Below are positions 1-64,000 of a stretch of 64,000 nucleotides of DNA, piece by piece (the stretch's first letter is position 1; the number at the start of each line of letters is the position of its first letter). A model generated the notes under the pieces. The model ran no database searches. It was not told where the DNA came from and saw nothing but the letters and a program-made list of their open reading frames with translations. Source of the DNA: an uncultured Acidobacteriota bacterium. GTDB lineage: Bacteria > Acidobacteriota > Polarisedimenticolia > Polarisedimenticolales > JAIQFR01. The DNA is taken from the NCBI GenBank assembly GCA_937864465.1, contig CALMJU010000045.1, positions 1,702 to 65,701 of the forward strand. Reading direction: 5' to 3'. The position numbers and the translations under genes are program-made.

Positions 1-2146
<2,146 letters not shown>

Positions 2147-2150
<4 letters not shown>

Positions 2151-3061
2151 GGAGTCTCGCACCGGGTCTCCCCGCCCGCGGCATCGAGGATCGCCGCGAC
2201 GTCCCCGGCACGGATCCGCCCGCCTCGCGCGCGAACGATCCCGAGGATTCCGAGCCGGGAGAGCGGGAAATCGTACCGCGTCGGGTCCTCCGGGTCGAGG
2301 TTCCGGAGCGCCGCGGTGACCTCGAGCGCCATGCGCCACCCCGGCGACCTCCGCCTCGTCCAGCCGAGCGCCGCTGCGATCCGCTCCATGTGCGTGTCGA
2401 GCGGCACGACGAGCCGCGACGGGGACACCCCGCTCCAGAGGCCCAGGTCGAGCCCGTCGTCGGGACGGACCATCCAGCGGAGGAAGAGGCAGTGCCGCTT
2501 GCAGGCGGACCCGTTCCTCGGGACCGGAAGGAGCAGCCGCACGCCGTCCCGCCGCGGCACGCGGCCTCCGTCGAGGAACGGCCGCGCGTCGAAGCCGAAC
2601 AGCGCGTCGCCGAACCGGTCCATCGCGGATTCGAGCGTCGGCGACGACGGATCGGCGTCCCCCTCTAGGAAGAGCGTCTCGAGCGAGGGGCCCCGCGCCG
2701 CCCGCGCCTGCGCCACGAGGTGCAGCAGGAGCGCGACGTCGCGGCCCGACGTGAACCGGTGCCGGAACCCCTCGAACCTTCGGGCGTCGGTCGCCGGCCG
2801 GTAGGCCTCCACGAACGCCCCGGGCCTCGGCCCCAGGACCCTCAGGAGCGAGTCGAGGCTCGCCCGGATCGACGAGACCCGGCCGTAGGCCAGGCCCGCG
2901 GCGAGCAGGCCGACCAGCTCGAGGTCCTCGGGCCGGTCGAAGCGCCGGACGATCCCGAGGGGATCGCTTCCGAGGTGCCGGCGATCGTAGGCGCGCGCGA
3001 AGGCATCGAGACGAGCGCGAAGCTCGTCCACCCCGAGCGCGGGCCTCCGTCCCGGACGCAT
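2147..3061 (-). CDS. TIGR02757/DUF2400 family protein (function unknown)
   Basis: ORF 2147..3061. The segments GSACKRHCLFLRWMVRPDDGLDLGLW and PLDTHM match my recollection of this conserved hypothetical family. Confidence 0.7.
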
Positions 3062-3115
3062 GCTCCCATGGTAGTGCCCCGGGCTCGGGGCGCGAGGGGG
3101 CGACCGGAAGAGACG

Positions 3116-4270
3116 CTACCGCGCGAGGAAGAGGATCGCGAGCCCGGCCAGGCCCAGGAGGGCGACAAGCAGCGCCGCCAGGGCGAGGCGCCGCCCCCGG
3201 CCGCGCCGGGGCGCCGGAGACTCGTCCGGCGCCTCGGCCCACGTCTCCGCCAAGGACACCGGCGCGACGCTCGCCGAGAGGATGCCGCGGCCCGCGGCCC
3301 TACGGAACACCTCCCGGTTGACGCGCGGCACGAGGTCGTCCCGGACCCGCCCGTAGAGCGACTTCTCGATTCGCCGGATCCGGTCCTCCGCGGGGGGATG
3401 GGCGGTCGCGATCTCGGCGGCCGAGGGGTCGCCCCGCCCGATCGCCGCGCCGAGCCGGGCGAGGAAGCGCAGCGCCGAGTACGGCTCGTAGCGGAGCGCG
3501 AGAAGCGCCTCGACGGCGCGGAGGTCCGCGTCGCGCTCCCTCTTCCTCCCGTAACCGAGCCGCACCAGGTCCAGCGCAGCGCCGGCCCAGCCCTCGCGGC
3601 CGGTCGGCGAGCCCCCCCGGGCCGCGGCTTGCTGGCCGATCCTGGTCATGCGGACGGCGGCGTCCTCCGACGCGGCGTGGGCGATCTCGTGGCCGAGCAG
3701 GAACGCGAGCTCCGCCTCGTCCTCGAGGAACTCGACGGCGCCGAGGCTGATCAGGAGCGTTCCCGACGGCAGGGCGAGCGTGCGAAGGCGCCGGTCGTCC
3801 ACGAGAACCACGCGGACGTCCCTGGGCGCCCCCTCGATCCGCAGGGCCACTTGCCGCGCGATCCGGTCGAGGTACTCCGACACCCCGGGCGACGTCACGA
3901 ATCGCCAGCGGGTCGCGAGCGCGGCGCGAATCTCGCCCTCGGTGGCCGCGGAGAGGTGCGCGTCGGGCAGCGACTCCGGAACGATCCCCTCGCGGCAGTC
4001 CGGGCACAGGTGATCGGTGTGCGGGAGGATCCGGTCGGCCGCGAACGGCAGCCCGCAGGACCCGCAGGTGAAGATCATCTCCAGGCCGGCGGCGGACCTG
4101 GCGCTCCGCGTGCCGCACCGGCTGCACCGGAAGACCGACCTCCCGCCGAGCGTGGCCGACGCCACCGGAGGGATCGCCCCCGCCGGCTCGCCGCAGCGCG
4201 GGCAGAGGTCCGCGGCCGGCGCCGCGCTCCCCGGGGGGATCGCGGACGTCAGGCCGGTCGGGCTTTCCAT
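3116..4270 (-). CDS. M48-family zinc metalloprotease with N-terminal triple zinc-ribbon region and C-terminal membrane anchor
   Basis: ATG at 4270 inside ORF 3116..4792. Cys pairs CPRCG..CSRCG, CGSCG..CPDC. HEIAH zinc motif (LLGHEIAHAASED). C-terminal hydrophobic LALAALLVALLGLAGLAILFL. The upstream 174 aa are R/G-rich shadow sequence. Confidence 0.75.
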   Translation of the reverse strand: MESPTGLTSAIPPGSAAPAADLCPRCGEPAGAIPPVASATLGGRSVFRCSRCGTRSARSAAGLEMIFTCGSCGLPFAADRILPHTDHLCPDCREGIVPESLPDAHLSAATEGEIRAALATRWRFVTSPGVSEYLDRIARQVALRIEGAPRDVRVVLVDDRRLRTLALPSGTLLISLGAVEFLEDEAELAFLLGHEIAHAASEDAAVRMTRIGQQAAARGGSPTGREGWAGAALDLVRLGYGRKRERDADLRAVEALLALRYEPYSALRFLARLGAAIGRGDPSAAEIATAHPPAEDRIRRIEKSLYGRVRDDLVPRVNREVFRRAAGRGILSASVAPVSLAETWAEAPDESPAPRRGRGRRLALAALLVALLGLAGLAILFLAR

Positions 4271-4869
4271 CGGAGCATCCCCCACGCCAGGAGCGTTCCC
4301 GCAGCGGCGCCGCCGAGAGCCGCCGCGCCCGCCGGCCAACCGGTCCATGCCGTGACGCCGAAGCCCGCGGAGCCGAATGCGGTCGCCCCGAGGGCCATGG
4401 CGGCCACGAGGCCGAGCGCGCGTCCCGCGCGCGGGCGGGTCCGGACGGGCGGCGTCCTCCTCCCGCGGACCGGGGCGGCCTTCGGCGCGTCGTCCGAGAC
4501 GACCCAGTACGTCATCGCCGGCCGCGGCCGCGAGGAGCCGGAGTCGAGCGCCGTCGCTCCCAGGCTCGGGAGCAGCGCCGGGTCGTCCATCCCGAAGGCG
4601 AGCCCCGGGGCATCCCGGCGCTCGGGGGCCGGAGCCTCGCCGCACGGTCGCGCCTCGCCCGCCGCGACCGCGATGCCCATCGCGAGGGCGGCGCCCCCGC
4701 AGACGCTCCCGCCCGGCCCGGCGGCGACCGCGGGCTCCACCCGGTAGCTCGGGCGGGCGGCGAGCGGGAACGTGACGGAGCAGCGCGAGCACGTGCCGCG
4801 TCGCGCCCCCGCCCCCTCGCTCGCCGGATGGCGGAACGGCGTGCCGCAGGATGGACAGACGACGATCAA
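4249..4869 (-). CDS. zinc-ribbon (MJ0042-like) membrane protein, function unknown
   Basis: C-terminal 206 codons of ORF 4249..6849. TTG at 4869 is preceded by GGGGG. LIVVCPSCGTPFRHP...GTCSRCSVTF zinc ribbon, then a P/A/R-rich linker, then a Gly/Ala-rich hydrophobic C-terminus (LGLVAAMALGATAFGSAGFGVTAW..GGAAAGTLLAWGML). 22-nt overlap with the M48 gene. Start is uncertain. Confidence 0.55.
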   Translation of the reverse strand: MIVVCPSCGTPFRHPASEGAGARRGTCSRCSVTFPLAARPSYRVEPAVAAGPGGSVCGGAALAMGIAVAAGEARPCGEAPAPERRDAPGLAFGMDDPALLPSLGATALDSGSSRPRPAMTYWVVSDDAPKAAPVRGRRTPPVRTRPRAGRALGLVAAMALGATAFGSAGFGVTAWTGWPAGAAALGGAAAGTLLAWGMLRWKARPA

Positions 4870-4917
4870 CGGATACCCCCGGTCCCGGCCCGGCTCGACG
4901 CCGCGGCCCGAGGGGGA

Positions 4918-4946
4918 AACGTAGGTTCCGCCCCCGCGGGGGTCAA
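4918..4946 (-). promoter_or_regulatory. sigma70-like promoter candidate for the zinc-ribbon/M48/nfo/queA/tgt transcription unit
   Basis: Minus strand reads TTGACC (4946..4941), a 17-nt spacer, then TACGTT (4923..4918), about 45 nt upstream of the TTG start at 4869. Confidence 0.4.
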
Positions 4947-4997
4947 GCTTCGAGGGGGTGGACGCGGGGAGCGGGACCGCCGGCGCGGAGAGGCGCC

Positions 4998-6185
4998 TCA
5001 GACGGTCGCGTAGGCCCTCGCGACCTCGCGCCACGCCGGGAGCGAGGCCTCGATCGCCCGATCGGACGAGGTCAGGGAGATCCGGAAGTGCCCGGAGCGC
5101 CCGAAGCCGACGCCGGGGACGATCAGGATGTTCTTCCCGAGGCAGACCTTGGCGAATTTCCGGTCGTCCGGCTCGAGCGACCTCGGAAAGAGGTAGAACG
5201 CCCCGCGCGGCTTCACGCACTCGAAGCCGAGCTCCGTGAGCGCGCCGTGCAGGACGTCGCGGCGCCTCTGGTACACGGAGGGATCGATGCAGGCGCGCAG
5301 CACGTCGCGGATCGCGAGCTGCATGAGCCCCGGCGCGTTCACGAACCCGAGCACCCGGATGGCGAACGTCATCCCGGCCACCAGCGCCTCGGCGGAGTTC
5401 GCGGCGGGATGGACCGCCACGTGCCCGATGCGCTCGCCCGCGAGGCCGAGGTCCTTGCTGTGCGAGTAGACCGCGATCGAGCTCTCGTAGTGCCGGAATA
5501 CGTGGGAATACTGCGTGCCGTCGAAGAGGATCTTCTTGTACGGATCGTCGCTGACCAGGTAGATCGCGCGGCCGAGCTTCCGGGAGCGGTCCCGCAGGAG
5601 CCCGCCCAGCCGCGCCAGCACGGCCGCGTCGTACACGACGCCCGTCGGGTTGTTCGGGGAGTTGACGAAGACCGCCTTGGTTCGCGGACCGATCGCCGCC
5701 TCGAGGCGATCGAAGTCGATGCGGAACTGGCCGTCCGTCTCGACGACCCGCAGGACGCCCCCGTGGTTGTCGATGTAGAAGGCGTACTCCGGGAAGTACG
5801 GCGCGAAGACGACGACCTCGTCCCCCGGGTCGAGCAGCGCCTTCAGGACGACGTTCAGCCCGCCTCCCGCGCCGACCGCGAGGATCACGTGCTTCCCGCC
5901 GACCTCCACGCCCGATTCCTCGCGGACCCACCGGGCGACCGCCTCCCGGACCTCGGGGTACCCCGCGTTCGGCATATAGCGGTGCATCCCCGCCCGCGGC
6001 CGGACGACCAGATCCCGGAGGCTCTCGACGAACTCGGGGGGCGGCTCGAGGTCCGGGTTCCCCAGCGTGAAGTCGTGGATGTTGCCCGCCCCGACCTGGC
6101 CGGCGAGGCGCACGCCCTCCTCGAACATCTTCCGGATCCACGAGGCCTCCTCCATTTGGCGGGCGATCTTCGAGGAGATGGGCAT
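4998..6185 (-). CDS. pyridoxal-phosphate-dependent aminotransferase (class I, aspartate/aromatic type)
   Basis: ATG at 6185 with GGAGG 6 nt upstream, inside ORF 4998..6437. NSPNNPTG, YSHSKDLGLAGERIG (PLP-lysine region) and C-terminal FRISL motifs. Confidence 0.9.
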   Translation of the reverse strand: MPISSKIARQMEEASWIRKMFEEGVRLAGQVGAGNIHDFTLGNPDLEPPPEFVESLRDLVVRPRAGMHRYMPNAGYPEVREAVARWVREESGVEVGGKHVILAVGAGGGLNVVLKALLDPGDEVVVFAPYFPEYAFYIDNHGGVLRVVETDGQFRIDFDRLEAAIGPRTKAVFVNSPNNPTGVVYDAAVLARLGGLLRDRSRKLGRAIYLVSDDPYKKILFDGTQYSHVFRHYESSIAVYSHSKDLGLAGERIGHVAVHPAANSAEALVAGMTFAIRVLGFVNAPGLMQLAIRDVLRACIDPSVYQRRRDVLHGALTELGFECVKPRGAFYLFPRSLEPDDRKFAKVCLGKNILIVPGVGFGRSGHFRISLTSSDRAIEASLPAWREVARAYATV

Positions 6186-6367
6186 GAAGGGACCTCCGCG
6201 GAAACGCAGAGCGCGGACTATAGCACGGCCCCGGACGGTGCGAAAGCGGGGCGGCGCGCGCCAACCTCCCGAAATGGAGCCTCTTACCGGCGCTATGGTA
6301 TATTTCCCGCTTCGCCGCGCGCCGCGAGGCGCACGGAAGGTGCAGGGGCCGACCAAGGAGCGCTTCG

Positions 6368-8467
6368 ATGAAGGTCTTCGACACTCCCGACATCCGCAAC
6401 GTCGCCCTGATCGGGCACGGCGATTCGGGCAAGACATCGCTCGCCTCGGCGATGCTGTTCGTCGCGGGGGCCGTGAACCGCTTCGGCCGCGTGGACGAGG
6501 GGACGACGATCACGGACTTCGACGAGGAAGAGATCGAGCGGAAGATCTCGCTGCAGACGGCGCTCGCCCACCTCGAGTGGAAGGACCGGAAGGTCAATCT
6601 CCTCGACACGCCGGGATATGCGGCGTTCGTCGCCGACGCGAAGTCCGCCCTGGCCGTCGCGGACGCGGCGCTCCTCCTCGTCGAGGGGGTCGCCGGCGTG
6701 CAGGTGATCACTGAGCGGACCTTCAAGTTCTCCCAGGAGTACGGGCTCCCGGTCGTCTTCGTGATCAACAAGCTCGACCGCGAGCGCAGCTCCTTCGACC
6801 GGACCCTCGAGGCGATCCACGAACGCTTCGGCCGCACCGCCGTCCCCATCCAGATCCCGATCGGCGAGGAGTCCGGGTTCGAGGGGATCGTGGACCTCGT
6901 GACGATGCGAGCGCACGTCTACGCGAAGGACGGGTCGGGCAAGGGCTCCGAGGGGGACACCCCCCCCGCGCTCCTCGAGCGGGCGAGAGAGCTCCGCTCG
7001 AAGCTCGTCGAGATGGTCGCCGAGAGCGACGACTCGCTCATGGAGATCTTCTTCGAGAAGGGCGACCTCGAGGACGCGAAGCTCCGCGGGGGCCTGCGCA
7101 ACGCGGTCCTGGCCAGGAAGATCTTCCCCGTCGCGTGCGCCGCCGCCGTCCAGGGGATCGGCGCGTCGAGCCTGCTCGACCTCGCGGCGGACGTCCTCCC
7201 GGCCCCCGGCGGGCGAGGGAACGCCGTCGGGACGAAGCCCGGAGAGGCGACGGAGATCTCGCGCCCCGTCGCGGCGACGGAGCCGGTGTCGGCCTTCGTC
7301 TTCAAGACGATCGCCGACCCGTACGCCGGCCGCCTGTCGCTCTTCCGCGTGTGCACCGGGACCCTGAGGGGCGACTCCCCCGTCGTCAACGTGAAGAACG
7401 GGACGGCGGAGCGCCTGGGAACCGTCTCCGTCCTCCAGGGCAAGCAGCTCGTCCCGGTGCCGGAGCTCCGGGCCGGCGACCTCGGCGTCGTGGCGAAGCT
7501 CAGGGACACGCGCACGAACGACACGCTCGCCGATCCCGCGCATCCGGTCGAGTACCCGCCGATCGCCTTCCCCGCCCCGGCGATCTCCTTCGCGCTCGAG
7601 CCGAAGTCGAAGGGGGACGAGGAGAAGATCTCCTCCGCGCTGCTGCGCCTCACGGAGGAGGACCCGGTGCTGCGGGTCGGGCGAGACTCCCAGACGCACC
7701 AGATGCTGCTGTCCGGGAGCGGACAGGTGCACGTCGAGGTCGCCGTCGCGAAGATGCGGAAGAAGTTCGGCGTGGACGCGCTGCTGCGCCAGCCGAAGGT
7801 CCCGTACCTCGAGACGATCAAGAAGAAGGTCGGGCCGGTCCAGGGCCGCCACAAGAAGCAGACGGGGGGCCGGGGCCAGTTCGGCGACTGCTGGATCGAG
7901 ATCGAGCCGCTCCCCCGCGGCGCGGGGTTCGAGTTCGCGGACAAGATCTTCGGAGGGTCGATCCCGCAGAACTTCCGGCCGGCCGTGGAGAAGGGAATCG
8001 TCGAAGCCGCCGCCCGCGGCTGGCTCGCCGGGTGCCCGGTCGTCGACTTCCGCGTGACCCTGACGGACGGCTCGTACCACACGGTGGACTCGTCGGAGCT
8101 CGCGTTCAAGATCGCCGGATCGCTCGCGTTCAAGGCCGCGATGGAGGAGGCGAGGCCCACGATCCTCGAGCCGATCTACTCCGTCGAGATCACCGCCCCC
8201 GAGGAGTACATGGGGGACATCATGGGCGATCTCTCGTCGCGCCGCGGGAAGCCCCAGGGGATGGACTCGCAGGGGCACTACCAGGTGATCCGGGCGTCCG
8301 TCCCGCTCGCCGAGATGCTGACCTACGCGTCCACGCTGAAGTCCATCACGTCGGACCGCGGCACCTACACGATGGAGTTCGACCACTACGAGGAGGTTCC
8401 GGCCCACATCCAGGAGAAGATCATCGCCGAGGCATCGAAGACCAAGCAGGAAGAGGCGGAAAGGTGA
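6368..8467 (+). CDS. fusA: elongation factor G family GTPase (not in a str-operon context, possibly an EF-G paralog)
   Basis: ORF 6368..8467 with AAGGAG upstream. [13 protein letters not shown] and NKLD G-motifs. Full five-domain length of 699 aa. Confidence 0.85.
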
Positions 8468-8474
8468 GCTTCGC

Positions 8475-9803
8475 GTGGCGAGGGACTTCGTCTACGTCGA
8501 GGAGCTCGGGGAGCACGTCGGCGAGCGCGTGACCCTGAAGGGGTGGCTCAGCCGGAAGCGCTCCTCGGGAAAGGTCAAGTTCCTCGTGCTGCGGGACGGC
8601 ACGGGGCTCCTCCAGTGCGTCGCCTTCGTGCGAGACACGAGCGCCGAGCTGTTCGAGCGCTGCGACCGGATCCCCCTCGAGTCCTCGATCGCCGTCGCAG
8701 GCCGCGTCCGCCGCGACGACCGGGCCCCCGGAGGGTTCGAGCTCGGCATCGAGGACCTGCGCGTCCTCCACGAGGCGGCCGAGTTCCCGATCCAGCCGAA
8801 GGAGCACGGCGTAGAGTTCCTCTTCGACCACCGCCACCTCCACCTCCGCTCCCGGACCCCCCACGCGATCCTCCGCGTCCGCAGCGAGGTGGTCCGGGCG
8901 TGCCGCGACTTCTTCCACGAGCGGCGCTTCGTCCTGATCGACTCGCCCGTCCTGACGCCGGCGGCGTGCGAGGGCACGACGACGCTCTTCGAGACCGACT
9001 ACTTCGGAAGGAAGGCCTACCTCACGCAGTCGGGGCAGCTCTACCTCGAGCCCGCCTGCATGGCGTTCGGCCGCGTGTACTGCATGGGGCCGACCTTCCG
9101 CGCGGAGAAATCGAAGACCCGGCGCCACCTGACCGAGTTCTGGATGATCGAGCCAGAGGTGGCGTTCCTCGAGTTCCCCGGGCTCCTCGAGCTCGCCGAG
9201 GAGTTCGTCAGCTACGTCGTCGCGAGGGCCCTCGACGTCTGCCGGGAGGACCTGAAGGTTCTCGATCGCGACACGTCGAAGCTCGAATCGGTGCGGCCGC
9301 CCTTCCCGCGCCTCCCCTACGACGAGGCCGCGCGGCTCCTCACGACGCCGGAGTCCCAGGCGCGGATGGCCGCGGCGGGCGCCCCGCCTTTCGCCGCGGG
9401 GAACGACTTCGGCGCGTTCGACGAGACGCTCCTGACCGAGAGCGCCGACCGGCCGGTGATGGTGACCCACTGGCCCGCCGCGATCAAGGCGTTCTACATG
9501 CAGCCGGACGAGGCCGATCCGAGCCGCGCGCTGTGCGTCGACGTGCTCGCCCCCGAGGGGTACGGGGAGATCATCGGCGGGTCGGAGCGGATTCACGATC
9601 ACGACCTGCTGCTCGGCCGCATCCGCGAGCACGGCCTGCCGGTCGAGGCCTTCCAGTGGTACCTGGACATCCGGAAGTACGGGACGGTGCCGCATTCGGG
9701 CTTCGGGATGGGCGTCGAGCGGTGCGTGACCTGGATCTGCGGCGTGCCGCACCTCCGGGACGCGATCCCGTACCCTCGCCAGATCCACCGCCTCTACCCG
9801 TGA
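8475..9803 (+). CDS. asnS: asparagine--tRNA ligase
   Basis: ORF 8475..9803 (GTG start). N-terminal OB fold. Class II motifs FRAE and [26 protein letters not shown] is the AsnRS-type motif 3 region. Confidence 0.9.
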
Positions 9804-11185
9804 CGAAGCCGGCGCCTCCTCCCGCGGCGTCCGTCCGCGTCGCCTTCCTGAGCCTCGGGTGCGCCAAGAACCTCGTGGACACCGAGGTGATGCTCGGCCA
9901 TCTCGACCGCGCGGGGGCGGTCCTCGTCCGGGAGCCGGCCGGCGCCGACGTCGTCGTCGTCAACACGTGCGGCTTCATCGAGGCCGCGCGCGAGGAGTCG
10001 GTGAGGACGATCCTCGAGGCCGTGGAGCTCAAGGCCTCCGGCGCGATTCGGAGGCTCGTCGTGGCGGGATGTCTCGTCCAGCGCTACGCCGCCGAGCTGC
10101 GGGAGAGCCTCCCCGAGGTGGACGCCTGGATCGGGCTCGACGAACTGTCGAGCGTCCCGGCCCGGGTCGGGATCGGGCCGGGACCGCGCGAGACCGCGGC
10201 GCCCGCCGCCGGGGGCCCGCCCGCGCCGTCGTCGTACCTCCTCGACCACGAGACACCCCGGCGCCTCGCGACCCCCCCGTGGACCGCCTTCGTCAAGGTG
10301 GCGGAAGGGTGCGACCACGTCTGCGCGTTCTGCGCGATCCCGGCGATCCGGGGGCGCTTCCGCTCCCGCCCGGTCGCGGACGTCGTGGCCGAGGTCTCGC
10401 ATCTGGCGGCGGGGGGAGTCCGCGAGATCCACCTCGTCTCGCAGGATACGAGCCGATACGGACGGGACCTCGACCGCGGCGAGCGCCTTCTCGCGCCCCT
10501 CCTCGAGGCGCTCGACGGGGTCGAGGCGCTCCGCTGGATCCGGGTGCTCTACCTCCACCCGAGCGCCGTCGGCGAGGACCTCCTCGACGCGATGGCGCGC
10601 CTGCCGCGCGTCGTCCCATACCTGGACGTCCCGCTCCAGCACGCGCATCCCGCGACGCTCCGGCGGATGGGGCGGGGAGGGTCGGCCGAGACGCACCTCG
10701 CGCTCCTGGCGCGCGCGCGCCGCGCGATCCCCGGCGCCGCGATCCGGACCGCGTTCCTCGTAGGCTTCCCGGGGGAGACCGAGGCGGAGTTCGAGGAGCT
10801 GCTGCGGTTCGTCGAGGAGGCATGGATCGACCACGCCGGGGTCTTCGCCTACTCCCACGAGGAAGGGACCCCCGCCTTCTCGGCGGCGGACGACGTCCCC
10901 GTAGAGGTGAAGGAGGAGCGCCGCGCGCGCCTCCTGGAGGCGCAGCAGCGGATCGCCTTCCGCGCCCTGGAGCGCCAGGTCGGCCGCCGGGTCGAGGTCC
11001 TGGTCGAGGGGGCGCATCCGGAGACCGACCACCTCCTCGTCGGCCGGACCGCCCTGCAGGCGCCCGACGTCGACGGCCAGGTTCTGCTGAACGACGGTGC
11101 GGCGAGGCCGGGCGAGTTCGCGCGCGTCGAGATCACGGGGACGGCGGGCTACGACCTGGTCGGGAGGATCCTCGGTGCGTCCTGA
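9800..11185 (+). CDS. rimO: ribosomal protein S12 methylthiotransferase
   Basis: GTG at 9800 (GTGA overlap with asnS stop) inside ORF 8543..11185. LGCAKN..NTCGF MTTase N-domain, radical-SAM [12 protein letters not shown]-terminal TRAM domain. Confidence 0.9.
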
Positions 11186-11678
11186 CGCCGCCCCCCGGGG
11201 AGGACGCGCGCTCCGCCCGGTCCTTCTCCTCGCGACGGCCGGGGGGCTCGGCTACGCCCCGCTCGCTCCCGGAACGGTCGGATCGCTTCCAGGCGTCGCG
11301 GCCGCCTGGGCCCTCGGGGAGGCGGCCTCCGGCTGGGCGCTCGCGGCGGCGCTCGCCCTGGTCGCGGCGGCCGGAACGTGGGCCGCGGGGGTGGCCGCCC
11401 GCCACGCCGGGGAGAGCGACCCGGGGCTCGTCGTCGTCGACGAGGTCGCCGGCCAGATGATGACGCTCCTGTTCCTGCCGCCCACCCCCATGGTCCTCAC
11501 GTGCGGCTTCCTGTTGTTCCGCGTCTTCGATATCCTCAAGCCGTTCCCGGCGCGCGCCCTCGAGCGGCTTCCGGGAGGCCCGGGAATCATGGCCGACGAC
11601 CTGATGGCGGGAATCTACGGGAACCTCGTCCTCCAGGCCGCGGTCCGTCTCCTGCCCGGAGCGATGGGGCTCGCATGA
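11175..11678 (+). CDS. pgpA: phosphatidylglycerophosphatase A
   Basis: GTG at 11175 inside ORF 11097..11678, overlapping the rimO end. GLGYAPLAPGTVGS, VVDEVAGQ and FRVFDILKPFP motifs. Confidence 0.8.
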   Translation: MRPDAAPRGGRALRPVLLLATAGGLGYAPLAPGTVGSLPGVAAAWALGEAASGWALAAALALVAAAGTWAAGVAARHAGESDPGLVVVDEVAGQMMTLLFLPPTPMVLTCGFLLFRVFDILKPFPARALERLPGGPGIMADDLMAGIYGNLVLQAAVRLLPGAMGLA

Positions 11679-12616
11679 TCGTCTGGAACGGAATGGAGCG
11701 CTATCCGCGCGACGCGGCGCCGGTGGTCGCGAGCGTCGGGAACTTCGACGGGGTGCATCTCGGCCACCAGGCGATCCTCGCCTCCGTCCGCGCCGCCGCG
11801 CGCAGGCGGGGCCTCTCGTCGCTCCTCGTCACCTTCGACCCTCACCCGCTCTCCGTCGTCTCCCCCTCCCACAGGCCGAGGCTCCTCCAGACGCGCCGGC
11901 AGAAGCTCGACGCCCTGGAGGACACGGGCGTGGACGGGGTCCTCATCCTGGAGTTCGACGCCGAGATGGCCGCCCTGGGGGCGGAAGAGTTCTTCCGCGC
12001 CTACCTGTCGGGACGCCTCCGGGCCTCGGCGATCCACATCGGGGAGAGCTTCCGCTTCGGCCGCGGCCGCGCGGGGAACGTGGACCTGCTCTGCCGCCTG
12101 GGCGCCGAGAGCGGAGTCGAGATCGTGGGGGTCCAGCAGGTCGTGGCCGGCGGGGAGCCGGTGTCCTCGTCCGCCATCCGGCAGGCCGTCGAGGACGGCG
12201 AGGTGGAGCGGGCGCGCCGCATGCTCGGCCGCCCCTTCGCGCTCACCGGCGAGGTCGTCCGCGGCGAGGGAAGGGGGCGATCGTTCGACTTCCCGACCGC
12301 GAACCTCGACGCGGAGAACGAGATGATCCCCCGCCGGGGGGTCTACGTGACGGAATCCCTGACCCTCTCCTCGCGGCACCCTTCCGTGACGAACGTGGGG
12401 ATGCGCCCGACCTTCGGGGGGGACCGGCTCGTAGTCGAGTCGCACCTGATCGACTTCGACGACGACCTGACCGGAGCGCGCATCGAGGTCCGCTTCCTCG
12501 CCCGGCTCCGGGACGAGAAGCGCTTCTCCGATTCCGTCGAGCTCGCCGACCAGATCGCGAGGGATCGCGCGGCGGCCACCGTCTTCTTCGCGGCCGGGGG
12601 GTTCTCCGCGCCATGA
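11675..12616 (+). CDS. ribF: bifunctional riboflavin kinase / FMN adenylyltransferase
   Basis: ATG at 11675 (ATGA overlap) inside ORF 11378..12616. GNFDGVHLGHQ, FDPHP, GRSFDFPTANL and GMRPTF motifs. Confidence 0.9.
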   Translation: MIVWNGMERYPRDAAPVVASVGNFDGVHLGHQAILASVRAAARRRGLSSLLVTFDPHPLSVVSPSHRPRLLQTRRQKLDALEDTGVDGVLILEFDAEMAALGAEEFFRAYLSGRLRASAIHIGESFRFGRGRAGNVDLLCRLGAESGVEIVGVQQVVAGGEPVSSSAIRQAVEDGEVERARRMLGRPFALTGEVVRGEGRGRSFDFPTANLDAENEMIPRRGVYVTESLTLSSRHPSVTNVGMRPTFGGDRLVVESHLIDFDDDLTGARIEVRFLARLRDEKRFSDSVELADQIARDRAAATVFFAAGGFSAP

Positions 12617-13296
12617 GCGGCGCCCGCCCCCCGGGAGACGGGACGTTCCTCACCTTCGAGGGGATCGAGGGGTCGGGCAAGTCCACGCAGATCCGGCTCC
12701 TGGCGAGGCGCCTCGAGGCGGCGGGGATCGCCGCCCTCGTGACGCGGGAGCCGGGAGGAACCGCGCTCGGCGAGCGGCTCCGCGCCGCGCTCCTCGAGCC
12801 GGGTGCGGCGGCGCCTTCCCCTCTCGTCGAGCTCCTCCTCTACACCGCCGACCGGGCGCAGCACCTGGCGGAGGTCGTCGAGCCGGCTCTCGCCGCCGGG
12901 CGGGTCGTCCTCTGCGACCGCTACCTCGACGCGACGCTCGCCTACCAGGGCGCCGCCCGGGGCCTCGGCCTCGAAGCGGTCGAGCGCCTCCACCGCGACC
13001 CGCCGCTCGACCGGCGGCCGCTGCGCACCGTCCTCCTCGACGCGGACCCGCGCGAGGGCCTCGCCCGGGCCCGGGAGCGGAACCGGCGCCTCGGCACGGA
13101 GCGCTCCGAGGGGAGGTTCGAGGAGGAGGGCCTCGCGTTCCACGAGTCCGTGCGCCGTGCGTATCTCGCCCTCGCCGCGGCGGATCCGAAGCGGTTCCGT
13201 GTCGTGGACGGGAGCGGGACCGAGGAGGACATCGAGGCCCGCGTGCGCCTCGCCCTCGCCGATCTCTTCCCCTTCCTCGCGGTGCCCCGGCCGTGA
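12613..13296 (+). CDS. tmk: dTMP (thymidylate) kinase
   Basis: ORF 12613..13296 with ATGA overlap. FLTFEGIEGSGKSTQ P-loop, TREPGGT and DRY motifs. Confidence 0.9.
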   Translation: MSGARPPGDGTFLTFEGIEGSGKSTQIRLLARRLEAAGIAALVTREPGGTALGERLRAALLEPGAAAPSPLVELLLYTADRAQHLAEVVEPALAAGRVVLCDRYLDATLAYQGAARGLGLEAVERLHRDPPLDRRPLRTVLLDADPREGLARARERNRRLGTERSEGRFEEEGLAFHESVRRAYLALAAADPKRFRVVDGSGTEEDIEARVRLALADLFPFLAVPRP

Positions 13297-14378
13297 CCCT
13301 GGGCGAGATCCCGGGCCAGGCCGTCGCGACGGGCCTCCTGATCCGCGCCCTCGCCGCCGGCCGGCTCCCTCACGCGCTCCTGTTCCAGGGGGCGGAGGGA
13401 ACGGGAAAGGCGGACGCCGCCCTAGCGCTCGCCGCGGCGATCCAGTGCGAGGCGGGAGGGCCGGACGCCTGCGGCGCGTGCGGACCGTGCCTCAAGGTCC
13501 GAAAGAACCTCCATCCGGACGTGCTCCGGGTCACGAGGCTTCCGAAGCGGGAGACCGCCGCCCCGGCCGGCGAGCCCGAGGAAGACGAGGCAGAGGAGGA
13601 CGCGGACGGCAAGGATCTCCGGCGCGTGATCACCGTGGACCAGATCCGGGAGATGGCCGAGCACGCGTCGTTCGCGCCGCGGGAAGGAAGGGCCCGCGTG
13701 TTCGTGATCGACCCCGCGGACCGGATGAACGTCGCGGCGCAGAACGCCCTGCTGAAGACGCTCGAGGAGCCCCCAGGCGGGGCGACGATCGTCCTCGTGT
13801 CGTCGCGACCCCACGCCCTCCTCCCCACCGTGCGATCCCGCTGTCTCGCCGTGCGGTTCCGCACGATGACCTCGTCGGACCTCGCGAGCCTCCTCGTCGC
13901 CCGGGGGATGGGGCCCGAGGAGGCCCGGGAGCGCGCCGCGCTCGCGGAAGGCCGTCCCCGGATCGCGCTCGCGCTCGACCGCGACGCGCAGGATGCGCGC
14001 CGCGCCCGCCGCGAGGAGATTCTCCTGGCGATCGAGGCGGCCGCCTCGGGGCGGCCGGAGGACCTGGCCCGCCTCCCGTCCCTAGCCGCCTCCTGCGCCG
14101 GGGAGAGCGAGGAGTCGTTCCTCGAGGCCCTCGATCTCGCCGGGGCGCTCCTGCGCGACGCGTCGAGGCTCGCCGTCGGCTCCCCCGTCTCCGCGCTGGT
14201 CCACGCGGACCTCGCGGGGAGGATCGGGGCGCTCGGAGAGCGGCTCGGCCGCTCGAGGGCGGCGGATCTCGTCCGCTGCGTCGAGAGGATGCGGGACGAT
14301 CTCGGCCTCAACCTGAGCCGGAGCCTCCTCGCGGAGGCCCTCCTCGCGTCCGTGGCCGGGGCTCCCCTTCCGTTCTAG
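13293..14378 (+). CDS. holB: DNA polymerase III subunit delta prime
   Basis: ORF 13293..14378 with GTGA overlap. HALLFQGAEGTGK, zinc module CGACGPC, NALLKTLEEPP and SRC sensor motif. Confidence 0.85.
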   Translation: MTLGEIPGQAVATGLLIRALAAGRLPHALLFQGAEGTGKADAALALAAAIQCEAGGPDACGACGPCLKVRKNLHPDVLRVTRLPKRETAAPAGEPEEDEAEEDADGKDLRRVITVDQIREMAEHASFAPREGRARVFVIDPADRMNVAAQNALLKTLEEPPGGATIVLVSSRPHALLPTVRSRCLAVRFRTMTSSDLASLLVARGMGPEEARERAALAEGRPRIALALDRDAQDARRARREEILLAIEAAASGRPEDLARLPSLAASCAGESEESFLEALDLAGALLRDASRLAVGSPVSALVHADLAGRIGALGERLGRSRAADLVRCVERMRDDLGLNLSRSLLAEALLASVAGAPLPF

Positions 14379-15793
14379 CCCGCGAGCCCCTCCCGCTGCA
14401 TCGTCGCGACCGTCTCCACGTGGGCCGTCTGGGGAAAGAGGTCCACCGGCACCGCGCACCCCAGGGCGTACCCGGCGCCGGCAAGGGCGCGCGCGTCCCG
14501 GGCGAGCGTGGCCGGGTCGCAGGACACGAGCGCGACGCGGGAGGCGCCGAGCGCGCCGATGCGGCGGGCGACCTCCGCGCCGAGCCCCGACCGCGGCGGG
14601 TCGACGACGACGAGATCCGGCGGCCCGCGCCGCGCGGGAGCGCTCGCCAGGTGGTCGCCCACGCCCGCGGCGACGAACTCGACGGCCCGGTCGAGCCCGA
14701 GCGCCGCCGCGGCGAGGCGGCCGCCCCCGACGGCCTCCCCGTTCGCCTCGACGGCGGTCACGCGCCAGCCCGAGCGGGCCAGAGCCAGGGCGAAGACGCC
14801 GACTCCCGCGTAGAGATCGAGGGCCTCCCCGCCGCTCTCGCCGGCGGCCTCGAGGACGAGCCGGACGAGATGCTCGGCGGCCGCGGGGTTGACCTGGAAG
14901 AACGAGTCGGCCGGGACACGGAAGGCCAGCCCGCCGAGCGTCTCCTCGATCCATCCCTCCCCCGCCAGCACCGTGGCGCCCGCGCCCCCTCGGCGGCCGG
15001 GAGGTCCCGAGACCCTCACGACTCCCGCGACGTCGGCGTGCCGCTCGGCCACGGCCCGCGCGAAGCCGGGCGCCGACGGGAAGGGTCCCCCGGCGTCGCG
15101 AAGGACGACGAGGCTCCGCAGCGCCGACGCCGAGCGCCGCAGGATGAGCCGCACGGCGCCGTGCTCCCCCTCGAGCGCGGCATCGCCGCGCCCGGGCCCG
15201 TCCAGGAAGTACTCCCTCGCCGTGGCGAGAAGCGCGTTCGCGGCGTCGTCGGCGAGAATGCACCGCTCGACGTCGACGAGGCCGCCGGGCTCTCCTCTCG
15301 CGTGGTAGCCGAGAGCCCGCCTCCCGCCCGATCTCCCGAAGACCACCTCGATCCGGTTCCGGTACCCGGTCGCCGGCCCTCCGGAGAGCGCCTCGGAGAC
15401 CTCGGGCTCGCGGAACCCTCCGATCCTCCGGAGGCAATCGGACACGATCCTCCGCTTCCAGCCCCTCTGGGCGTCCTCCCGGAGCGGCATCCAGGGGCAG
15501 CCGCCGCACTTCCCCTGGATCGGACAGGCGGGGTCCCTGCGGTCCTTCGAAGGCGCTTCGATCCGCGACGCGACCCCCTCGACATAGGCCCGGCGCTCCT
15601 TGCGAGGCGCCGCGATCACGGTGTCCCCGGCAAGCCCCCCCTCCACCAGCCAGACCTTCCCCCCGACGCGCCCGACCCCACGGCCTCCGGCCGCCATCGA
15701 CTCGATGACGACCCGCCGGACCTGCGGCCCGGATGACCCGGCCGGCGCGCCGACCCCTAGATGCTGGGGACCCCGGGAGCGCTCCTTCCACAT
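14375..15793 (-). CDS. rlmD: 23S rRNA (uracil-C5)-methyltransferase, RumA/RlmD family (TRAM + 4Fe-4S + SAM MTase)
   Basis: ORF 14375..15814. I prefer ATG at 15793, preceded by AGAGGAAA. Cys cluster CPIQGKCGGCPW, FFQVN, DLYAGVG, VDPPRSG. Its stop overlaps the holB stop on the opposite strand (CTAG). Confidence 0.85.
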   Translation of the reverse strand: MWKERSRGPQHLGVGAPAGSSGPQVRRVVIESMAAGGRGVGRVGGKVWLVEGGLAGDTVIAAPRKERRAYVEGVASRIEAPSKDRRDPACPIQGKCGGCPWMPLREDAQRGWKRRIVSDCLRRIGGFREPEVSEALSGGPATGYRNRIEVVFGRSGGRRALGYHARGEPGGLVDVERCILADDAANALLATAREYFLDGPGRGDAALEGEHGAVRLILRRSASALRSLVVLRDAGGPFPSAPGFARAVAERHADVAGVVRVSGPPGRRGGAGATVLAGEGWIEETLGGLAFRVPADSFFQVNPAAAEHLVRLVLEAAGESGGEALDLYAGVGVFALALARSGWRVTAVEANGEAVGGGRLAAAALGLDRAVEFVAAGVGDHLASAPARRGPPDLVVVDPPRSGLGAEVARRIGALGASRVALVSCDPATLARDARALAGAGYALGCAVPVDLFPQTAHVETVATMQREGLAG

Positions 15794-15807
15794 CTTGTAT
15801 TTTCCTC

Positions 15808-15837
15808 TTGACACTGTTTCCCGCGAGGGGGTATGGT
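15808..15837 (+). promoter_or_regulatory. near-consensus sigma70-like promoter pointing into the gene-free region
   Basis: TTGACA (15808..15813), an 18-nt spacer, then TATGGT (15832..15837). Confidence 0.4.
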
Positions 15838-15917
15838 CGAAACGGTGGATCGCGGGTTGGACCCGCCGGGGCCTCGAACGAGCGGACGCCTCGGCAACCT
15901 CGGGAGCGGGAATCGAT

Positions 15918-16128
15918 GCTTCGGACGCTGCTCACTCTCCCCGGAGGACAGCAACCCATATCCGATGCTTTCGAGAGCGGCCCTCGCGGCCGTCTCTCCC
16001 CGCCTGTAGCCTCGCTCGCGACCGGCCCCTCGGGGCAGGCGCGATCGAGGTCCTCGCCAACCCACCGCTGGAGTCTCGACCCGTGCCTTGGGAGCTATTG
16101 TCCGGGGAGAGCGAGCAGCGTCTGAGGC
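15918..16128. repeat. long inverted repeat (22-nt core with one mismatch, 28 positions with wobbles) enclosing about 155 nt
   Basis: GACGCTGCTCACTCTCCCCGGA (15924..15945) versus TCCGGGGAGAGCGAGCAGCGTC (16101..16122). Flanks pair only through G-U-type positions. Confidence 0.8.
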
Positions 16129-16268
16129 CGTTCCCGCATCGCGCGAGCCGGCGGGCGGCCCTTCACGATCCCTTCCCCTCGGCCGGGTTTCGCCGTACAT
16201 AACTCCTCGTTCCCATCCGACCTCATGGGGGCGGGGGTCTCCCGCGGCCGTTGCGGCCGGGGGGGGCC

Positions 16269-16298
16269 GGCGCAGGGGAGATACCCCGCCGTCTTTTT
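16269..16298 (+). terminator. intrinsic-terminator-like element
   Basis: Imperfect GC hairpin (core GGGG-AGATA-CCCC at 16275..16287 with flanking GC pairs), followed directly by TTTTT (16294..16298). Confidence 0.35.
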
Positions 16299-16353
16299 CC
16301 CCCCGACCGTCCGAGCGAAGGCGTCTCGTCCCTCCGCGGGCCGGAGCCGCGGC

Positions 16354-16383
16354 TTGACCCCGCTCGACGCCGCACACTATCTT
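16354..16383 (+). promoter_or_regulatory. promoter candidate for nnr-tsaE
   Basis: TTGACC (16354..16359), an 18-nt spacer, then TATCTT (16378..16383), about 45 nt upstream of the nnr ATG. A mirror-image TTGCGC-N18-TAGTGT exists on the minus strand (16403..16374). Confidence 0.3.
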
Positions 16384-16427
16384 CCGAGGCGGGCCGCGCG
16401 CAAGCGCAGCGCGCGCGGGGGTGGCGG

Positions 16428-18007
<1,580 letters not shown>

Positions 18008-18014
<7 letters not shown>

Positions 18015-18544
18015 TCCCCCGCCGGTCGCGGTCGGGAGCCGCGCAGCGCTCCGCGGCGGCGCCCTCCGCTCCCGCCGGCCCGGTCGCGCCGCGCGCGACC
18101 TTCTCGCTGAGCGAGGAGGAGACGTTCGAGCTCGGGCGGGCGTTCGGCCGCGGGATCCGGGGCGGGGAGATCGTCCTCCTCCAGGGAGACCTGGGCCTCG
18201 GCAAGACGGTGTTCGCGCGCGGCGTCGCCGCCGCCCTCGGCATCGCGCCCGAGGACGTGTCGTCTCCTTCGTTCACGCTGGTGCAGGAGTACACGGGGGG
18301 CCGGATCCCGATGTTCCACGTCGACCTCTACCGGATCGACGCCGCGGAGGAGATCGGGACGCTGGGGCTCGAGGAGATCGTGTCGGCCGGGGCCGTCGTC
18401 GTGGTCGAGTGGGGCGAGAAGCTCCCCCCCTATCTCCGCCGCGACGCGGTCACCGTGCGGTTCCACGACGTCGGCGAGGGCTCGCGGCGCATCGAGATCC
18501 TCCCTACGTCCGGAGCGCCCTCGCGAGCCTCCGGCGACGCGTAG
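18008..18544 (+). CDS. tsaE: tRNA t6A37 threonylcarbamoyladenosine biosynthesis protein TsaE
   Basis: ATG at 18008 (7-nt overlap with nnr) inside ORF 16421..18544. LQGDLGLGKTVFARG P-loop, SPSFTLVQEY, HVDLYR, VVVEW. Confidence 0.85.
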
Positions 18545-18568
18545 CGCCGACGCCGCGGCGGCTCCCGG

Positions 18569-21155
<2,587 letters not shown>

Positions 21156-21175
21156 GTCCCGGTCCCTCCGGCCCG

Positions 21176-21676
21176 TCAGGCGACGGGCGCGTCGAAGATC
21201 TCCTTTCGGCGGGCCACCCGCTCGTCGAGCTCCGCCGCGCGGCGCTCGATCTCGGCGAGAACCTTCCCGTCGGGGCCGGCGGCAACCGCGGACCGCACGG
21301 CGTCCGCCACCCCGTGCACCTCCCCGAGCAGCGCCTCGTCGTACGCGTAGAGCCGCTCGAGCTCCGGCTCCCCGATCTTGACCGAGTCGAAGAACCCGGA
21401 GTACCCCGCCTCGGCGTACCGGAGCGCGGCCGTCGTCTTCTGGAGGACGCGGTCGAGCCGGCCGACCGCGTCGAGCGGCCCGAGCTCGCCCCGGGCGACG
21501 CAGGCGCGCCGGATCTCGTCCAGGGGGCGCCGGCCCTCGTCGAGCCTCCTCGCCAGATACTCCCGGAGCCTCCGGTCGGTCTCGCGCCGCGACTCGCGGT
21601 CGCGATACCCCCGCACCCCGGGGAGGCACTCGGCGAGCCGCTCGAGGAATCGCTTCTCGGAAACGGGCATCGGCAT
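21176..21676 (-). CDS. hypothetical alpha-helical protein, co-oriented 20 nt upstream of the SPFH gene
   Basis: ORF 21176..21676. ATG preceded by GGGAGGA. Charged, helical-looking sequence with coding-like GC-rich third positions. No family recognised. Confidence 0.6.
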   Translation of the reverse strand: MPMPVSEKRFLERLAECLPGVRGYRDRESRRETDRRLREYLARRLDEGRRPLDEIRRACVARGELGPLDAVGRLDRVLQKTTAALRYAEAGYSGFFDSVKIGEPELERLYAYDEALLGEVHGVADAVRSAVAAGPDGKVLAEIERRAAELDERVARRKEIFDAPVA

Positions 21677-21791
21677 GCGAGCATCCTCCCGCGCGGCGAG
21701 CGCGCCGCGTGCACGGCCCCGCGCCCCGCCCGGGAACGGGGACCGCTCGGGAGAATCTAGGTCCGGGGGCGCTCCGCGCCAGTCGGGAAGG

Positions 21792-24527
<2,736 letters not shown>

Positions 24528-24589
24528 CCGGAAGTTCCCGCGGGGCGCCGCTCGGGAGCCAAGTGGCGCCCGGGCCCCGGCACGAACGT

Positions 24590-25243
24590 TCAGTATAGCA
24601 GCGGGGACGGAGGGACCGACGCGCCCGCCCCGATCGGGCCTCCGTTCCCGTCCAGGCCGGGAGGGGGCGGGGCGGCGCGGTGGACCCGGCGGAAGAGAAT
24701 CCGGTCGGCGATCCGGAGCAGCGCGCGATCGGCGGCGGCCGCGATGCGCCTCCCGGGAGAGCGGGCGCCGAGACGGGCGAGAGCCCGGTCGACCGTGCGG
24801 GACGCCAGGACCGCGAGGGCGGCCCAGGCGAGGTCGTGCCCGGCCACCGCGATCGCGTAGACTCTCGCGAGCCGGCCGTCGAGACGCCTCCACCTTCCGT
24901 CGCGGCGAACCGCGACGGCGCGCCCGACGACGCTCTCCGGCGCCACCGGGGGATCGAGCGCGATGGACCCGTCCCCCCGCGTCCTGAGGCACGGGCGCCC
25001 GTCCGGGAACCGCGCCCGGCCGAGATGGCGGTGCACGGTCAGGTAGTCGGCCTGGCGGTAGACGACGAGGTCCCCGCGCCGCGGCCGCTCCCCCGCGAAC
25101 TCCACGGCGAGCAGGTCTCCCGAGCCGAGGGTCGGCCGCATGCTGTCCCCCAGCACGCGCACCGCGCCGAGCCGCTCCGCCCGCCCCAGCATCGAGACCG
25201 CGGCGTCGAGAAGATCCGGCGAAAGGCCTTCGCGGGATGTCAT
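24590..25243 (-). CDS. S24/S26-family serine peptidase-like protein
   Basis: ORF 24590..25243. GDSMRPTL motif and the beta-rich core of LexA/signal-peptidase-type S24. No recognisable DNA-binding domain. Hydrophobic stretch [18 protein letters not shown]. Lies 62 nt upstream of secA. Confidence 0.65.
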
Positions 25244-25265
25244 CGGCGGGTCCGGAAATGCCGCT

Positions 25266-25310
25266 CCCCTCCGGGCCTTCGGGGGGGTAGAACCATCAGG
25301 CCCGGAGGGG
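25266..25310. repeat. perfect 12-bp inverted repeat (hairpin) with 21-nt loop
   Basis: CCCCTCCGGGCC (25266..25277) and GGCCCGGAGGGG (25299..25310), 23 nt upstream of the S24 peptidase start codon. Confidence 0.7.
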
Positions 25311-25437
25311 CAACGACATCGACCAGGAGGAGGTCAAGTCTTCGCTCCCGATCCAGAGCAAGCGTGATGCCAGCCGCCTCCAAGCAAAAACCTCCGTCTT
25401 TCCTTCCTGTTCCGCCCCCCGGGCATCCGGCACTCCG

Positions 25438-25482
25438 GCGCCACGCTGGCGCGCGAGGCCTCCCGGCGCGCCAACGTGGCGC
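25438..25482. promoter_or_regulatory. twin palindromes GCGCCA-N3-TGGCGC, candidate operator pair
   Basis: GCGCCACGCTGGCGC (25438..25452) and GCGCCAACGTGGCGC (25468..25482). Centres are 30 bp apart, about 100-130 nt upstream of the GAF-PP2C gene. Confidence 0.4.
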
Positions 25483-25575
25483 GCGCCGGTTGCGCCCGGA
25501 AGGTGCAATCTACCATGGTGGTCCGCGGCGCGTGCGGTCTGCTACCGTGGGAGGCCACCCGGCGGCGGAGGGACG

Positions 25576-26766
25576 GTGTACTACAAGAACCTCTTCCGGA
25601 AGCTCGAGAAGCACCTCGCGTCGATCGAGCACTCCGACGACATGGTCGAAACGCTCACGGCGATCCTCGCGCGCCTCGTCGCGGACTTCGCGGACGACCT
25701 CGGGATCGTGGGCGGGAGGATTTACCTGCGCGACGGCGCCGACTACGTGCTCCAGAACGAATATCCGGCCGGCAAGGCCCCGATCGGCTTCCGCATCCCC
25801 GCCTCGTACGCCCCGATGGCCGAGGCCGTCGCCCGGGGGTTCGTTTTCAAGGAGGCGCGGGACCCGGAGATCGACCCCAGGATCGAGCACGCGATCGGCG
25901 TGGACCTGTTCGCCGCGATCAGCGTCGGGGAGCGGAGCCACCAGATCGTCGCTCTCAGCCTCAAGAGCCCGTCCGAGTCCGAGCACGTCAAGTACGTGCT
26001 CAGCACGATCCGGCACGTGATCAATCTCAAGATGCGGCAGGAGCACCTCGAGGGGCGCGTCGAGGAGGTCCGGGAGATCCAGTTGTCCCTCCTGCCGAAG
26101 ATCCCCCCCGCGTTCCCTCCCTTCGACCTCTGGGCCGAGAGCGTTCCCGCGGAAGAGGTGGGCGGCGACCTCTACGATTTCATCCCGATTTCGCCGCGGC
26201 GCGTCGGGATCGCGGTCGCCGACGCCTCGGGCCACGGGCTCCCCGCGGCGCTGCAGGCCCGCGACGCGATCATCGGCCTGCGCATGGGGGTCCAGGAACA
26301 GCTCCGGATTACGGCCACCGTCGAGAAGCTGAACCGGGTGGTGGGCGCGTCCGCACTGGCCTCGAGGTTCATCTCCCTGTTCTACGGCGAGCTCGAGCCG
26401 AACGGCCTGCTCGTCTACACGAACGCCGGCCATCCTCGCCCCATCGTCTTCCGGGACGGATCGGCGCTCGAGCTCGACCGCGGGGGCGCGGTCCTGGGAC
26501 CGAACCCCGAGGCCACGTACGATCGCGGCTACGTGGACATCCTGCCGGGCGCGGCCCTCCTCGCCTACACCGACGGGATCGTCGAGGCCGAGAACCCCAG
26601 GGGCGAGGCGTTCGGCAAGGACCGCCTTCTCGAGGTGCTGCGGGAGCGGGGAGAGTCCGGGGCGCGCGAGCTGGTCGAGGAGGTGTTCCGTCGCGTCCGG
26701 AGCTTCTCGATCGCCGACCCGCCTCGGGACGATCAGACCGTCGTCGCCGTCGTGCGGCGGCGGTGA
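25576..26766 (+). CDS. GAF-domain-containing PP2C/SpoIIE-family protein phosphatase (RsbU-like)
   Basis: ORF 25576..26766 (GTG start). N-terminal GAF-like region. C-terminal EVGGDLYDF, VADASGHGLPAAL, YTDGIVEA and DDQTVV motifs of the SpoIIE/PP2C family. Confidence 0.85.
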   Translation: MYYKNLFRKLEKHLASIEHSDDMVETLTAILARLVADFADDLGIVGGRIYLRDGADYVLQNEYPAGKAPIGFRIPASYAPMAEAVARGFVFKEARDPEIDPRIEHAIGVDLFAAISVGERSHQIVALSLKSPSESEHVKYVLSTIRHVINLKMRQEHLEGRVEEVREIQLSLLPKIPPAFPPFDLWAESVPAEEVGGDLYDFIPISPRRVGIAVADASGHGLPAALQARDAIIGLRMGVQEQLRITATVEKLNRVVGASALASRFISLFYGELEPNGLLVYTNAGHPRPIVFRDGSALELDRGGAVLGPNPEATYDRGYVDILPGAALLAYTDGIVEAENPRGEAFGKDRLLEVLRERGESGARELVEEVFRRVRSFSIADPPRDDQTVVAVVRRR

Positions 26767-26782
26767 GGGCGCCCGTTCCCCT

Positions 26783-27505
26783 TCACTCCAGGAACCACAG
26801 GACCGTCCCCAGGAGCGCGATGAGCAGCCCGCTCGCGACCTCCATCGCGCGCGCTCCGACCGGCGGCGCGAGCCGGCGCGCCCCGACCGCGGAAGCCGCG
26901 ACCGACAGCCCCACCATCATCGCGATGGTCGTCACGCAGTACGCCGCCGACACGGCCACGACGGCGCGCACCCCCCGCCCCGCCGCGGCGAGCAGGATCG
27001 GCAGGACGAGCGCGCAGGGGTTCAGGCCGACGATGATCGCGAGGAACACCGCGCCCCGCTCCGCGCGCCCCTCGATGAGCGCGCGGTCCGCGTGGTAGTG
27101 GAGGTGGGCCGGACCGGAATCCCCCTCGAGGCCGTCGCACGCCGGCCCCTCCTCCCGCCGGTGGAAGATCGCCCCGCCGGGGTGGAAGTGCCCGCCCTTG
27201 CGCCAGGCCCACGCGGCGTACAGCAGCCCGAAGAGGACCAGCAGGACCCCGCTCGCCCGCTCGAGCGTCTCCCCGAGAGCCCCCATCGTCTCCTGGCCGA
27301 CCCGCACCGCCGCGAGGCCGAGCGCCACGGAGAGCGAGGTGTGGAGGAGCGCCGAGAACCCCGACACGGCGGCGGTGAGGCGGACCGGCCACCCGCGCGC
27401 CCTCGCCACGAGCACGAAGGGAAGCCAGTGATCGGGGATCAGCGTGTGGAACGCGGCGGTCGCCACGGCGGTCCCCACGAGAAGGTAGGAGGTCGTCCCG
27501 TCCAC
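26783..27505 (-). CDS. integral membrane protein with His-rich loop, metal-transporter-like (NicO/UreH-like; tentative)
   Basis: ORF 26783..27505 (GTG start). About 6 hydrophobic segments. HTLIPDHW motif in TM1. Central loop GGHFHPGGAIFH..HLHYH. Confidence 0.6.
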   Translation of the reverse strand: MDGTTSYLLVGTAVATAAFHTLIPDHWLPFVLVARARGWPVRLTAAVSGFSALLHTSLSVALGLAAVRVGQETMGALGETLERASGVLLVLFGLLYAAWAWRKGGHFHPGGAIFHRREEGPACDGLEGDSGPAHLHYHADRALIEGRAERGAVFLAIIVGLNPCALVLPILLAAAGRGVRAVVAVSAAYCVTTIAMMVGLSVAASAVGARRLAPPVGARAMEVASGLLIALLGTVLWFLE

Positions 27506-27569
27506 GCTCTCTTCCGACCCCCGCGAGAGCCGTCCCGGCGCGGGACGGACTCGCGGCGCGGCGGGGATT

Positions 27570-28883
27570 CTATCCCAACGCCGCCGCGGCCCGTTCGCCC
27601 GAGAGCGCGGCGCCCTCGAGCGTCGCCGGGAGACCGGTGTCGGTCCAGTCGCCGGCGAGCACCAGGTTCGGAGAGCCGGTCCCGGGGCCCGGCCTCGCGG
27701 CGAGGTTCTCCGGCGTGAAGCGGGGAGTCGCCCGGCGCTCCTTGAGGACGAGAGCGCCGACGACCCGAGCCCCGCGGGCGAGCGGCAGGAACCGGCGGAT
27801 CTCCGAGACCGCGAGGGCTACGATCTCGTCCCGCCCGCGCCCGGCGAGGCCGTCGGCGGCGCTGGTCACGAGGGCGAGCCGCTCGGGCCCGCCCGCCCCC
27901 CGCTCCCGCCCTCGGAAGACCCAGTGCACCGGGGAGCGGACGAGCCCCGCCATCTCGGGGGCGCCCGTCGGCCGGTCGAGGCGGAGGCGGACCGAGACGA
28001 TCGGCGATTCGCCGAGGTCCCGCCAGGCGGGAGCCGTCGGCGGGGCGGCCGAGGGCGGCACGAGCGCGCCCGCCTCCCGATGGGGCACGGCGAGCACGAG
28101 GGCGCCGGCCTCGTGACGCTCGCCGCTCCGGCAGCGCGCCGCGACGAACCGCCCTCTCCCGTCCAGCTCGATCGACTCCACCTTCCTGCGGCGCAGCACC
28201 TCTCCTCCCCGGCCGCGGAGGTGGATCTCCGCGGGGCCGGCGATCGCCGCGTCGAGACCGCGATCGGCGAACCCGATCCGCGAGCCCCCCTCCCCGGCGA
28301 GGAGGGCCCGCCGCAGGACCGAGGCGACGAGCCGCGCCGGCGCCGTCTCCGGGCTCAGGTTGACCGTGGCGAGCACGAGAGGGTCCCAGAGCGCCTCCCG
28401 GGCCGCGGCGTCCTGGCCGTGCCGTGAGAGCCACGCGGCGGCGCTCGACCCGTCGAGGGCCGCGCACTCCTCCCTCGCCTCGCGGAGCGCCGCGCCCGCC
28501 CCCGGGACCGCGCGAAGCGGGAAGCCGCGGAGCCGCACGAGGCCGGAGAGGAGCCCCGCGCGGCCGGGCATCTCCTCCGGACGGAACGCCGTCCTCCCGC
28601 CTCCCTCGCGCAGCAGGACCACCTCCGCTCGCGGCTGGAACCTGAGGGCGTCCGCTCCCCCGGTCCTGCGGGCCATCCGGAGAAAGCTTTCGTAGCAGGC
28701 CATCACGAGGTGCCGGCCGTTGTCCTCGACCTCTCCGGTCCGGGGATCGGTCCAGGATCGGGCGCGGCCCCCCAGGACGGCCCTCGCCTCCAGGAGCCGC
28801 ACGCGCGCTCCGCGCTCGGCGAGCGCGGTCGCCGCGGACAGCCCCGCGCACCCCCCGCCGACGACGAGCACGTCCGGTCTCAA
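27570..28883 (-). CDS. hpnE: hydroxysqualene dehydroxylase (FAD-dependent, phytoene-desaturase family)
   Basis: ORF 27570..28883, TTG start (TTGA overlap with hpnD stop). VLVVGGGCAGLSAA dinucleotide fold. Third gene of an hpnC-hpnD-hpnE arrangement. Confidence 0.8.
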   Translation of the reverse strand: MRPDVLVVGGGCAGLSAATALAERGARVRLLEARAVLGGRARSWTDPRTGEVEDNGRHLVMACYESFLRMARRTGGADALRFQPRAEVVLLREGGGRTAFRPEEMPGRAGLLSGLVRLRGFPLRAVPGAGAALREAREECAALDGSSAAAWLSRHGQDAAAREALWDPLVLATVNLSPETAPARLVASVLRRALLAGEGGSRIGFADRGLDAAIAGPAEIHLRGRGGEVLRRRKVESIELDGRGRFVAARCRSGERHEAGALVLAVPHREAGALVPPSAAPPTAPAWRDLGESPIVSVRLRLDRPTGAPEMAGLVRSPVHWVFRGRERGAGGPERLALVTSAADGLAGRGRDEIVALAVSEIRRFLPLARGARVVGALVLKERRATPRFTPENLAARPGPGTGSPNLVLAGDWTDTGLPATLEGAALSGERAAAALG

Positions 28884-29764
28884 GGCGCCCGTCCCACTCT
28901 GCGGGCCACCGCCTCGCGGAGGACGACGCCGAGCGCGATCGCGGCGCGGCGCGGTCTCGAGAGGCGGGGAGCGCGGTCGAGAACGCGGGATCCCGCGCGC
29001 TCGACCTTGCGGAGCAGCGCGCGGTACACGGCGGCCATGATCTCCCCGGCCAAGGCGCGGCGCCTCTCCCCGGCCGGGAGCGCCGCGCGCGCCTCTTCGA
29101 ACCGGGCGCGCGCGTAGGCCGCCTGCTCCCGGATCGCGCGGTCGAGCCGCCGCCTCGATGCCGCATCGCCGCGCCGCAGGGCCTCGCGGTCAAGATCGTG
29201 GCGCGCCAGGACCTCCTCGGGCAGGTACACGCGCCCGCGGCGGAGGTCCTCACCCACGTCCCGCAGGACGTTCGTCCACTGGAGCGCGAGGCCGAGCTGC
29301 TCCGCGTAGCGCTCGCACGCCGGGTCCTCGCACCCGAAGATCCGGATGCAGAGGGCGCCGACCGTCGAGGCGACCCGCAGGCAGTACTCGCGCAGGTCGC
29401 CGATCGTCCGGTAGCGGCGTCCCTCGAGGTCCCAGCGGACGCCCTCGAGCAGGTCGTCGAACGGCCGCCGGGGCAGGCCGAACGAGCGGATCGCGCGGCC
29501 CAGCCTCCGCGCATCCGCATCCCCCCGGGCGTCGCCGCCGCGAAACGCCTCGTCGAGACGGCGGCGCACCCGTTCGAGTCTCTCCCGCGCCTCGCCGGGG
29601 TCGCGGGCCTCGTCCACAGCATCGTCGGCGCTCCGGCAGAAGGAGTACACGGCCTCGATCGCCTCGCGCCGGTCCTCGGGCAGCACGCGGAACGCGACGA
29701 GGAAGCTGCTCGCCGGGCTCGCGGCCCGCCGGTCTCCGGAGGCGCCCGCGCGCGGCGCGGTCAC
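28880..29764 (-). CDS. hpnD: presqualene diphosphate synthase
   Basis: GTG at 29764 (GTGA overlap with hpnC stop) inside ORF 28880..30403. SSFLVAFRVLPEDRREAIEAVYSFCRSADDAVD and LQWTNVLRDVGEDLRRGRVYLP (squalene/phytoene synthase Asp-rich motifs). Confidence 0.85.
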   Translation of the reverse strand: MTAPRAGASGDRRAASPASSFLVAFRVLPEDRREAIEAVYSFCRSADDAVDEARDPGEARERLERVRRRLDEAFRGGDARGDADARRLGRAIRSFGLPRRPFDDLLEGVRWDLEGRRYRTIGDLREYCLRVASTVGALCIRIFGCEDPACERYAEQLGLALQWTNVLRDVGEDLRRGRVYLPEEVLARHDLDREALRRGDAASRRRLDRAIREQAAYARARFEEARAALPAGERRRALAGEIMAAVYRALLRKVERAGSRVLDRAPRLSRPRRAAIALGVVLREAVARRVGRAP

Positions 29765-30651
29765 GGGGCGGACCACCGCCGGGGCAGGAGGGCTCTGCCG
29801 ACGAGGCGCGCCTTGTCGAGCCCGCCGAGGCTGGGACGCCGCCGGAAGACGTCGTAGTCCGCCGCCTCGATCCGGTCGAGGATGCGGTTCCCGCCGAGCC
29901 ACACGAGCCGGATCTCGAGCGCCAGCCGGCCGCGGAGCATCCCGAGGAGCGGCCGCCCGTCCTCGAAGCTCCGCCGCGTCCGCCCCACGATCTCCGCGAG
30001 GAGCGCCCGGAAGCCGTCGTGGAGCCTCTCGCCCCGGAGGTCCTCCTCCGAGACCCCGAACCTGCGCCGGTCCTCCTCCGGGAGATAGATGCGCCCGCGC
30101 CCGTAGTCGGGCGCGACGTCCTGCCAGAAGTTCGTCAGCTGGAGCGCCGTGCAGATCGAGTCCGACCGGGCGGCCCTGTCCTCGTCGCGATGTCCGAAGA
30201 GGAGAAGGACGAGGCGACCCACGGGGTTGGCCGACCGCCGGCAGTAGTCGAGAAGGTCGTCCCACCGGAGGTAGGACCGCACGCGGCAGTCCTGCCGGAA
30301 CGCGTCGAGGAGGTCGCGAAACGGCTCGAGCGGCAGATCGAAGCGGCGCAGCGTCTCTCCGAGGGCGACGAAGACCGGGTGGTCCGCCCTTCCCCCCGCG
30401 CACGCCTCGAGGCGCTCCTCCCAGCGGTCCAGCTCCTCGAGGCGCCGCCCCTCGTGCGACGGCTCGTCCGCGAAGTCGTCGGCGGCTCGGGCGAAGGCGT
30501 AGATCGCGCAGACGTGAGGCCGGATCGAGCGGGGCACCGCCCTCGACGCCACGGGGAAGTTCTCGTAGCGGGCCCTCGCCAGAGCCTCGCAGTACGCGTA
30601 GGACTCCTCCACGCTCCAGCGCACGGGATCGGGGACGGCCGGCTCCTCCAC
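29761..30651 (-). CDS. hpnC: hydroxysqualene synthase
   Basis: ORF 29761..30651 (GTG start). YENFPVAS, YAFARAADDFADE, LQLTNFWQDVAPDYGRGRIYLP. Confidence 0.85.
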   Translation of the reverse strand: MEEPAVPDPVRWSVEESYAYCEALARARYENFPVASRAVPRSIRPHVCAIYAFARAADDFADEPSHEGRRLEELDRWEERLEACAGGRADHPVFVALGETLRRFDLPLEPFRDLLDAFRQDCRVRSYLRWDDLLDYCRRSANPVGRLVLLLFGHRDEDRAARSDSICTALQLTNFWQDVAPDYGRGRIYLPEEDRRRFGVSEEDLRGERLHDGFRALLAEIVGRTRRSFEDGRPLLGMLRGRLALEIRLVWLGGNRILDRIEAADYDVFRRRPSLGGLDKARLVGRALLPRRWSAP

Positions 30652-30660
30652 CGGCCCGCC

Positions 30661-32229
30661 TCAGCGCGCGTGCTCGACGGCCCGAACTTCCCGGATCACC
30701 GTCACCTTGATCTTCCCCGGGTAGTCCATCTCCGACTCGATCCGGGACGCGATGTCGGAGGCCAGGAGATCGACGCGGGCGTCGTCGACCTCCTCGGACC
30801 GCGCGATGACGCGGATCTCCCTCCCCGCCTGGATGGCGTAGGACTGCTCGACGCCGGGCATCGAGTTGGCGACGCTCTCCAGCTGCTCGATCCTCCGGAT
30901 GTACTCCGCGACGCTCTTGCGCCTCGCCCCCGGACGCGCCCCCGACAGCGCGTCCGCCGCGGAGACGAGAACCGAGATCGGCGAGATCACCTCGCAGTCC
31001 TCGTGGTGGGACGCGATGGCGTTGACTACGACATCCGGCTCCCCGTACTTGCGGGCCACCTCCGCGCCGATCTCCGGGTGCGTCCCCTCGCGCTCGTAGT
31101 CGATCGCCTTGCCGATGTCGTGGAACAGCCCCGCGCGGCGCGCGAGCTTCTCGTCGAGCCGGAGCTCCGCCGCCATCATGCCGGTGAATGCGGAGACCTC
31201 CTTGGAGTGCAGGAGGACGTTCTGGCCGTACGAGGTCCGGTACACGAGCCGGCCGAGGAGCTTCACCATCTCGGGGTGCACGTCGCGGATCCCGAGATCC
31301 TTGAGCGCCTGCTCCCCGGCCCGGCGCATCTCCTCCTCGAGCCGGCGCTGGTTCCTGCGCACGAGGTCCTCGATCCGGCGCGGGTGGATGTTCCCGTCCT
31401 TGATCAGCGCCTCGAGCACGCGGCGCGCGACCTCCCGCCGCACGGGGTTGAATCCCGAGAGCGTCGCGGTGTTCGCCTCCTCGTCGAGGAGCAGCTGAAT
31501 GCCGGTCGCCTTCTCGAAGGCCCGGATGTTCTTCCCCTCGTGCCCGATGATCCGGCCCCGCAGCTGGCTCCCCTCCGGGAGCGAGAACTGGTTGACGGTC
31601 CGCTCGGCGCTGAAGTCCGACGCGGCGCGCTCGACCGCCAGCGCGATGATCTTGACCGCCTCCGCGTCGGCGGTCCGCTGCGCGTCGTCCTTGATCTCCT
31701 TGATCATCGTCGCGGCGTCGAAGCGGACCTCCGCCTTGAGCTCACCGAGGAGATGGCGCTTCGCCTCGTCGCGCGTCATCTCGGAGATGCGCTCGAGCTC
31801 CAGCAGCTCGCGCTGCAGCAGGCGCTCCAGCTCCTCGCGGGCCTCCTGGATCTCCGCCTCCCGGGCCGCGAGCTGGGCCTCGCTCTCCTGCTGGGCCTCC
31901 CGCTTCTGCGCGAGATCCGTCTCGAGATCGGCGAGTGTCTGGCGGAGCGCCTTGAGGTCCCGCTCCCGCTTCTGGAGCTGGCCCTTCCTCGATCGCAGAT
32001 CGTTGTCGGCCTTGTTCCGCTGCCGGAGGATCTCCTCGCGCGCCTCCAGGACCGCCGAGCGCTTGCTCTTCTCGGCCTCGCGGCCCGCCTCCCGGAGGAT
32101 CTCCTCGGAGCGGCGGCGGACCGCCTCGAGGCTCCGCCGTCCGAGCCAGTTGTTGATCCACCACCCCGCCGAGACGCCCGCGGCAGCGGCAGCGGCGGCG
32201 ACCGCCAGCGAGAACCCGATCGAGCTCAT
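30661..32229 (-). CDS. rny: ribonuclease Y
   Basis: ATG at 32229 (ATGA overlap) inside ORF 30661..32937. N-terminal TM, long coiled coil, KH domain (RIIGHEGKNIRAFE), HD domain (LHSKEV..FHDIGKA..SHH). Confidence 0.95.
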   Translation of the reverse strand: MSSIGFSLAVAAAAAAAGVSAGWWINNWLGRRSLEAVRRRSEEILREAGREAEKSKRSAVLEAREEILRQRNKADNDLRSRKGQLQKRERDLKALRQTLADLETDLAQKREAQQESEAQLAAREAEIQEAREELERLLQRELLELERISEMTRDEAKRHLLGELKAEVRFDAATMIKEIKDDAQRTADAEAVKIIALAVERAASDFSAERTVNQFSLPEGSQLRGRIIGHEGKNIRAFEKATGIQLLLDEEANTATLSGFNPVRREVARRVLEALIKDGNIHPRRIEDLVRRNQRRLEEEMRRAGEQALKDLGIRDVHPEMVKLLGRLVYRTSYGQNVLLHSKEVSAFTGMMAAELRLDEKLARRAGLFHDIGKAIDYEREGTHPEIGAEVARKYGEPDVVVNAIASHHEDCEVISPISVLVSAADALSGARPGARRKSVAEYIRRIEQLESVANSMPGVEQSYAIQAGREIRVIARSEEVDDARVDLLASDIASRIESEMDYPGKIKVTVIREVRAVEHAR

Positions 32230-32894
32230 GAGCGGCCCTCCGCGGCCCCCGCCGCGAGCGGGTCCGAGACGAACGGGTTCGTCGAGCGCTCCTCGCCGAT
32301 CGTCGTCTCCGGCCCGTGTCCCGGGAGGCACACGGTGCTCCCCGGCAGACGGAAGAGCTTCCGGCGAATCGAGGCCTCGAGATCGGGCCACGACCCGCCG
32401 GGCAGGTCCGTGCGCCCCACGGAGCCCCGGAACAGCGTGTCTCCGACCAGCACCCTGTCCCCCAGCGCGATGCACGTCCCGCCGGGCGTGTGCCCCGGCG
32501 TGTGGAGGACCTCGAGCGGAACGCCGTCGAGGACCAGCGGACTCCCCTCCCGGAGCTCGACGTCCGGCTCGGGCGACGCCGCGAGGGTCAGGCCGAACGC
32601 GCGACCCTGCGCCTCGAGGTCGCGGAGGTACGGGGCGTCTCCCGGATGGATCGCGAGAGCTGCGCCCGTCCTCTCCTTGAAGAACCCGTTCCCGGCCGCG
32701 TGATCGAGATGCCCGTGCGTGTTGAGGATCCAGTCGAGGGAGAGGCCGCGGTCCAGGATCCCCTGGAGGAGGGCCTCGCTCCCGATCCCGGGGTCGACGA
32801 TCGCGGCTCGCCGCCCCGATGGGCCGACGACCACGTACACGTTCTCCTCGAACGGGCCCACCGTGAATCGCAGGATCTCGAGCGAATCGCGCAT
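32226..32894 (-). CDS. MBL-fold metallo-hydrolase (glyoxalase II-like)
   Basis: ATG at 32894 inside ORF 32226..34271. THGHLDHAAG, HTPGHTPGG, GDTLFRGSVGRTD. Confidence 0.85.
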   Translation of the reverse strand: MRDSLEILRFTVGPFEENVYVVVGPSGRRAAIVDPGIGSEALLQGILDRGLSLDWILNTHGHLDHAAGNGFFKERTGAALAIHPGDAPYLRDLEAQGRAFGLTLAASPEPDVELREGSPLVLDGVPLEVLHTPGHTPGGTCIALGDRVLVGDTLFRGSVGRTDLPGGSWPDLEASIRRKLFRLPGSTVCLPGHGPETTIGEERSTNPFVSDPLAAGAAEGRS

Positions 32895-32977
32895 CCCGGC
32901 CCCCCGCCTCCCGCGGCGCGACCACATCTTCCGCCAAAAGACGGGGCTCGGCAAACCCGCGGAGAGCGGCCCTCTCC

Positions 32978-34795
32978 TCAGCTTCGCGCCCCCGCGCGCT
33001 GCGAGGACGGGAGGACCCTCTTGCGGATCCGGAGGGCGCGCGGCGTGACCTCGACGGCCTCGTCGTCCCGCAGGAACTCGAGCGCCTGCTCGAGGCTCGG
33101 CGACCGGGGCGGGATCAGGCGCACCGCCTCCGGATCCCCGCCGGACCTCACCGCCGACCGCTTGCGCTCCTTCGTGACGTTCACCTCGACGTCGGCCGGC
33201 CGCAGTCCCTCTCCCACGACCATCCCCTCGTACACCTGGTCGCCCGGCGCGACGAACAGCATCCCGCGCCCCTGGATGTGCTCCAGTGCGTAGGCCGTGC
33301 ACCGGCCGGGCCGGTCGGCGACGAGGGCGCCGGTCTGCCTCTCGGGGATCTCGCCCTGCCACGCGACGTGCCCGTCGAAGACGTGGTTCAGGATCCCTGT
33401 CCCCCGCGTGTCGCTCAGGAACTCCGCCCGGAAGCCGAGCAGCCCCCGGGACGGGATCCGGAACTCCATGCGGACCCGTCCGGTGCCGTGGTTCACCATC
33501 TTGCACATGCGACCCTTGCGGGCCCCGACCTTCTGCGAGACCGAATGCGCGAACCCCTCGGGGCAGTCCACGACGAGCAGCTCGATCGGCTCGAGCATCT
33601 CCCCCTCCGCGACGCGGGTGAGGATCTCCGGCCTCCCGACCGTCATCTCGTATCCTTCCCTGCGCATCATCTCGATCAGGATCGCGAGCTGCAGCTCGCC
33701 GCGGGCCGAGACGCGAAACACGTCGGGCTCGCCCCCCTCCTCCACGCGGATCGAGACGTTGGCGAGGATCTCCTTCCAGAGCCGCTCGCGGAGCTTCCTC
33801 GCGCTGACGTACTGCCCGTCGAGACCGGCGAGCGGCGAGTCGTTCCCCCGGATCTCGACCGCGATCGTCGGCTCGTCCGCCTGGAGCGGCGGGAGCGGCG
33901 CGGGCCGGTCCGGGTCCGAGACGGTCTCCCCGACCGTGGCCGACTCCACTCCGGTGATCGCCACGATCTCTCCGGCCGACGCCTCCGCGACCTCGACCCG
34001 TCTCAGCCCCTCGTAGGAGTAGAGGCCGCCGACGCGCGCGCGGGAGGTCGTCCCGTCCAGGCGGCAATGGGAGACCTCGCCCCCGGCGCGGACCGTCCCG
34101 CCGACGATCCGGCCGAGCGCCATGCGTCCGACGAAGTCGTCGTAGTCGAGCCCCGTGACGAGCAGCCGCAAAACCTCGCCCGGATCGCGGGCGGGCGGCG
34201 GAACGGACCTGAGGATCTCGTCGAAGAGCGGCGTCAGCGGCTCGTCCGGGCCGTCCACCGTCCGCCGGCACACCCCGCGGCGGGCGTCGCAGTAGAGCAC
34301 CGGGAACTTGAGCTGCTCTTCTCGCGCCTCGAGGTCGATGAACAGGTCGTACACCTCATGGAGCACCTCGCGGGGTCTCGCCTCGGGCCGGTCGATCTTG
34401 GTCAGCACGACGATCGGCGCGAGCCTCGCCTCCAGGGCCTTCCGGAGCACGAACCGGGTCTGGGGAGCCGGTCCCTCCACGCAGTCCACTACGTAGAGGA
34501 ATCCCTCCACCATCTTCACCGCGCGCTCGGCCTCGCCCCCGAAGTTCGCGTGGGAGGGAGTGTCCACGACCACGATACGCGCGCCCCGGTAGGCGACCGA
34601 GGCCACCTTGACCATGACCGGCAGCCCCTTCTCCCGGTCGCCGCCGAGCGACCCGAGCAGCCGCTCGCGGTCTTGCCCATGCTCCCGGAGAAGGCCGCTC
34701 TGCCAGAGCATCGCATCCACGAGCGTCGTCTTCCCGTGGTCGACGTGGGCGACGACGGCCAGATTCCGGAGATCCTCGCGTGCGACGGAGCCCAT
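32978..34795 (-). CDS. typA: translational GTPase TypA/BipA
   Basis: ORF 32978..34795. AHVDHGKTTLVD, DTPSH, TKID. EF-G-like domain order and 605 aa length. Confidence 0.95.
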   Translation of the reverse strand: MGSVAREDLRNLAVVAHVDHGKTTLVDAMLWQSGLLREHGQDRERLLGSLGGDREKGLPVMVKVASVAYRGARIVVVDTPSHANFGGEAERAVKMVEGFLYVVDCVEGPAPQTRFVLRKALEARLAPIVVLTKIDRPEARPREVLHEVYDLFIDLEAREEQLKFPVLYCDARRGVCRRTVDGPDEPLTPLFDEILRSVPPPARDPGEVLRLLVTGLDYDDFVGRMALGRIVGGTVRAGGEVSHCRLDGTTSRARVGGLYSYEGLRRVEVAEASAGEIVAITGVESATVGETVSDPDRPAPLPPLQADEPTIAVEIRGNDSPLAGLDGQYVSARKLRERLWKEILANVSIRVEEGGEPDVFRVSARGELQLAILIEMMRREGYEMTVGRPEILTRVAEGEMLEPIELLVVDCPEGFAHSVSQKVGARKGRMCKMVNHGTGRVRMEFRIPSRGLLGFRAEFLSDTRGTGILNHVFDGHVAWQGEIPERQTGALVADRPGRCTAYALEHIQGRGMLFVAPGDQVYEGMVVGEGLRPADVEVNVTKERKRSAVRSGGDPEAVRLIPPRSPSLEQALEFLRDDEAVEVTPRALRIRKRVLPSSQRAGARS

Positions 34796-34881
34796 CGGAG
34801 TGCCCTCTCGGCCCGGTCAGGAAAAAGGGCCGGGAGCCAGAGCCCCCGGCCCGCGCCGCCGAAAACGATACCACCGGAAAA

Positions 34882-34960
34882 TCGGGGACAGCAACCGATT
34901 TCAACGGGTCGCTGTCCCCGATCGCGCGTCCCCGATTACAATCGGTTCCCGTCCCCGATC
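34882..34960. repeat. array of the 9-mer GTCCCCGAT (3 direct copies + 1 inverted) overlapping a TACAAT box
   Basis: ATCGGGGAC at 34882..34890 (inverted). GTCCCCGAT at 34915..34923, 34929..34937 and 34952..34960. The 12-bp arms ATCGGGGACAGC/GCTGTCCCCGAT can form a hairpin. Palindrome CCGATTACAATCGG at 34933..34946 contains TACAAT (34938..34943). Confidence 0.7.
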
Positions 34961-34981
34961 CCGCGATCAAGGAGGAAGCGC

Positions 34982-35803
34982 ATGGCGGCCCAGGACGACG
35001 ACGCGGCGCTCGAGCGCATCTACGATTCGCTCGACGCCGGAGAGTACGAGAAGGCGCTCGACGACGTCGCGGCGGCGATCGACGCGCTTCCGGACGACCA
35101 GGAGGACCCCGTGCTCCGGCTCCTCGCAGGGATCGCGCTCCTCGAGCTCGACCAGCCCGGAGACGCGGCGGAGCAGCTAGCCCGCGCCGTCGAGCTCGAC
35201 CCAGACGACGCGGAGTTCCGCGCCAACCTGGCGATCGCGCTCTTCCGCTCCTGCCGCTTCGACGACGCCGCCCGGGAGGCGGCTCGGGCGCTGAAGGACG
35301 ACCCTTCGAGCCCCGACGCGATGCACGCGAAGGCCCTGACCCTCGAGCGGTCGGGCCGGCTCGGCGAGGCGGACGAGCTGTTCTCCCGGGCCTCGGAGAT
35401 CGATCCCGAGCGCTTCCCCGCCGCGGTCCACCTGTCCCGCGACGCGTTCGACCGCGAGATCCGCCGCGCGGAGGAGAGCCTCCCCGAGGACTTCCGGAAG
35501 CATCTTCGCGAGGTGCCGATCCTCGTCGAGGACGTCCCCTCCGAGGACGTGCTCCTCGGGGAGAGTCCGCCGCTCGACCCGGAGCTCCTGGGGCTCTTCG
35601 TCGGCACCGCGCTCGCCGACCGGCAGTGGTCGGGAGGCGGCGCGGACGCGCCTCCCCGGATCCTGCTCTTCCGGCGAAACGTCGAGCGCTATGCGGCCGA
35701 CGTCGAGGACCTGAGGAAGCAGATCGCCGTCACGCTCTACCACGAGCTCGGGCACTACCTGGGCCTCGACGAGGAGCAGCTCGCGGCGATCGACCTGGCC
35801 TGA
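34982..35803 (+). CDS. TPR-repeat protein with C-terminal zinc-metallopeptidase-like domain (DUF1025-type HExxH)
   Basis: ATG at 34982 with AAGGAGG upstream, inside ORF 33278..35803. TPR-like helices in the N-half. C-terminal YHELGHYLGLDEE motif. Confidence 0.75.
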   Translation: MAAQDDDAALERIYDSLDAGEYEKALDDVAAAIDALPDDQEDPVLRLLAGIALLELDQPGDAAEQLARAVELDPDDAEFRANLAIALFRSCRFDDAAREAARALKDDPSSPDAMHAKALTLERSGRLGEADELFSRASEIDPERFPAAVHLSRDAFDREIRRAEESLPEDFRKHLREVPILVEDVPSEDVLLGESPPLDPELLGLFVGTALADRQWSGGGADAPPRILLFRRNVERYAADVEDLRKQIAVTLYHELGHYLGLDEEQLAAIDLA

Positions 35804-35830
35804 GCCCCCGTCCGGCTCCTCGCGGCAGCC

Positions 35831-36463
35831 TCACCGCGGCCGCGGGGGCCCGGCCCCGAGCCAGCCCGCGAGGCGGTCGGCCAGGAGCTCGATCCCCTCC
35901 GCGACCTCGAGCGGATTCCCGCTCCCCAGGAACCCGGGGGTGAACAGCGTCCTCCGCTCCTCGTCCGCCACGACCTCGGCCGCGGGGACCTCCATCGTCC
36001 GCGGATCCAGCGGCCGGTCCTGCAGCCGCGCGAGAACCGTCTCCGCCAGGCCGATCACGGCGATCGGCGCGCGCCGCTCGGAGAGAGCGGAGAGGAGCGA
36101 CGCGACCTCCGGCCTCAGGGGTCCTCCCCCGATCCTTCCCGGGGGAAGGAGGCAGAGGTTCTTGACCGCGCCGAGCCCCCCCGGCACGACGACGGCGTCG
36201 ATCTCCTCCGGCGGGACGCTGGGCAGCGCGCGAACCGCGCCGCGCGCGAGACGAGCCGCCTCGGCCAGGACGCGCCGCGGCGCGGCCTCCCGCTCGGCCT
36301 CCGCCGTGGAATGATCCACGACGTCCTCCTGCTCCACGTCCGGAGCAAGGAACTCGACCGCGAGACCTCGCCGGGCGAGGGCGAGGGCGACGAGGACGGT
36401 CTCCTGGATCTCGGACCCGTCGTGGGCGCCGCAGCCCGCCAGGAGGACCCCGACGCGGCGCAC
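35831..36463 (-). CDS. elbB: isoprenoid biosynthesis glyoxalase ElbB (DJ-1/PfpI superfamily)
   Basis: ORF 35831..36463 (GTG start). VGVLLAGCGAHDGSEIQETV and VVPGGLGAVKNL align with my recollection of E. coli ElbB. Confidence 0.8.
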   Translation of the reverse strand: MRRVGVLLAGCGAHDGSEIQETVLVALALARRGLAVEFLAPDVEQEDVVDHSTAEAEREAAPRRVLAEAARLARGAVRALPSVPPEEIDAVVVPGGLGAVKNLCLLPPGRIGGGPLRPEVASLLSALSERRAPIAVIGLAETVLARLQDRPLDPRTMEVPAAEVVADEERRTLFTPGFLGSGNPLEVAEGIELLADRLAGWLGAGPPRPR

Positions 36464-36467
36464 GGTC

Positions 36468-37487
36468 TCAGCCCGCGTCCCGGGCCCCGCCCGGCCCCGA
36501 CACGAGTCCGACCGCCCGCGCGACGATCTCCTCGACGATCCCGCCGAGCCGGCCGGAGGTCACGATCCCCGAGGCGTTCCGGTGGCCGCCGCCGCCGTAC
36601 TCGGACGCCAGCCGGTACACGTCGAGCGTCCCCTTCGAGCGGAGGGAGACCTTGACCCGGCCGCCGTCGCCCTCTCGGAAGAGAAGGGCGATCCTCACGC
36701 CCTCGATCGCCAGGAGGAACGTCGTCATCTCGCTCGTGTCCACGCCGATCGCCCCGCACCTCTCGGTCATCTCGCGCGTGATCGTGACGGAAACGACGGC
36801 GCCCCCGGCGTCCAGGCGCAGCCGCGCGAGGGCCTCGCCGAGCAGCCTCGTCCAGGCCGGCGAGTTCCTCTCGTAGATCTCCCGGTAGCACCGCGCCGGC
36901 TCGACCCCGGCGGAGAGCAGCGCTCCCGCGATCTCGTGGGCGCGCGCCCGGGTCGAGTTGAACCGGAAAAACCCGGTGTCGGTGGCCAGGCCGGCGTAGA
37001 GGGCCTCGGCCATCGGCAGGTCCGGCTCCTGCCCGAGCGACCGCACGAGGTCGAAGATCATCGCCGCGGTGGCGCACTCGCGCTCGTCCAGGATGTTGTG
37101 CCGCCAAGGCGTCCCGGAAGCCGGGTGGTGGTCGATGCAGAGCACCTTCTCCGCGACGTCGAGGAGGATCGGCTCCATCCTCCCGAGGCGGTCCGGTGCC
37201 GAGTTGTCGAGCAGCACGACCAGAACCGGTCCCCGCAGGAGCGTCTCGTGGCGCCCTGGGTCGAAGACCTCGATCGCCGGCCCGCTCTCCTCGAGGTAGG
37301 CGAGATTCCTGGGCGTCGCCTCCTGGTTGACGACGCGGACGTCGGCGCCGCGGCGGAGGAGGAACCTGGCGAGGCCGATCTCGGAGCCGATCGCGTCGCC
37401 GTCGGGGTTCATGTGCGTCGTGACGACGAAGTGGTCGTGCGCCTCGACGAGCTCGCGGAACCGCGCGTGCTGCGAGGGGTCGAGCAT
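36468..37487 (-). CDS. nrnA: DHH/DHHA1-family oligoribonuclease / pAp phosphatase NrnA-like
   Basis: ATG at 37487 inside ORF 36468..38147. HMNPDGDAIGS, DHH (CIDHH), GLATDTGFF, GGGHRNASG. Confidence 0.85.
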   Translation of the reverse strand: MLDPSQHARFRELVEAHDHFVVTTHMNPDGDAIGSEIGLARFLLRRGADVRVVNQEATPRNLAYLEESGPAIEVFDPGRHETLLRGPVLVVLLDNSAPDRLGRMEPILLDVAEKVLCIDHHPASGTPWRHNILDERECATAAMIFDLVRSLGQEPDLPMAEALYAGLATDTGFFRFNSTRARAHEIAGALLSAGVEPARCYREIYERNSPAWTRLLGEALARLRLDAGGAVVSVTITREMTERCGAIGVDTSEMTTFLLAIEGVRIALLFREGDGGRVKVSLRSKGTLDVYRLASEYGGGGHRNASGIVTSGRLGGIVEEIVARAVGLVSGPGGARDAG

Positions 37488-38080
37488 CACGCCCCGTCCC
37501 CGGCCCCGCCGCCGTGGGGGCCGCCGCCCGCCCGGCCGCGGAGGTACGCATCCGCGCTCGCCTCGTAGACCCGGACGCCGAGAAGGATCCTCTCCCGGAG
37601 GCCCTCGTCCACCTCGCCCCGGATCTTCGCCGGCACCCCCGCCGCGACCGCGCCGGGCGGGACCTCGAACCCCTCCCGGACGACCGCACCCGCCGCCACG
37701 AGAGCCCCCTTCCCGATCCGGCAGCCGGACAGCAGGACGGCGCCCATCCCGACGAGGGCCTCGTCCTCGATCGTGCACCCGTGGATCACGCACCCGTGGC
37801 CGATCGTGACCCGGCTCCCGATGCGCACCGGGAGGTCCTCGTCGACGTGGATCACGGTGAGGTCCTGGACGTTCGTCCCCTCTCCGATCGCGATCGGCTC
37901 GAGGTCGGCCCGCAGGACGCACCCGTACCAGACCGACGACCGCGCGCCGAGGGTGACGTCCCCGACGACGACCGCGCCGGGCGCGATCCAGGCGCTCGGG
38001 TGCCGGACGAGGCGGCTCGGGAGGAGCCGGAACCGCGGCGGCAGCTCGCCTCCGCCGGGTGGCTGCGGGCTGGAGCTCAC
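37487..38080 (-). CDS. gamma-class carbonic anhydrase family protein (left-handed beta-helix, YrdA/PaaY-like)
   Basis: GTG at 38080 with GGAGG 7 nt upstream, inside ORF 37487..38314. Hexapeptide repeats, WYGCVLRAD, IGHGCVIHGC. Confidence 0.85.
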   Translation of the reverse strand: MSSSPQPPGGGELPPRFRLLPSRLVRHPSAWIAPGAVVVGDVTLGARSSVWYGCVLRADLEPIAIGEGTNVQDLTVIHVDEDLPVRIGSRVTIGHGCVIHGCTIEDEALVGMGAVLLSGCRIGKGALVAAGAVVREGFEVPPGAVAAGVPAKIRGEVDEGLRERILLGVRVYEASADAYLRGRAGGGPHGGGAGDGA

Positions 38081-38154
38081 GGCGAATCCTCCGGATCCCG
38101 TGGAAGGGGCGCCCTCGAAAAAGCCGGGAAGCGTAGCCCCCCGGCACGGAGGTG

Positions 38155-38739
38155 TCAAGCGCGAGGGACCTTCGGGGGCTCGGGGAGATCGAGCAGGGCC
38201 TTCAGGATCCGCGCCTGGTAGTGGGCGTCGTAGTCGGCGCGGTGCACCTGGGCGGGATCTTGCGGCGGGAGCGCGAGGAGCCGCTCCAGGCTCTCCTTCG
38301 ACGTTTCGTTCCACGCTACGCGGAGCCGGCCCATGGCGAGGCTCTTCGTGTCGATTCCCTTGTAGCCGAACGGGTTCTCGATCCCGTGGTGCGCGAAGTA
38401 ATACGCGACGTACGACCAGTCGAACACGGCGTTGTGCCCCACGAACACCGGCCGCTCGCGCGAAGGGCGGTTCTTCTCAAGCACCCACTCCCGGAGCCGC
38501 GCCAGGCCCTCTCGGGGATCGAGCCCCTCCCGCAGCAGTCTCTCGGGGTCGAGACCGCACACCGCCATCGCCTCCGGGTCGAACCCGGGGAACACCGGCC
38601 GGAACTCGAGGTACAGCGATTCCCCGATCTCGTGGGCCCCGACCGTCTCGCGCACCGTCGTCACGCCGAGGGAGAGAAGGTTGTAGAGGGGCGGCACCGG
38701 CCCCGATGCCTCGCAGTCCACGCAGAAGTACACGAGCAT
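38155..38739 (-). CDS. DEDD-type 3'-5' exonuclease domain protein
   Basis: ORF 38155..38739. FCVDCEASGP (ExoI), GHNAVFDWSY (ExoII), HRADYDA (ExoIII, DEDDh). Confidence 0.7.
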   Translation of the reverse strand: MLVYFCVDCEASGPVPPLYNLLSLGVTTVRETVGAHEIGESLYLEFRPVFPGFDPEAMAVCGLDPERLLREGLDPREGLARLREWVLEKNRPSRERPVFVGHNAVFDWSYVAYYFAHHGIENPFGYKGIDTKSLAMGRLRVAWNETSKESLERLLALPPQDPAQVHRADYDAHYQARILKALLDLPEPPKVPRA

Positions 38740-38749
38740 GCCGGGCTCC

Positions 38750-40411
38750 TCAGAACATCTCCGCCGTCGTCAGGGAGACCTGGATCTTCCGGACGTCCGC
38801 CTCCCCGTCGAGAGGATACGCGAAGTCGAGGTGGAGCATGGAAGCGTGGGCCGACCGGCTCGACTGCACCCTCAGGCCGATCCCGGCGTCGCGCAGCCAC
38901 CCGAGATCGGTCGTGCCGCCTCCCCCCTCGTACCAGGCCCGCCCCACGTCCACGAACGCCGCGGCACCGACGTAGAACAGCCGGAAGAAGTGCCGGTCGA
39001 AGTAGAACCGCTGCTCCGCGCTCAGCAGGACGCGCCGGTCCCCGCTCTGGTAGCGCAGGGGGTAGCCCCGGAGCCCGCTGTCCCCCCCGATCAGGAGCTG
39101 GCGCTCCGGATCCAGCCGGTGGGCGGCCTGCGCCTCGAGCGACGCCTGGAAGAGGTGCGGTCCGAAGTTCCTCTCGAGCCAGCGGACCGATCCGCCGGCG
39201 AGCACGTTCGCGAAGCCGCCCCCCTCGTGCCGCGCCGACAGCCACGCCGACGCGAGCAGCGTCTCGCGCGGCCCGAGAGAGGCTCCGAGCCGCCAGGAGC
39301 CCTCGAACAGCGTGGCGGGGCGGTCCGCGCCGAAGGCCGGGACGGCCCGGCCGATCCGGAGCCGAGCCTCCTGCGCGAGGTTGAGGTCCTCCGTCCGCTC
39401 GATCTTGTCCACGTCGCGGACCGTCACGAAGCCGTCCTCGACCGACGCGAGACCGACCCACGGATAGGAGAGCGTGCGTCCCGGAATCGGGAAGGGAACC
39501 ACCTCGCCGTCCTCGGCGTCCGCGAAGCTCTCCCGGTGCCACGTCCAGCCGGTCTCCAGCCGGAGAGCCCTTCCCGCCCGAAGGCCCCGGGAGAGCCCGA
39601 CCCAGGCGGACGCCCTCTCCGTGCGCTGCCGGAATCCGTAGATCGCGTCCCCGAGGTCGTAGTGGGACTCGATCCGGTCGTCGTCCTCGAAGGAAATCCC
39701 CGCGCTCCACCGCGCGTCGAGCGAGAAGAACGGCCGCTCGCAGGACAGCCGCGCCGCCCGGCCGTCGCTGTTGTCGGAGTACGCCAGGATCATTCGGACG
39801 CGCGAGGACAGGACTCCCGGGTCCATGTAACGGTACAGCTGCTCGGTGCGGTCGACGTCCTTCGTCCTCTGGATGGTCAGGTCCTTCCCGAAGCCTGCGA
39901 AGTTCGCGTCCTGGAGCCCGACCCTCAGCGTGTTCTCGCCGCCCGCGCGCCCGAACCCGAGCCCGGCCCGGAGCGTCCACACGTCGCGCGTCGCGACCTC
40001 GACATCGACCCTCGGCCCGTCCCGGGCCACGGGGCGGATCTTCGCGTCGTAGAGGAACTTCAGGCCCCGCAGGATCCTCTCCGACTCCTCCATCCGGCGG
40101 CGGGAGTACGGCTCCCCCTCTCGGAAGAGGAGCCGGCTCCGGATCACGGCCTCGCGCGTGCGGACGTGGAGGCGGTTCGCCGTCCGGAAGAGCAGGTTGT
40201 CCTCTTCCGGCAGCGACGTGTCGAAGACGTCCCCCGCCCGGATCAGGATCCTGCCGAAGACGGCCCCCTCCGCCTCCAGCGCGCGGTCGTCCGGCAGGCC
40301 CTCCCCCTCGACGGCGCCGGTCGCCGCGGGAGCCGAGGGCCGCGGCGCGGCCTCCGCCGGCACGCCGGATCCCGCCGCGAGGACGGCTGCGAGGAGCGCC
40401 GCGACCACCAC
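38750..40411 (-). CDS. BamA/TamA-family outer-membrane protein (POTRA + surface-antigen beta-barrel)
   Basis: C-terminal about 553 codons of ORF 38750..42589. Signal-like VVVAALLAAVLAAGSGVPAEA. POTRA-like GRILIRAGDVFD..YSRRRMEESERIL. Barrel ends in a terminal Phe (TTAEMF). Start is uncertain (GTG 40411 or ATT 40420). The rest of the ORF is antisense to sdhA and rejected. Confidence 0.75.
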   Translation of the reverse strand: MVVAALLAAVLAAGSGVPAEAAPRPSAPAATGAVEGEGLPDDRALEAEGAVFGRILIRAGDVFDTSLPEEDNLLFRTANRLHVRTREAVIRSRLLFREGEPYSRRRMEESERILRGLKFLYDAKIRPVARDGPRVDVEVATRDVWTLRAGLGFGRAGGENTLRVGLQDANFAGFGKDLTIQRTKDVDRTEQLYRYMDPGVLSSRVRMILAYSDNSDGRAARLSCERPFFSLDARWSAGISFEDDDRIESHYDLGDAIYGFRQRTERASAWVGLSRGLRAGRALRLETGWTWHRESFADAEDGEVVPFPIPGRTLSYPWVGLASVEDGFVTVRDVDKIERTEDLNLAQEARLRIGRAVPAFGADRPATLFEGSWRLGASLGPRETLLASAWLSARHEGGGFANVLAGGSVRWLERNFGPHLFQASLEAQAAHRLDPERQLLIGGDSGLRGYPLRYQSGDRRVLLSAEQRFYFDRHFFRLFYVGAAAFVDVGRAWYEGGGGTTDLGWLRDAGIGLRVQSSRSAHASMLHLDFAYPLDGEADVRKIQVSLTTAEMF

Positions 40412-40555
40412 CCCTCGAATATATAGGGAAAGAAGGGCGGGCCGGTCGAGAGCGCCGTCCGCGTCGATTCGAGGCGTTGATTCCCGCGCCGGACGGTGCA
40501 AGAATGGCGAACCATTGCGCCCGCCCGGCGCTCCAGTCTTCGAAGGAGGTTCGGC

Positions 40556-42274
40556 ATGCCGGAACGCGTGACCCACGATGTCCTCATCCTGGGAGCGGGA
40601 TTGGCCGGGCTCCGCGCCGCCGTGGAGATCTCCCGAAGGCTCGACGGCAAGGTCGACATCGGCATCGTGTCCAAGGTGCAGCTCATGCGGGCCCACTCGG
40701 TCTGCGCCGAGGGGGGCACGGCGGCGGTGCTGCGCCCCGACGAGGGGGACTCCCTCGAGCTCCACGCGTGGGACACCGTGAAGGGCTCGGACTTCCTGGC
40801 CGACCAGGACGTCGTGCGCCGCTTCGTGGAGACGATCCCGAGCGAGATCCTCCTGCTCGACCACTGGGGGATCCCCTGGACCCGCGACGAGCGGGGCCGG
40901 ATCGCCCAGCGCCCCTTCGGAGGTCACTCGTACCCGAGGGCGACGCTGGCGGCGGACAAGACCGGCTTCTTCGAGATGCAGACTCTGTACGACACCCTGC
41001 TCCGGTACCGCTGCTTCACCCGGTACGACGAGCTCTTCATCACCGACATCCTGGCCGAGGACGGCCGGTTCTCGGCGCTGCTCGGGATCCACGCGCCGAG
41101 CGGCGAGACGGTGATCCTCCAGGCGAAGGCCCTGCTGATCGCCTCCGGCGGCGGCGGGACGCTCTACGGCTTCACGACGTACTCGCAGACCGTCACCGGC
41201 GACGGCATGGCGATGGCGTACCGGACCGGCCTCCCGCTCGAGGACATGGAGTTCCTCCAGTTCCACCCGACGGGGCTCGTCCCCTCGGGGATCCTCATGA
41301 CCGAGGCCTGCCGCGGCGAGGGCGGCTACCTGACGAACTCCAAGGGCGAGCGCTTCATGGAGCGCTACGCGAAGTCGAAGATGGAGCTGGCGCCGCGCGA
41401 CATGGTGTCGCGCGCCGAGACGACCGAGATCCTGGAAGGCCGGGGGATCGAGGGATCCGACGGCCTCGGCTGCCTGAACCTCGACCTGACCCACCTGGGA
41501 GCCGACCGGATCAACACGCGCCTGCCGCTCATCCGCGAGGTCTGCATCAAGTTCCTCGACCTCGATCCGATCCTCCGGCCGATCCCGATCCGGCCCGTCG
41601 CCCACTACTCCATGGGGGGCATCGAGACGGACATCGAGGGGGCCACGCGGATCCCGGGGATCTGGGCGGCGGGAGAAGCCGCCTGCGTCTCGCTGCACGG
41701 CGCGAACCGGCTGGGCTCGAACTCCACGGCCGAGTGCCTGGTCTGGGGCGGCATCGCGGGAGAGCGGATCGCCCGCGGGCTCGCCGGGGCGCTGCGCGCC
41801 CCCGCTCCGCCCTCGGCGGCGGCGCTCCGCGATGCGGAGGGGAGAAACGAGGCGATCCTCCGGCGCGAGGGGGACGAGAACCTGTACGACCTGCGGAGGG
41901 ATCTGCGCGCCGCCATGGACCGGAACGTCGGCGTGTTCCGCACCGGCGAGGGGCTCTCCGAGGCGCTCGCGACGATCCGGGACATCCGGGCGCGGAGCGC
42001 AAGAGCGCCCGTCCGGGACAAGGGGAAGCTCTACAACTCGAACCTCTTCCACGCCCTCGAGCTCGAGAACCTCGTCGACCTCGCCGAGATCACCGTCCTG
42101 GGGGCCCTCGCGAGGCAGGAGTCCCGTGGCGCCCACGCCCGCCGCGACTTCCCGAACCGGGACGACGAGCGATGGCTCAAGCACACGCTCGCCTGGAAGA
42201 CCGACTCCGGGCCGCGACTCGACTACAAGCCGGTGACCATCGACATGTGGAAGCCGGTGGAGCGGAAGTACTGA
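40556..42274 (+). CDS. sdhA: succinate dehydrogenase / fumarate reductase flavoprotein subunit
   Basis: ATG at 40556 with AAGGAGG upstream, inside ORF 40496..42274. DVLILGAGLAGLRAA, RAHSVCAEGG (FAD His), FHPTG, EACRGEGG, SRGAHAR. Confidence 0.95.
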   Translation: MPERVTHDVLILGAGLAGLRAAVEISRRLDGKVDIGIVSKVQLMRAHSVCAEGGTAAVLRPDEGDSLELHAWDTVKGSDFLADQDVVRRFVETIPSEILLLDHWGIPWTRDERGRIAQRPFGGHSYPRATLAADKTGFFEMQTLYDTLLRYRCFTRYDELFITDILAEDGRFSALLGIHAPSGETVILQAKALLIASGGGGTLYGFTTYSQTVTGDGMAMAYRTGLPLEDMEFLQFHPTGLVPSGILMTEACRGEGGYLTNSKGERFMERYAKSKMELAPRDMVSRAETTEILEGRGIEGSDGLGCLNLDLTHLGADRINTRLPLIREVCIKFLDLDPILRPIPIRPVAHYSMGGIETDIEGATRIPGIWAAGEAACVSLHGANRLGSNSTAECLVWGGIAGERIARGLAGALRAPAPPSAAALRDAEGRNEAILRREGDENLYDLRRDLRAAMDRNVGVFRTGEGLSEALATIRDIRARSARAPVRDKGKLYNSNLFHALELENLVDLAEITVLGALARQESRGAHARRDFPNRDDERWLKHTLAWKTDSGPRLDYKPVTIDMWKPVERKY

Positions 42275-42331
42275 CGGACGGGGCCGGGGGGCGCGAGCGC
42301 CCCTCCCGGCCGCGCTCGGGGAGGACGCGCA

Positions 42332-42769
42332 ATGCTGAAGGTCCAGGGACATCCCAACCGACTGGGGGTCCGCGGGTGGGCCGTCGGGGGCCGCTGGGGC
42401 CTCGAGCGGTATCTCTACACCCTGCACCGGCTCACGGGGGTGGGGCTGATCCTCTACCTCCTCCTGCACATCCTGGTGACGTCGTCCCGCGCGTTCGGCC
42501 AGGCCGCCTGGGAGGCAGCGATGGGGCGGGTCTCGGGGCCGGTGTTCCACGCCGGCGAGTACCTGGTGTTCGCCGCCTTCGCGTTCCACGCGATGAACGG
42601 GATCCGGCTTGTCCTCGTGGAGCTGGGATTCGGCGTCGGAAAACCGATCGAGCCCGTGTACCCGTACAAGACGTCGGTCGACTTCCAGAGGTCGCTCGCC
42701 GTCGGGTCGCTCGTGCTCGCGGGGGTCCTCCTCGTGCTCGGGACCCTCGACTTCTTCGTTCTGGACTAG
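42332..42769 (+). CDS. sdhC: succinate dehydrogenase / fumarate reductase membrane anchor subunit (cytochrome b-type)
   Basis: ORF 42332..42769. Three hydrophobic helices with conserved-looking His residues (LHRLTG, LLHILV, FHAMNG). Positioned within the sdh operon. Confidence 0.7.
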   Translation: MLKVQGHPNRLGVRGWAVGGRWGLERYLYTLHRLTGVGLILYLLLHILVTSSRAFGQAAWEAAMGRVSGPVFHAGEYLVFAAFAFHAMNGIRLVLVELGFGVGKPIEPVYPYKTSVDFQRSLAVGSLVLAGVLLVLGTLDFFVLD

Positions 42770-42782
42770 GAGGCGGGCCGTG

Positions 42783-43163
42783 ATGCGCGATCAGAAGCTC
42801 TGGACCTGGCACGTTCTGGCCGGCCTCGTGATCCTCGTCTTCCTCGGCCTCCACATGACCGTCATGCATCTCGACAAGATCTTCGAGGCGGAGACCCTGA
42901 ACCCGTCCGACGGCAAGCCGATCGACTGGGCGAACGTCGTAGCGCGGGGCAAGACCCTCTTCTTCCCCGCCACGTACGTCGTCCTGCTCGCGGCGGCGCT
43001 TTTCCACGGGCTGTACGGGCTGAGGGGCATTCTGCTCGAACTCGGGCCCGCGGCCGGGATCCAGAGGGCGATCTCCGTGCTGTTCGTCCTGGTCGGCGCG
43101 GGGCTCTTCGTGTTCGGAACCTGGGCGGCCATCATGAGCCACGGCCTGGCGAAGGCGCTTTGA
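42783..43163 (+). CDS. sdhD: succinate dehydrogenase / fumarate reductase second membrane anchor subunit
   Basis: ATG at 42783 (or GTG 42780) after AGGAGG, inside ORF 42609..43163. Three hydrophobic helices, His residues in HVLAG/GLHMTVMH/LFHGLYG. Confidence 0.65.
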   Translation: MRDQKLWTWHVLAGLVILVFLGLHMTVMHLDKIFEAETLNPSDGKPIDWANVVARGKTLFFPATYVVLLAAALFHGLYGLRGILLELGPAAGIQRAISVLFVLVGAGLFVFGTWAAIMSHGLAKAL

Positions 43164-43173
43164 GGGCGAGACG

Positions 43174-43995
43174 ATGAGCGACGCGAAGCAGATCCTCTAC
43201 CGGGTCCGGCGCTACGACCCCGCGCGGGACGGGGCGCCGCGCTGGCAGGATTTCACGATCCCGCGGACGCCGGGCATGACGGTGCTCGACGGCCTCTGGA
43301 CGATCAAGCAGACGCTCGACGCCACCCTGGCCTGGCGCGCGTCGTGCCGGATGGGCGTCTGCGGCTCCTGCGGCATGCTGGTCAACGGGCGGCCGCGCCT
43401 CGCGTGCAACACGCAGGTGTCGGAGCTCGGCGCCGACGTCGTGGCCCTGGCCCCGCTGCCCAACTTCGACATCATCCGCGATCTCGTCCCGGACCTGGCG
43501 CCCGCGTTCGACGCGCACCAGGCACTGATGCCCTTCATCGTCCGCGAGGACGTCCAGGAGAGGGAGAACCCGACCGGGGAGTTCGGCCAATCCGCGGAGG
43601 AGCTCGAGCACTATCTGCAGTTCTCGTACTGCATCAAGTGCGGCTGCTGCATGGCGGCGTGCCCGACCTACGCGACCGACCCCTCGTACTCCGGTCCGAT
43701 GCCGCTCGCCCAGGCGCACCGCTACAACGCCGACACCCGCGACGAGGGGTTCCGGAACCGCAAGGAGACCCTCGCGGGCGAGCGCGGTCCGTGGCGGTGC
43801 CACTTCGCGGGCGAGTGCTCGCGGGTCTGCCCGAAGGGGGTGGACCCTGCGAAGGCGATCCAGCTCATGAAGCGGGAGCTGGTGCTCGACTACCTCCGGC
43901 TGCGGCGGGCTCACGCGTCGGCGCCGGTCGCGCCGAAGCCGAAAGACGGCAAGCGCCGCCCCGACGTCCCCGACGCCCCGGCACGCACCGTGTGA
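43174..43995 (+). CDS. sdhB: succinate dehydrogenase / fumarate reductase iron-sulfur subunit
   Basis: ORF 43174..43995. 2Fe-2S SCRMGVCGSCGM..LAC. 4Fe-4S and 3Fe-4S clusters CIKCGCCMAACP and CHFAGECSRVCP. Confidence 0.9.
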   Translation: MSDAKQILYRVRRYDPARDGAPRWQDFTIPRTPGMTVLDGLWTIKQTLDATLAWRASCRMGVCGSCGMLVNGRPRLACNTQVSELGADVVALAPLPNFDIIRDLVPDLAPAFDAHQALMPFIVREDVQERENPTGEFGQSAEELEHYLQFSYCIKCGCCMAACPTYATDPSYSGPMPLAQAHRYNADTRDEGFRNRKETLAGERGPWRCHFAGECSRVCPKGVDPAKAIQLMKRELVLDYLRLRRAHASAPVAPKPKDGKRRPDVPDAPARTV

Positions 43996-45278
43996 GCGCG
44001 CGCCCCGCCCGCCGTCTTCCGCTGCCTTCGCGCGAGGCGGCGCGGCGCGCCGCACGGCCTCGAGCGCGGCGCGGCCCGCGGGCGCCGCGCTCGGTCGCGA
44101 CCGGCCTCGACGAGCTCCTCGCGGCGGGCCCCCGGGCCGCGGGCCTCCGAGAAGGGGCCCGCCTCGGGCTGGTCGTCCACGCGGCGTCCGTCGACCGCCT
44201 CGCGAGACACGCCGTCGACGTCCTTGCGGCGACCGCCCGCTTCGTTCCGGTCCGTCTCTTCGCCCCCGAGCACGGCCATCGAGGAGAAGCCCAGGACATG
44301 GAGGCGGTCCCGGAGACGAGCGATCCGGGCAGCGGCCTTCCGGTCGTCAGCCTGTACGGGCGCACCGCCTCGAGTCTCAGGCCGCGCCCCGAGCACCTCG
44401 ACGGCCTGGACGCGATCGTCTGGGATCTCCAGGACGTCGGGAGCCGCTACTACACGTTCGTCTACACGCTCTCGCACGTCATGGAGGCGGCCGCGGCCGT
44501 CCGAATCCCGGTGGTCGTCCTCGACCGGCCGAACCCGATCGGCGGGACGGGGATCGAGGGGCCGGTCCTGGATCCTTCCCTCGCCTCCTTCGTGGGGCGG
44601 TATCCGGTCCCGGTCCGGCACGGCATGACCGCCGGGGAGCTGGCGGGGCTGTTCCACGGCGCCTTCGGGATCGACTGCGACCTGCGGGTCGTCCCGATGC
44701 ACGGCTACCGCAGGTGGATGCACTTCGAGGACACGGGGCTCCCGTGGGTCGCGCCGTCGCCGAACATGCCCGCGGTCGCGACCGCGAGGGTGTACCCCGG
44801 CGGCTGCCTGATCGAGGGGACGAACCTCTCGGAAGGCCGGGGAACGACCCGTCCCTTCGAGCTCGTCGGCGCCCCGTGGCTCGACGGCCGCCGTCTTGCG
44901 GCGACGCTCGCGGCGGAGAGCCTGCCGGGGGCGCTCTTCCGGGGCGCCTCCTTCCGGCCGATGTTCCACAAGCATGCGGGGAAGGTCTGCGACGGGGTCC
45001 AGGTCCACGTCTCGGACCGCGAGACCTTCCGGCCGTTCGCCACCTACCTCGCCCTCTTGCGGGAGGCGCGGCTCCTCTCGCCGGACTCGTTCGACTGGCG
45101 TCGCGAGCCCTACGAGTTCGAATCGTCGCGGCTGGCGATCGACCTGCTGCTCGGCGTGCCCGGGCTTCGCGAGGCCCTGGAGCGAGGAGAGGAGCTGCGT
45201 GCGATGGAAGCTTCCTGGCTTCCCGCGCTCCGCGAGTTCGAGAGACTGAGGCGCCGCTTCCTGCTCTATCCGGCCTGA
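43992..45278 (+). CDS. DUF1343 family protein (NamZ-like exo-beta-N-acetylmuramidase family)
   Basis: GTG at 43992 (GTGA overlap with sdhB stop) inside ORF 43344..45278. [53 protein letters not shown]. Start is uncertain. Confidence 0.8.
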
Positions 45279-45316
45279 GGAGATTCCCGCGGCGCGCGCC
45301 GCTTCGAACATCGGCG

Positions 45317-45351
45317 GGGCCGAGTGTCCAGGACACTCGGCCCGCCTTTTC
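45317..45351 (+). terminator. rho-independent terminator downstream of the DUF1343 gene
   Basis: Perfect 12-bp stem GGGCCGAGTGTC / GACACTCGGCCC (45317..45328 / 45332..45343) with a 3-nt loop, then GCCTTTTCC. Confidence 0.6.
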
Positions 45352-45768
45352 CCGGGCCCGATTTGCGCGGAAGGGAGGGGGGACTCCTCCACGCTCGAAC
45401 CCGGCTCATCGTGCCGGCGCGGCGGCCTTGGGGGAACCGCCGTCCGATCAGCACCCTTACTGTACGACCTTCCGCGCGTTTCGCCGCGGCATGCGGGCGT
45501 TTTCAGCGGACGCCGCGACCGCAGCCCGATACCGCCCGGGAGCCGGCGGGAAATGGGCGGTGTCGCGGCGACCGCGAGCGGACGCGTCCCGCGTCGGAGA
45601 AACGCGGGGGATGTTGTATCCTCATCCTCGCGACGATCCTGTCTCGGGAAAGGAGGCGCGATGGCGGATCAACCGCAGGGCTGCGCGCGCGTGACCGGGA
45701 CCGTCGCCGGCGAGAAGCCGGCCGGCGGCCCGCCTCCGGATCGACCGCTGGAGACGAGGGGGACGACC

Positions 45769-46377
45769 ATGACGGCACGTGTCGGACAGAAGGCGCCGGA
45801 CTTCACGGCTCCGGCCTACCACAAGGGCGGCTTCACGAGCGTGAAGCTCTCGGACTTCGCGGGGAAATGGCTGCTCCTGTGCTTCTACCCCGGCGACTTC
45901 ACCTTCGTCTGAGCGACGGAAGTGTCGGCGGTCGCCGACAAGTACTCCGAGCTCCAGAAGCTGGGCGTCGAGGTCCTCTCCGTCAGCGTGGACAGCCACT
46001 TCGTGCACAAGATGTGGAACGACCACGAGCTCTCCCGGATGGTCGAGGGCGGGGTCCCGTTCCCCATGGTCTCGGACCAGGCCGGGAACGTCGGGCGCGC
46101 GTACGGCGTCTGGGACGAGAACCAGGGGATCGAGCTGCGCGGCCGCTTCCTGATCGACCCCGACGGCGTGATCCAGGCCATGGAGGTGCTCACGCCGCCG
46201 GTCGGAAGGAGGCTGGCCGAGACGGTGCGCCAGATCCACGCCTTCCAGCACGTCCGCAGGTCGAAGGGGACCGAGGCGACGCCGGCCGGCTGGGAGCCGG
46301 GGCAACCGACGCTGAAGCCGGGCCCCGCGCTCGTCGGCAAGGTCTGGGAGGTCTGGAAGCCGGGCGCGGAGAAGTAG
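45769..46377 (+). CDS. peroxiredoxin (AhpC/2-Cys-Prx fold) with in-frame UGA at the peroxidatic position; predicted selenocysteine peroxiredoxin (PrxU-like)
   Basis: ORF-track pieces 45553..45912 and 45922..46377 are in the same frame. The joined product reads ..[15 protein letters not shown]-[TGA 45910..45912][21 protein letters not shown].., which aligns with the AhpC [9 protein letters not shown] active site. ATG at 45769 gives the usual [13 protein letters not shown]-terminus (alternative ATG at 45661). SECIS-like hairpin lies downstream. Confidence 0.75.
45924..45939 (+). promoter_or_regulatory. candidate bacterial SECIS hairpin
   Basis: GUCGGC-GGUC-GCCGAC, a 6-bp stem (7 with the flanking U-A). 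It starts exactly 11 nt after the UGA. The apical loop GGUC is the same loop sequence and spacing I recall for the E. coli fdhF SECIS. Confidence 0.6.
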
Positions 46378-46411
46378 CGGCGGGAGCGGAAGCGAGATCC
46401 GGGAGGAAGTG

Positions 46412-47290
46412 ATGATCGCGACGGTCGGCCTCCTCGGCCGGCGCCGGTGGGCGGGTGCCGTCCTGCTGGTCGCTGTGCTCTCCCCCGCGGTCGCCGCGGA
46501 ATCGCGGCAACCCGAGGAATCCTGGAAGAAGACGACGCGGCGGTGGACCGAGACGGTCGAGCCCGGCCGGCGGCTGCTGCTCGTCAACCCCCACGGCGAC
46601 GTCTACGCACGGTTCGGGGGGTACGAGAACCAGGTGGAGTTCGTGGCGACGGTCCAGCGGATCGAGACGAGCCAGCCGGAGCTGGGCATCCGCTTCGCGA
46701 AGGTCGAAGAAGGCCTCGACGCGATCGTGGCGCCCGAGGCTCCGTCCGATCCGGCGGCCCCGCCCGTCTCCGGGACCGAGAGCACCCGCGACCGCATGGA
46801 CCTGGCCGTCTTCGTGCCCAAGGGAGTGGCGCTCCGCGTCCGCACCGCGGAAGGGGGCATGGAGATCAAGGGACTGCAGAGCGATCTCGACGCGGAGTCG
46901 GAGAAGGGCGAGATCCGGATCTCCAAGGTCCGAGGGCGCGTCCAGGCCCGGAGCGAGCGGGGACAGATCGTCGCGATGCTGGAGACCGGGGTCACGAAGG
47001 AGCGCCAGGAGTTCTCCACGCGGACCGGGGACATCGCCGTTCATCTCTGGGAGGACGCGAACGCCGACGTCCGGATGGCGACGTCGGGTCAGATCGGCAC
47101 CGACTTCTCCCTGCAGGTGGAGCGCCGCCGCTTCGAGGAGCCGGGGAAGCTCGCGCTCGCCGTCGTCGGGAAAGGCGGGCCGGAGATCTCCCTCGTCAGC
47201 AAGCGCGGGAACCTCCGCCTACTCTGGATGCCCCGGCACTTCAAGCGGGACGCCGAGGAGAAGCCCCCCGAGGGCGCGCCCGCGAGGTGA
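46412..47290 (+). CDS. secreted beta-strand-repeat protein (DUF4097/putative-adhesin-like; tentative)
   Basis: ORF 46409..47290. I prefer ATG at 46412, 5 nt after GGAGG. Signal peptide MIATVGLLGRRRWAGAVLLVAVLSPAVAAE. Repeated short beta-like segments (G.I.I..V.G.V.A.S..G.I). Confidence 0.6.
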   Translation: MIATVGLLGRRRWAGAVLLVAVLSPAVAAESRQPEESWKKTTRRWTETVEPGRRLLLVNPHGDVYARFGGYENQVEFVATVQRIETSQPELGIRFAKVEEGLDAIVAPEAPSDPAAPPVSGTESTRDRMDLAVFVPKGVALRVRTAEGGMEIKGLQSDLDAESEKGEIRISKVRGRVQARSERGQIVAMLETGVTKERQEFSTRTGDIAVHLWEDANADVRMATSGQIGTDFSLQVERRRFEEPGKLALAVVGKGGPEISLVSKRGNLRLLWMPRHFKRDAEEKPPEGAPAR

Positions 47291-47315
47291 GCGGCCGGAA
47301 GGATCTCCCGGCCGC
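47291..47315. terminator. GC hairpin between convergent genes (possible bidirectional terminator; no U-tract)
   Basis: GCGGCCGG (47291..47298) / CCGGCCGC (47308..47315) with a 9-nt loop, immediately after the stop at 47288..47290. Confidence 0.3.
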
Positions 47316-47341
47316 CCCCTCGCGCTCTCTCCCTCAGCGGC

Positions 47342-49111
47342 TCACCTCGCCGGCTCGACCGGCGGCATCGTCAGGACCCCGGGCGACTCCAGGAGGCCCG
47401 CCCGGCTCGCGGCCAGGACCCAGGGGCGGACCGCCGCCAGCACCCGGGCCAGGACCACCGCCTCGGCCTTGCTCTCGCTGCTCTCGCGCCCCTTGTCGAG
47501 GAGCATCTCGATCGTGGACTTCTCGCGCGGGAACATCTTGAGCCGGATCTTCGCGTCCGCGGGCAGGCCGATCGCCTCGCGCGCCGCCTTCATGGCGGCG
47601 GGATAGCCGCCGAGCTCGTCCACGAGACCCAGCCGCTGCGCGTCCTCGCCCGTCCAGATGCGCCCCTTCGCGATCTCGAGCACCTTCTCCCGCGGGAGCT
47701 TGCGTCCGGCCGCCACCTTCCCCGTGAAGTCCTCGTAGACCCGGTCCAGCCAGCCCTCGAACTTCGCCCACTGCTCCGGCGTGTAGTCGTGGAACGAGCT
47801 CCACATGCTGCTCTGCGGCCCGGTCCCGACGTCGTCCCACGTGAGGCCGATCTTCTCCCACATCGCCCGCGTCAGCATCTTCCCGCCGAGCACGCCGATC
47901 GAGGCGGTGATCGTCCCGGGCTGCGCGACGATCTTGTCGGCCGCCATGGCGACGAAGTAGCCTCCCGAGCCGGCGACGTCCCCCATCGACACGATCACGG
48001 GCTTGCCGGCTTTCTTCGCCCTCAGCGTCTCCCGGTAGATCGTGTCGGAGGCCACGTACGACCCCCCCGGGCTGTCCACGCGGAAGAGGATCGCCTTGAC
48101 CTGATCGTCTTCGATCGCGGCCCTGAAGGCCGCGGAGACGGTGTCCGAACCCATCGACGGGCTCCCGAACATCGGGTCGAACTTGCTCTCGCCGCGGACC
48201 ACCGTGCCGACGCCGTAGATCAACGCGACGGTCGTTCCCTTGCGGTGCGGACGGCCGGCGCGCTCGAGGTACTTCGAGAGGAACAGCAGCTTCGCGTCCT
48301 TTCCGACCTTCTCCCGGACCTTCGCGTAGACCTCGTCTCGGTAGGCCATCGAGTCCACGAGCCCGGCGCGGAGCGCCTCCTCGCCGAGGAAGGGTCCCCG
48401 GTCGCACAGGGACCGCACGCGGTCCTCCGGGAGCTTCCTGCCCTCGACGATCCCCCGGACGACCTGTCCGAACATGGAGTGCATGAGCGCGGCCGTGGCC
48501 TCGCGGTGGGCGTCCGTGAACCTCGTCTCCGTGAACAGGTTCATCGCGTTCTTGTACTCGTAGCGATGGTCCATCCGCGGGACGACGCCGAGCTTGTCGA
48601 GGGTGCCCCGCACGAACGGCGTCTCGGTGAGGAAGCCCGTCAGGCCGATGTCGCCCGAGGGCTGCAGGTGGATCTCGTCGAAGGCCGTGGCGAGGTAGTA
48701 CCCGACGTTGCCCGGGCCGAACTCCCCGAACGTCTCCGACCAGGCGACGGCCCGCTTCCCCTTCGCCCGGAAGGCGAGCACGGCGTCGCGCAGCTCCTGC
48801 GCCTGGGCGAGCCCCATGCCTCCGCCCCCGATCCGCGCCACGAGCGCGACGACGCGCTCGTCCTCTCCCGCCTGCTCCAGCGCCTCGACGGCGTCGCGGA
48901 GGACGGGCGCCTTGCCGAGCACGACCTTCGCGACCGGATCGGCGGGGACGTACTCCGCGAATCCCTGCTCGAAGTCGGCCTCGAGAATCGTGCTCGCGGG
49001 GACCGTGCCCTTCCCCGACCAGGCGGCGACCGCCGCTACGAGAGCCACGATCGCGATCAGGAGCGCAAGCCCCCCGACGATCGCGAGGACAGCCACCACC
49101 GCCTTCCTCAT
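47342..49111 (-). CDS. sppA: signal peptide peptidase SppA, 67K type
   Basis: ORF 47342..49111. N-terminal TM and a duplicated ClpP/crotonase-like fold. VDSPGGS, GDVAGSGGY (Ser nucleophile region), TGSIGV-like TASIGV. Confidence 0.9.
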   Translation of the reverse strand: MRKAVVAVLAIVGGLALLIAIVALVAAVAAWSGKGTVPASTILEADFEQGFAEYVPADPVAKVVLGKAPVLRDAVEALEQAGEDERVVALVARIGGGGMGLAQAQELRDAVLAFRAKGKRAVAWSETFGEFGPGNVGYYLATAFDEIHLQPSGDIGLTGFLTETPFVRGTLDKLGVVPRMDHRYEYKNAMNLFTETRFTDAHREATAALMHSMFGQVVRGIVEGRKLPEDRVRSLCDRGPFLGEEALRAGLVDSMAYRDEVYAKVREKVGKDAKLLFLSKYLERAGRPHRKGTTVALIYGVGTVVRGESKFDPMFGSPSMGSDTVSAAFRAAIEDDQVKAILFRVDSPGGSYVASDTIYRETLRAKKAGKPVIVSMGDVAGSGGYFVAMAADKIVAQPGTITASIGVLGGKMLTRAMWEKIGLTWDDVGTGPQSSMWSSFHDYTPEQWAKFEGWLDRVYEDFTGKVAAGRKLPREKVLEIAKGRIWTGEDAQRLGLVDELGGYPAAMKAAREAIGLPADAKIRLKMFPREKSTIEMLLDKGRESSESKAEAVVLARVLAAVRPWVLAASRAGLLESPGVLTMPPVEPAR

Positions 49112-49234
49112 GGGATCTCCCCCCGCCGAGCGGGAGCGGCCGCCGTACAGGCGGCACGTCCCGGGCGTGCACCGAATTCTACGCCACGGAGAGGGATCGG
49201 TTGCAGGGGAGCGGAAAGCGGTCCGCCGGCGCCG

Positions 49235-49645
49235 CTATTCGGAGCGACGGGTTCCGACGCCCGCGGCGTCCTCCGCCACGCCGGCGCGGGCCGACAGCTC
49301 GGCCAGGAGACCCCGGAGCTCGAGGATGTCGCGGTCCTCCCTCGGATAGAAGAGGGCGCCGCAGACGGCTCCCGCGCAGGGCCCCGGCGTGACGTGCATC
49401 ACCAGGAGGTCGCCCTCGATCACGCGGTGGGCGATCGTGACGCTGACGCCATCGAGGCGGCATCCCGCCTCGAGGCCCGGCAGCTCGTGAGCGAGCCGGA
49501 ACGACAGTCCCGCGGCGCTCAGGTCGTGCAGGGGCATCCGGCAGAGATGCCCGCCGGGGTCGGGGTAGCCGAATGCGACGAGGCCGTCTCCCGTCTCCCC
49601 GATCCGGAACCGATTGTGAAGGCGGCGGCACACGGGAGGTCGCAT
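49235..49645 (-). CDS. PilZ-domain protein (c-di-GMP receptor-like)
   Basis: ATG at 49645 with AAGGAG upstream, inside ORF 49235..49741. RRLHNR (RxxxR) and DLSAAG (DxSxxG) PilZ signature pair. Confidence 0.75.
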   Translation of the reverse strand: MRPPVCRRLHNRFRIGETGDGLVAFGYPDPGGHLCRMPLHDLSAAGLSFRLAHELPGLEAGCRLDGVSVTIAHRVIEGDLLVMHVTPGPCAGAVCGALFYPREDRDILELRGLLAELSARAGVAEDAAGVGTRRSE

Positions 49646-49737
49646 CGTCGCTCCTTGACAGCCCGACCCGGGAGAATCTAGCTCCTCGGGCCCGCTCCGA
49701 CCAGGGGCCGGCCGCCGGGTACCCGCTCTCCCCCGCG

Positions 49738-50247
49738 TCATACCGCGTCCCTCGGCGTCCGGACCCCGGCGAGGACGCCCCGCGTGCGAGCGGCCAGGTC
49801 CGCCCAGCGACCCAGCGGGAGATCGATCCTCGCGAGCGCGGCGGGGGGGAGAGGCACCCTGCGGCCCGTCAGGGCCTGCACGAGATCCTCGAGACCGGGG
49901 TTGTGGCCGACCAGCATCACGACCCCCGCGGGCTCGGGCACCTCCCGGAGCGCCGCGGCCAGCCCCGCGGGGTCCGCGAGGTAGAGGCGGGGCTCGGGGA
50001 GGATCGGCCCGGAGACCCCCGCCCCGCGCGCGGCGCGCTCCGCCGTGTCCCTCGCCCGCAAGGCGGTCGAGCAGAGGATCCGGTCGGGAACCGGTCCCTC
50101 CCGGGCGAGCAGCAGCCCGATCCGCCGCGCGTCCGCCCGCCCGCTCTCGGTCAAGGGGCGGTCGTGATCGCCGGCGCCGGGCTCCTCGCGCTCCGACCTC
50201 CCGTGCCGCAGCAGGAGGAGCGTCTTCGGGCGCGGACCGCCCTTCAT
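49738..50247 (-). CDS. sixA: histidine phosphatase family protein (SixA-like phosphohistidine phosphatase)
   Basis: ATG at 50247 (ATGA overlap with kbl stop) inside ORF 49738..51102. LLLLRHGRS (RHG motif), LTESG, VGHNPGL. Confidence 0.7.
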   Translation of the reverse strand: MKGGPRPKTLLLLRHGRSEREEPGAGDHDRPLTESGRADARRIGLLLAREGPVPDRILCSTALRARDTAERAARGAGVSGPILPEPRLYLADPAGLAAALREVPEPAGVVMLVGHNPGLEDLVQALTGRRVPLPPAALARIDLPLGRWADLAARTRGVLAGVRTPRDAV

Positions 50248-51431
50248 AGCAGGCCGAGCTCGACGCCGACGCGCCGGAACGCGTCGCACGCGAAGTCGAG
50301 ATCCTCTCTCGTGTGCGCCGCCGAGATCTGGCAGCGGACGCGCGCCGTCCCCTGCGGCACGACCGGGTAGCCGAACCCGGTGACGAAGACGCCGCGGTCC
50401 AGGAGCTTCTCGCTGCACAGGATCGCCTTGGAGGTCTCCCCGAGCAGGATCGGCACGATCGGCGTGTCCCCCTCCATCGGGCGGAAGCCGATCTCCAGGA
50501 GGCGCTCCCGGAAGTAGCGCGTGTTCCCGTGGAGCCTCGCGACGGCCTCCGGATGCGCCTCGATCCACCGGAGCGCGGCGAGGGCGCCTCCCGCGACCGC
50601 GGGCGGGAGCGCGTTCGAGAAGAGCTGCGGCCGGGAGCGCTGCACCAGGTAGTCCACGACCTCCTCGGGGCCGGCGGTGAAGCCTCCGGCGGCGCCGCCC
50701 AGCGCCTTCCCCAGCGTGGACGTCACGAGGTCGACCTGGCCGAGCATCCCGTGGTGCTCGGCCGTGCCTCGGCCCCCGGGCCCGAGCACTCCGGTCGCGT
50801 GCGAATCGTCCACCCACACGACGGCGTCGTGCTCCCGGGCCAGATCGAGGATGTCCGGGAGCCTCGCCGTGTCGCCGTCCATGCTGAAGACTCCGTCGGT
50901 CACGACGAGGCGGGTCCTGAAGGTCCGCGTCTCCCGGAGCGCCTCCCGCAGCGCGACCATGTCGGAATGGGAGTAGACCCTGCGCTGCGCCCGGCACAGC
51001 CTCACGCTGTCGATGATGCTCGCGTGGTTGAGGGCGTCGCTGATGACGACGTCCTCCTCGTCGAGGATGCTTGCGGGAAGCCCCTCGTTCGCGTTCCAGC
51101 ACGACACGTAGGTGAGGGACGCCGCGGCGCCTACGAACCGGGCCAGCGCGCCCTCGAGCTCCCGGTGGATCGCGAGGGTCCCGCAGATGAAGCGTACGGA
51201 AGCGGTGCCGGCGCCGTAGCGATCGAGGGCGGCCTTCGCCCCGGCGACGACCTCCGGATGGGAGGCGAGGCCCAGGTAGTTGTTGGAGGACAGGACGAGG
51301 ACCTCGCCCCGCCCCTCCATCCGGACCCTCACCCCCTGCGGCCCCTCGAGGTGGTTGAGGCGCTTGTACACCCCCTCCTCGCGGAACCGCGCGTTCTGCG
51401 CTCCGAGCCTCCGGGCGAGCCCCTCGTCCAT
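50244..51431 (-). CDS. kbl: glycine C-acetyltransferase / 2-amino-3-ketobutyrate CoA ligase-type alpha-oxoamine synthase
   Basis: ATG at 51431 inside ORF 50244..51914. NNYLGL, SVRFICGT, NHASIID, VDDSHATG, STLGKALGG (PLP Lys), RVRCQISAAHT. No tdh gene is adjacent. Confidence 0.8.
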   Translation of the reverse strand: MDEGLARRLGAQNARFREEGVYKRLNHLEGPQGVRVRMEGRGEVLVLSSNNYLGLASHPEVVAGAKAALDRYGAGTASVRFICGTLAIHRELEGALARFVGAAASLTYVSCWNANEGLPASILDEEDVVISDALNHASIIDSVRLCRAQRRVYSHSDMVALREALRETRTFRTRLVVTDGVFSMDGDTARLPDILDLAREHDAVVWVDDSHATGVLGPGGRGTAEHHGMLGQVDLVTSTLGKALGGAAGGFTAGPEEVVDYLVQRSRPQLFSNALPPAVAGGALAALRWIEAHPEAVARLHGNTRYFRERLLEIGFRPMEGDTPIVPILLGETSKAILCSEKLLDRGVFVTGFGYPVVPQGTARVRCQISAAHTREDLDFACDAFRRVGVELGLL

Positions 51432-51469
51432 CGCGCTCCCCGCGGGCGCCGTCCGAGCCCTGCCCGCGG

Positions 51470-52717
51470 TCAGTTGCCGTACCTCGCGACGATTCCCTTC
51501 TTGTCGAGGCCCAGGATCCCGTACTTCTCCCCGACCCTCCGGAATGCCTCGACCGCCTTCTCGAGCTCCGGGATGTCGTGGTCGGCCGACATCTGCGTCC
51601 GGATCCGGGCTTGCCCCGCGGGAACGACGGGGAAGAAGAACCCGACGACGTACACGCCCTCGCGGAACAGGTCGCGCGCGACGTCCTGCGAGAGCTTGGC
51701 GTTGAACAGCATGATCGGGACGATCGGGCTCTCGCCGTCCTTGATCACGAAGCCCGCCTCGCGGATCGCCTTCCTCCAGAACTTCGTGTTCTCCTCGAGC
51801 TTGTCGCGGCGCTCGGTCGTGCGGCTCAGGATCTCGAGCACCTTGAGGGCGGCGCAGGCGATCGGCGGAGGCACCGCGTTGCTGAACAGATAGGGCCTCG
51901 CCCGCTGGCGGCACAGCTCGACGATCTCCTTTCGGCCGGACACGCAGCCGCCGCTGGCGCCGCCGAGCCCCTTGCCGAGCGTCGTCGTGATGATGTCGAT
52001 CTTCCCCAGCACGCCGAAGTGCTCGTGCGTGCCGCGCCCGGTCTTCCCGATGAAGCCGCTCGCGTGGCTGTCGTCGACGAACACCATCGCGCCGTGCTTC
52101 TCCGCCAGCTCGCAGATCCGGTCGAGGGGCGCGAGGTCGCCGTCCATCGAGAACACGCCGTCGGTCACGATCAGGCGGATCCTCTTGTCCTGGTGCTCCT
52201 CGAGCTTCGACTCGAGGTGCCCCATGTCCGCGTGCTTGTAGGAATCCTGCACCGCCTTGCAGAGCCGGATGCCGTCGATGATGCTCGCGTGGACGAGACG
52301 GTCCGAGATGATGACGTCCTCGGGGCCGAGCACCGCCTCGAACACCCCGGCGTTCGCGTCCATGCAGCTCGGGAACAGGATCGTGTCCTCGGTCCCCAGG
52401 AAGCTCGTGATCGCGCTCTCGAGATCCCGATGGAGGTCCTGCGTCCCGCAGATGAACCGGACGCTCGACATGCCGTATCCGCGCTCGTCGAGACCCCGGT
52501 GCGCGGCTGCGATCACCTCGGGATGGCTCGACAGCCCGAGGTAGTTGTTCGAGCAGAGGTTCAGGACCTTCCTCGGGGCTTCGCCGCTCGGGTACTCGAC
52601 GAGGATCCCGGACGACTGGGGAGAGTGGATGAACCGCTCCTCCTTGAAGAGGCCCTGGCCCCGGATGCTCTCGATCTCGCGCGCGAAGGCCTCCCGCGCC
52701 GCGCCCGGGTACGCCAT
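51470..52717 (-). CDS. second alpha-oxoamine synthase paralog (Kbl/Spt/BioF family), translationally adjacent to a dedicated ACP
   Basis: ORF 51470..52717. GLFKEERF, NNYLGLSSHPEV, SVRFICGT, VHASIIDG, VDDSHASG, TTLGKGLGG (PLP Lys), RIRTQMSADH. Confidence 0.85.
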   Translation of the reverse strand: MAYPGAAREAFAREIESIRGQGLFKEERFIHSPQSSGILVEYPSGEAPRKVLNLCSNNYLGLSSHPEVIAAAHRGLDERGYGMSSVRFICGTQDLHRDLESAITSFLGTEDTILFPSCMDANAGVFEAVLGPEDVIISDRLVHASIIDGIRLCKAVQDSYKHADMGHLESKLEEHQDKRIRLIVTDGVFSMDGDLAPLDRICELAEKHGAMVFVDDSHASGFIGKTGRGTHEHFGVLGKIDIITTTLGKGLGGASGGCVSGRKEIVELCRQRARPYLFSNAVPPPIACAALKVLEILSRTTERRDKLEENTKFWRKAIREAGFVIKDGESPIVPIMLFNAKLSQDVARDLFREGVYVVGFFFPVVPAGQARIRTQMSADHDIPELEKAVEAFRRVGEKYGILGLDKKGIVARYGN

Positions 52718-52719
52718 GA

Positions 52720-52971
52720 TCAGGCCTCCTTCCGGAAGCGGGCGATCAGATCCAGGATCCGGCTCACGGTGTCGAACGCCTCCGGCGTCGCGTCCGCGTC
52801 CGGGATGCTGATCGAGTACTTCTTCTCGAGGAAGCGCTTCAGGCTCACCATGCTGAAGCTGTCCACGATGCCGCTGCTGATCAGGGGAGTGTTCTCGTCG
52901 AGCCGGATCTCCTCGGCCTCCTCGTCGTCGAGGTACTCTCTCCGGATGTAGTCCAGAATGACGTCCTTCAT
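52720..52971 (-). CDS. acyl carrier protein (stand-alone)
   Basis: ATG at 52971 inside ORF 52720..54486, 83 aa. Phosphopantetheine-site-like GIVDSFSMVSL. Acidic helical protein. Its stop is 2 nt from the AOS start. Confidence 0.8.
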   Translation of the reverse strand: MKDVILDYIRREYLDDEEAEEIRLDENTPLISSGIVDSFSMVSLKRFLEKKYSISIPDADATPEAFDTVSRILDLIARFRKEA

Positions 52972-53006
52972 GAATCGTCTCCTCTCGGGACGAGGGGGGG
53001 GCTCCC

Positions 53007-54710
53007 TCACTCGTCGTCCAGCGTGCTCGTGTCCCCGATCTCGATTCCGGCCTCCTTGGCCTTGAGCATCCGGCGCATGATCTTCCCGCTGCGCGTTTTC
53101 GGAAGCTTCTCGACGAACTCGATCTCCTGCGGCATGGCGAGCGGCGACAGGCGCTTCCGGATGAAGTTCATGATGTCGAGCTCGAGATCCGAGCTCGCCC
53201 CGTGCCCCGGACGGAGGGCGACGAACGCCTTGACGACCTCCATGTTGATCGGGTCGGGCTTGCCGATCGCCGCCGACTCCGCCACCGCCGGGTGCTCGAG
53301 GAGGGCGCTCTCGATCTCGAACGGGCCGACCAGGTGTCCCCCGGTGTTGATCACGTCGTCGTCGCGGCCGGAGAACCAGAAGTACCCCTCGGAGTCCAGG
53401 CTCGCCCGATCCCCGCAGATGTACCAGCCGTTGAGGAACTTCTTCAGGTACGTGGCGGTGTTGTTCCAGTAGGTCCGCATCATGCTGGGCCACGGGGGAC
53501 GGACGGCGATCATGCCGACCCGGCCGGCCTCCCGGATCGGCACGCCGGTCACCGGGTCCACGACGGCGGCATCGAGCGCCGGGAACGGCCGGCCCATGCT
53601 CCCCGGCTTCACCGGCATGCCCGGAAGGTTCGTGATCACGATCGACCCGGTCTCGGTCTGCCAGAACGTGTCGTGGAAGTCGAGGCCGAACGCCTCGCGT
53701 CCCCAGTGGACGGCCTCGGGGTTCAGGGGCTCCCCGACGGAGCACATGTGCCGGAGCGCCGAGAGGTCCCTGCGCCGGACCGGATCGACCCCGTCCTTCA
53801 TCAGCATCCGGATCGCCGTCGGCGCCGTGTACCAGACGGTCACCCGGTGCTTCTCCATCGTCTCGTACCAACGGTCGCTCGAGAAGCCCGCGTCCAGCAC
53901 CACCTGGGTCGCCCCGAGCGCCCAGGGCGCCAGGATCCCGTAGCTCGTCCCGGTGACCCAGCCCGGATCGGCCGTGCACCAGTAGACGTCGTCGTCCCGG
54001 ATGTCCAGCACGAGCTTGGCCGTCAGGTACTGCGCAAAGATGCTGGAGTGCACGTGCAGGGCGCCCTTGGGCCTCCCGGTCGTTCCGCTCGTGTAGTGGA
54101 GCACGCTCGGGCTCTCGGCGTAGGTCGGAGCCGGCGGAAAGTCGTCGCGGGCATGATCCTCCATCGAGTAGGCGACCTCCCCCTCGCGGAGCTTCCTCTT
54201 CGTCTCGTCGTGGTCCACGACGACGACGAGCCGGAGGTCCGGCAGCTTGTCGCGAACCTTCCGGACCTTGCCGAGGTGCTTGTGCTGCGTGATGCAGACC
54301 GCGGCCTTGCTGTCGTCCGCCCGCTGGAAGAACGCCTCCTCGCCGAACGCCGAGAAGAGCGGCTGCACGATCGCGCCGAGCTTCAGGATCCCCACGAACG
54401 AGATGTACAGCTCGGGGACCCGCTCGAGGAAGACGCACACGCGGTCCAGGCTCTTCACGCCGTGCGACGCGAGGAACTCGGCCCATCCGTTGCCCAGCCG
54501 CGTCACGTCGCGGTACGTGAACCGGCGGACGTGGCCCCCGTGGTCCTCGTGAATCAACGCGAGCTTCTCGCCCCTTCCGAGCTCGAGATTGCGGTCGGCA
54601 CAGACGTATCCGAGGTTGATCGTGCCGCCGTTCACGAACCCCAGCTCCCGCTTCGCGGCGTCCCAGGTGATCTCGCGCCTCATGCGCTCGTAATCGAAGT
54701 GGCTCCCCAC
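53007..54710 (-). CDS. AMP-forming acyl-CoA/acyl-ACP synthetase, acetyl-CoA-synthetase-like
   Basis: GTG at 54710 with GGAGGA 9 nt upstream, inside ORF 53007..54761. YTSGTTGRPKG, WQTETG, GDRASLDSEGYFWFSGRDDDVINTGGH, PKTRSGKIMRR. Confidence 0.85.
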   Translation of the reverse strand: MGSHFDYERMRREITWDAAKRELGFVNGGTINLGYVCADRNLELGRGEKLALIHEDHGGHVRRFTYRDVTRLGNGWAEFLASHGVKSLDRVCVFLERVPELYISFVGILKLGAIVQPLFSAFGEEAFFQRADDSKAAVCITQHKHLGKVRKVRDKLPDLRLVVVVDHDETKRKLREGEVAYSMEDHARDDFPPAPTYAESPSVLHYTSGTTGRPKGALHVHSSIFAQYLTAKLVLDIRDDDVYWCTADPGWVTGTSYGILAPWALGATQVVLDAGFSSDRWYETMEKHRVTVWYTAPTAIRMLMKDGVDPVRRRDLSALRHMCSVGEPLNPEAVHWGREAFGLDFHDTFWQTETGSIVITNLPGMPVKPGSMGRPFPALDAAVVDPVTGVPIREAGRVGMIAVRPPWPSMMRTYWNNTATYLKKFLNGWYICGDRASLDSEGYFWFSGRDDDVINTGGHLVGPFEIESALLEHPAVAESAAIGKPDPINMEVVKAFVALRPGHGASSDLELDIMNFIRKRLSPLAMPQEIEFVEKLPKTRSGKIMRRMLKAKEAGIEIGDTSTLDDE

Positions 54711-54825
54711 GACGTTCGCTCCTCCCGATCGGACGTGCCCAGGAAGTGGAAACGCTAGCACACGGAGGAGCGGCGCGAAACGGGGGCGGGAAGGAACCGG
54801 GGACGCCGGCGGGAGGCGGGTCCGG

Positions 54826-55062
54826 TCAGGCGTCCTTGAGGCCCAGGAACTCCTTCATCTGTCCCACGAGATAGTCGAAGTGCTGCGGATCCGCCGGGAC
54901 GAGACGGTACTCGTTGATCACCCGGACCTGCATGCCGAGCCACTCGCGCCAGCACCGCGCGCAGACGCGCTCGCTCACCAGGACGCCGATCTCTCCGGGC
55001 AGCGGCGGCTTCTCGAGCGCCGGCCCTTCTTCGCCGCATCGGGCGCAGGTGACCGCGGCCAT
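54826..55062 (-). CDS. yggX: oxidative-damage protection / Fe(II)-trafficking protein YggX
   Basis: ORF 54826..55062, 78 aa. CARCGEEGPALEKPPLPGEIG...CARCWREW..MQVRVINEYRL matches the YggX pattern. Confidence 0.85.
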   Translation of the reverse strand: MAAVTCARCGEEGPALEKPPLPGEIGVLVSERVCARCWREWLGMQVRVINEYRLVPADPQHFDYLVGQMKEFLGLKDA

Positions 55063-55216
55063 CGGCTCCCCCTGCCCCCGCGGGCCGGGGGCGCTCCATG
55101 GGGACCTACCTTAGAGCGTCCCCCGCGCCCGTGCAAGCGGGTATCATGGGCCGCGCCCGCGATGCCGCGCCCGCTCCGACCCGGTGCGGGGGCGCGGGCG
55201 CGAGGCCGAGGTGGCG

Positions 55217-55498
55217 ATGGCCGACGACAAGAAGGAGATCCCGATCAAGATTCCGGACGACGTCCTCCGCGGGGCCTACGCGAACCAGATGGTCGTCGCG
55301 CACACGCGAGAGGAGTTCCTCCTCGACTTCATCAATCTCTTCCCGCCGGGGGGGGTCGTCACCGCGAGGATCCTGGTCAGCCCGGGACACCTGAAGCGAA
55401 TGATCCGCGCCCTCGCGGACAACCTCGGGCGGTACGAGGCAAAGTTCGGGCCGGTCCCGGAGGCCGCCCCGCCGCACGGGGAGTCGTTCCAGAACTGA
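55217..55498 (+). CDS. DUF3467 domain protein
   Basis: ATG at 55217 inside ORF 55184..55498. GAYANQMVVAHTREEFLLDF..ARILVSPGHLKRM pattern of DUF3467, as I recall it. Confidence 0.65.
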   Translation: MADDKKEIPIKIPDDVLRGAYANQMVVAHTREEFLLDFINLFPPGGVVTARILVSPGHLKRMIRALADNLGRYEAKFGPVPEAAPPHGESFQN

Positions 55499-55514
55499 GC
55501 AGGTTCCCGGGGGG

Positions 55515-57512
55515 TCAGTCGGCGGCGTGCCGCACCCGCGCCGGAGTGCGGACGCCCGCGGCGACGGCGTGGGCCTCGGCCGCGGACCGCTCGAGCGCCT
55601 CCGGGCTCAGGCCCGCCTCCGCCAGCAGCCCGGCGCGCGAGCCGTGGGGGAGGAACGCGTCGGGGAGCCCCATCCGGACCACCCCCTCGAGCGGGAACCC
55701 CGAGGCGGCCAGGGCGTCGAGCACGCCCTCGCCGAACCCGCCCGGCACGGCGTTCTCCTCGACCGTGACGAGGACCGGGCAGGAAGCCCGCATCCGGGCC
55801 AGCACCTCGAGATCGATCGGCTTGACGAACCGGCAGTTGACGACCGCCGCGTCCATGCCGCGGACCGCCAGCAGGCGCCTCGCCTCGAGCGCGGTCTCGA
55901 CCATCGCCCCGACCGCGAGGAACGCGACGTCGCGCCCCTCCCGGAGCACCTCCCAGGACCCGATCGGCAACGAGCGCGGACGGGAGGAGGTGTCCAGCCC
56001 TTCCGGAACCACGTCCCGGGGAAAGCGGATCGCGAACGGCGCCGCTTCCTGCGCGAGCGCCGTGAACAGCAGATCCCGAAGCTCGTTCCCGTCCCGCGGC
56101 GCCGCCACGACCATGCCCGGGACGGACCGCAGGTAGCTCAGGTCGAGCGCGCCGTGGTGCGTCGGGCCGTCCGCGCCGACGAGGCCCGCCCGATCCACGG
56201 CGAACACGACCGGCAGGCCCTGGAGGGCGACGTCGTGCAGGATCTGGTCGTAGGCGCGCTGGAGGAACGTCGAGTAGATCGTCACGACGGGCCGCGCGCC
56301 GTCGCAGGCCAGGCCCGCGGCGAAGCAGACGGCGTGGCCCTCCGCGATGCCGACGTCGAAGAATCGGTCGGGATACCGGTCGCGGAACGCCGCCAGCCCG
56401 GTCCCCGACGCCATCGCGGCGGTGATCGCGACCATCCTCGGGTACGTCTCGGCCGCCTCGAGCATCGCCTCGCCGAACGCCTCGGTGAAGGACGAGCCAG
56501 GGGAGATCGCGGCGATCGGCTCTCCCGTGCGGCGGTCGAACGGCTGCACGCCGTGGAACGACTCGTCGTCCACCTCGGCGGCGGGAAGCCCCTTCCCCTT
56601 CCGCGTCAGGACGTGCAGGAGAACCGGGCCCGGGCGCTCGAGCACCTTCGGGATCAGGTCGAGCAGGAGATCGAGGTCGTGCCCGTCCACGGGGCCGAAG
56701 TAGTTGAAGCCTAGCGCCTGGAACAGCCCGCCGGGCGCCAGGGCGCTGTTCACGGCGGCCTCGAGCCTCTCCGCGATCTCGCGCATCTGGGGTCCCTTCG
56801 GGAGCCTGCGGAGCAGGTTCAGGCTCTCGTCGCGGATCTTCTTGATGCGCGGGTTGGTCTTGATGCTCGTCAGGTACTGCGCGATCGCGCCGACGTTCGG
56901 CGCGATCGACATCCCGTTGTCGTTGAGCACGACGAGGAGATCCCTCCCCGAGTGCCCCGCGTTGTTGAGCGCCTCGTACGCGAGCCCTCCCGTGATCGCC
57001 CCGTCTCCGACGACGGCGGCGACCCGGTAGCGCAGCCCGGCGAGGTCCCGGGCCGTCGCCATGCCCAGGGCCCCGGAGATCGCGGTCGAGGCGTGGCCCG
57101 CGCCGAAGGCGTCGTAGCGGCTCTCCTCCCGCCTCAGGAATCCGGAGATCCCGTCCCTCTGCCGGATCGTCCAGAGAGCCTCCCTCCGCCCGGTCAGGAT
57201 CTTGTGGACGTAGGCCTGGTGCCCCGTGTCCCAGACGATCCGGTCCTCGGGCAGGTCGAGACAGGTCTCGAGGGCGACCGTCAGCTCGACCACCCCGAGG
57301 CTCGCCCCGAGGTGGCCGCCCTTCTGGGACACGACGTCGATCACGAACTCCCGCGCCTCCGCGCAGAGCGCGCGGAGATCCTCGCGGGACAGGCGCTTGA
57401 GGTCGGAGGGCGCGGACACCCTCTCGAGGACGCTCTCCCTCCCCCGCCCGGCGACCTCCGGGTCGATCTTCGCGGGCTCCGCGCGCCGCCGGCCGCGAAC
57501 GGTTCGCTGCAT
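55515..57512 (-). CDS. dxs: 1-deoxy-D-xylulose-5-phosphate synthase
   Basis: ORF 55515..57512. GGHLGASLG, WDTGHQAY(V)HK, GDGAITGGLAYEALNNAG, IAEGHAV, HHGALD. The N-terminal ~25 aa may be shorter if an internal GTG is used. Confidence 0.95.
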   Translation of the reverse strand: MQRTVRGRRRAEPAKIDPEVAGRGRESVLERVSAPSDLKRLSREDLRALCAEAREFVIDVVSQKGGHLGASLGVVELTVALETCLDLPEDRIVWDTGHQAYVHKILTGRREALWTIRQRDGISGFLRREESRYDAFGAGHASTAISGALGMATARDLAGLRYRVAAVVGDGAITGGLAYEALNNAGHSGRDLLVVLNDNGMSIAPNVGAIAQYLTSIKTNPRIKKIRDESLNLLRRLPKGPQMREIAERLEAAVNSALAPGGLFQALGFNYFGPVDGHDLDLLLDLIPKVLERPGPVLLHVLTRKGKGLPAAEVDDESFHGVQPFDRRTGEPIAAISPGSSFTEAFGEAMLEAAETYPRMVAITAAMASGTGLAAFRDRYPDRFFDVGIAEGHAVCFAAGLACDGARPVVTIYSTFLQRAYDQILHDVALQGLPVVFAVDRAGLVGADGPTHHGALDLSYLRSVPGMVVAAPRDGNELRDLLFTALAQEAAPFAIRFPRDVVPEGLDTSSRPRSLPIGSWEVLREGRDVAFLAVGAMVETALEARRLLAVRGMDAAVVNCRFVKPIDLEVLARMRASCPVLVTVEENAVPGGFGEGVLDALAASGFPLEGVVRMGLPDAFLPHGSRAGLLAEAGLSPEALERSAAEAHAVAAGVRTPARVRHAAD

Positions 57513-57554
57513 CGGGTCGCACTCCCTCTCGCCGGGTCCTCTCCCGGCCCCACT

Positions 57555-58688
57555 CTATCGGAGCCCGCTCGGAGCCGCTAGGGCGCCGCGCGGGGCTTCC
57601 CGGCGGCGGGTGATCTCGAGCATCCTCTCGAGCGCGAGCCTCGCGCCGGCGGCCACGCCGTCGGGGACGGTGACCTCGTGGACGGCCCTCCCCGCGGCCA
57701 GCTCGTCGAGGGTGAAGAGCAGGTGCTGCGGGTCGATCCGATTCATGGTCGCGCAGACGCCGGTCCCCGCGAGAAGCGGGAGGATCGTCCTGTCCGGATG
57801 CGTCCTCGCCAGCCTGGACACCAGGTGCAGCTCCGTCCCGATGCCGAGGATCGAGCCCGCGGGGGCGGCGGCGACCTCGCGGACGATGTCGGCCGTGGAT
57901 CCGACCCCGTCGGCCGCTTCGACGACGTCGAGAGGGCACTCCCAGTGCACGAGCACCCTCGCTCCGGGGAAACGCCTCCGGAACGCCTCGATCTGCTTCC
58001 CGTCGAACCTCGTGTGGACCCTGCAGTGTCCCTTCCAGAGCAGCACCGCCGCGGAAGCGACCTCGTCCCGCCCCAGGCCTCCCGTCTCGCGCGAGGGATC
58101 CCAGAGTCTCATCCCGTCGAGCGGGATCCCCTTCCGCGATCCGACGTTCCGGCCGAGATGCTGGTCCGGCAGGAAGAACAGGGCCTTCCCCTGCTCCAGG
58201 GCCCAGTCGTACACCGCGCCCGCGTTCGACGACGTACACACGGCTCCGCCCCGCTCGCCCACGAACGCCTTGACGGCCGCGGAGGAGTTGACGTAGGTGA
58301 TCGGGATCACTCCGCCCGGGTCCCGCGCGGCGGCCATCTCCTCCCAGGCGACCTCCACCTCGTCGATCTCCGCCATGTCCGCCATCGAGCATCCCGCCTC
58401 GCGGTCGGGCAGGAGCACGCGCTGGCGAGGCTCCGCCAGGATGCGGGCGGTCTCGGCCATGAAGTGCACTCCGCAGAACACGATCCAGCGCGCCTCTCCG
58501 CGCGCCGCGGCCCCCTTCGCCAGTGCATACGAGTCCCCGGTCAGGTCGGCGAAGCGGATCACCTCGTCCCGCTGGTAGTGGTGCCCGAGGACGAGCACCT
58601 CGTCGCCCAGGAGGCTCCGTACCCCGGCGATCCGGTCGACGGCTTCCGAATCCGTGAGGGATGCCCACGCTTCCGGCAGGCTGGTCAT
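57555..58688 (-). CDS. nadA: quinolinate synthase
   Basis: ORF 57555..58688. VLGHHYQ, CGVHFMAETA, AGCSMA, YVNSSA, VCTSSNA, CATMNRI (three conserved cluster Cys). Confidence 0.9.
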   Translation of the reverse strand: MTSLPEAWASLTDSEAVDRIAGVRSLLGDEVLVLGHHYQRDEVIRFADLTGDSYALAKGAAARGEARWIVFCGVHFMAETARILAEPRQRVLLPDREAGCSMADMAEIDEVEVAWEEMAAARDPGGVIPITYVNSSAAVKAFVGERGGAVCTSSNAGAVYDWALEQGKALFFLPDQHLGRNVGSRKGIPLDGMRLWDPSRETGGLGRDEVASAAVLLWKGHCRVHTRFDGKQIEAFRRRFPGARVLVHWECPLDVVEAADGVGSTADIVREVAAAPAGSILGIGTELHLVSRLARTHPDRTILPLLAGTGVCATMNRIDPQHLLFTLDELAAGRAVHEVTVPDGVAAGARLALERMLEITRRREAPRGALAAPSGLR

Positions 58689-58746
58689 GCGGTGCGCTCG
58701 CGCCGGGAACGGCGGCCGCCGCGGCTTCCCGACCGGGCCATTATAG

Positions 58747-59304
58747 TCACGGCGCCGAGCCGCCGCCCTCCGCCGCGGCCGCGAGCAGCTCCTCGACAGC
58801 GGCCCGGAGATCGACGATCGGGCCGTCGTTCCGCAGCACGCGATCCGCGAGCCGGAACGTCTCCAGGAGCTGTTGCGCGTCGGGATCCCGCGAGTTCTCC
58901 TGCCGCTCCCGCCGGCGGAGCTCCCGGAGGGTTTGCGGATCCCCCGGCCGGCTCCTGCGGAGCAGCCTCTCGAGCCGGACCTCCTCGGGAGCGTCCACCG
59001 CGATCAGGAAGAACCCCTTCGCGCGGCGCAGCACCGCGACCTCCGCGGGATTCCGGATCGAGTCCACGACGTCGCGCCCGGTGAGCCTGGGAAGAACGCG
59101 CTCGGCGAGAACGCCAGCGCCCCACTGCCTGCGCAGATCGTTCCCGATGCGGATCAGGTGCTCGCGCTCCGTCCCGAGCCCCCGTGCGACCGCCTCCTCG
59201 CGCACGATGTCGGAGAGCGAGTGAACTCGGAACCCCCGGGACGCGAGGAAGGACGCGACCTCCCCTTTCCCGGCCGCGTTCGGGCCCGTCAGTCCGATCA
59301 GCAT
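58747..59304 (-). CDS. P-loop nucleotide kinase-like protein (dephospho-CoA kinase / dNMP kinase-like)
   Basis: ORF 58747..59304. LIGLTGPNAAGKGEV Walker A, 185 aa. Substrate not inferable. Confidence 0.6.
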   Translation of the reverse strand: MLIGLTGPNAAGKGEVASFLASRGFRVHSLSDIVREEAVARGLGTEREHLIRIGNDLRRQWGAGVLAERVLPRLTGRDVVDSIRNPAEVAVLRRAKGFFLIAVDAPEEVRLERLLRRSRPGDPQTLRELRRRERQENSRDPDAQQLLETFRLADRVLRNDGPIVDLRAAVEELLAAAAEGGGSAP

Positions 59305-59340
59305 CCGCAGGTCCCCGGGGGCGCGAGGGGCGAAGGGCGG

Positions 59341-60039
59341 TCACTCCGGCGGCGGGACATCGTCCTGCGGAGCCGGATCCGTCGAGGTCTCCGGAACCGT
59401 CCCCTCGGGAGCGGGCGTCTCGGCCGTCTCCGTCCCGGAAGGCCGCGCGGCGGCCGGTGCGGTCCGCGACGAGAACCTCGCCAGTCCGGTGCGGCCTTTG
59501 GACGGAGCCTGCACCGTGAGCCCCCGCTTCTCCGCGTCCTCCGGGCCGGACATCCGGGAAGCGCGGTTCCCCATCGCGCGGAACCGTCCCGAGGCGATGT
59601 TGCCCCGGTCCGAGGTGCGCGCACCGATGTCGGTGTACTGCGACTCCCCGGCGGCGTCGGGCCGCTGTTTGGGGGAGCGGAACCGGGACGGCACGGAGCC
59701 CGCGCCCGACACCGTGAGGTCCGGGGCCGGGAGAGCGACGTCCTCCGCGGCGGCCTCGCCGGAGCCCGCCGCGGCGCCGACCGCCTGGTTCGCCGGGTGA
59801 TACGTCGGATTGAGGAACACGTTCCTGCCCGCCGACTCGATCTTGTCCACCATGTAGACGGGGAACGCCATGCGAGCGTCGGCTCCCAGGTCCACCGAGA
59901 TCATGTCGCTCTCGATCCGATGCGACCGGATCGGCAGCGACGTCCCGTTCGTGAAGTAGATCACTTCGTCGGCCCACGCGGAGGCCGCGAGCAGCACGGC
60001 GATGAGCGCCACGAACGCCGCCCTTGCCCGACCCGACAT
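59341..60039 (-). CDS. hypothetical secreted protein with disordered C-terminal half
   Basis: ATG at 60039 with GGAGA upstream, inside ORF 59341..60111. Signal peptide MSGRARAAFVALIAVLLAASAWA. No family recognised. Confidence 0.5.
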   Translation of the reverse strand: MSGRARAAFVALIAVLLAASAWADEVIYFTNGTSLPIRSHRIESDMISVDLGADARMAFPVYMVDKIESAGRNVFLNPTYHPANQAVGAAAGSGEAAAEDVALPAPDLTVSGAGSVPSRFRSPKQRPDAAGESQYTDIGARTSDRGNIASGRFRAMGNRASRMSGPEDAEKRGLTVQAPSKGRTGLARFSSRTAPAAARPSGTETAETPAPEGTVPETSTDPAPQDDVPPPE

Positions 60040-60141
60040 GGCCGTCTCCTCTCCCCCCATGGCCGGTTGAGGCCCGGCGGTAAGTGTACGCCGACCCCCC
60101 CACCCCGGCAACAGCGGGGCCTCCGGGGACGCGGCGCCCGT

Positions 60142-60170
60142 TTGCGGCGACCGCGGCGGGTCCTTACAAT
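60142..60170 (+). promoter_or_regulatory. promoter candidate implying a leaderless mRNA
   Basis: TTGCGG (60142..60147), a 17-nt spacer, then TACAAT (60165..60170). The ATG at 60178 lies only 7 nt after the -10 box and has no SD sequence. Confidence 0.4.
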
Positions 60171-60177
60171 CCCGCCC

Positions 60178-60654
60178 ATGGACGCCAAACGCATGCTCTG
60201 CGCCCTCGCTCTGGGCTTCGCCGTGTCGGTCGCCGCCTCGGGCTCACCGGCTCCCGAGCTCCCGTCCGGCCCCGTCGTCAAGGTGGACGTCTCGGTCTCG
60301 CCGACGGCGGTCGCTCCCGGCGGCGAGGCCGAGGTCACCGTGAAGGTGGCCCCCCGACCCGGGATCAAGCTGAACCGCTACCCCAGGATCCGGGTCGCCG
60401 TTCCGGAAGTGGCGGGGCTGGTCGCGGCGGCCGAGGGATCGGTCGGAAACGACGCTCCCCCGCCGCCGGAAAAGCTGGAAGGCAACTACTTCCGGTCGGT
60501 GGAGCCGGTCCGGCTGAAGCTGCGCATCGACGGCTCGGCGACGAAGGGCAGGCACGGGATCGAGGCGAAGCTGTCGTACGCCTACTGCGTCGCGGCGAGC
60601 GGCTTCTGCTCCCCCGCCAAGGAGACCCTGCGGATCCCCGTCACGATTCGATGA
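60178..60654 (+). CDS. secreted protein resembling the DsbD N-terminal (thiol:disulfide interchange) domain
   Basis: ATG at 60178 inside ORF 58873..60654. Signal peptide MDAKRMLCALALGFAVSVAASG. Ig-like region. C-terminal YAYCVAASGFCSPAKE Cys pair. Confidence 0.55.
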   Translation: MDAKRMLCALALGFAVSVAASGSPAPELPSGPVVKVDVSVSPTAVAPGGEAEVTVKVAPRPGIKLNRYPRIRVAVPEVAGLVAAAEGSVGNDAPPPPEKLEGNYFRSVEPVRLKLRIDGSATKGRHGIEAKLSYAYCVAASGFCSPAKETLRIPVTIR

Positions 60655-61645
60655 CGATCAGCCCCTTCCGCGCGATCCGGACCGGGAGGACGCGGGCGCC
60701 GGCGCGCTCCATCGCTTCCGCGACCGCGTCCCTGCGCCCCTCGCGGCAGAGCGCGACGACGCAGCCGCCTCCCCCCGCCCCGCAGACCTTCGCGCCCAGG
60801 GCCCCGGCTCGCCTCGCCGCCCCGTCCACCGCGAGGATGCGGCGCGTCGCGACGCTCCCGGCCAGCCCGTAGCGGAGACGCCCCTCCTCCCCGAGGAGCC
60901 TCCCCGCGGCCTCGAGATCCCCTTCCCGGAGCGCCGCCCGCATTCCGCGCGAGATGCGCGCGATCGCCCGCATGCGGCGCCGGGCGCCGGGGTCCCCTTC
61001 CACCGTGCGGCGGAACATCTCCCAGTTGCTGAACCCCGACCCGCGCGGCTCTCCCGTGTACGCGAGAACCAGCCTCTCCTCCAGGCCGCGGGGCACGGGA
61101 ATCCCCTCGCGAACCGTCCCGTCGAACCCGTGATGGTACGCGGCCAGGCCGCCGTGGAGGGCCGCGAGATGATCCTGGTTTCCGGTCGGGACTCCGATCT
61201 CGACAGCCTCGACGTTGCCGACGCGCCGCAGGAGAGCGGATCGCCCGACCCGCTCCCCCGTGAATCTCGCGAGGGCCGCGCCCGCGGCGACCCCGAGCGC
61301 GGACGAGCCCCCGAGCCCGGCGCCCGCCGGCGCCTCCGCGCGGGTCACCAGCTCGAAGCCGTCGGCGACGCCGAACGCCGCCGTGAGCCGTGCGAGCAGC
61401 GCGAGAGGCCCTGCGGCATCCTCGGGGCGCAGCGGCACCCGGAACCGGGCCTGCGCGCGGCGGTCCCGCGACCGGATCCGGGCGACATCCCCCGCCAGCG
61501 GCCGCACGCGGGCCGTCGCCCGCAGATCGACGGCGACGTTTACGGTGATCGCCCCCGGAACGATCACGGTCAGGGGCCAGATGTCGAGCGTGCCGCCCGC
61601 CAGGTCGATCCGGGTGGGTGCCGACGCCTCGACGACCCGGCTCAT
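60641..61645 (-). CDS. GHMP-family sugar kinase (heptose/fucose-kinase-like)
   Basis: ATG at 61645 inside ORF 60641..61990. APTRIDLAGGTLD, PAGAGLGGSSALGVA (GHMP motif II), KVCGAGGGG (motif III). The 3' end overlaps the convergent gene by 14 nt. Confidence 0.8.
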   Translation of the reverse strand: MSRVVEASAPTRIDLAGGTLDIWPLTVIVPGAITVNVAVDLRATARVRPLAGDVARIRSRDRRAQARFRVPLRPEDAAGPLALLARLTAAFGVADGFELVTRAEAPAGAGLGGSSALGVAAGAALARFTGERVGRSALLRRVGNVEAVEIGVPTGNQDHLAALHGGLAAYHHGFDGTVREGIPVPRGLEERLVLAYTGEPRGSGFSNWEMFRRTVEGDPGARRRMRAIARISRGMRAALREGDLEAAGRLLGEEGRLRYGLAGSVATRRILAVDGAARRAGALGAKVCGAGGGGCVVALCREGRRDAVAEAMERAGARVLPVRIARKGLIVIES

Positions 61646-61929
61646 TCCGGGCTCCCCTCCGGGGCGCTCTCCCCGCGGTCGCTCCCGCCCGTCTCGAAGC
61701 CCGCCGCCCGGTGCTCCGCGAGCACCTCGACCGCCCGGTCCCGCGCGGAAGGCGGCACGAAGATCCGGATCTCGCCGAGCCCGTCCACGGTGAGCGGCGA
61801 GACCGAATGGGGAATGTCCGAGACGACCTGGCAAGGGATCCCGTAGGAGTCGAGGAGCCCCCGCACGATCTCCGCCTCGCCGTCGTTCCACGTCCGCATC
61901 AGCAGCACTCCCGAGGCGTTCTCCGTCAT
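61642..61929 (-). CDS. DUF2007-like small protein (putative signal-transducing domain)
   Basis: ORF 61642..61929, 95 aa, ATGA overlap with the GHMP kinase. EAEIVRGLLDSYGIPCQV...RIFVPPSARDRAVEVL pattern. Confidence 0.6.
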   Translation of the reverse strand: MTENASGVLLMRTWNDGEAEIVRGLLDSYGIPCQVVSDIPHSVSPLTVDGLGEIRIFVPPSARDRAVEVLAEHRAAGFETGGSDRGESAPEGSPE

Positions 61930-62091
61930 GGCGCCTCCGACTCTCCGGCTCGGACGATCCGGCCCGGGGCGACGCGCATCGGCGGACCATCCGGATGGGG
62001 AGCCGTTATGCTACACCGCCGGCGGGCGGCCCGCGGGCACGCCCCTCCTCGCGGTCCCGCGAGTACAATCGGTCCTTCCGGAGAGCTGCTC

Positions 62092-63702
62092 TTGCAACGA
62101 CGCCTCGGCACCCGGCTCGCGACGCTCGCGCTCCTTCCCGCTCTCTCGGCGGCCGGCCCCCCGGCCGACTCCATCCGCGAGAGGGACATCGCCGCCACCC
62201 TCCGCTTCCTCTCGTCCGCGGAGCTCGAGGGACGCGGCGCAGCCGGCCGGGGGGGGGCCGTGGCCGCGGCGTACCTCGCTTCCCGCCTGGAGGCGATCGG
62301 GCTCCTTCCGGACGGCGACCCGGGGCCCGAGGGCGCTTCCTTCTTCCAGGAGATCCCCGGCGTCGAGGCCCGCTTCGATGCGGCCGGATCCTGGATCGAG
62401 TCCCGGACCGCGGGGGCCGCGCCCCGCCGCTTCGCCGCCGGCCCGGGAGCCTTCCTCGCCGTTCCGGATCGAGCGGACACGGTCGAGGTGCGGGGAGAGG
62501 CGGTGTTCGCCGGGTTCGGGATCCGGGCGCCGGAGCACTCGCACGACGACTACGCCGGGCTCCACGTCGCCGGCAAGATCGTGATCGCCTTCTCGGGAGA
62601 GCCCGGCGAGACCGATCCGGCGTCGCGGTGGAGCGGCGTACGCTCCACCCGTCACGCGACGACCGCGGCCAAGGAGGCCCTCGCGAGGTCGCTCGGGGCG
62701 GCGGCTCTCCTGATCGTGCCCAACCCGTCGGGCAGGGCGCCGACCGCAGCGGACCTCGTGCGCGGCAGGGCGGACGAGATGTCGGAGCCCTGGCTCGGGG
62801 TGGAAGGCGCGGAGCCTCCCCTGCCGACCGTCTACCTGGAACCGGAGACCGCCGCGGCGCTCCTCGCGGGCAGCGGGATCGACCCCCGCGCTCCCTCCGC
62901 GGACCTCGAGGCGTCGAAGCCCGCCGGCCGGGCGCTCGCGGGCCGCGAGATCGCCGTGCGCCTGGCGTATCGCGACCGGAGGCCGGTCCCTCTCCGCAAC
63001 GTCGTCGGGCGCCTCGGGTCCGGGAAGGCCCTCGACGGGGAGGTCGTGGTCCTCGGAGCGCACTTCGACCACCTGGGAACGGCGGGGGGCGCGTTGCACC
63101 CGGGAGCGAACGACAACGCCTCGGGGGTGTCGGCGCTCCTGGCCGTCGCCGGCGCCCTCGCGAGCGCCCCTCCCCCGGGGGGGCGCGAGATCCTCGTCGT
63201 CTTCTGGACGGCCGAGGAGCGGGGCCGGCTCGGGTCGTCCTGGTTCGTCTCCCATCCCCCGGTGCCGGGGGCGCGGATCGCCGCCGCCGTCAACCTCGAC
63301 GTGCTCGGCAGGTCCAACTTCGACCGGCCGGAGTACGCGAACGCGATCCAGCTGATCTACAGCGCCGCGGCCCCCGTGCTCCGCGATCTCGCCGCGCGCG
63401 CGAACGAGGAGGCCGGCTTCGACCTCCGATTCCATCCCGCGCTCCGGCTCCAGCCGGTGGGAGACCACTACTCGTTCGCGGAGGCCGGGCTCCCCGTCGT
63501 CTTCGTCTTCTCGGGCTACTACGACGAGTACCACGGCGTCGGGGACACGGCGGACAGGATCGACGTCTCCCGCATCGCGCGCACGGCCCGCCTCGTCGCC
63601 CGTCTGGCGCGCCTGCTCGCCGAGCACCCGGCCCCGATCCGCCTCGACCCCTCGATCCGCGAGGCGCCGAAGCCGGACCCGTTCGAGCGCCCGGAGCACT
63701 GA
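62092..63702 (+). CDS. M28-family aminopeptidase with PA domain, secreted
   Basis: TTG at 62092 with GGAGAG 6 nt upstream (alternative ATG at 62008), inside ORF 61618..63702. Signal-like RLATLALLPALSAAG. GAHFDHLG, PGANDNASGVSALL, WTAEERGRLGS, DEYHGVGD. Confidence 0.85.
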   Translation: MQRRLGTRLATLALLPALSAAGPPADSIRERDIAATLRFLSSAELEGRGAAGRGGAVAAAYLASRLEAIGLLPDGDPGPEGASFFQEIPGVEARFDAAGSWIESRTAGAAPRRFAAGPGAFLAVPDRADTVEVRGEAVFAGFGIRAPEHSHDDYAGLHVAGKIVIAFSGEPGETDPASRWSGVRSTRHATTAAKEALARSLGAAALLIVPNPSGRAPTAADLVRGRADEMSEPWLGVEGAEPPLPTVYLEPETAAALLAGSGIDPRAPSADLEASKPAGRALAGREIAVRLAYRDRRPVPLRNVVGRLGSGKALDGEVVVLGAHFDHLGTAGGALHPGANDNASGVSALLAVAGALASAPPPGGREILVVFWTAEERGRLGSSWFVSHPPVPGARIAAAVNLDVLGRSNFDRPEYANAIQLIYSAAAPVLRDLAARANEEAGFDLRFHPALRLQPVGDHYSFAEAGLPVVFVFSGYYDEYHGVGDTADRIDVSRIARTARLVARLARLLAEHPAPIRLDPSIREAPKPDPFERPEH

Positions 63703-63717
63703 CCCCCGCGCGCCGGC

Positions 63718-64000
63718 TCAGGGGACCTTGGACCTCTCGTCGCGGCGCTCGACGAAGCTCCGCTTCGTCGACGAGGTCGAGACCTCCCCCAGCACCTGCG
63801 CCCCCTCCGCGACGTCCAGCCTCCCGGCGACGATGCGTCCCTCGATCCTCGCCGCGGCGCCGATCTCGAGCCGGCCCCCCACATCGACCGGCCCCTCCAC
63901 CGTTCCCTCGATCTTCGCCTCGGAGGCCCGGACCGGCCCCCGCACCCTTCCGGAGGGCACGATGCGGACGCGGCCCGCGACCGCGAGGGCTCCCTCGAGC
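63718..64000 (-). CDS. bactofilin (polymer-forming cytoskeletal protein), C-terminal part; gene runs off the right edge
   Basis: ORF 63718..63960 stays open to position 64000 in the same frame. Repetitive beta-helix pattern VRGPVRASEAKIEGTVEGPVDVGGRLEIGAAARIEGRIVAGRLDVAEGAQV. Confidence 0.8.
   Translation of the reverse strand, partial: LEGALAVAGRVRIVPSGRVRGPVRASEAKIEGTVEGPVDVGGRLEIGAAARIEGRIVAGRLDVAEGAQVLGEVSTSSTKRSFVERRDERSKVP

What the first reader, a model, noticed from the sequence alone, without database searches (positions are those of the whole stretch)
15794..16427. 634-nt gene-free, strongly structured region between the rlmD-like gene and nnr: candidate large ncRNA or structured leader of unknown class
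**Why it stands out**
- This is by far the largest non-coding gap in a window where most genes overlap or sit under 60 nt apart.
- No frame looks coding. The only SD+ATG ORF (15916..16125, 69 codons) has about 72% GC at third positions by my hand count, no higher than the bulk composition. Its two ends lie inside the arms of an inverted repeat.

**Plus-strand boundaries**
- Promoter-like TTGACA-N18-TATGGT at 15808..15837.
- An imperfect GC hairpin followed by TTTTT at 16269..16298.
- Together these would delimit a transcript of roughly 455 nt.

**Internal structure**
- Positions 15918..15945 pair with 16101..16128, giving 28 positions.
- The 22-nt core is GACGCTGCTCACTCTCCCCGGA / TCCGGGGAGAGCGAGCAGCGTC with a single A-C. 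That position becomes G-U if the RNA is minus-strand.
- The six outer positions include two G-U pairs that only work as plus-strand RNA.
- After a small internal loop the helix continues with GCGGGAA/TTCCCGC (15906..15912 / 16131..16137).
- The enclosed ~155 nt contains further hairpins, e.g. GAGAGCGGCC..GGCCG(U)CUCUC at 15973..15998 and CGCCUG..CAGGCG at 16001..16041.

**RNA classes I looked for and did not find**
- RNase P (GGAAAGUCCGG, ACAGAAnCCGGCUUA)
- tmRNA (GGUUCGA T-loop, Ala-rich tag ORF)
- SRP (GGAAGCAGC)

**Alternative reading**
- A minus-strand TTGCGC-N18-TAGTGT (16403..16374) could instead make this a ~575-nt structured leader of the rRNA methyltransferase gene.
Basis: partly seen in the sequence, partly recalled or inferred. 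Interest (0 to 1): 0.65.

Follow-up and report, generated by a model that had tools for sequence, protein, structure and literature searches.

The report
New large structured RNA gene beside rlmD
The gap holds a real, separately transcribed non-coding RNA of about 455 nt, conserved with compensating base-pair changes in 29 related loci from acidobacterial genomes and metagenomes, matching no known RNA family, and of unknown function.

Summary
Window 15794..16427 is non-coding and lies between an RlmD-equivalog gene (minus strand) and nnr (plus strand).

It carries a plus-strand transcription unit:
- a TTGACA-N18-TATGGT promoter (15808-15837)
- a roughly 75-nt leader
- a 211-nt core closed by a 27-bp helix (15918-15944 with 16102-16128)
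- a 170-nt tail ending in a hairpin plus UUUUU (16227-16298)

The same element occurs once, at the same place, in 29 related loci. In every locus with enough flank it is divergent from rlmD. The core is near-identical while the flanking proteins are only 45-68% identical. Its helices covary: 90% of cells paired against 39-47% when partners are slid, and 18 pairs with double changes against 9.3 in shuffles. G-U pairs, the promoter and the terminator all mark the plus strand.

Most relatives add a roughly 300-nt 3' domain, giving 500-800 nt in total. One lineage lacks it.

Nothing matched in Rfam 15, ARAGORN, viral contigs, E. coli rRNAs or the literature I searched. It is not a MITE, not a protein, not an nnr leader and not a minus-strand rlmD leader.

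Function is unknown. My best guess is a stable trans-acting RNA-protein scaffold.

The parts
15795..15803 (+). A/T-rich block TTGTATTTT between the rlmD start codon (CAT at 15791-15793) and the -35 box. It is possibly an UP-like element of the RNA promoter and, on the other strand, the 5' UTR of rlmD (AAAAUACAAG-AUG).
   Evidence: Conserved at the nucleotide level in several divergent groups. L017 has an in-frame TAG just before the ATG, so the block is untranslated. The UP-element reading is inference.
15808..15837 (+). Sigma-70-type promoter TTGACA-N18-TATGGT. The inferred transcription start is near 15844.
   Evidence: Promoter scan. The TTGAC-N18-20-TAnSGT pattern lies upstream of the core in 27 of the 30 loci tabulated, window included, and in alignment A1. 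The start site itself is inferred.
15844..15917 (+). 5' leader, about 75 nt, variable in sequence and length among relatives (43-90 nt).
15918..15944 (+). 5' arm of the long helix P1 (GCUUCGGACGCUGCUCACUCUCCCCGG).
   Evidence: The helix is 93.8% paired across 22 distinct sequences, and 9 of its 27 pairs show changes on both sides.
15945..15972 (+). 5' strand of the inner rod. It holds P2 (GGACAGC), P3 (CCCA) and the CCGA block (UCGA in most relatives).
   Evidence: Columns 42/191 show five pair types. P3 never varies. P4 has one compensatory change and five G-U cells.
15973..15998 (+). Hairpin A (GAGAGCGGCC...GGCCGUCUCUC). It is optional, being absent from one lineage.
   Evidence: 7 of 9 pairs show changes on both sides. 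Per-sequence folds agree. It is deleted in L008/L009/L011/L017/L019/L027.
16010..16050 (+). Hairpin B (CCUCGCUCGCG...CGCGAUCGAGG). Length and sequence vary but it is always present.
   Evidence: Each of the 22 sequences folds into a hairpin here with a different sequence. fold_alignment found covarying pairs.
16051..16101 (+). Highly conserved 3' strand of the core. It holds CCCACC (16061-16066), GUCUCGACCCGUGCC (16073-16087; ACCCGUGCC is invariant in all 22 aligned sequences), then the 3' strands of P3 and P2.
   Evidence: Invariant columns in A3 and A5. ACCCGUGCC was part of the pattern used for the metagenome scan, but it is also intact in loci L024-L030, which were fetched by protein.
16102..16128 (+). 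3' arm of P1 (CCGGGGAGAGCGAGCAGCGUCUGAGGC).
16129..16226 (+). 3' tail. It holds the block CCGUACAU (16193-16200), which is shared with the 3' domain of relatives.
   Evidence: CGUA is invariant in the 3'-domain alignment. A profile of the full 3' domain does not detect the window at E <= 0.01, so the window carries a reduced version.
16227..16298 (+). Long hairpin tipped by a run of 8 G (16259-16266), followed by UUUUU (16294-16298). This is an intrinsic terminator and the probable 3' end.
   Evidence: RNAfold gives -45.3 kcal/mol. In most relatives that carry a 3' domain, a run of 6-7 G sits at the tip of a hairpin whose stem sequence differs between groups. Relatives end in strong terminators.

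Best explanation
Window 15844..16298 (plus strand) is a single-copy, vertically inherited gene for a structured non-coding RNA. The family is absent from Rfam 15 and restricted, as far as sampled, to a clade of Acidobacteriota that includes Candidatus Polarisedimenticolaceae.

**Shown**
- A conserved strong promoter and a terminator bound an independent transcript: 454 nt here, 500-615 nt in most relatives and 801 nt in one.
- The universal part is a core of 164-206 nt.
- In the core, a nearly sequence-invariant 25-28-bp helix (P1) continues through short helices and small internal loops.
- It leads to a junction with two variable hairpins and conserved unpaired blocks (CCCACC, the invariant ACCCGUGCC, and its flanking GUCUCG).
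- A roughly 300-nt 3' domain with its own conserved blocks is present in most lineages, reduced in the window and absent in one lineage.

**Inferred mechanism (my commitment, about 35% given that the RNA is real)**
- It is an abundant, stable, trans-acting RNA that works as the scaffold of an RNA-protein particle.
- The invariant rod and the asymmetric loop CCCGUGCC would be the recognition surface.
- P1 is long enough to be a substrate of RNase III. It would then be the site where the core is separated from the leader and the 3' domain.
- The invariant head-to-head overlap with rlmD probably also couples rlmD expression to activity of the RNA promoter. The rlmD start codon lies 14 nt from the -35 box.
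For: **Conservation out of proportion to the flanks**
- Core blocks are about 100% identical between the window, L001 and L005, while nnr is 61-68% and rlmD 45-52% identical at protein level.
- 18 further loci came from an RNA-anchored metagenome scan.
- 7 of 7 loci fetched through rlmD proteins carry the element.
- The covariance model finds exactly one plus-strand copy per locus. The window scores 177 bits, E = 2e-46.

**Covariation**
- 90.4% of cells are paired, against 39-47% with slid partners.
- 18 pairs have double changes against 9.3 in shuffles (0 of 500 shuffles reach the observed value).
- L025 and L026 show compensatory changes inside P1.
- Hairpins A and B keep their shape with unrelated sequences.

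**Strand**
- 25 G-U cells against 9 A-C cells in P1.
- The promoter is conserved and terminators are present.
- Fold z-scores are -5.85 for the plus strand and -3.11 for the minus strand.

**Not coding**
- Core lengths of 164-206 nt differ by non-multiples of three.
- The ATG of the 69-codon ORF is lost in L001.
- There is no Pfam hit.

**Not a known family**
- Rfam at gathering and E-value thresholds on the window and on 9 related loci found nothing relevant.
- ARAGORN found nothing.

**Independent unit**
- A separate conserved nnr promoter lies at 16354-16383.
- The downstream gene varies: nnr, aroC, tsaE or another gene.
Against: - No expression data exist. Transcript ends, abundance and processing are all inferred.
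- No partner protein, target or ligand is identified, so the scaffold mechanism rests only on anatomy.
- A near-perfect, sequence-invariant 27-bp helix is unusual for known scaffold RNAs and remains unexplained.
- The inner helices P2-P4 are weakly supported. Their alignment registers differ between groups, and P4 is broken in the L010 group.
- Part of the family was collected with a pattern that forces ACCCGUGCC and GGGGAGAGC-N-AGCAGC, which inflates the apparent invariance of those stretches in L006-L023.
- The window's 3' tail matches the relatives' 3' domain only at motif level.
- Absence from Rfam and from my text searches does not prove the element has never been described.
Confidence: 0.78

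Rival explanations
1. It is a cis-antisense or promoter-coupled regulator of rlmD. The RNA gene exists mainly to control the divergent methyltransferase gene. It would do so through transcriptional interference at the overlapping promoter and start-codon region, or by pairing with an rlmD 5' UTR that starts inside the RNA gene.
For: - The element is divergent from rlmD in every locus with enough flank, including 12 of 12 RNA-anchored loci.
- The rlmD ATG lies 14 nt from the -35 box.
- No separate sigma-70-like rlmD promoter was found in the gap. The rlmD transcript must therefore start within or beyond the RNA gene.
Against: - Antisense or interference control needs neither a 200-nt core with invariant unpaired blocks and covarying hairpins nor a 300-nt 3' domain.
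- The 5' leader is the part nearest rlmD, and it is the least conserved part.
Confidence: 0.1
2. It is a 6S-like or Ms1-like RNA that binds RNA polymerase. The paired 5' and 3' ends would form the closing stem. The conserved unpaired strands around hairpin A would form a central bubble, and hairpin B would be the terminal stem.
For: - The topology is a long closing stem, then a large two-sided loop, then a terminal hairpin.
- It has a strong housekeeping-type promoter.
- It is single-copy and chromosomal.
Against: - The Rfam 6S models do not hit, even at E <= 10.
- In 6S RNAs (general knowledge, not tested here) the closing stems are interrupted helices that are poorly conserved in sequence. 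Here the stem is a near-perfect, invariant 27-bp helix.
- The total size of 450-800 nt and the 3' domain have no 6S counterpart.
Confidence: 0.07
3. It is a structured 5' leader (riboswitch-like) of nnr, or a minus-strand leader of rlmD.
For: - It lies upstream of nnr on the same strand in the window.
- The region is highly structured.
Against: - A terminator and a separate conserved nnr promoter lie between the element and nnr.
- In many relatives the next gene is a convergent aroC, or tsaE, or another inserted gene, and nnr sits 0.3-9 kb away.
- The minus-strand reading is contradicted by the G-U against A-C counts and by the lack of a conserved minus-strand promoter.
Confidence: 0.03
4. It is a DNA-level element: a MITE or other inverted-repeat mobile relic, or a small protein gene.
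For: - Inverted repeats of 27-35 nt flank about 155 nt.
- An ATG ORF of 69 codons spans the repeat.
Against: - There is one copy in the 64-kb window and one per related locus.
- The syntenic position is fixed across proteins that are only 45% identical.
- There are no copies in viral contigs.
- The helices show covariation and G-U pairs.
- The ORF start is not conserved, and length differences are not multiples of three.
Confidence: 0.02

Closest known systems
Large 'ornate' bacterial ncRNAs of unknown function (OLE, ROOL, GOLLD, raiA motif RNA)
   Same: - It is an independent transcription unit of several hundred nucleotides.
- Long stretches are invariant and interleaved with covarying helices and optional hairpins.
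- The phylogenetic range is narrow.
- No function can be deduced from sequence.
   Different: - No covariance model of these families matches.
- The phylum differs (Acidobacteriota).
- It sits at a single-copy, syntenic chromosomal locus, not a phage-associated one (0 hits in viral contigs).
- There is no dedicated partner protein gene, unlike oapA for OLE.
- A 27-bp near-perfect invariant helix is its dominant feature.
6S RNA (SsrS) and Ms1
   Same: - The 5' and 3' ends pair into a long stem.
- It has a large internal loop and a terminal hairpin.
- It is single-copy with a strong promoter.
   Different: - The stem is uninterrupted and sequence-invariant.
- It is much larger and has an extra 3' domain.
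- Rfam 6S gives no hit.
Acido-1 (RF01686) and Acido-Lenti-1 (RF01687) RNA motifs
   Same: They are orphan ncRNA candidates from Acidobacteria without a consistent gene association (PMC2864571).
   Different: Both are in Rfam, and neither matches the window or its relatives even at permissive E-values.
rRNA processing stalks and other RNase III substrates
   Same: Sequences flanking a structured RNA pair into a helix of more than 20 bp. That is long enough for RNase III (established knowledge).
   Different: - Processing stalks (general knowledge, not tested here) are conserved in pairing, not in sequence.
- The enclosed RNA shows no significant similarity or complementarity to E. coli 16S, 23S or 5S rRNA: z <= 1.6 in all comparisons but one, and that one is not conserved.

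Membership tests
Any Rfam 15 family (including 6S, SRP, RNase P, tmRNA, OLE, ROOL, GOLLD, raiA, Acido-1, Acido-Lenti-1, nadA) | A covariance-model score at or above the family's gathering threshold | tested here: not met
   There were 0 matches at gathering threshold in the 64-kb window. At E <= 10 on 15600-16600 there were only three chance hits to microRNA or sRNA models, at 10-20 bits. Nothing relevant appeared in 9 related loci.
tmRNA / tRNA-like | A tRNA-like domain (acceptor stem, T-arm) and a tag reading frame, as detected by ARAGORN | tested here: not met
   ARAGORN found no gene in the window or in 12 related loci.
6S RNA | A closing stem interrupted by bulges, a central bubble and a terminal stem, about 150-200 nt, binding sigma-70 holoenzyme | tested here: inconclusive
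   The topology is loosely compatible. However, the stem is a near-perfect invariant helix, the size is 450-800 nt, and Rfam 6S does not hit. Binding is not testable here.
MITE / dispersed repeat | Multiple dispersed copies per genome, with terminal inverted repeats and target-site duplications | tested here: not met
   There is a single copy in the window and one per related locus, always at the same syntenic site. Whole genomes were not available.
Cis-regulatory leader / riboswitch of nnr | Contiguous with, and consistently upstream of, the regulated gene, with no independent promoter in between | tested here: not met
   A terminator and a separate conserved nnr promoter intervene. The downstream gene differs among relatives.
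Protein-coding small gene | A conserved reading frame, a conserved start and codon-position bias | tested here: not met
   There is no GC3 signal and the start is not conserved. Lengths differ by non-multiples of three. There is no Pfam hit.
Structured ncRNA gene (generic criteria) | Conserved secondary structure supported by compensatory changes, plus its own promoter and terminator | tested here: met
   Searches support covariation. Searches support the promoter and terminator. Expression itself is not testable with these tools.
rRNA mimic or antisense of rRNA (tested because of the link to RlmD) | Significant local similarity or complementarity to 23S rRNA around U1939, or to other rRNA segments, conserved across the family | tested here: not met
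   Local alignments of four family members to E. coli 16S, 23S and 5S rRNA, sense and antisense, gave z <= 1.6. The one exception was L026 against antisense 16S 328-352 (z = 5.1). That match falls in a segment that varies between groups.

The most novel reading that the evidence does not exclude
This is a previously undescribed class of large (450-800 nt), ornate bacterial RNA that is a housekeeping component of a whole acidobacterial lineage. On this reading its biochemical role is sophisticated: an RNA-protein machine, a ribozyme or a self-assembling RNA. It might be functionally tied to the m5U methyltransferase RlmD, its only invariant neighbour, as substrate, regulator or cofactor. It would join the short list that includes OLE, ROOL, GOLLD and raiA.
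Probability: 0.4. Interest if true: 0.85.

Novelty: categorically new. Interest (0 to 1): 0.72.

Why it matters
Large, highly conserved bacterial RNAs of unknown function are rare, and those studied have repaid the effort. Examples are ribozymes, 6S RNA, the OLE particle, and the RNA-only cages formed by ROOL and GOLLD.

This one comes from an abundant but almost uncultured soil and sediment lineage. Its core is more conserved than the surrounding essential proteins, which implies strong selection on an unknown activity.

Two features have no ready precedent:
- a sequence-invariant 27-bp helix
- a fixed head-to-head overlap with rlmD

A covariance model now exists to map the family across genomes. 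The defined ends and domains make it directly testable by metatranscriptome mapping, structure probing, pull-downs and cryo-EM.

Tried and rejected
- **Known RNA families.** Rfam at gathering and permissive thresholds on the window and 9 relatives gave no real hit. ARAGORN found nothing.
- **MITE or repeat.** There is no second copy in the window and one copy per locus.
- **Phage origin.** There were 0 matches in viral contigs.
- **Protein coding.** There is no domain, no frame conservation and no GC3 signal.
- **Mimic or antisense of rRNA.** This included the RlmD target site around U1939 of 23S rRNA, where I had noticed UACCCGCGGC against (U/G)ACCCGUGCC. Local alignments to E. coli rRNAs were not above shuffles. 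One isolated antisense match to 16S 328-352 in L026 falls in a variable segment.
- **Trans targets in the window.** Targets complementary to the invariant block GUCUYGACCCGUGCC were not above chance: 10 matches against 13.5 expected.
- **Leader-to-core pairing.** GGCACGG in the leader could pair with CCGUGCC in the core. This is seen in one lineage only, so I dropped it.
- **Small ORFs.** Small ORFs after the GGGGGAGG motif and in the leader do not keep their frames.
- **A separate copy of the 3' domain.** A profile of the 3' domain found none elsewhere in loci that lack it.
- **Literature.** Six text searches, plus two look-ups by paper id (one of which failed because the paper is not held), found no description of such an RNA.
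- **Second gap.** The apparent gap at 18015-18568 turned out to be tsaE.
Full report
**1. The observation**

The window is 72% G+C.

The gene on the minus strand ending at ATG 15793 is an RlmD equivalog. It matches Pfam tRNA_U5-meth_tr and TRAM and NCBIfam TIGR00479 at 252.9 bits against a cutoff of 183.55. The plus-strand gene from ATG 16428 to 18014 is nnr (YjeF_N plus Carb_kinase).

Between them, the third-position G+C signal that marks both genes (0.88-0.95) disappears. None of the long ORFs that such G+C-rich DNA produces has a Pfam domain.

- The promoter-like site TTGACA-N18-TATGGT is at 15808-15837. A second site, TTGACC-N18-TATCTT, is at 16354-16383. Two sites were found against 0.0 expected in shuffles.
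- The inverted repeat is real: 15918-15952 with 16094-16128, 35 nt, 83% complementary.
- Its 22-nt core has no other near-copy in 64 kb. Only the two arms matched, against 0.01 matches expected in shuffles (BLASTN).
- Folded as RNA, 15840-16300 gives z = -5.85 on the plus strand and -3.11 on the minus strand.

**2. Relatives**

A scan of one genome per species with the nnr protein returned four acidobacterial MAG loci with the same gene order (L001, L002, L003, L005) and one Binataceae locus without the element.

Aligning the gap of the window with L001 and L005 shows conserved stretches:
- the first promoter
- two long blocks, window 15920-15958 and 16057-16128, that are essentially identical
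- the nnr promoter

Across these loci nnr is only 61-68% and rlmD 45-52% identical at protein level.

An exact-pattern scan of metagenome contigs, using two conserved stretches, gave 18 more loci. Seven loci were then fetched through rlmD homologues 44-50% identical to the window's protein. All seven have a 470-850-nt gap upstream of rlmD, and all seven contain the element.

A covariance model built from 18 distinct cores finds exactly one strong plus-strand match per locus. The window match is 15910-16136 at 177 bits, E = 2e-46. The weaker minus-strand hits are the mirror image of the palindromic helix.

One locus comes from an assembly whose RlmD protein NCBI names as Candidatus Polarisedimenticolaceae, class Polarisedimenticolia, Acidobacteriota.

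**3. Anatomy of the core (window 15918-16128)**

- **P1** pairs 15918-15944 with 16102-16128.
- **Inner rod.** P1 continues through P2, then P3 (CCC with GGG, invariant), then a possible 4-bp P4 (UCGA with UCGA).
- **Junction.** The rod ends at a junction with hairpin A (15973-15998) and hairpin B (16010-16050).
- **3' strand.** The strand that follows is highly conserved (16051-16101). It contains CCCACC and GUCUCGACCCGUGCC, of which ACCCGUGCC is invariant.

On 22 distinct sequences:

| Measure | Observed | Control |
|---|---|---|
| Cells forming a standard pair | 90.4% | 39-47% with 3' partners slid by 1-3 columns |
| Pairs with a change on both sides | 18 | 9.3 +/- 1.7 in shuffles (0 of 500 reach it) |

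- P1 is 93.8% paired. The divergent members L025 and L026 carry true compensatory changes within it: CCCCGG/CCGGGG becomes CUCCGG/CCGGAG, GCUCGC/GCGAGC becomes GAUCGC/GCGAUC, and one G-C becomes C-G.
- Hairpin A has 7 of 9 pairs with double changes and is cleanly deleted in one lineage.
- Hairpin B forms in every sequence with a different sequence and length.
- P2 and P4 are less secure. Alignment registers differ between groups, and P4 is broken in the L010 group.

**4. Strand and coding**

- In the well-aligned part of P1 there are 25 G-U cells and 9 A-C cells. Over all helices the counts are 75 against 36. On the minus strand these ratios would invert.
- The conserved promoter, found by pattern in 27 of the 30 loci tabulated (window included), and the terminators are on the same strand.
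- Core lengths are 164, 173, 174, 185, 188-190 and 203-206 nt. No reading frame can run through both conserved blocks.
- The ATG of the 69-codon ORF is absent in L001.

**5. The whole transcript**

From the inferred start, about 7 nt after the -10 hexamer, to the terminator U-run, the RNA measures as follows:

| Locus | Length |
|---|---|
| Window | 454 nt |
| Most relatives | 500-615 nt |
| L007 (carries an insertion) | 801 nt |

Downstream of the core, most lineages share a 3' domain with ordered blocks:
1. AAUCGGUCCU-N-AAAAG...CGUCC...CUUUAC
2. CCGUA(C/A)AU, with CGUA invariant
3. a long hairpin whose stem sequence differs between groups and whose tip is a run of 6-8 G
4. GUUGCCCACCUCCC-loop-GGGAG
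5. a strong terminator, GGGCGGUGG...CCACCGCCC followed by U6-8

A profile of this domain finds it directly after the core in 25 loci. It does not find it in the window, nor anywhere in the held loci of the L002/L010/L018/L021 lineage. In that lineage the core is followed by about 100 nt and then a convergent aroC.

The window therefore carries a reduced tail. It keeps CCGUACAU (16193-16200) and the G-tipped hairpin (16227-16293), which here doubles as the terminator before UUUUU (16294-16298). The core is the universal part.

**6. Context**

In every locus with enough upstream sequence, the RNA is divergent from rlmD. This includes 12 of 12 loci found through the RNA itself and 7 of 7 loci found through rlmD proteins.

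In the window the rlmD ATG lies 14 nt from the -35 box; relatives show the same close head-to-head arrangement. The A/T-rich block between them (TTGTATTTT) is conserved at nucleotide level. L017 has an in-frame TAG just upstream of the ATG, so the block is untranslated. It may serve as an UP-like element for the RNA promoter, as the rlmD translation initiation region, or both (inference).

No sigma-70-like promoter pointing towards rlmD was found.

On the other side the neighbour varies. It can be nnr directly, a convergent aroC and then nnr, tsaE, or another inserted gene. The wider neighbourhood is housekeeping: pgpA, ribF, tmk, holB, rlmD | RNA | aroC, nnr, tsaE, guaB, secA.

**7. What it is not**

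- **Not in Rfam.** No Rfam 15 family matches the window or nine relatives, even at permissive thresholds. This excludes recognisable 6S, SRP, RNase P, tmRNA, OLE, ROOL, GOLLD, raiA, nadA, Acido-1 and Acido-Lenti-1. The last two are RF01686 and RF01687.
- **Not tRNA or tmRNA.** ARAGORN finds nothing.
- **Not viral.** There is no copy in viral contigs.
- **Not an rRNA mimic.** Because of the RlmD link, I tested for mimicry of, or complementarity to, rRNA. Against E. coli 16S, 23S and 5S, sense and antisense, four family members score no better than shuffles (z <= 1.6). One antisense match of L026 to 16S 328-352 (z = 5.1) lies in a segment that differs between groups.
- **No targets in the window.** Complementary targets for the invariant block are not enriched.
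- **Not found in the literature.** Text searches found no description of such an RNA.

**8. How it most likely works**

Shown:
- It is a conserved, structured, plus-strand unit with a conserved promoter and terminator, so an independent transcript is expected.
- It is single-copy and vertically inherited.
- Its core is under stronger constraint than the adjacent essential proteins.

Inferred:
- The consensus -35 box and the T-rich upstream block suggest a strongly expressed stable RNA.
- The conserved unpaired strands, together with the asymmetric loop CCCGUGCC opposite a 3-4-nt strand, look like a recognition surface for a protein or another RNA.
- A 27-bp near-perfect helix is, by established knowledge of bacterial RNase III, a likely cleavage substrate. 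The core may therefore be released from the leader and the 3' domain, or the two may stay held together by the lower half of the helix.

I commit to a trans-acting RNA-protein scaffold, at about 35% given a real RNA. Regulation of rlmD through the overlapping promoter region is a probable side effect, or a rival main role at about 10%. A 6S-like polymerase binder is a further rival at about 7%.

The sequence invariance of P1 along its whole length is not explained by any of these readings.

**9. Novelty and verdict**

It is not a member of any family I could test. It resembles the rare class of large ornate orphan RNAs only in kind.

Caveats:
- There are no expression data.
- Part of the family was collected with a pattern that forces two conserved stretches.
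- Only parts of genomes were available.
- Absence from Rfam and from my searches does not prove that nobody has described it.

Noticed in passing
window 16354-16383: A second promoter-like site, TTGACC-N18-TATCTT, lies 45 nt upstream of the nnr start. It is conserved in L001 and L005 (CTTGACC...CTATCTTCCG). It is probably nnr's own promoter, which makes nnr independent of the RNA.
   Followed up: partly
window 15791-15813, and the same place in L009, L012, L017, L026, L027: The rlmD start codon, a conserved A/T-rich block (AAAAUACAAG on the rlmD strand) and the RNA's -35 box are packed into about 23 nt. In several loci an in-frame NTG overlaps the -35 box itself, and gene callers use it as the start. 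L017 has a TAG that rules this out there.
   Followed up: partly
L007 3250-3480 (plus strand): An insertion of about 240 nt separates the core from the 3' domain. It is preceded by a hairpin plus UUGUUUU that looks like a terminator. In this locus the core and the 3' domain might therefore be separate transcripts.
   Followed up: no
L002, L010, L018, L021 (about 100 nt after the core): This lineage has no 3' domain. The core is followed by two small hairpins and then the stop codon of a convergent chorismate synthase gene, with no obvious terminator.
   Followed up: partly
L003 1680-2987 (minus strand): An extra 435-aa gene lies between the RNA and nnr. I did not identify it.
   Followed up: no
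L026 core (about 2750-2775, minus strand of the locus): The segment GCCUACCGUUGGAGUCUUGACC is 19/22 complementary to E. coli 16S rRNA 330-352. The score was z = 5.1 against shuffles. The CUGGAG part varies in other groups, so I treated it as chance.
   Followed up: yes
L008, L009, L011, L017, L019, L027: 5' leader: The leader contains GGCACGG, complementary to the invariant CCGUGCC of the core. L026-type leaders have CACGGG. Other groups, including the window, lack it.
   Followed up: partly
whole family: core and 3' domain: Short complementary motifs recur. GGGGAG-type motifs occur in the P1 3' arm, in a loop (AGGGGGAGG) and in a 3' hairpin. CUCCCC/CCCACC-type motifs occur in the P1 5' arm, after hairpin A, in the core 3' strand, and as CCCACCUCCC (which resembles the 16S anti-Shine-Dalgarno sequence). 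Together with the G6-8 loop and the UCGA/CCGG palindromes, these could allow alternative or intermolecular pairings.
   Followed up: no
window 1-64000: There is no tRNA gene and no Rfam family at gathering threshold anywhere in the 64 kb.
   Followed up: yes
window 18015-18568: My crude gene finder flagged this as a 554-nt gap. It is in fact tsaE: the codon-phase G+C is 0.93-1.0, the translation is TsaE-like, and it is conserved after nnr in relatives.
   Followed up: yes

Follow-up and report, generated by a model that had tools for sequence, protein, structure and literature searches.

An intact prxU gene for a probable selenocysteine peroxiredoxin, divided between two public fragments in an uncultured high-GC bacterium

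Within the 64-kb stretch of bacterial DNA analysed here as a whole (the window), the segment 45661..46377 very probably constitutes one intact prxU gene, whose product is predicted from sequence comparison to be a 238-residue peroxiredoxin (Prx) of the AhpC/Prx1 type with selenocysteine (Sec) U84, encoded by UGA, as the peroxidatic residue. Sec peroxiredoxins with a SECIS hairpin have been textbook matter since 2001, and the window gene is an additional and publicly mis-annotated PrxU in a family that is itself already known. This family counted 12 genes in a 2006 genome set and is present in every bacterial selenoproteome survey (PMC1794560). As far as the account of Sohling et al. (2001) given in PMC13188914 goes, the Sec-containing Prx has been verified by experiment as a family of bacterial selenoproteins, and its members carry the motif TxxU (PMC1088965; PMC13188914).

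The first-pass annotation of this DNA had described two ORFs, 45553..45912 and 45922..46377, lying in one reading frame and parted by a TGA and three codons. The sequence bears this out, the gap being made of TGA 45910-45912 followed by GCG ACG GAA, and the read-through protein given at the time is matched letter for letter on retranslation. The left boundary then proposed, 45769, is however a Met inside the gene: upstream of it the frame stays open, and the conserved start is the ATG at 45661, 108 nt further upstream, which adds an N-terminal arm of 36 residues. The Shine-Dalgarno-like AAGGAGG preceding this start is likewise found in a 98%-identical strain, designated L001. For comparison, a genome scan with one genome per species was used and the best 80 of 596 confirmed relatives were taken, which together with the window and L001 form a comparative set of 82 loci. 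For most of these best 80 of 596 relatives, tblastn matches span residues 1-238 of the query. Because the arm is conserved and is covered by the NCBIfam model for PrxU, the coding sequence is assigned the full extent given in Table 1. Codon usage matches that of the host, with a GC3 of 0.98 downstream of the TGA in a genome of 72% GC. Gene callers nevertheless break the gene into pieces of 83/119 aa and 151 aa; in the public record it stands split and truncated, the 151-aa piece being P0009, and the two public fragments (the 83-aa piece and P0009) should be annotated as one selenoprotein of 238 residues.

Table 1. Features of the prxU locus, in window coordinates
Feature	Position	Strand	Remarks
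Shine-Dalgarno-like AAGGAGG	45650..45656	+	4 nt before start codon; read from sequence
prxU, full coding sequence	45661..46377	+	238 codons including that for the probable UGA-encoded Sec84; stop TAG 46375-46377
Conserved N-terminal arm	45661..45768	+	36 aa, motif G-C-A-R-V-T-G; Cys8 codon 45682-45684
Cys74 codon (C-F-Y-P-G-D)	45880..45882	+	ten residues before Sec; alignment conservation
UGA, probable Sec codon (U84)	45910..45912	+	peroxidatic position of P-x-x-x-T-x-x-U; homologous TGA in relatives; 1we0 alignment
Bacterial SECIS hairpin	45923..45940	+	stem 45923-45929 / 45934-45940; loop GGUC 45930-45933; minimum-free-energy fold
Thr207 at the usual C-terminal resolving-Cys position (E-A-T-P-A-G-W)	46279..46281	+	translation

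Regarding family identity, the product matches the NCBIfam equivalog NF040737 (peroxi_PrxU, "thioredoxin-dependent peroxiredoxin") with 388.5 bits (cutoff 270), from position 2 to position 231 of the 233-position model; when the N-terminal arm is left off, the score falls to 381.9 bits and the match to model positions 35-231. With Pfam, the domains AhpC-TSA (E = 5e-41) and 1-cysPrx_C are retrieved. The AhpC equivalog TIGR03137 reaches 198.5-199.3 bits, which is below its cutoff of 272. As the gene thus scores above the cutoff of NF040737 and below that of TIGR03137, it is assigned to the curated PrxU family and not to canonical AhpC. The score for Prx-SUH (NF045827) is only 21 bits, for a cutoff of 298. 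The solved AhpC structure 1we0 (FYPADFSFVCPTELEDV) aligns colinearly with residues 41-228 (E = 5.5e-46) and, as had been proposed from the letters alone, the TGA falls on its peroxidatic Cys; in the window protein the active-site motif reads P77-G-D-F-T81-F-V-U84.

The UGA codon is conserved well beyond the window. A TGA stands at the homologous codon in 82/82 genomic copies of the comparative set (best 80 of 596 relatives, window and L001), the frames being otherwise intact and devoid of other stops or frameshifts. Among the best 80 of 596 relatives, the carriers belong to Chloroflexota/Anaerolineae, Acidobacteriota, NC10, Desulfobacterota, KSB1, Calditrichota, Ignavibacteria, Neomarinimicrobiota, Zixibacteria, Spirochaetota, Synergistota, Planctomycetota, Nitrospirota, Actinomycetota and Pseudomonadota (Thauera, Thiobacillus, Thiohalophilus, Marinobacter). 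To the earlier question of whether orthologs carry TGA or TGC at this codon, all the best 80 of 596 species-level orthologs thus answer with TGA and not with TGC; as for decay in related strains, there is none in L001, where both TGA and hairpin are kept.

At the protein level, the residue found at the active site in the best 120 protein matches is W in 89, C in 23 and S in 1. This "W" is the protein collection's rendering of TGA, for which a standard-code translation gives "*"; it was verified as TGA in the DNA for three gene copies (L086-L088), encoding two of the proteins. Public proteins bearing such a "W", or stemming from split genes (P0009, P0060, P0036), make searches display Trp at the position of the catalytic Cys. 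Four Cys-form homologs have TGC or TGT at the codon along with a partly decayed hairpin. In two Cys-form genes, L083:360-1070 and L084:2001-2729 (TGT and TGC, respectively), 6/8 tested SECIS positions are still paired and the apical GU is kept, so that to judge from their sequences these two look like a recent Sec-to-Cys conversion.

Immediately downstream of the UGA, the hairpin GUCGGC-GGUC-GCCGAC previously pointed out at 45924..45939 is present and can be extended by one U-A pair (45923/45940), which brings the stem to 7 bp. Its apical G-U occupies 45931-45932, and the loop begins 17 nt after the UGA (spacer 45913-45929), which falls inside the range of 16-37 nt between UGA and apical loop given for bacterial SECIS elements (PMC10778597). 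The likeness to the SECIS of Escherichia coli fdhF lies in a hairpin within the ORF that starts some 10-11 nt after the UGA and in a GGUC apical loop of which the G-U is the conserved element; unlike the fdhF element, the window stem is a perfect 7 bp devoid of the bulged U of fdhF, and in PrxU a conserved lower helix was not detected by RNAalifold on the 82 sequences. An exposed G-U in the apical loop is the element recognised by SelB, as reportedly established by NMR work on fdhF and by Moorella SelB-SECIS structures (Fourmy, 2002; Yoshizawa, 2005).

The folding energy of the 71-nt region (z = -0.93) is ordinary for a genome of 72% GC, and as such a z is uninformative at this GC content, folding statistics were replaced by feature counting and covariation. 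A perfect stem of at least 7 bp, capped by a 4-nt loop that has GU at its centre and placed 13-35 nt past a TGA, occurs only at 45910 among the 762 TGAs on both strands of the window. The same TGA is also the only one in the window to interrupt a single coding frame, and an in-frame TGA scan found no further selenoprotein genes within the 64 kb. Two other TGAs flagged in the course of the scan, at 42272 and 30663, were rejected as Sec codons, each being the normal end of a gene whose next neighbour shares its frame.

The covariation analysis was performed on a gapless alignment of 57 nt around the TGA, comprising 82 sequences (best 80 of 596 relatives, window and L001). Paired cells amount to 94.8% in this set versus 83.4% in shuffles, and the covariation score is 0.333 versus 0.101 ± 0.010, a value of 0.333 being reached in 0/500 shuffles; when the partners are slid, the score lies at 0.045-0.116. 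The co-variation of the hairpin that the first-pass annotation had proposed to look for is thus strong. Pairs 27-36 and 24-39 each show all four Watson-Crick types, the former as GC55/AU15/UA6/CG4, with none broken, at the third positions of Ser and Ala codons, and the latter as GC36/AU15/UA11/CG7, maintained partly via Asp/Glu switches. Two-sided changes were counted at four pairs (71 cells), compensatory changes occurring at synonymous sites. Within the loop, the central bases G31 and U32 are invariant across the 82 sequences, and the outer pair 30-33 (GC69/AU11) shows no mismatch, both bases changing together (G-C to A-U) in 11 sequences. This covariation of the first and last loop bases suggests that they may form a closing pair around an exposed G-U. 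RNAalifold recovers only a 4-bp core; the longer stem was tested by explicit pair counts. Rfam gave no family, either for the entire window at the gathering thresholds or for 45850-46010 at E<=10, which says nothing against the hairpin. As it stands, the 82-sequence set (best 80 of 596 relatives, window and L001) provides a covariation-backed model of the PrxU SECIS, with an invariant apical GU and a switching closing pair.

Besides, prxU is linked to the Sec machinery in several of the genomes compared. The gene order in Thauera sp. WH-2 (L032) runs prxU (5013-5726), selA (5893-7305; TIGR00474, 591 bits), selB (7299-9257; TIGR00475, 423 bits) and tRNA-SeC (9312-9408), and L023, L028, L030, L031 and L048 likewise have selA immediately after prxU. 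ARAGORN, run on 81 flanks (~1.2 Mb), detected only four tRNA genes, three of which are tRNA-SeC; in L023, L031 and L032 these follow prxU at a distance of ~4 kb. A cluster prxU-selA-selB-tRNA(Sec) is observed in Pseudomonadota, namely Thauera, Thiohalophilus, Thiobacillus and Marinobacter. Within the 64-kb window, ARAGORN found 0 tRNA genes, tRNA(Sec) included; neither tblastn with the Thauera SelA and SelB nor the NCBIfam scan of ~40 ORFs found selA or selB, and selD was absent from the same NCBIfam scan, the sole screen applied to it. Sel genes are not to be expected in a sample of only 64 kb, and their absence here is uninformative about the Sec trait. The presence of prxU itself predicts a Sec-decoding trait in this uncultured high-GC bacterium.

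The same observations allow the competing readings of the TGA to be weighed. It could be the mark of a nonsense pseudogene, in which a former Cys codon, TGC or TGT, mutated to TGA in a dead or decaying gene, as the splitting into 83/119-aa and 151-aa fragments by the callers and the lack of Sec machinery in the window might suggest; such a mutation would nonetheless have to coincide with the very codon that is TGA in every copy of the set, across many phyla and in intact frames (best 80 of 596 relatives), and it fits neither with the GC3 maintained downstream of the TGA nor with a covarying SECIS at the correct distance, nor with a 98%-identical strain that keeps TGA, hairpin and frame. The probability of decay is consequently rated as negligible, and the contrary view already taken in the first-pass annotation, that of a functional, Sec-decoded gene, is strongly supported by the PrxU score, the 82/82 TGA codons, the covarying SECIS and the sel linkage. 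Hardly any credit can be given either to genetic codes 4 or 25, by which the UGA would stand for Trp or Gly, or to generic stop-codon read-through. The W written at the site in 89 of the best 120 database homologs, which would speak for Trp, is a rendering artefact of TGA; TGA serves as a normal stop in the window, as at the gene ends 42272 and 30663, the carriers among the best 80 of 596 relatives belong to standard-code phyla, a hairpin of the SelB type is conserved, and an enzyme with Trp or Gly as its peroxidatic residue would be catalytically dead.

A third reading accepts a genuine selenoprotein gene but supposes that, having for example been acquired horizontally, it is poorly decoded or not decoded at all in this host, with a truncated 83-residue product as the main outcome. 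The phylogeny of prxU does depart from taxonomy, the best matches among the best 80 of 596 relatives being Chloroflexota MAGs at 82% identity that share no synteny with the window, and the window is devoid of sel genes. The weight of the latter point is however reduced by the size of the sample, as noted above, and the codon usage of prxU is that of the host. Since the TGA and a perfect SECIS hairpin persist in two strains that have diverged by ~2%, this reading is considered very unlikely.

Under the preferred reading, that of a Sec-decoded prxU, the hairpin in the coding part of the mRNA would offer its apical G-U to SelB; this elongation factor would bring Sec-tRNA(Sec) to the UGA located 17 nt upstream of the loop, and translation would run on to the TAG at 46375. 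In the resulting enzyme, the selenolate would attack hydroperoxides, and a thiol system, possibly thioredoxin to go by the family name, would then resolve the oxidised Sec and return it to the reduced state.

How the oxidised Sec might be resolved leads to the cysteines of the protein. The first-pass annotation had noticed that E-A-T-P-A-G-W takes the place of the usual E-V-C-P-A-x-W motif and had deduced a one-Sec peroxiredoxin; the replacement is confirmed, but the one-Sec label was premature, as it overlooked the near-universal Cys8 and also C74. At the resolving-Cys position, Thr stands in 62 of the 82 loci (best 80 of 596 relatives, window and L001), Cys in 15 and Met in 4. Cys74 is invariant in one alignment and at least 90% conserved in two others, typical 2-Cys relatives having Y or L at this position. 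Cys8 belongs to the N-terminal arm, the motif of which, M-x5-6-G-C-A-R-[PV]-T-G-x-[VP]-[VL]-G-E, is found in 80-81/82 loci of the same set, so that the comparison points to a nearly universal N-terminal Cys arm in PrxU. The arm Cys precedes the Sec by 74-80 residues (mode 76), across a linker that is hypervariable in sequence and nearly constant in length. Across the 82 loci, the Cys of the arm is written TGC in 41 and TGT in 39, and four Gly, four Ala and six Arg codons are in use; from this free variation of synonymous codons it follows that the arm is translated and selected as protein. No solved structure matches it, the PDB alignments beginning around residue 27-41, and in an AlphaFold2 model of the Cys-form homolog P0005 the Prx domain has a pLDDT >90 and the arm 45-62. 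No description of the conserved N-terminal Cys arm was found in the searchable literature.

Because the usual C-terminal Cys is a Thr in the window protein, Cys8 is the leading candidate for the resolving residue. The distribution of the two cysteines suggests the same: among the best 120 protein matches, an arm with its Cys is present in 81, of which only 3 keep the C-terminal Cys, and six classical 2-Cys relatives within these 120 have the C-terminal Cys and no arm, the arm being also present in members of the Cys form that have no C-terminal Cys. If true, Cys8 would do the resolving in place of the C-terminal Cys that was lost. A simple story of Cys replacement is weakened by the 15 genomes holding both cysteines. 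These 15/82 loci (e.g. L023, L037, L042, L043 and L046) keep the Cys of E-x-C-P together with Sec and the N-terminal Cys, and the PrxU family comprises at least two cysteine layouts. That PrxU represents a distinct mechanistic subclass of AhpC/Prx1, in which C8, carried by a flexible arm of fixed length, would resolve U84 via a selenenylsulfide formed once peroxide has reacted, in place of a 1-Sec mechanism, can be advanced tentatively and with some doubt. Of note, the prxU of a low-GC lineage has, upstream and in divergent orientation, a gene for an 87-aa glutaredoxin (L087:939-1202 and L088:1784-2047); in those genomes a role as dedicated reductant is possible.

Compared with known systems, the window protein resembles most closely the PrxU of Eubacterium acidaminophilum (Sohling et al., 2001) and the NF040737 family, with which it shares the AhpC/Prx1-type fold, the Sec at T-x-x-U, the absence of the canonical C-terminal resolving Cys and a SECIS within the ORF right after the UGA; with NF040737 the match extends to the full length of the model, N-terminal arm included. 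The arm itself reads GCARVTG in the window and GCARPTG in the commoner PrxU version. While the host of the E. acidaminophilum enzyme is a clostridial amino-acid fermenter, that of the window is an uncultured bacterium with 72% GC. The protein described in 2001 is reportedly of about 203 aa, i.e. without the arm.

With typical 2-Cys AhpC/Prx1 enzymes (1we0, Salmonella AhpC, human PRDX1-4), the window protein has in common the domain and the block F-Y-P-x-D-F-T-F-V-[C/U]-P/A-T-E; it departs from them by Sec in place of Cys, by Thr in place of the C-terminal resolving Cys and by the additional Cys-bearing arm of 36 residues. Unlike 2-Cys AhpC genes, prxU has no adjacent ahpF in the window, its neighbours being NamZ-like on the upstream side and, on the downstream side, a weakly DUF4097-like ORF and SppA. 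Like the Prx-like thiol:disulfide oxidoreductases (UxxC) and Prx-SUH (CxxU), it belongs to the redoxin-fold bacterial selenoproteins (PMC13188914), from both of which it differs in motif and family.

The window is a stretch of bacterial chromosome, as indicated by housekeeping genes among its ORFs, which encode QueA, EF-G, AsnRS, RibF, Tmk, HolB, RlmD, IMPDH, SecA, HpnE/HpnC, RNase Y, TypA, SdhA-D, NamZ, SppA, DXS and NadA. The immediate neighbours of prxU (SdhA/B, NamZ, a 293-aa ORF, SppA and DXS) are common to L001 only, in a comparison with L001 and the best 80 of 596 relatives, hence the gene context says nothing about function. The 293-aa ORF, directly downstream of prxU at 46409-47290, has an N-terminal hydrophobic segment and a sub-threshold match to the DUF4097 "toastrack" (22.1 bits vs. 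22.9), and is common to the sister strain only. In L001 (ENA ERZ27275044, contig k141_33436), an intergenic insertion of ~3 kb (6634-9687) lies just upstream of prxU, at a place corresponding to window 45525-45607, where the window has no insertion; its 961-aa ORF (6780-9665) finds no counterpart in Pfam. On the minus strand of the window, a 185-aa ORF at 58747-59304 weakly resembles part of an anti-phage dCTP deaminase model (E = 1e-12), far below the cutoff. Also on the minus strand, two closely spaced hopanoid/squalene genes at 27570-30660, hpnE (345 bits) and hpnC (339 bits), may help the taxonomic placement of the organism.
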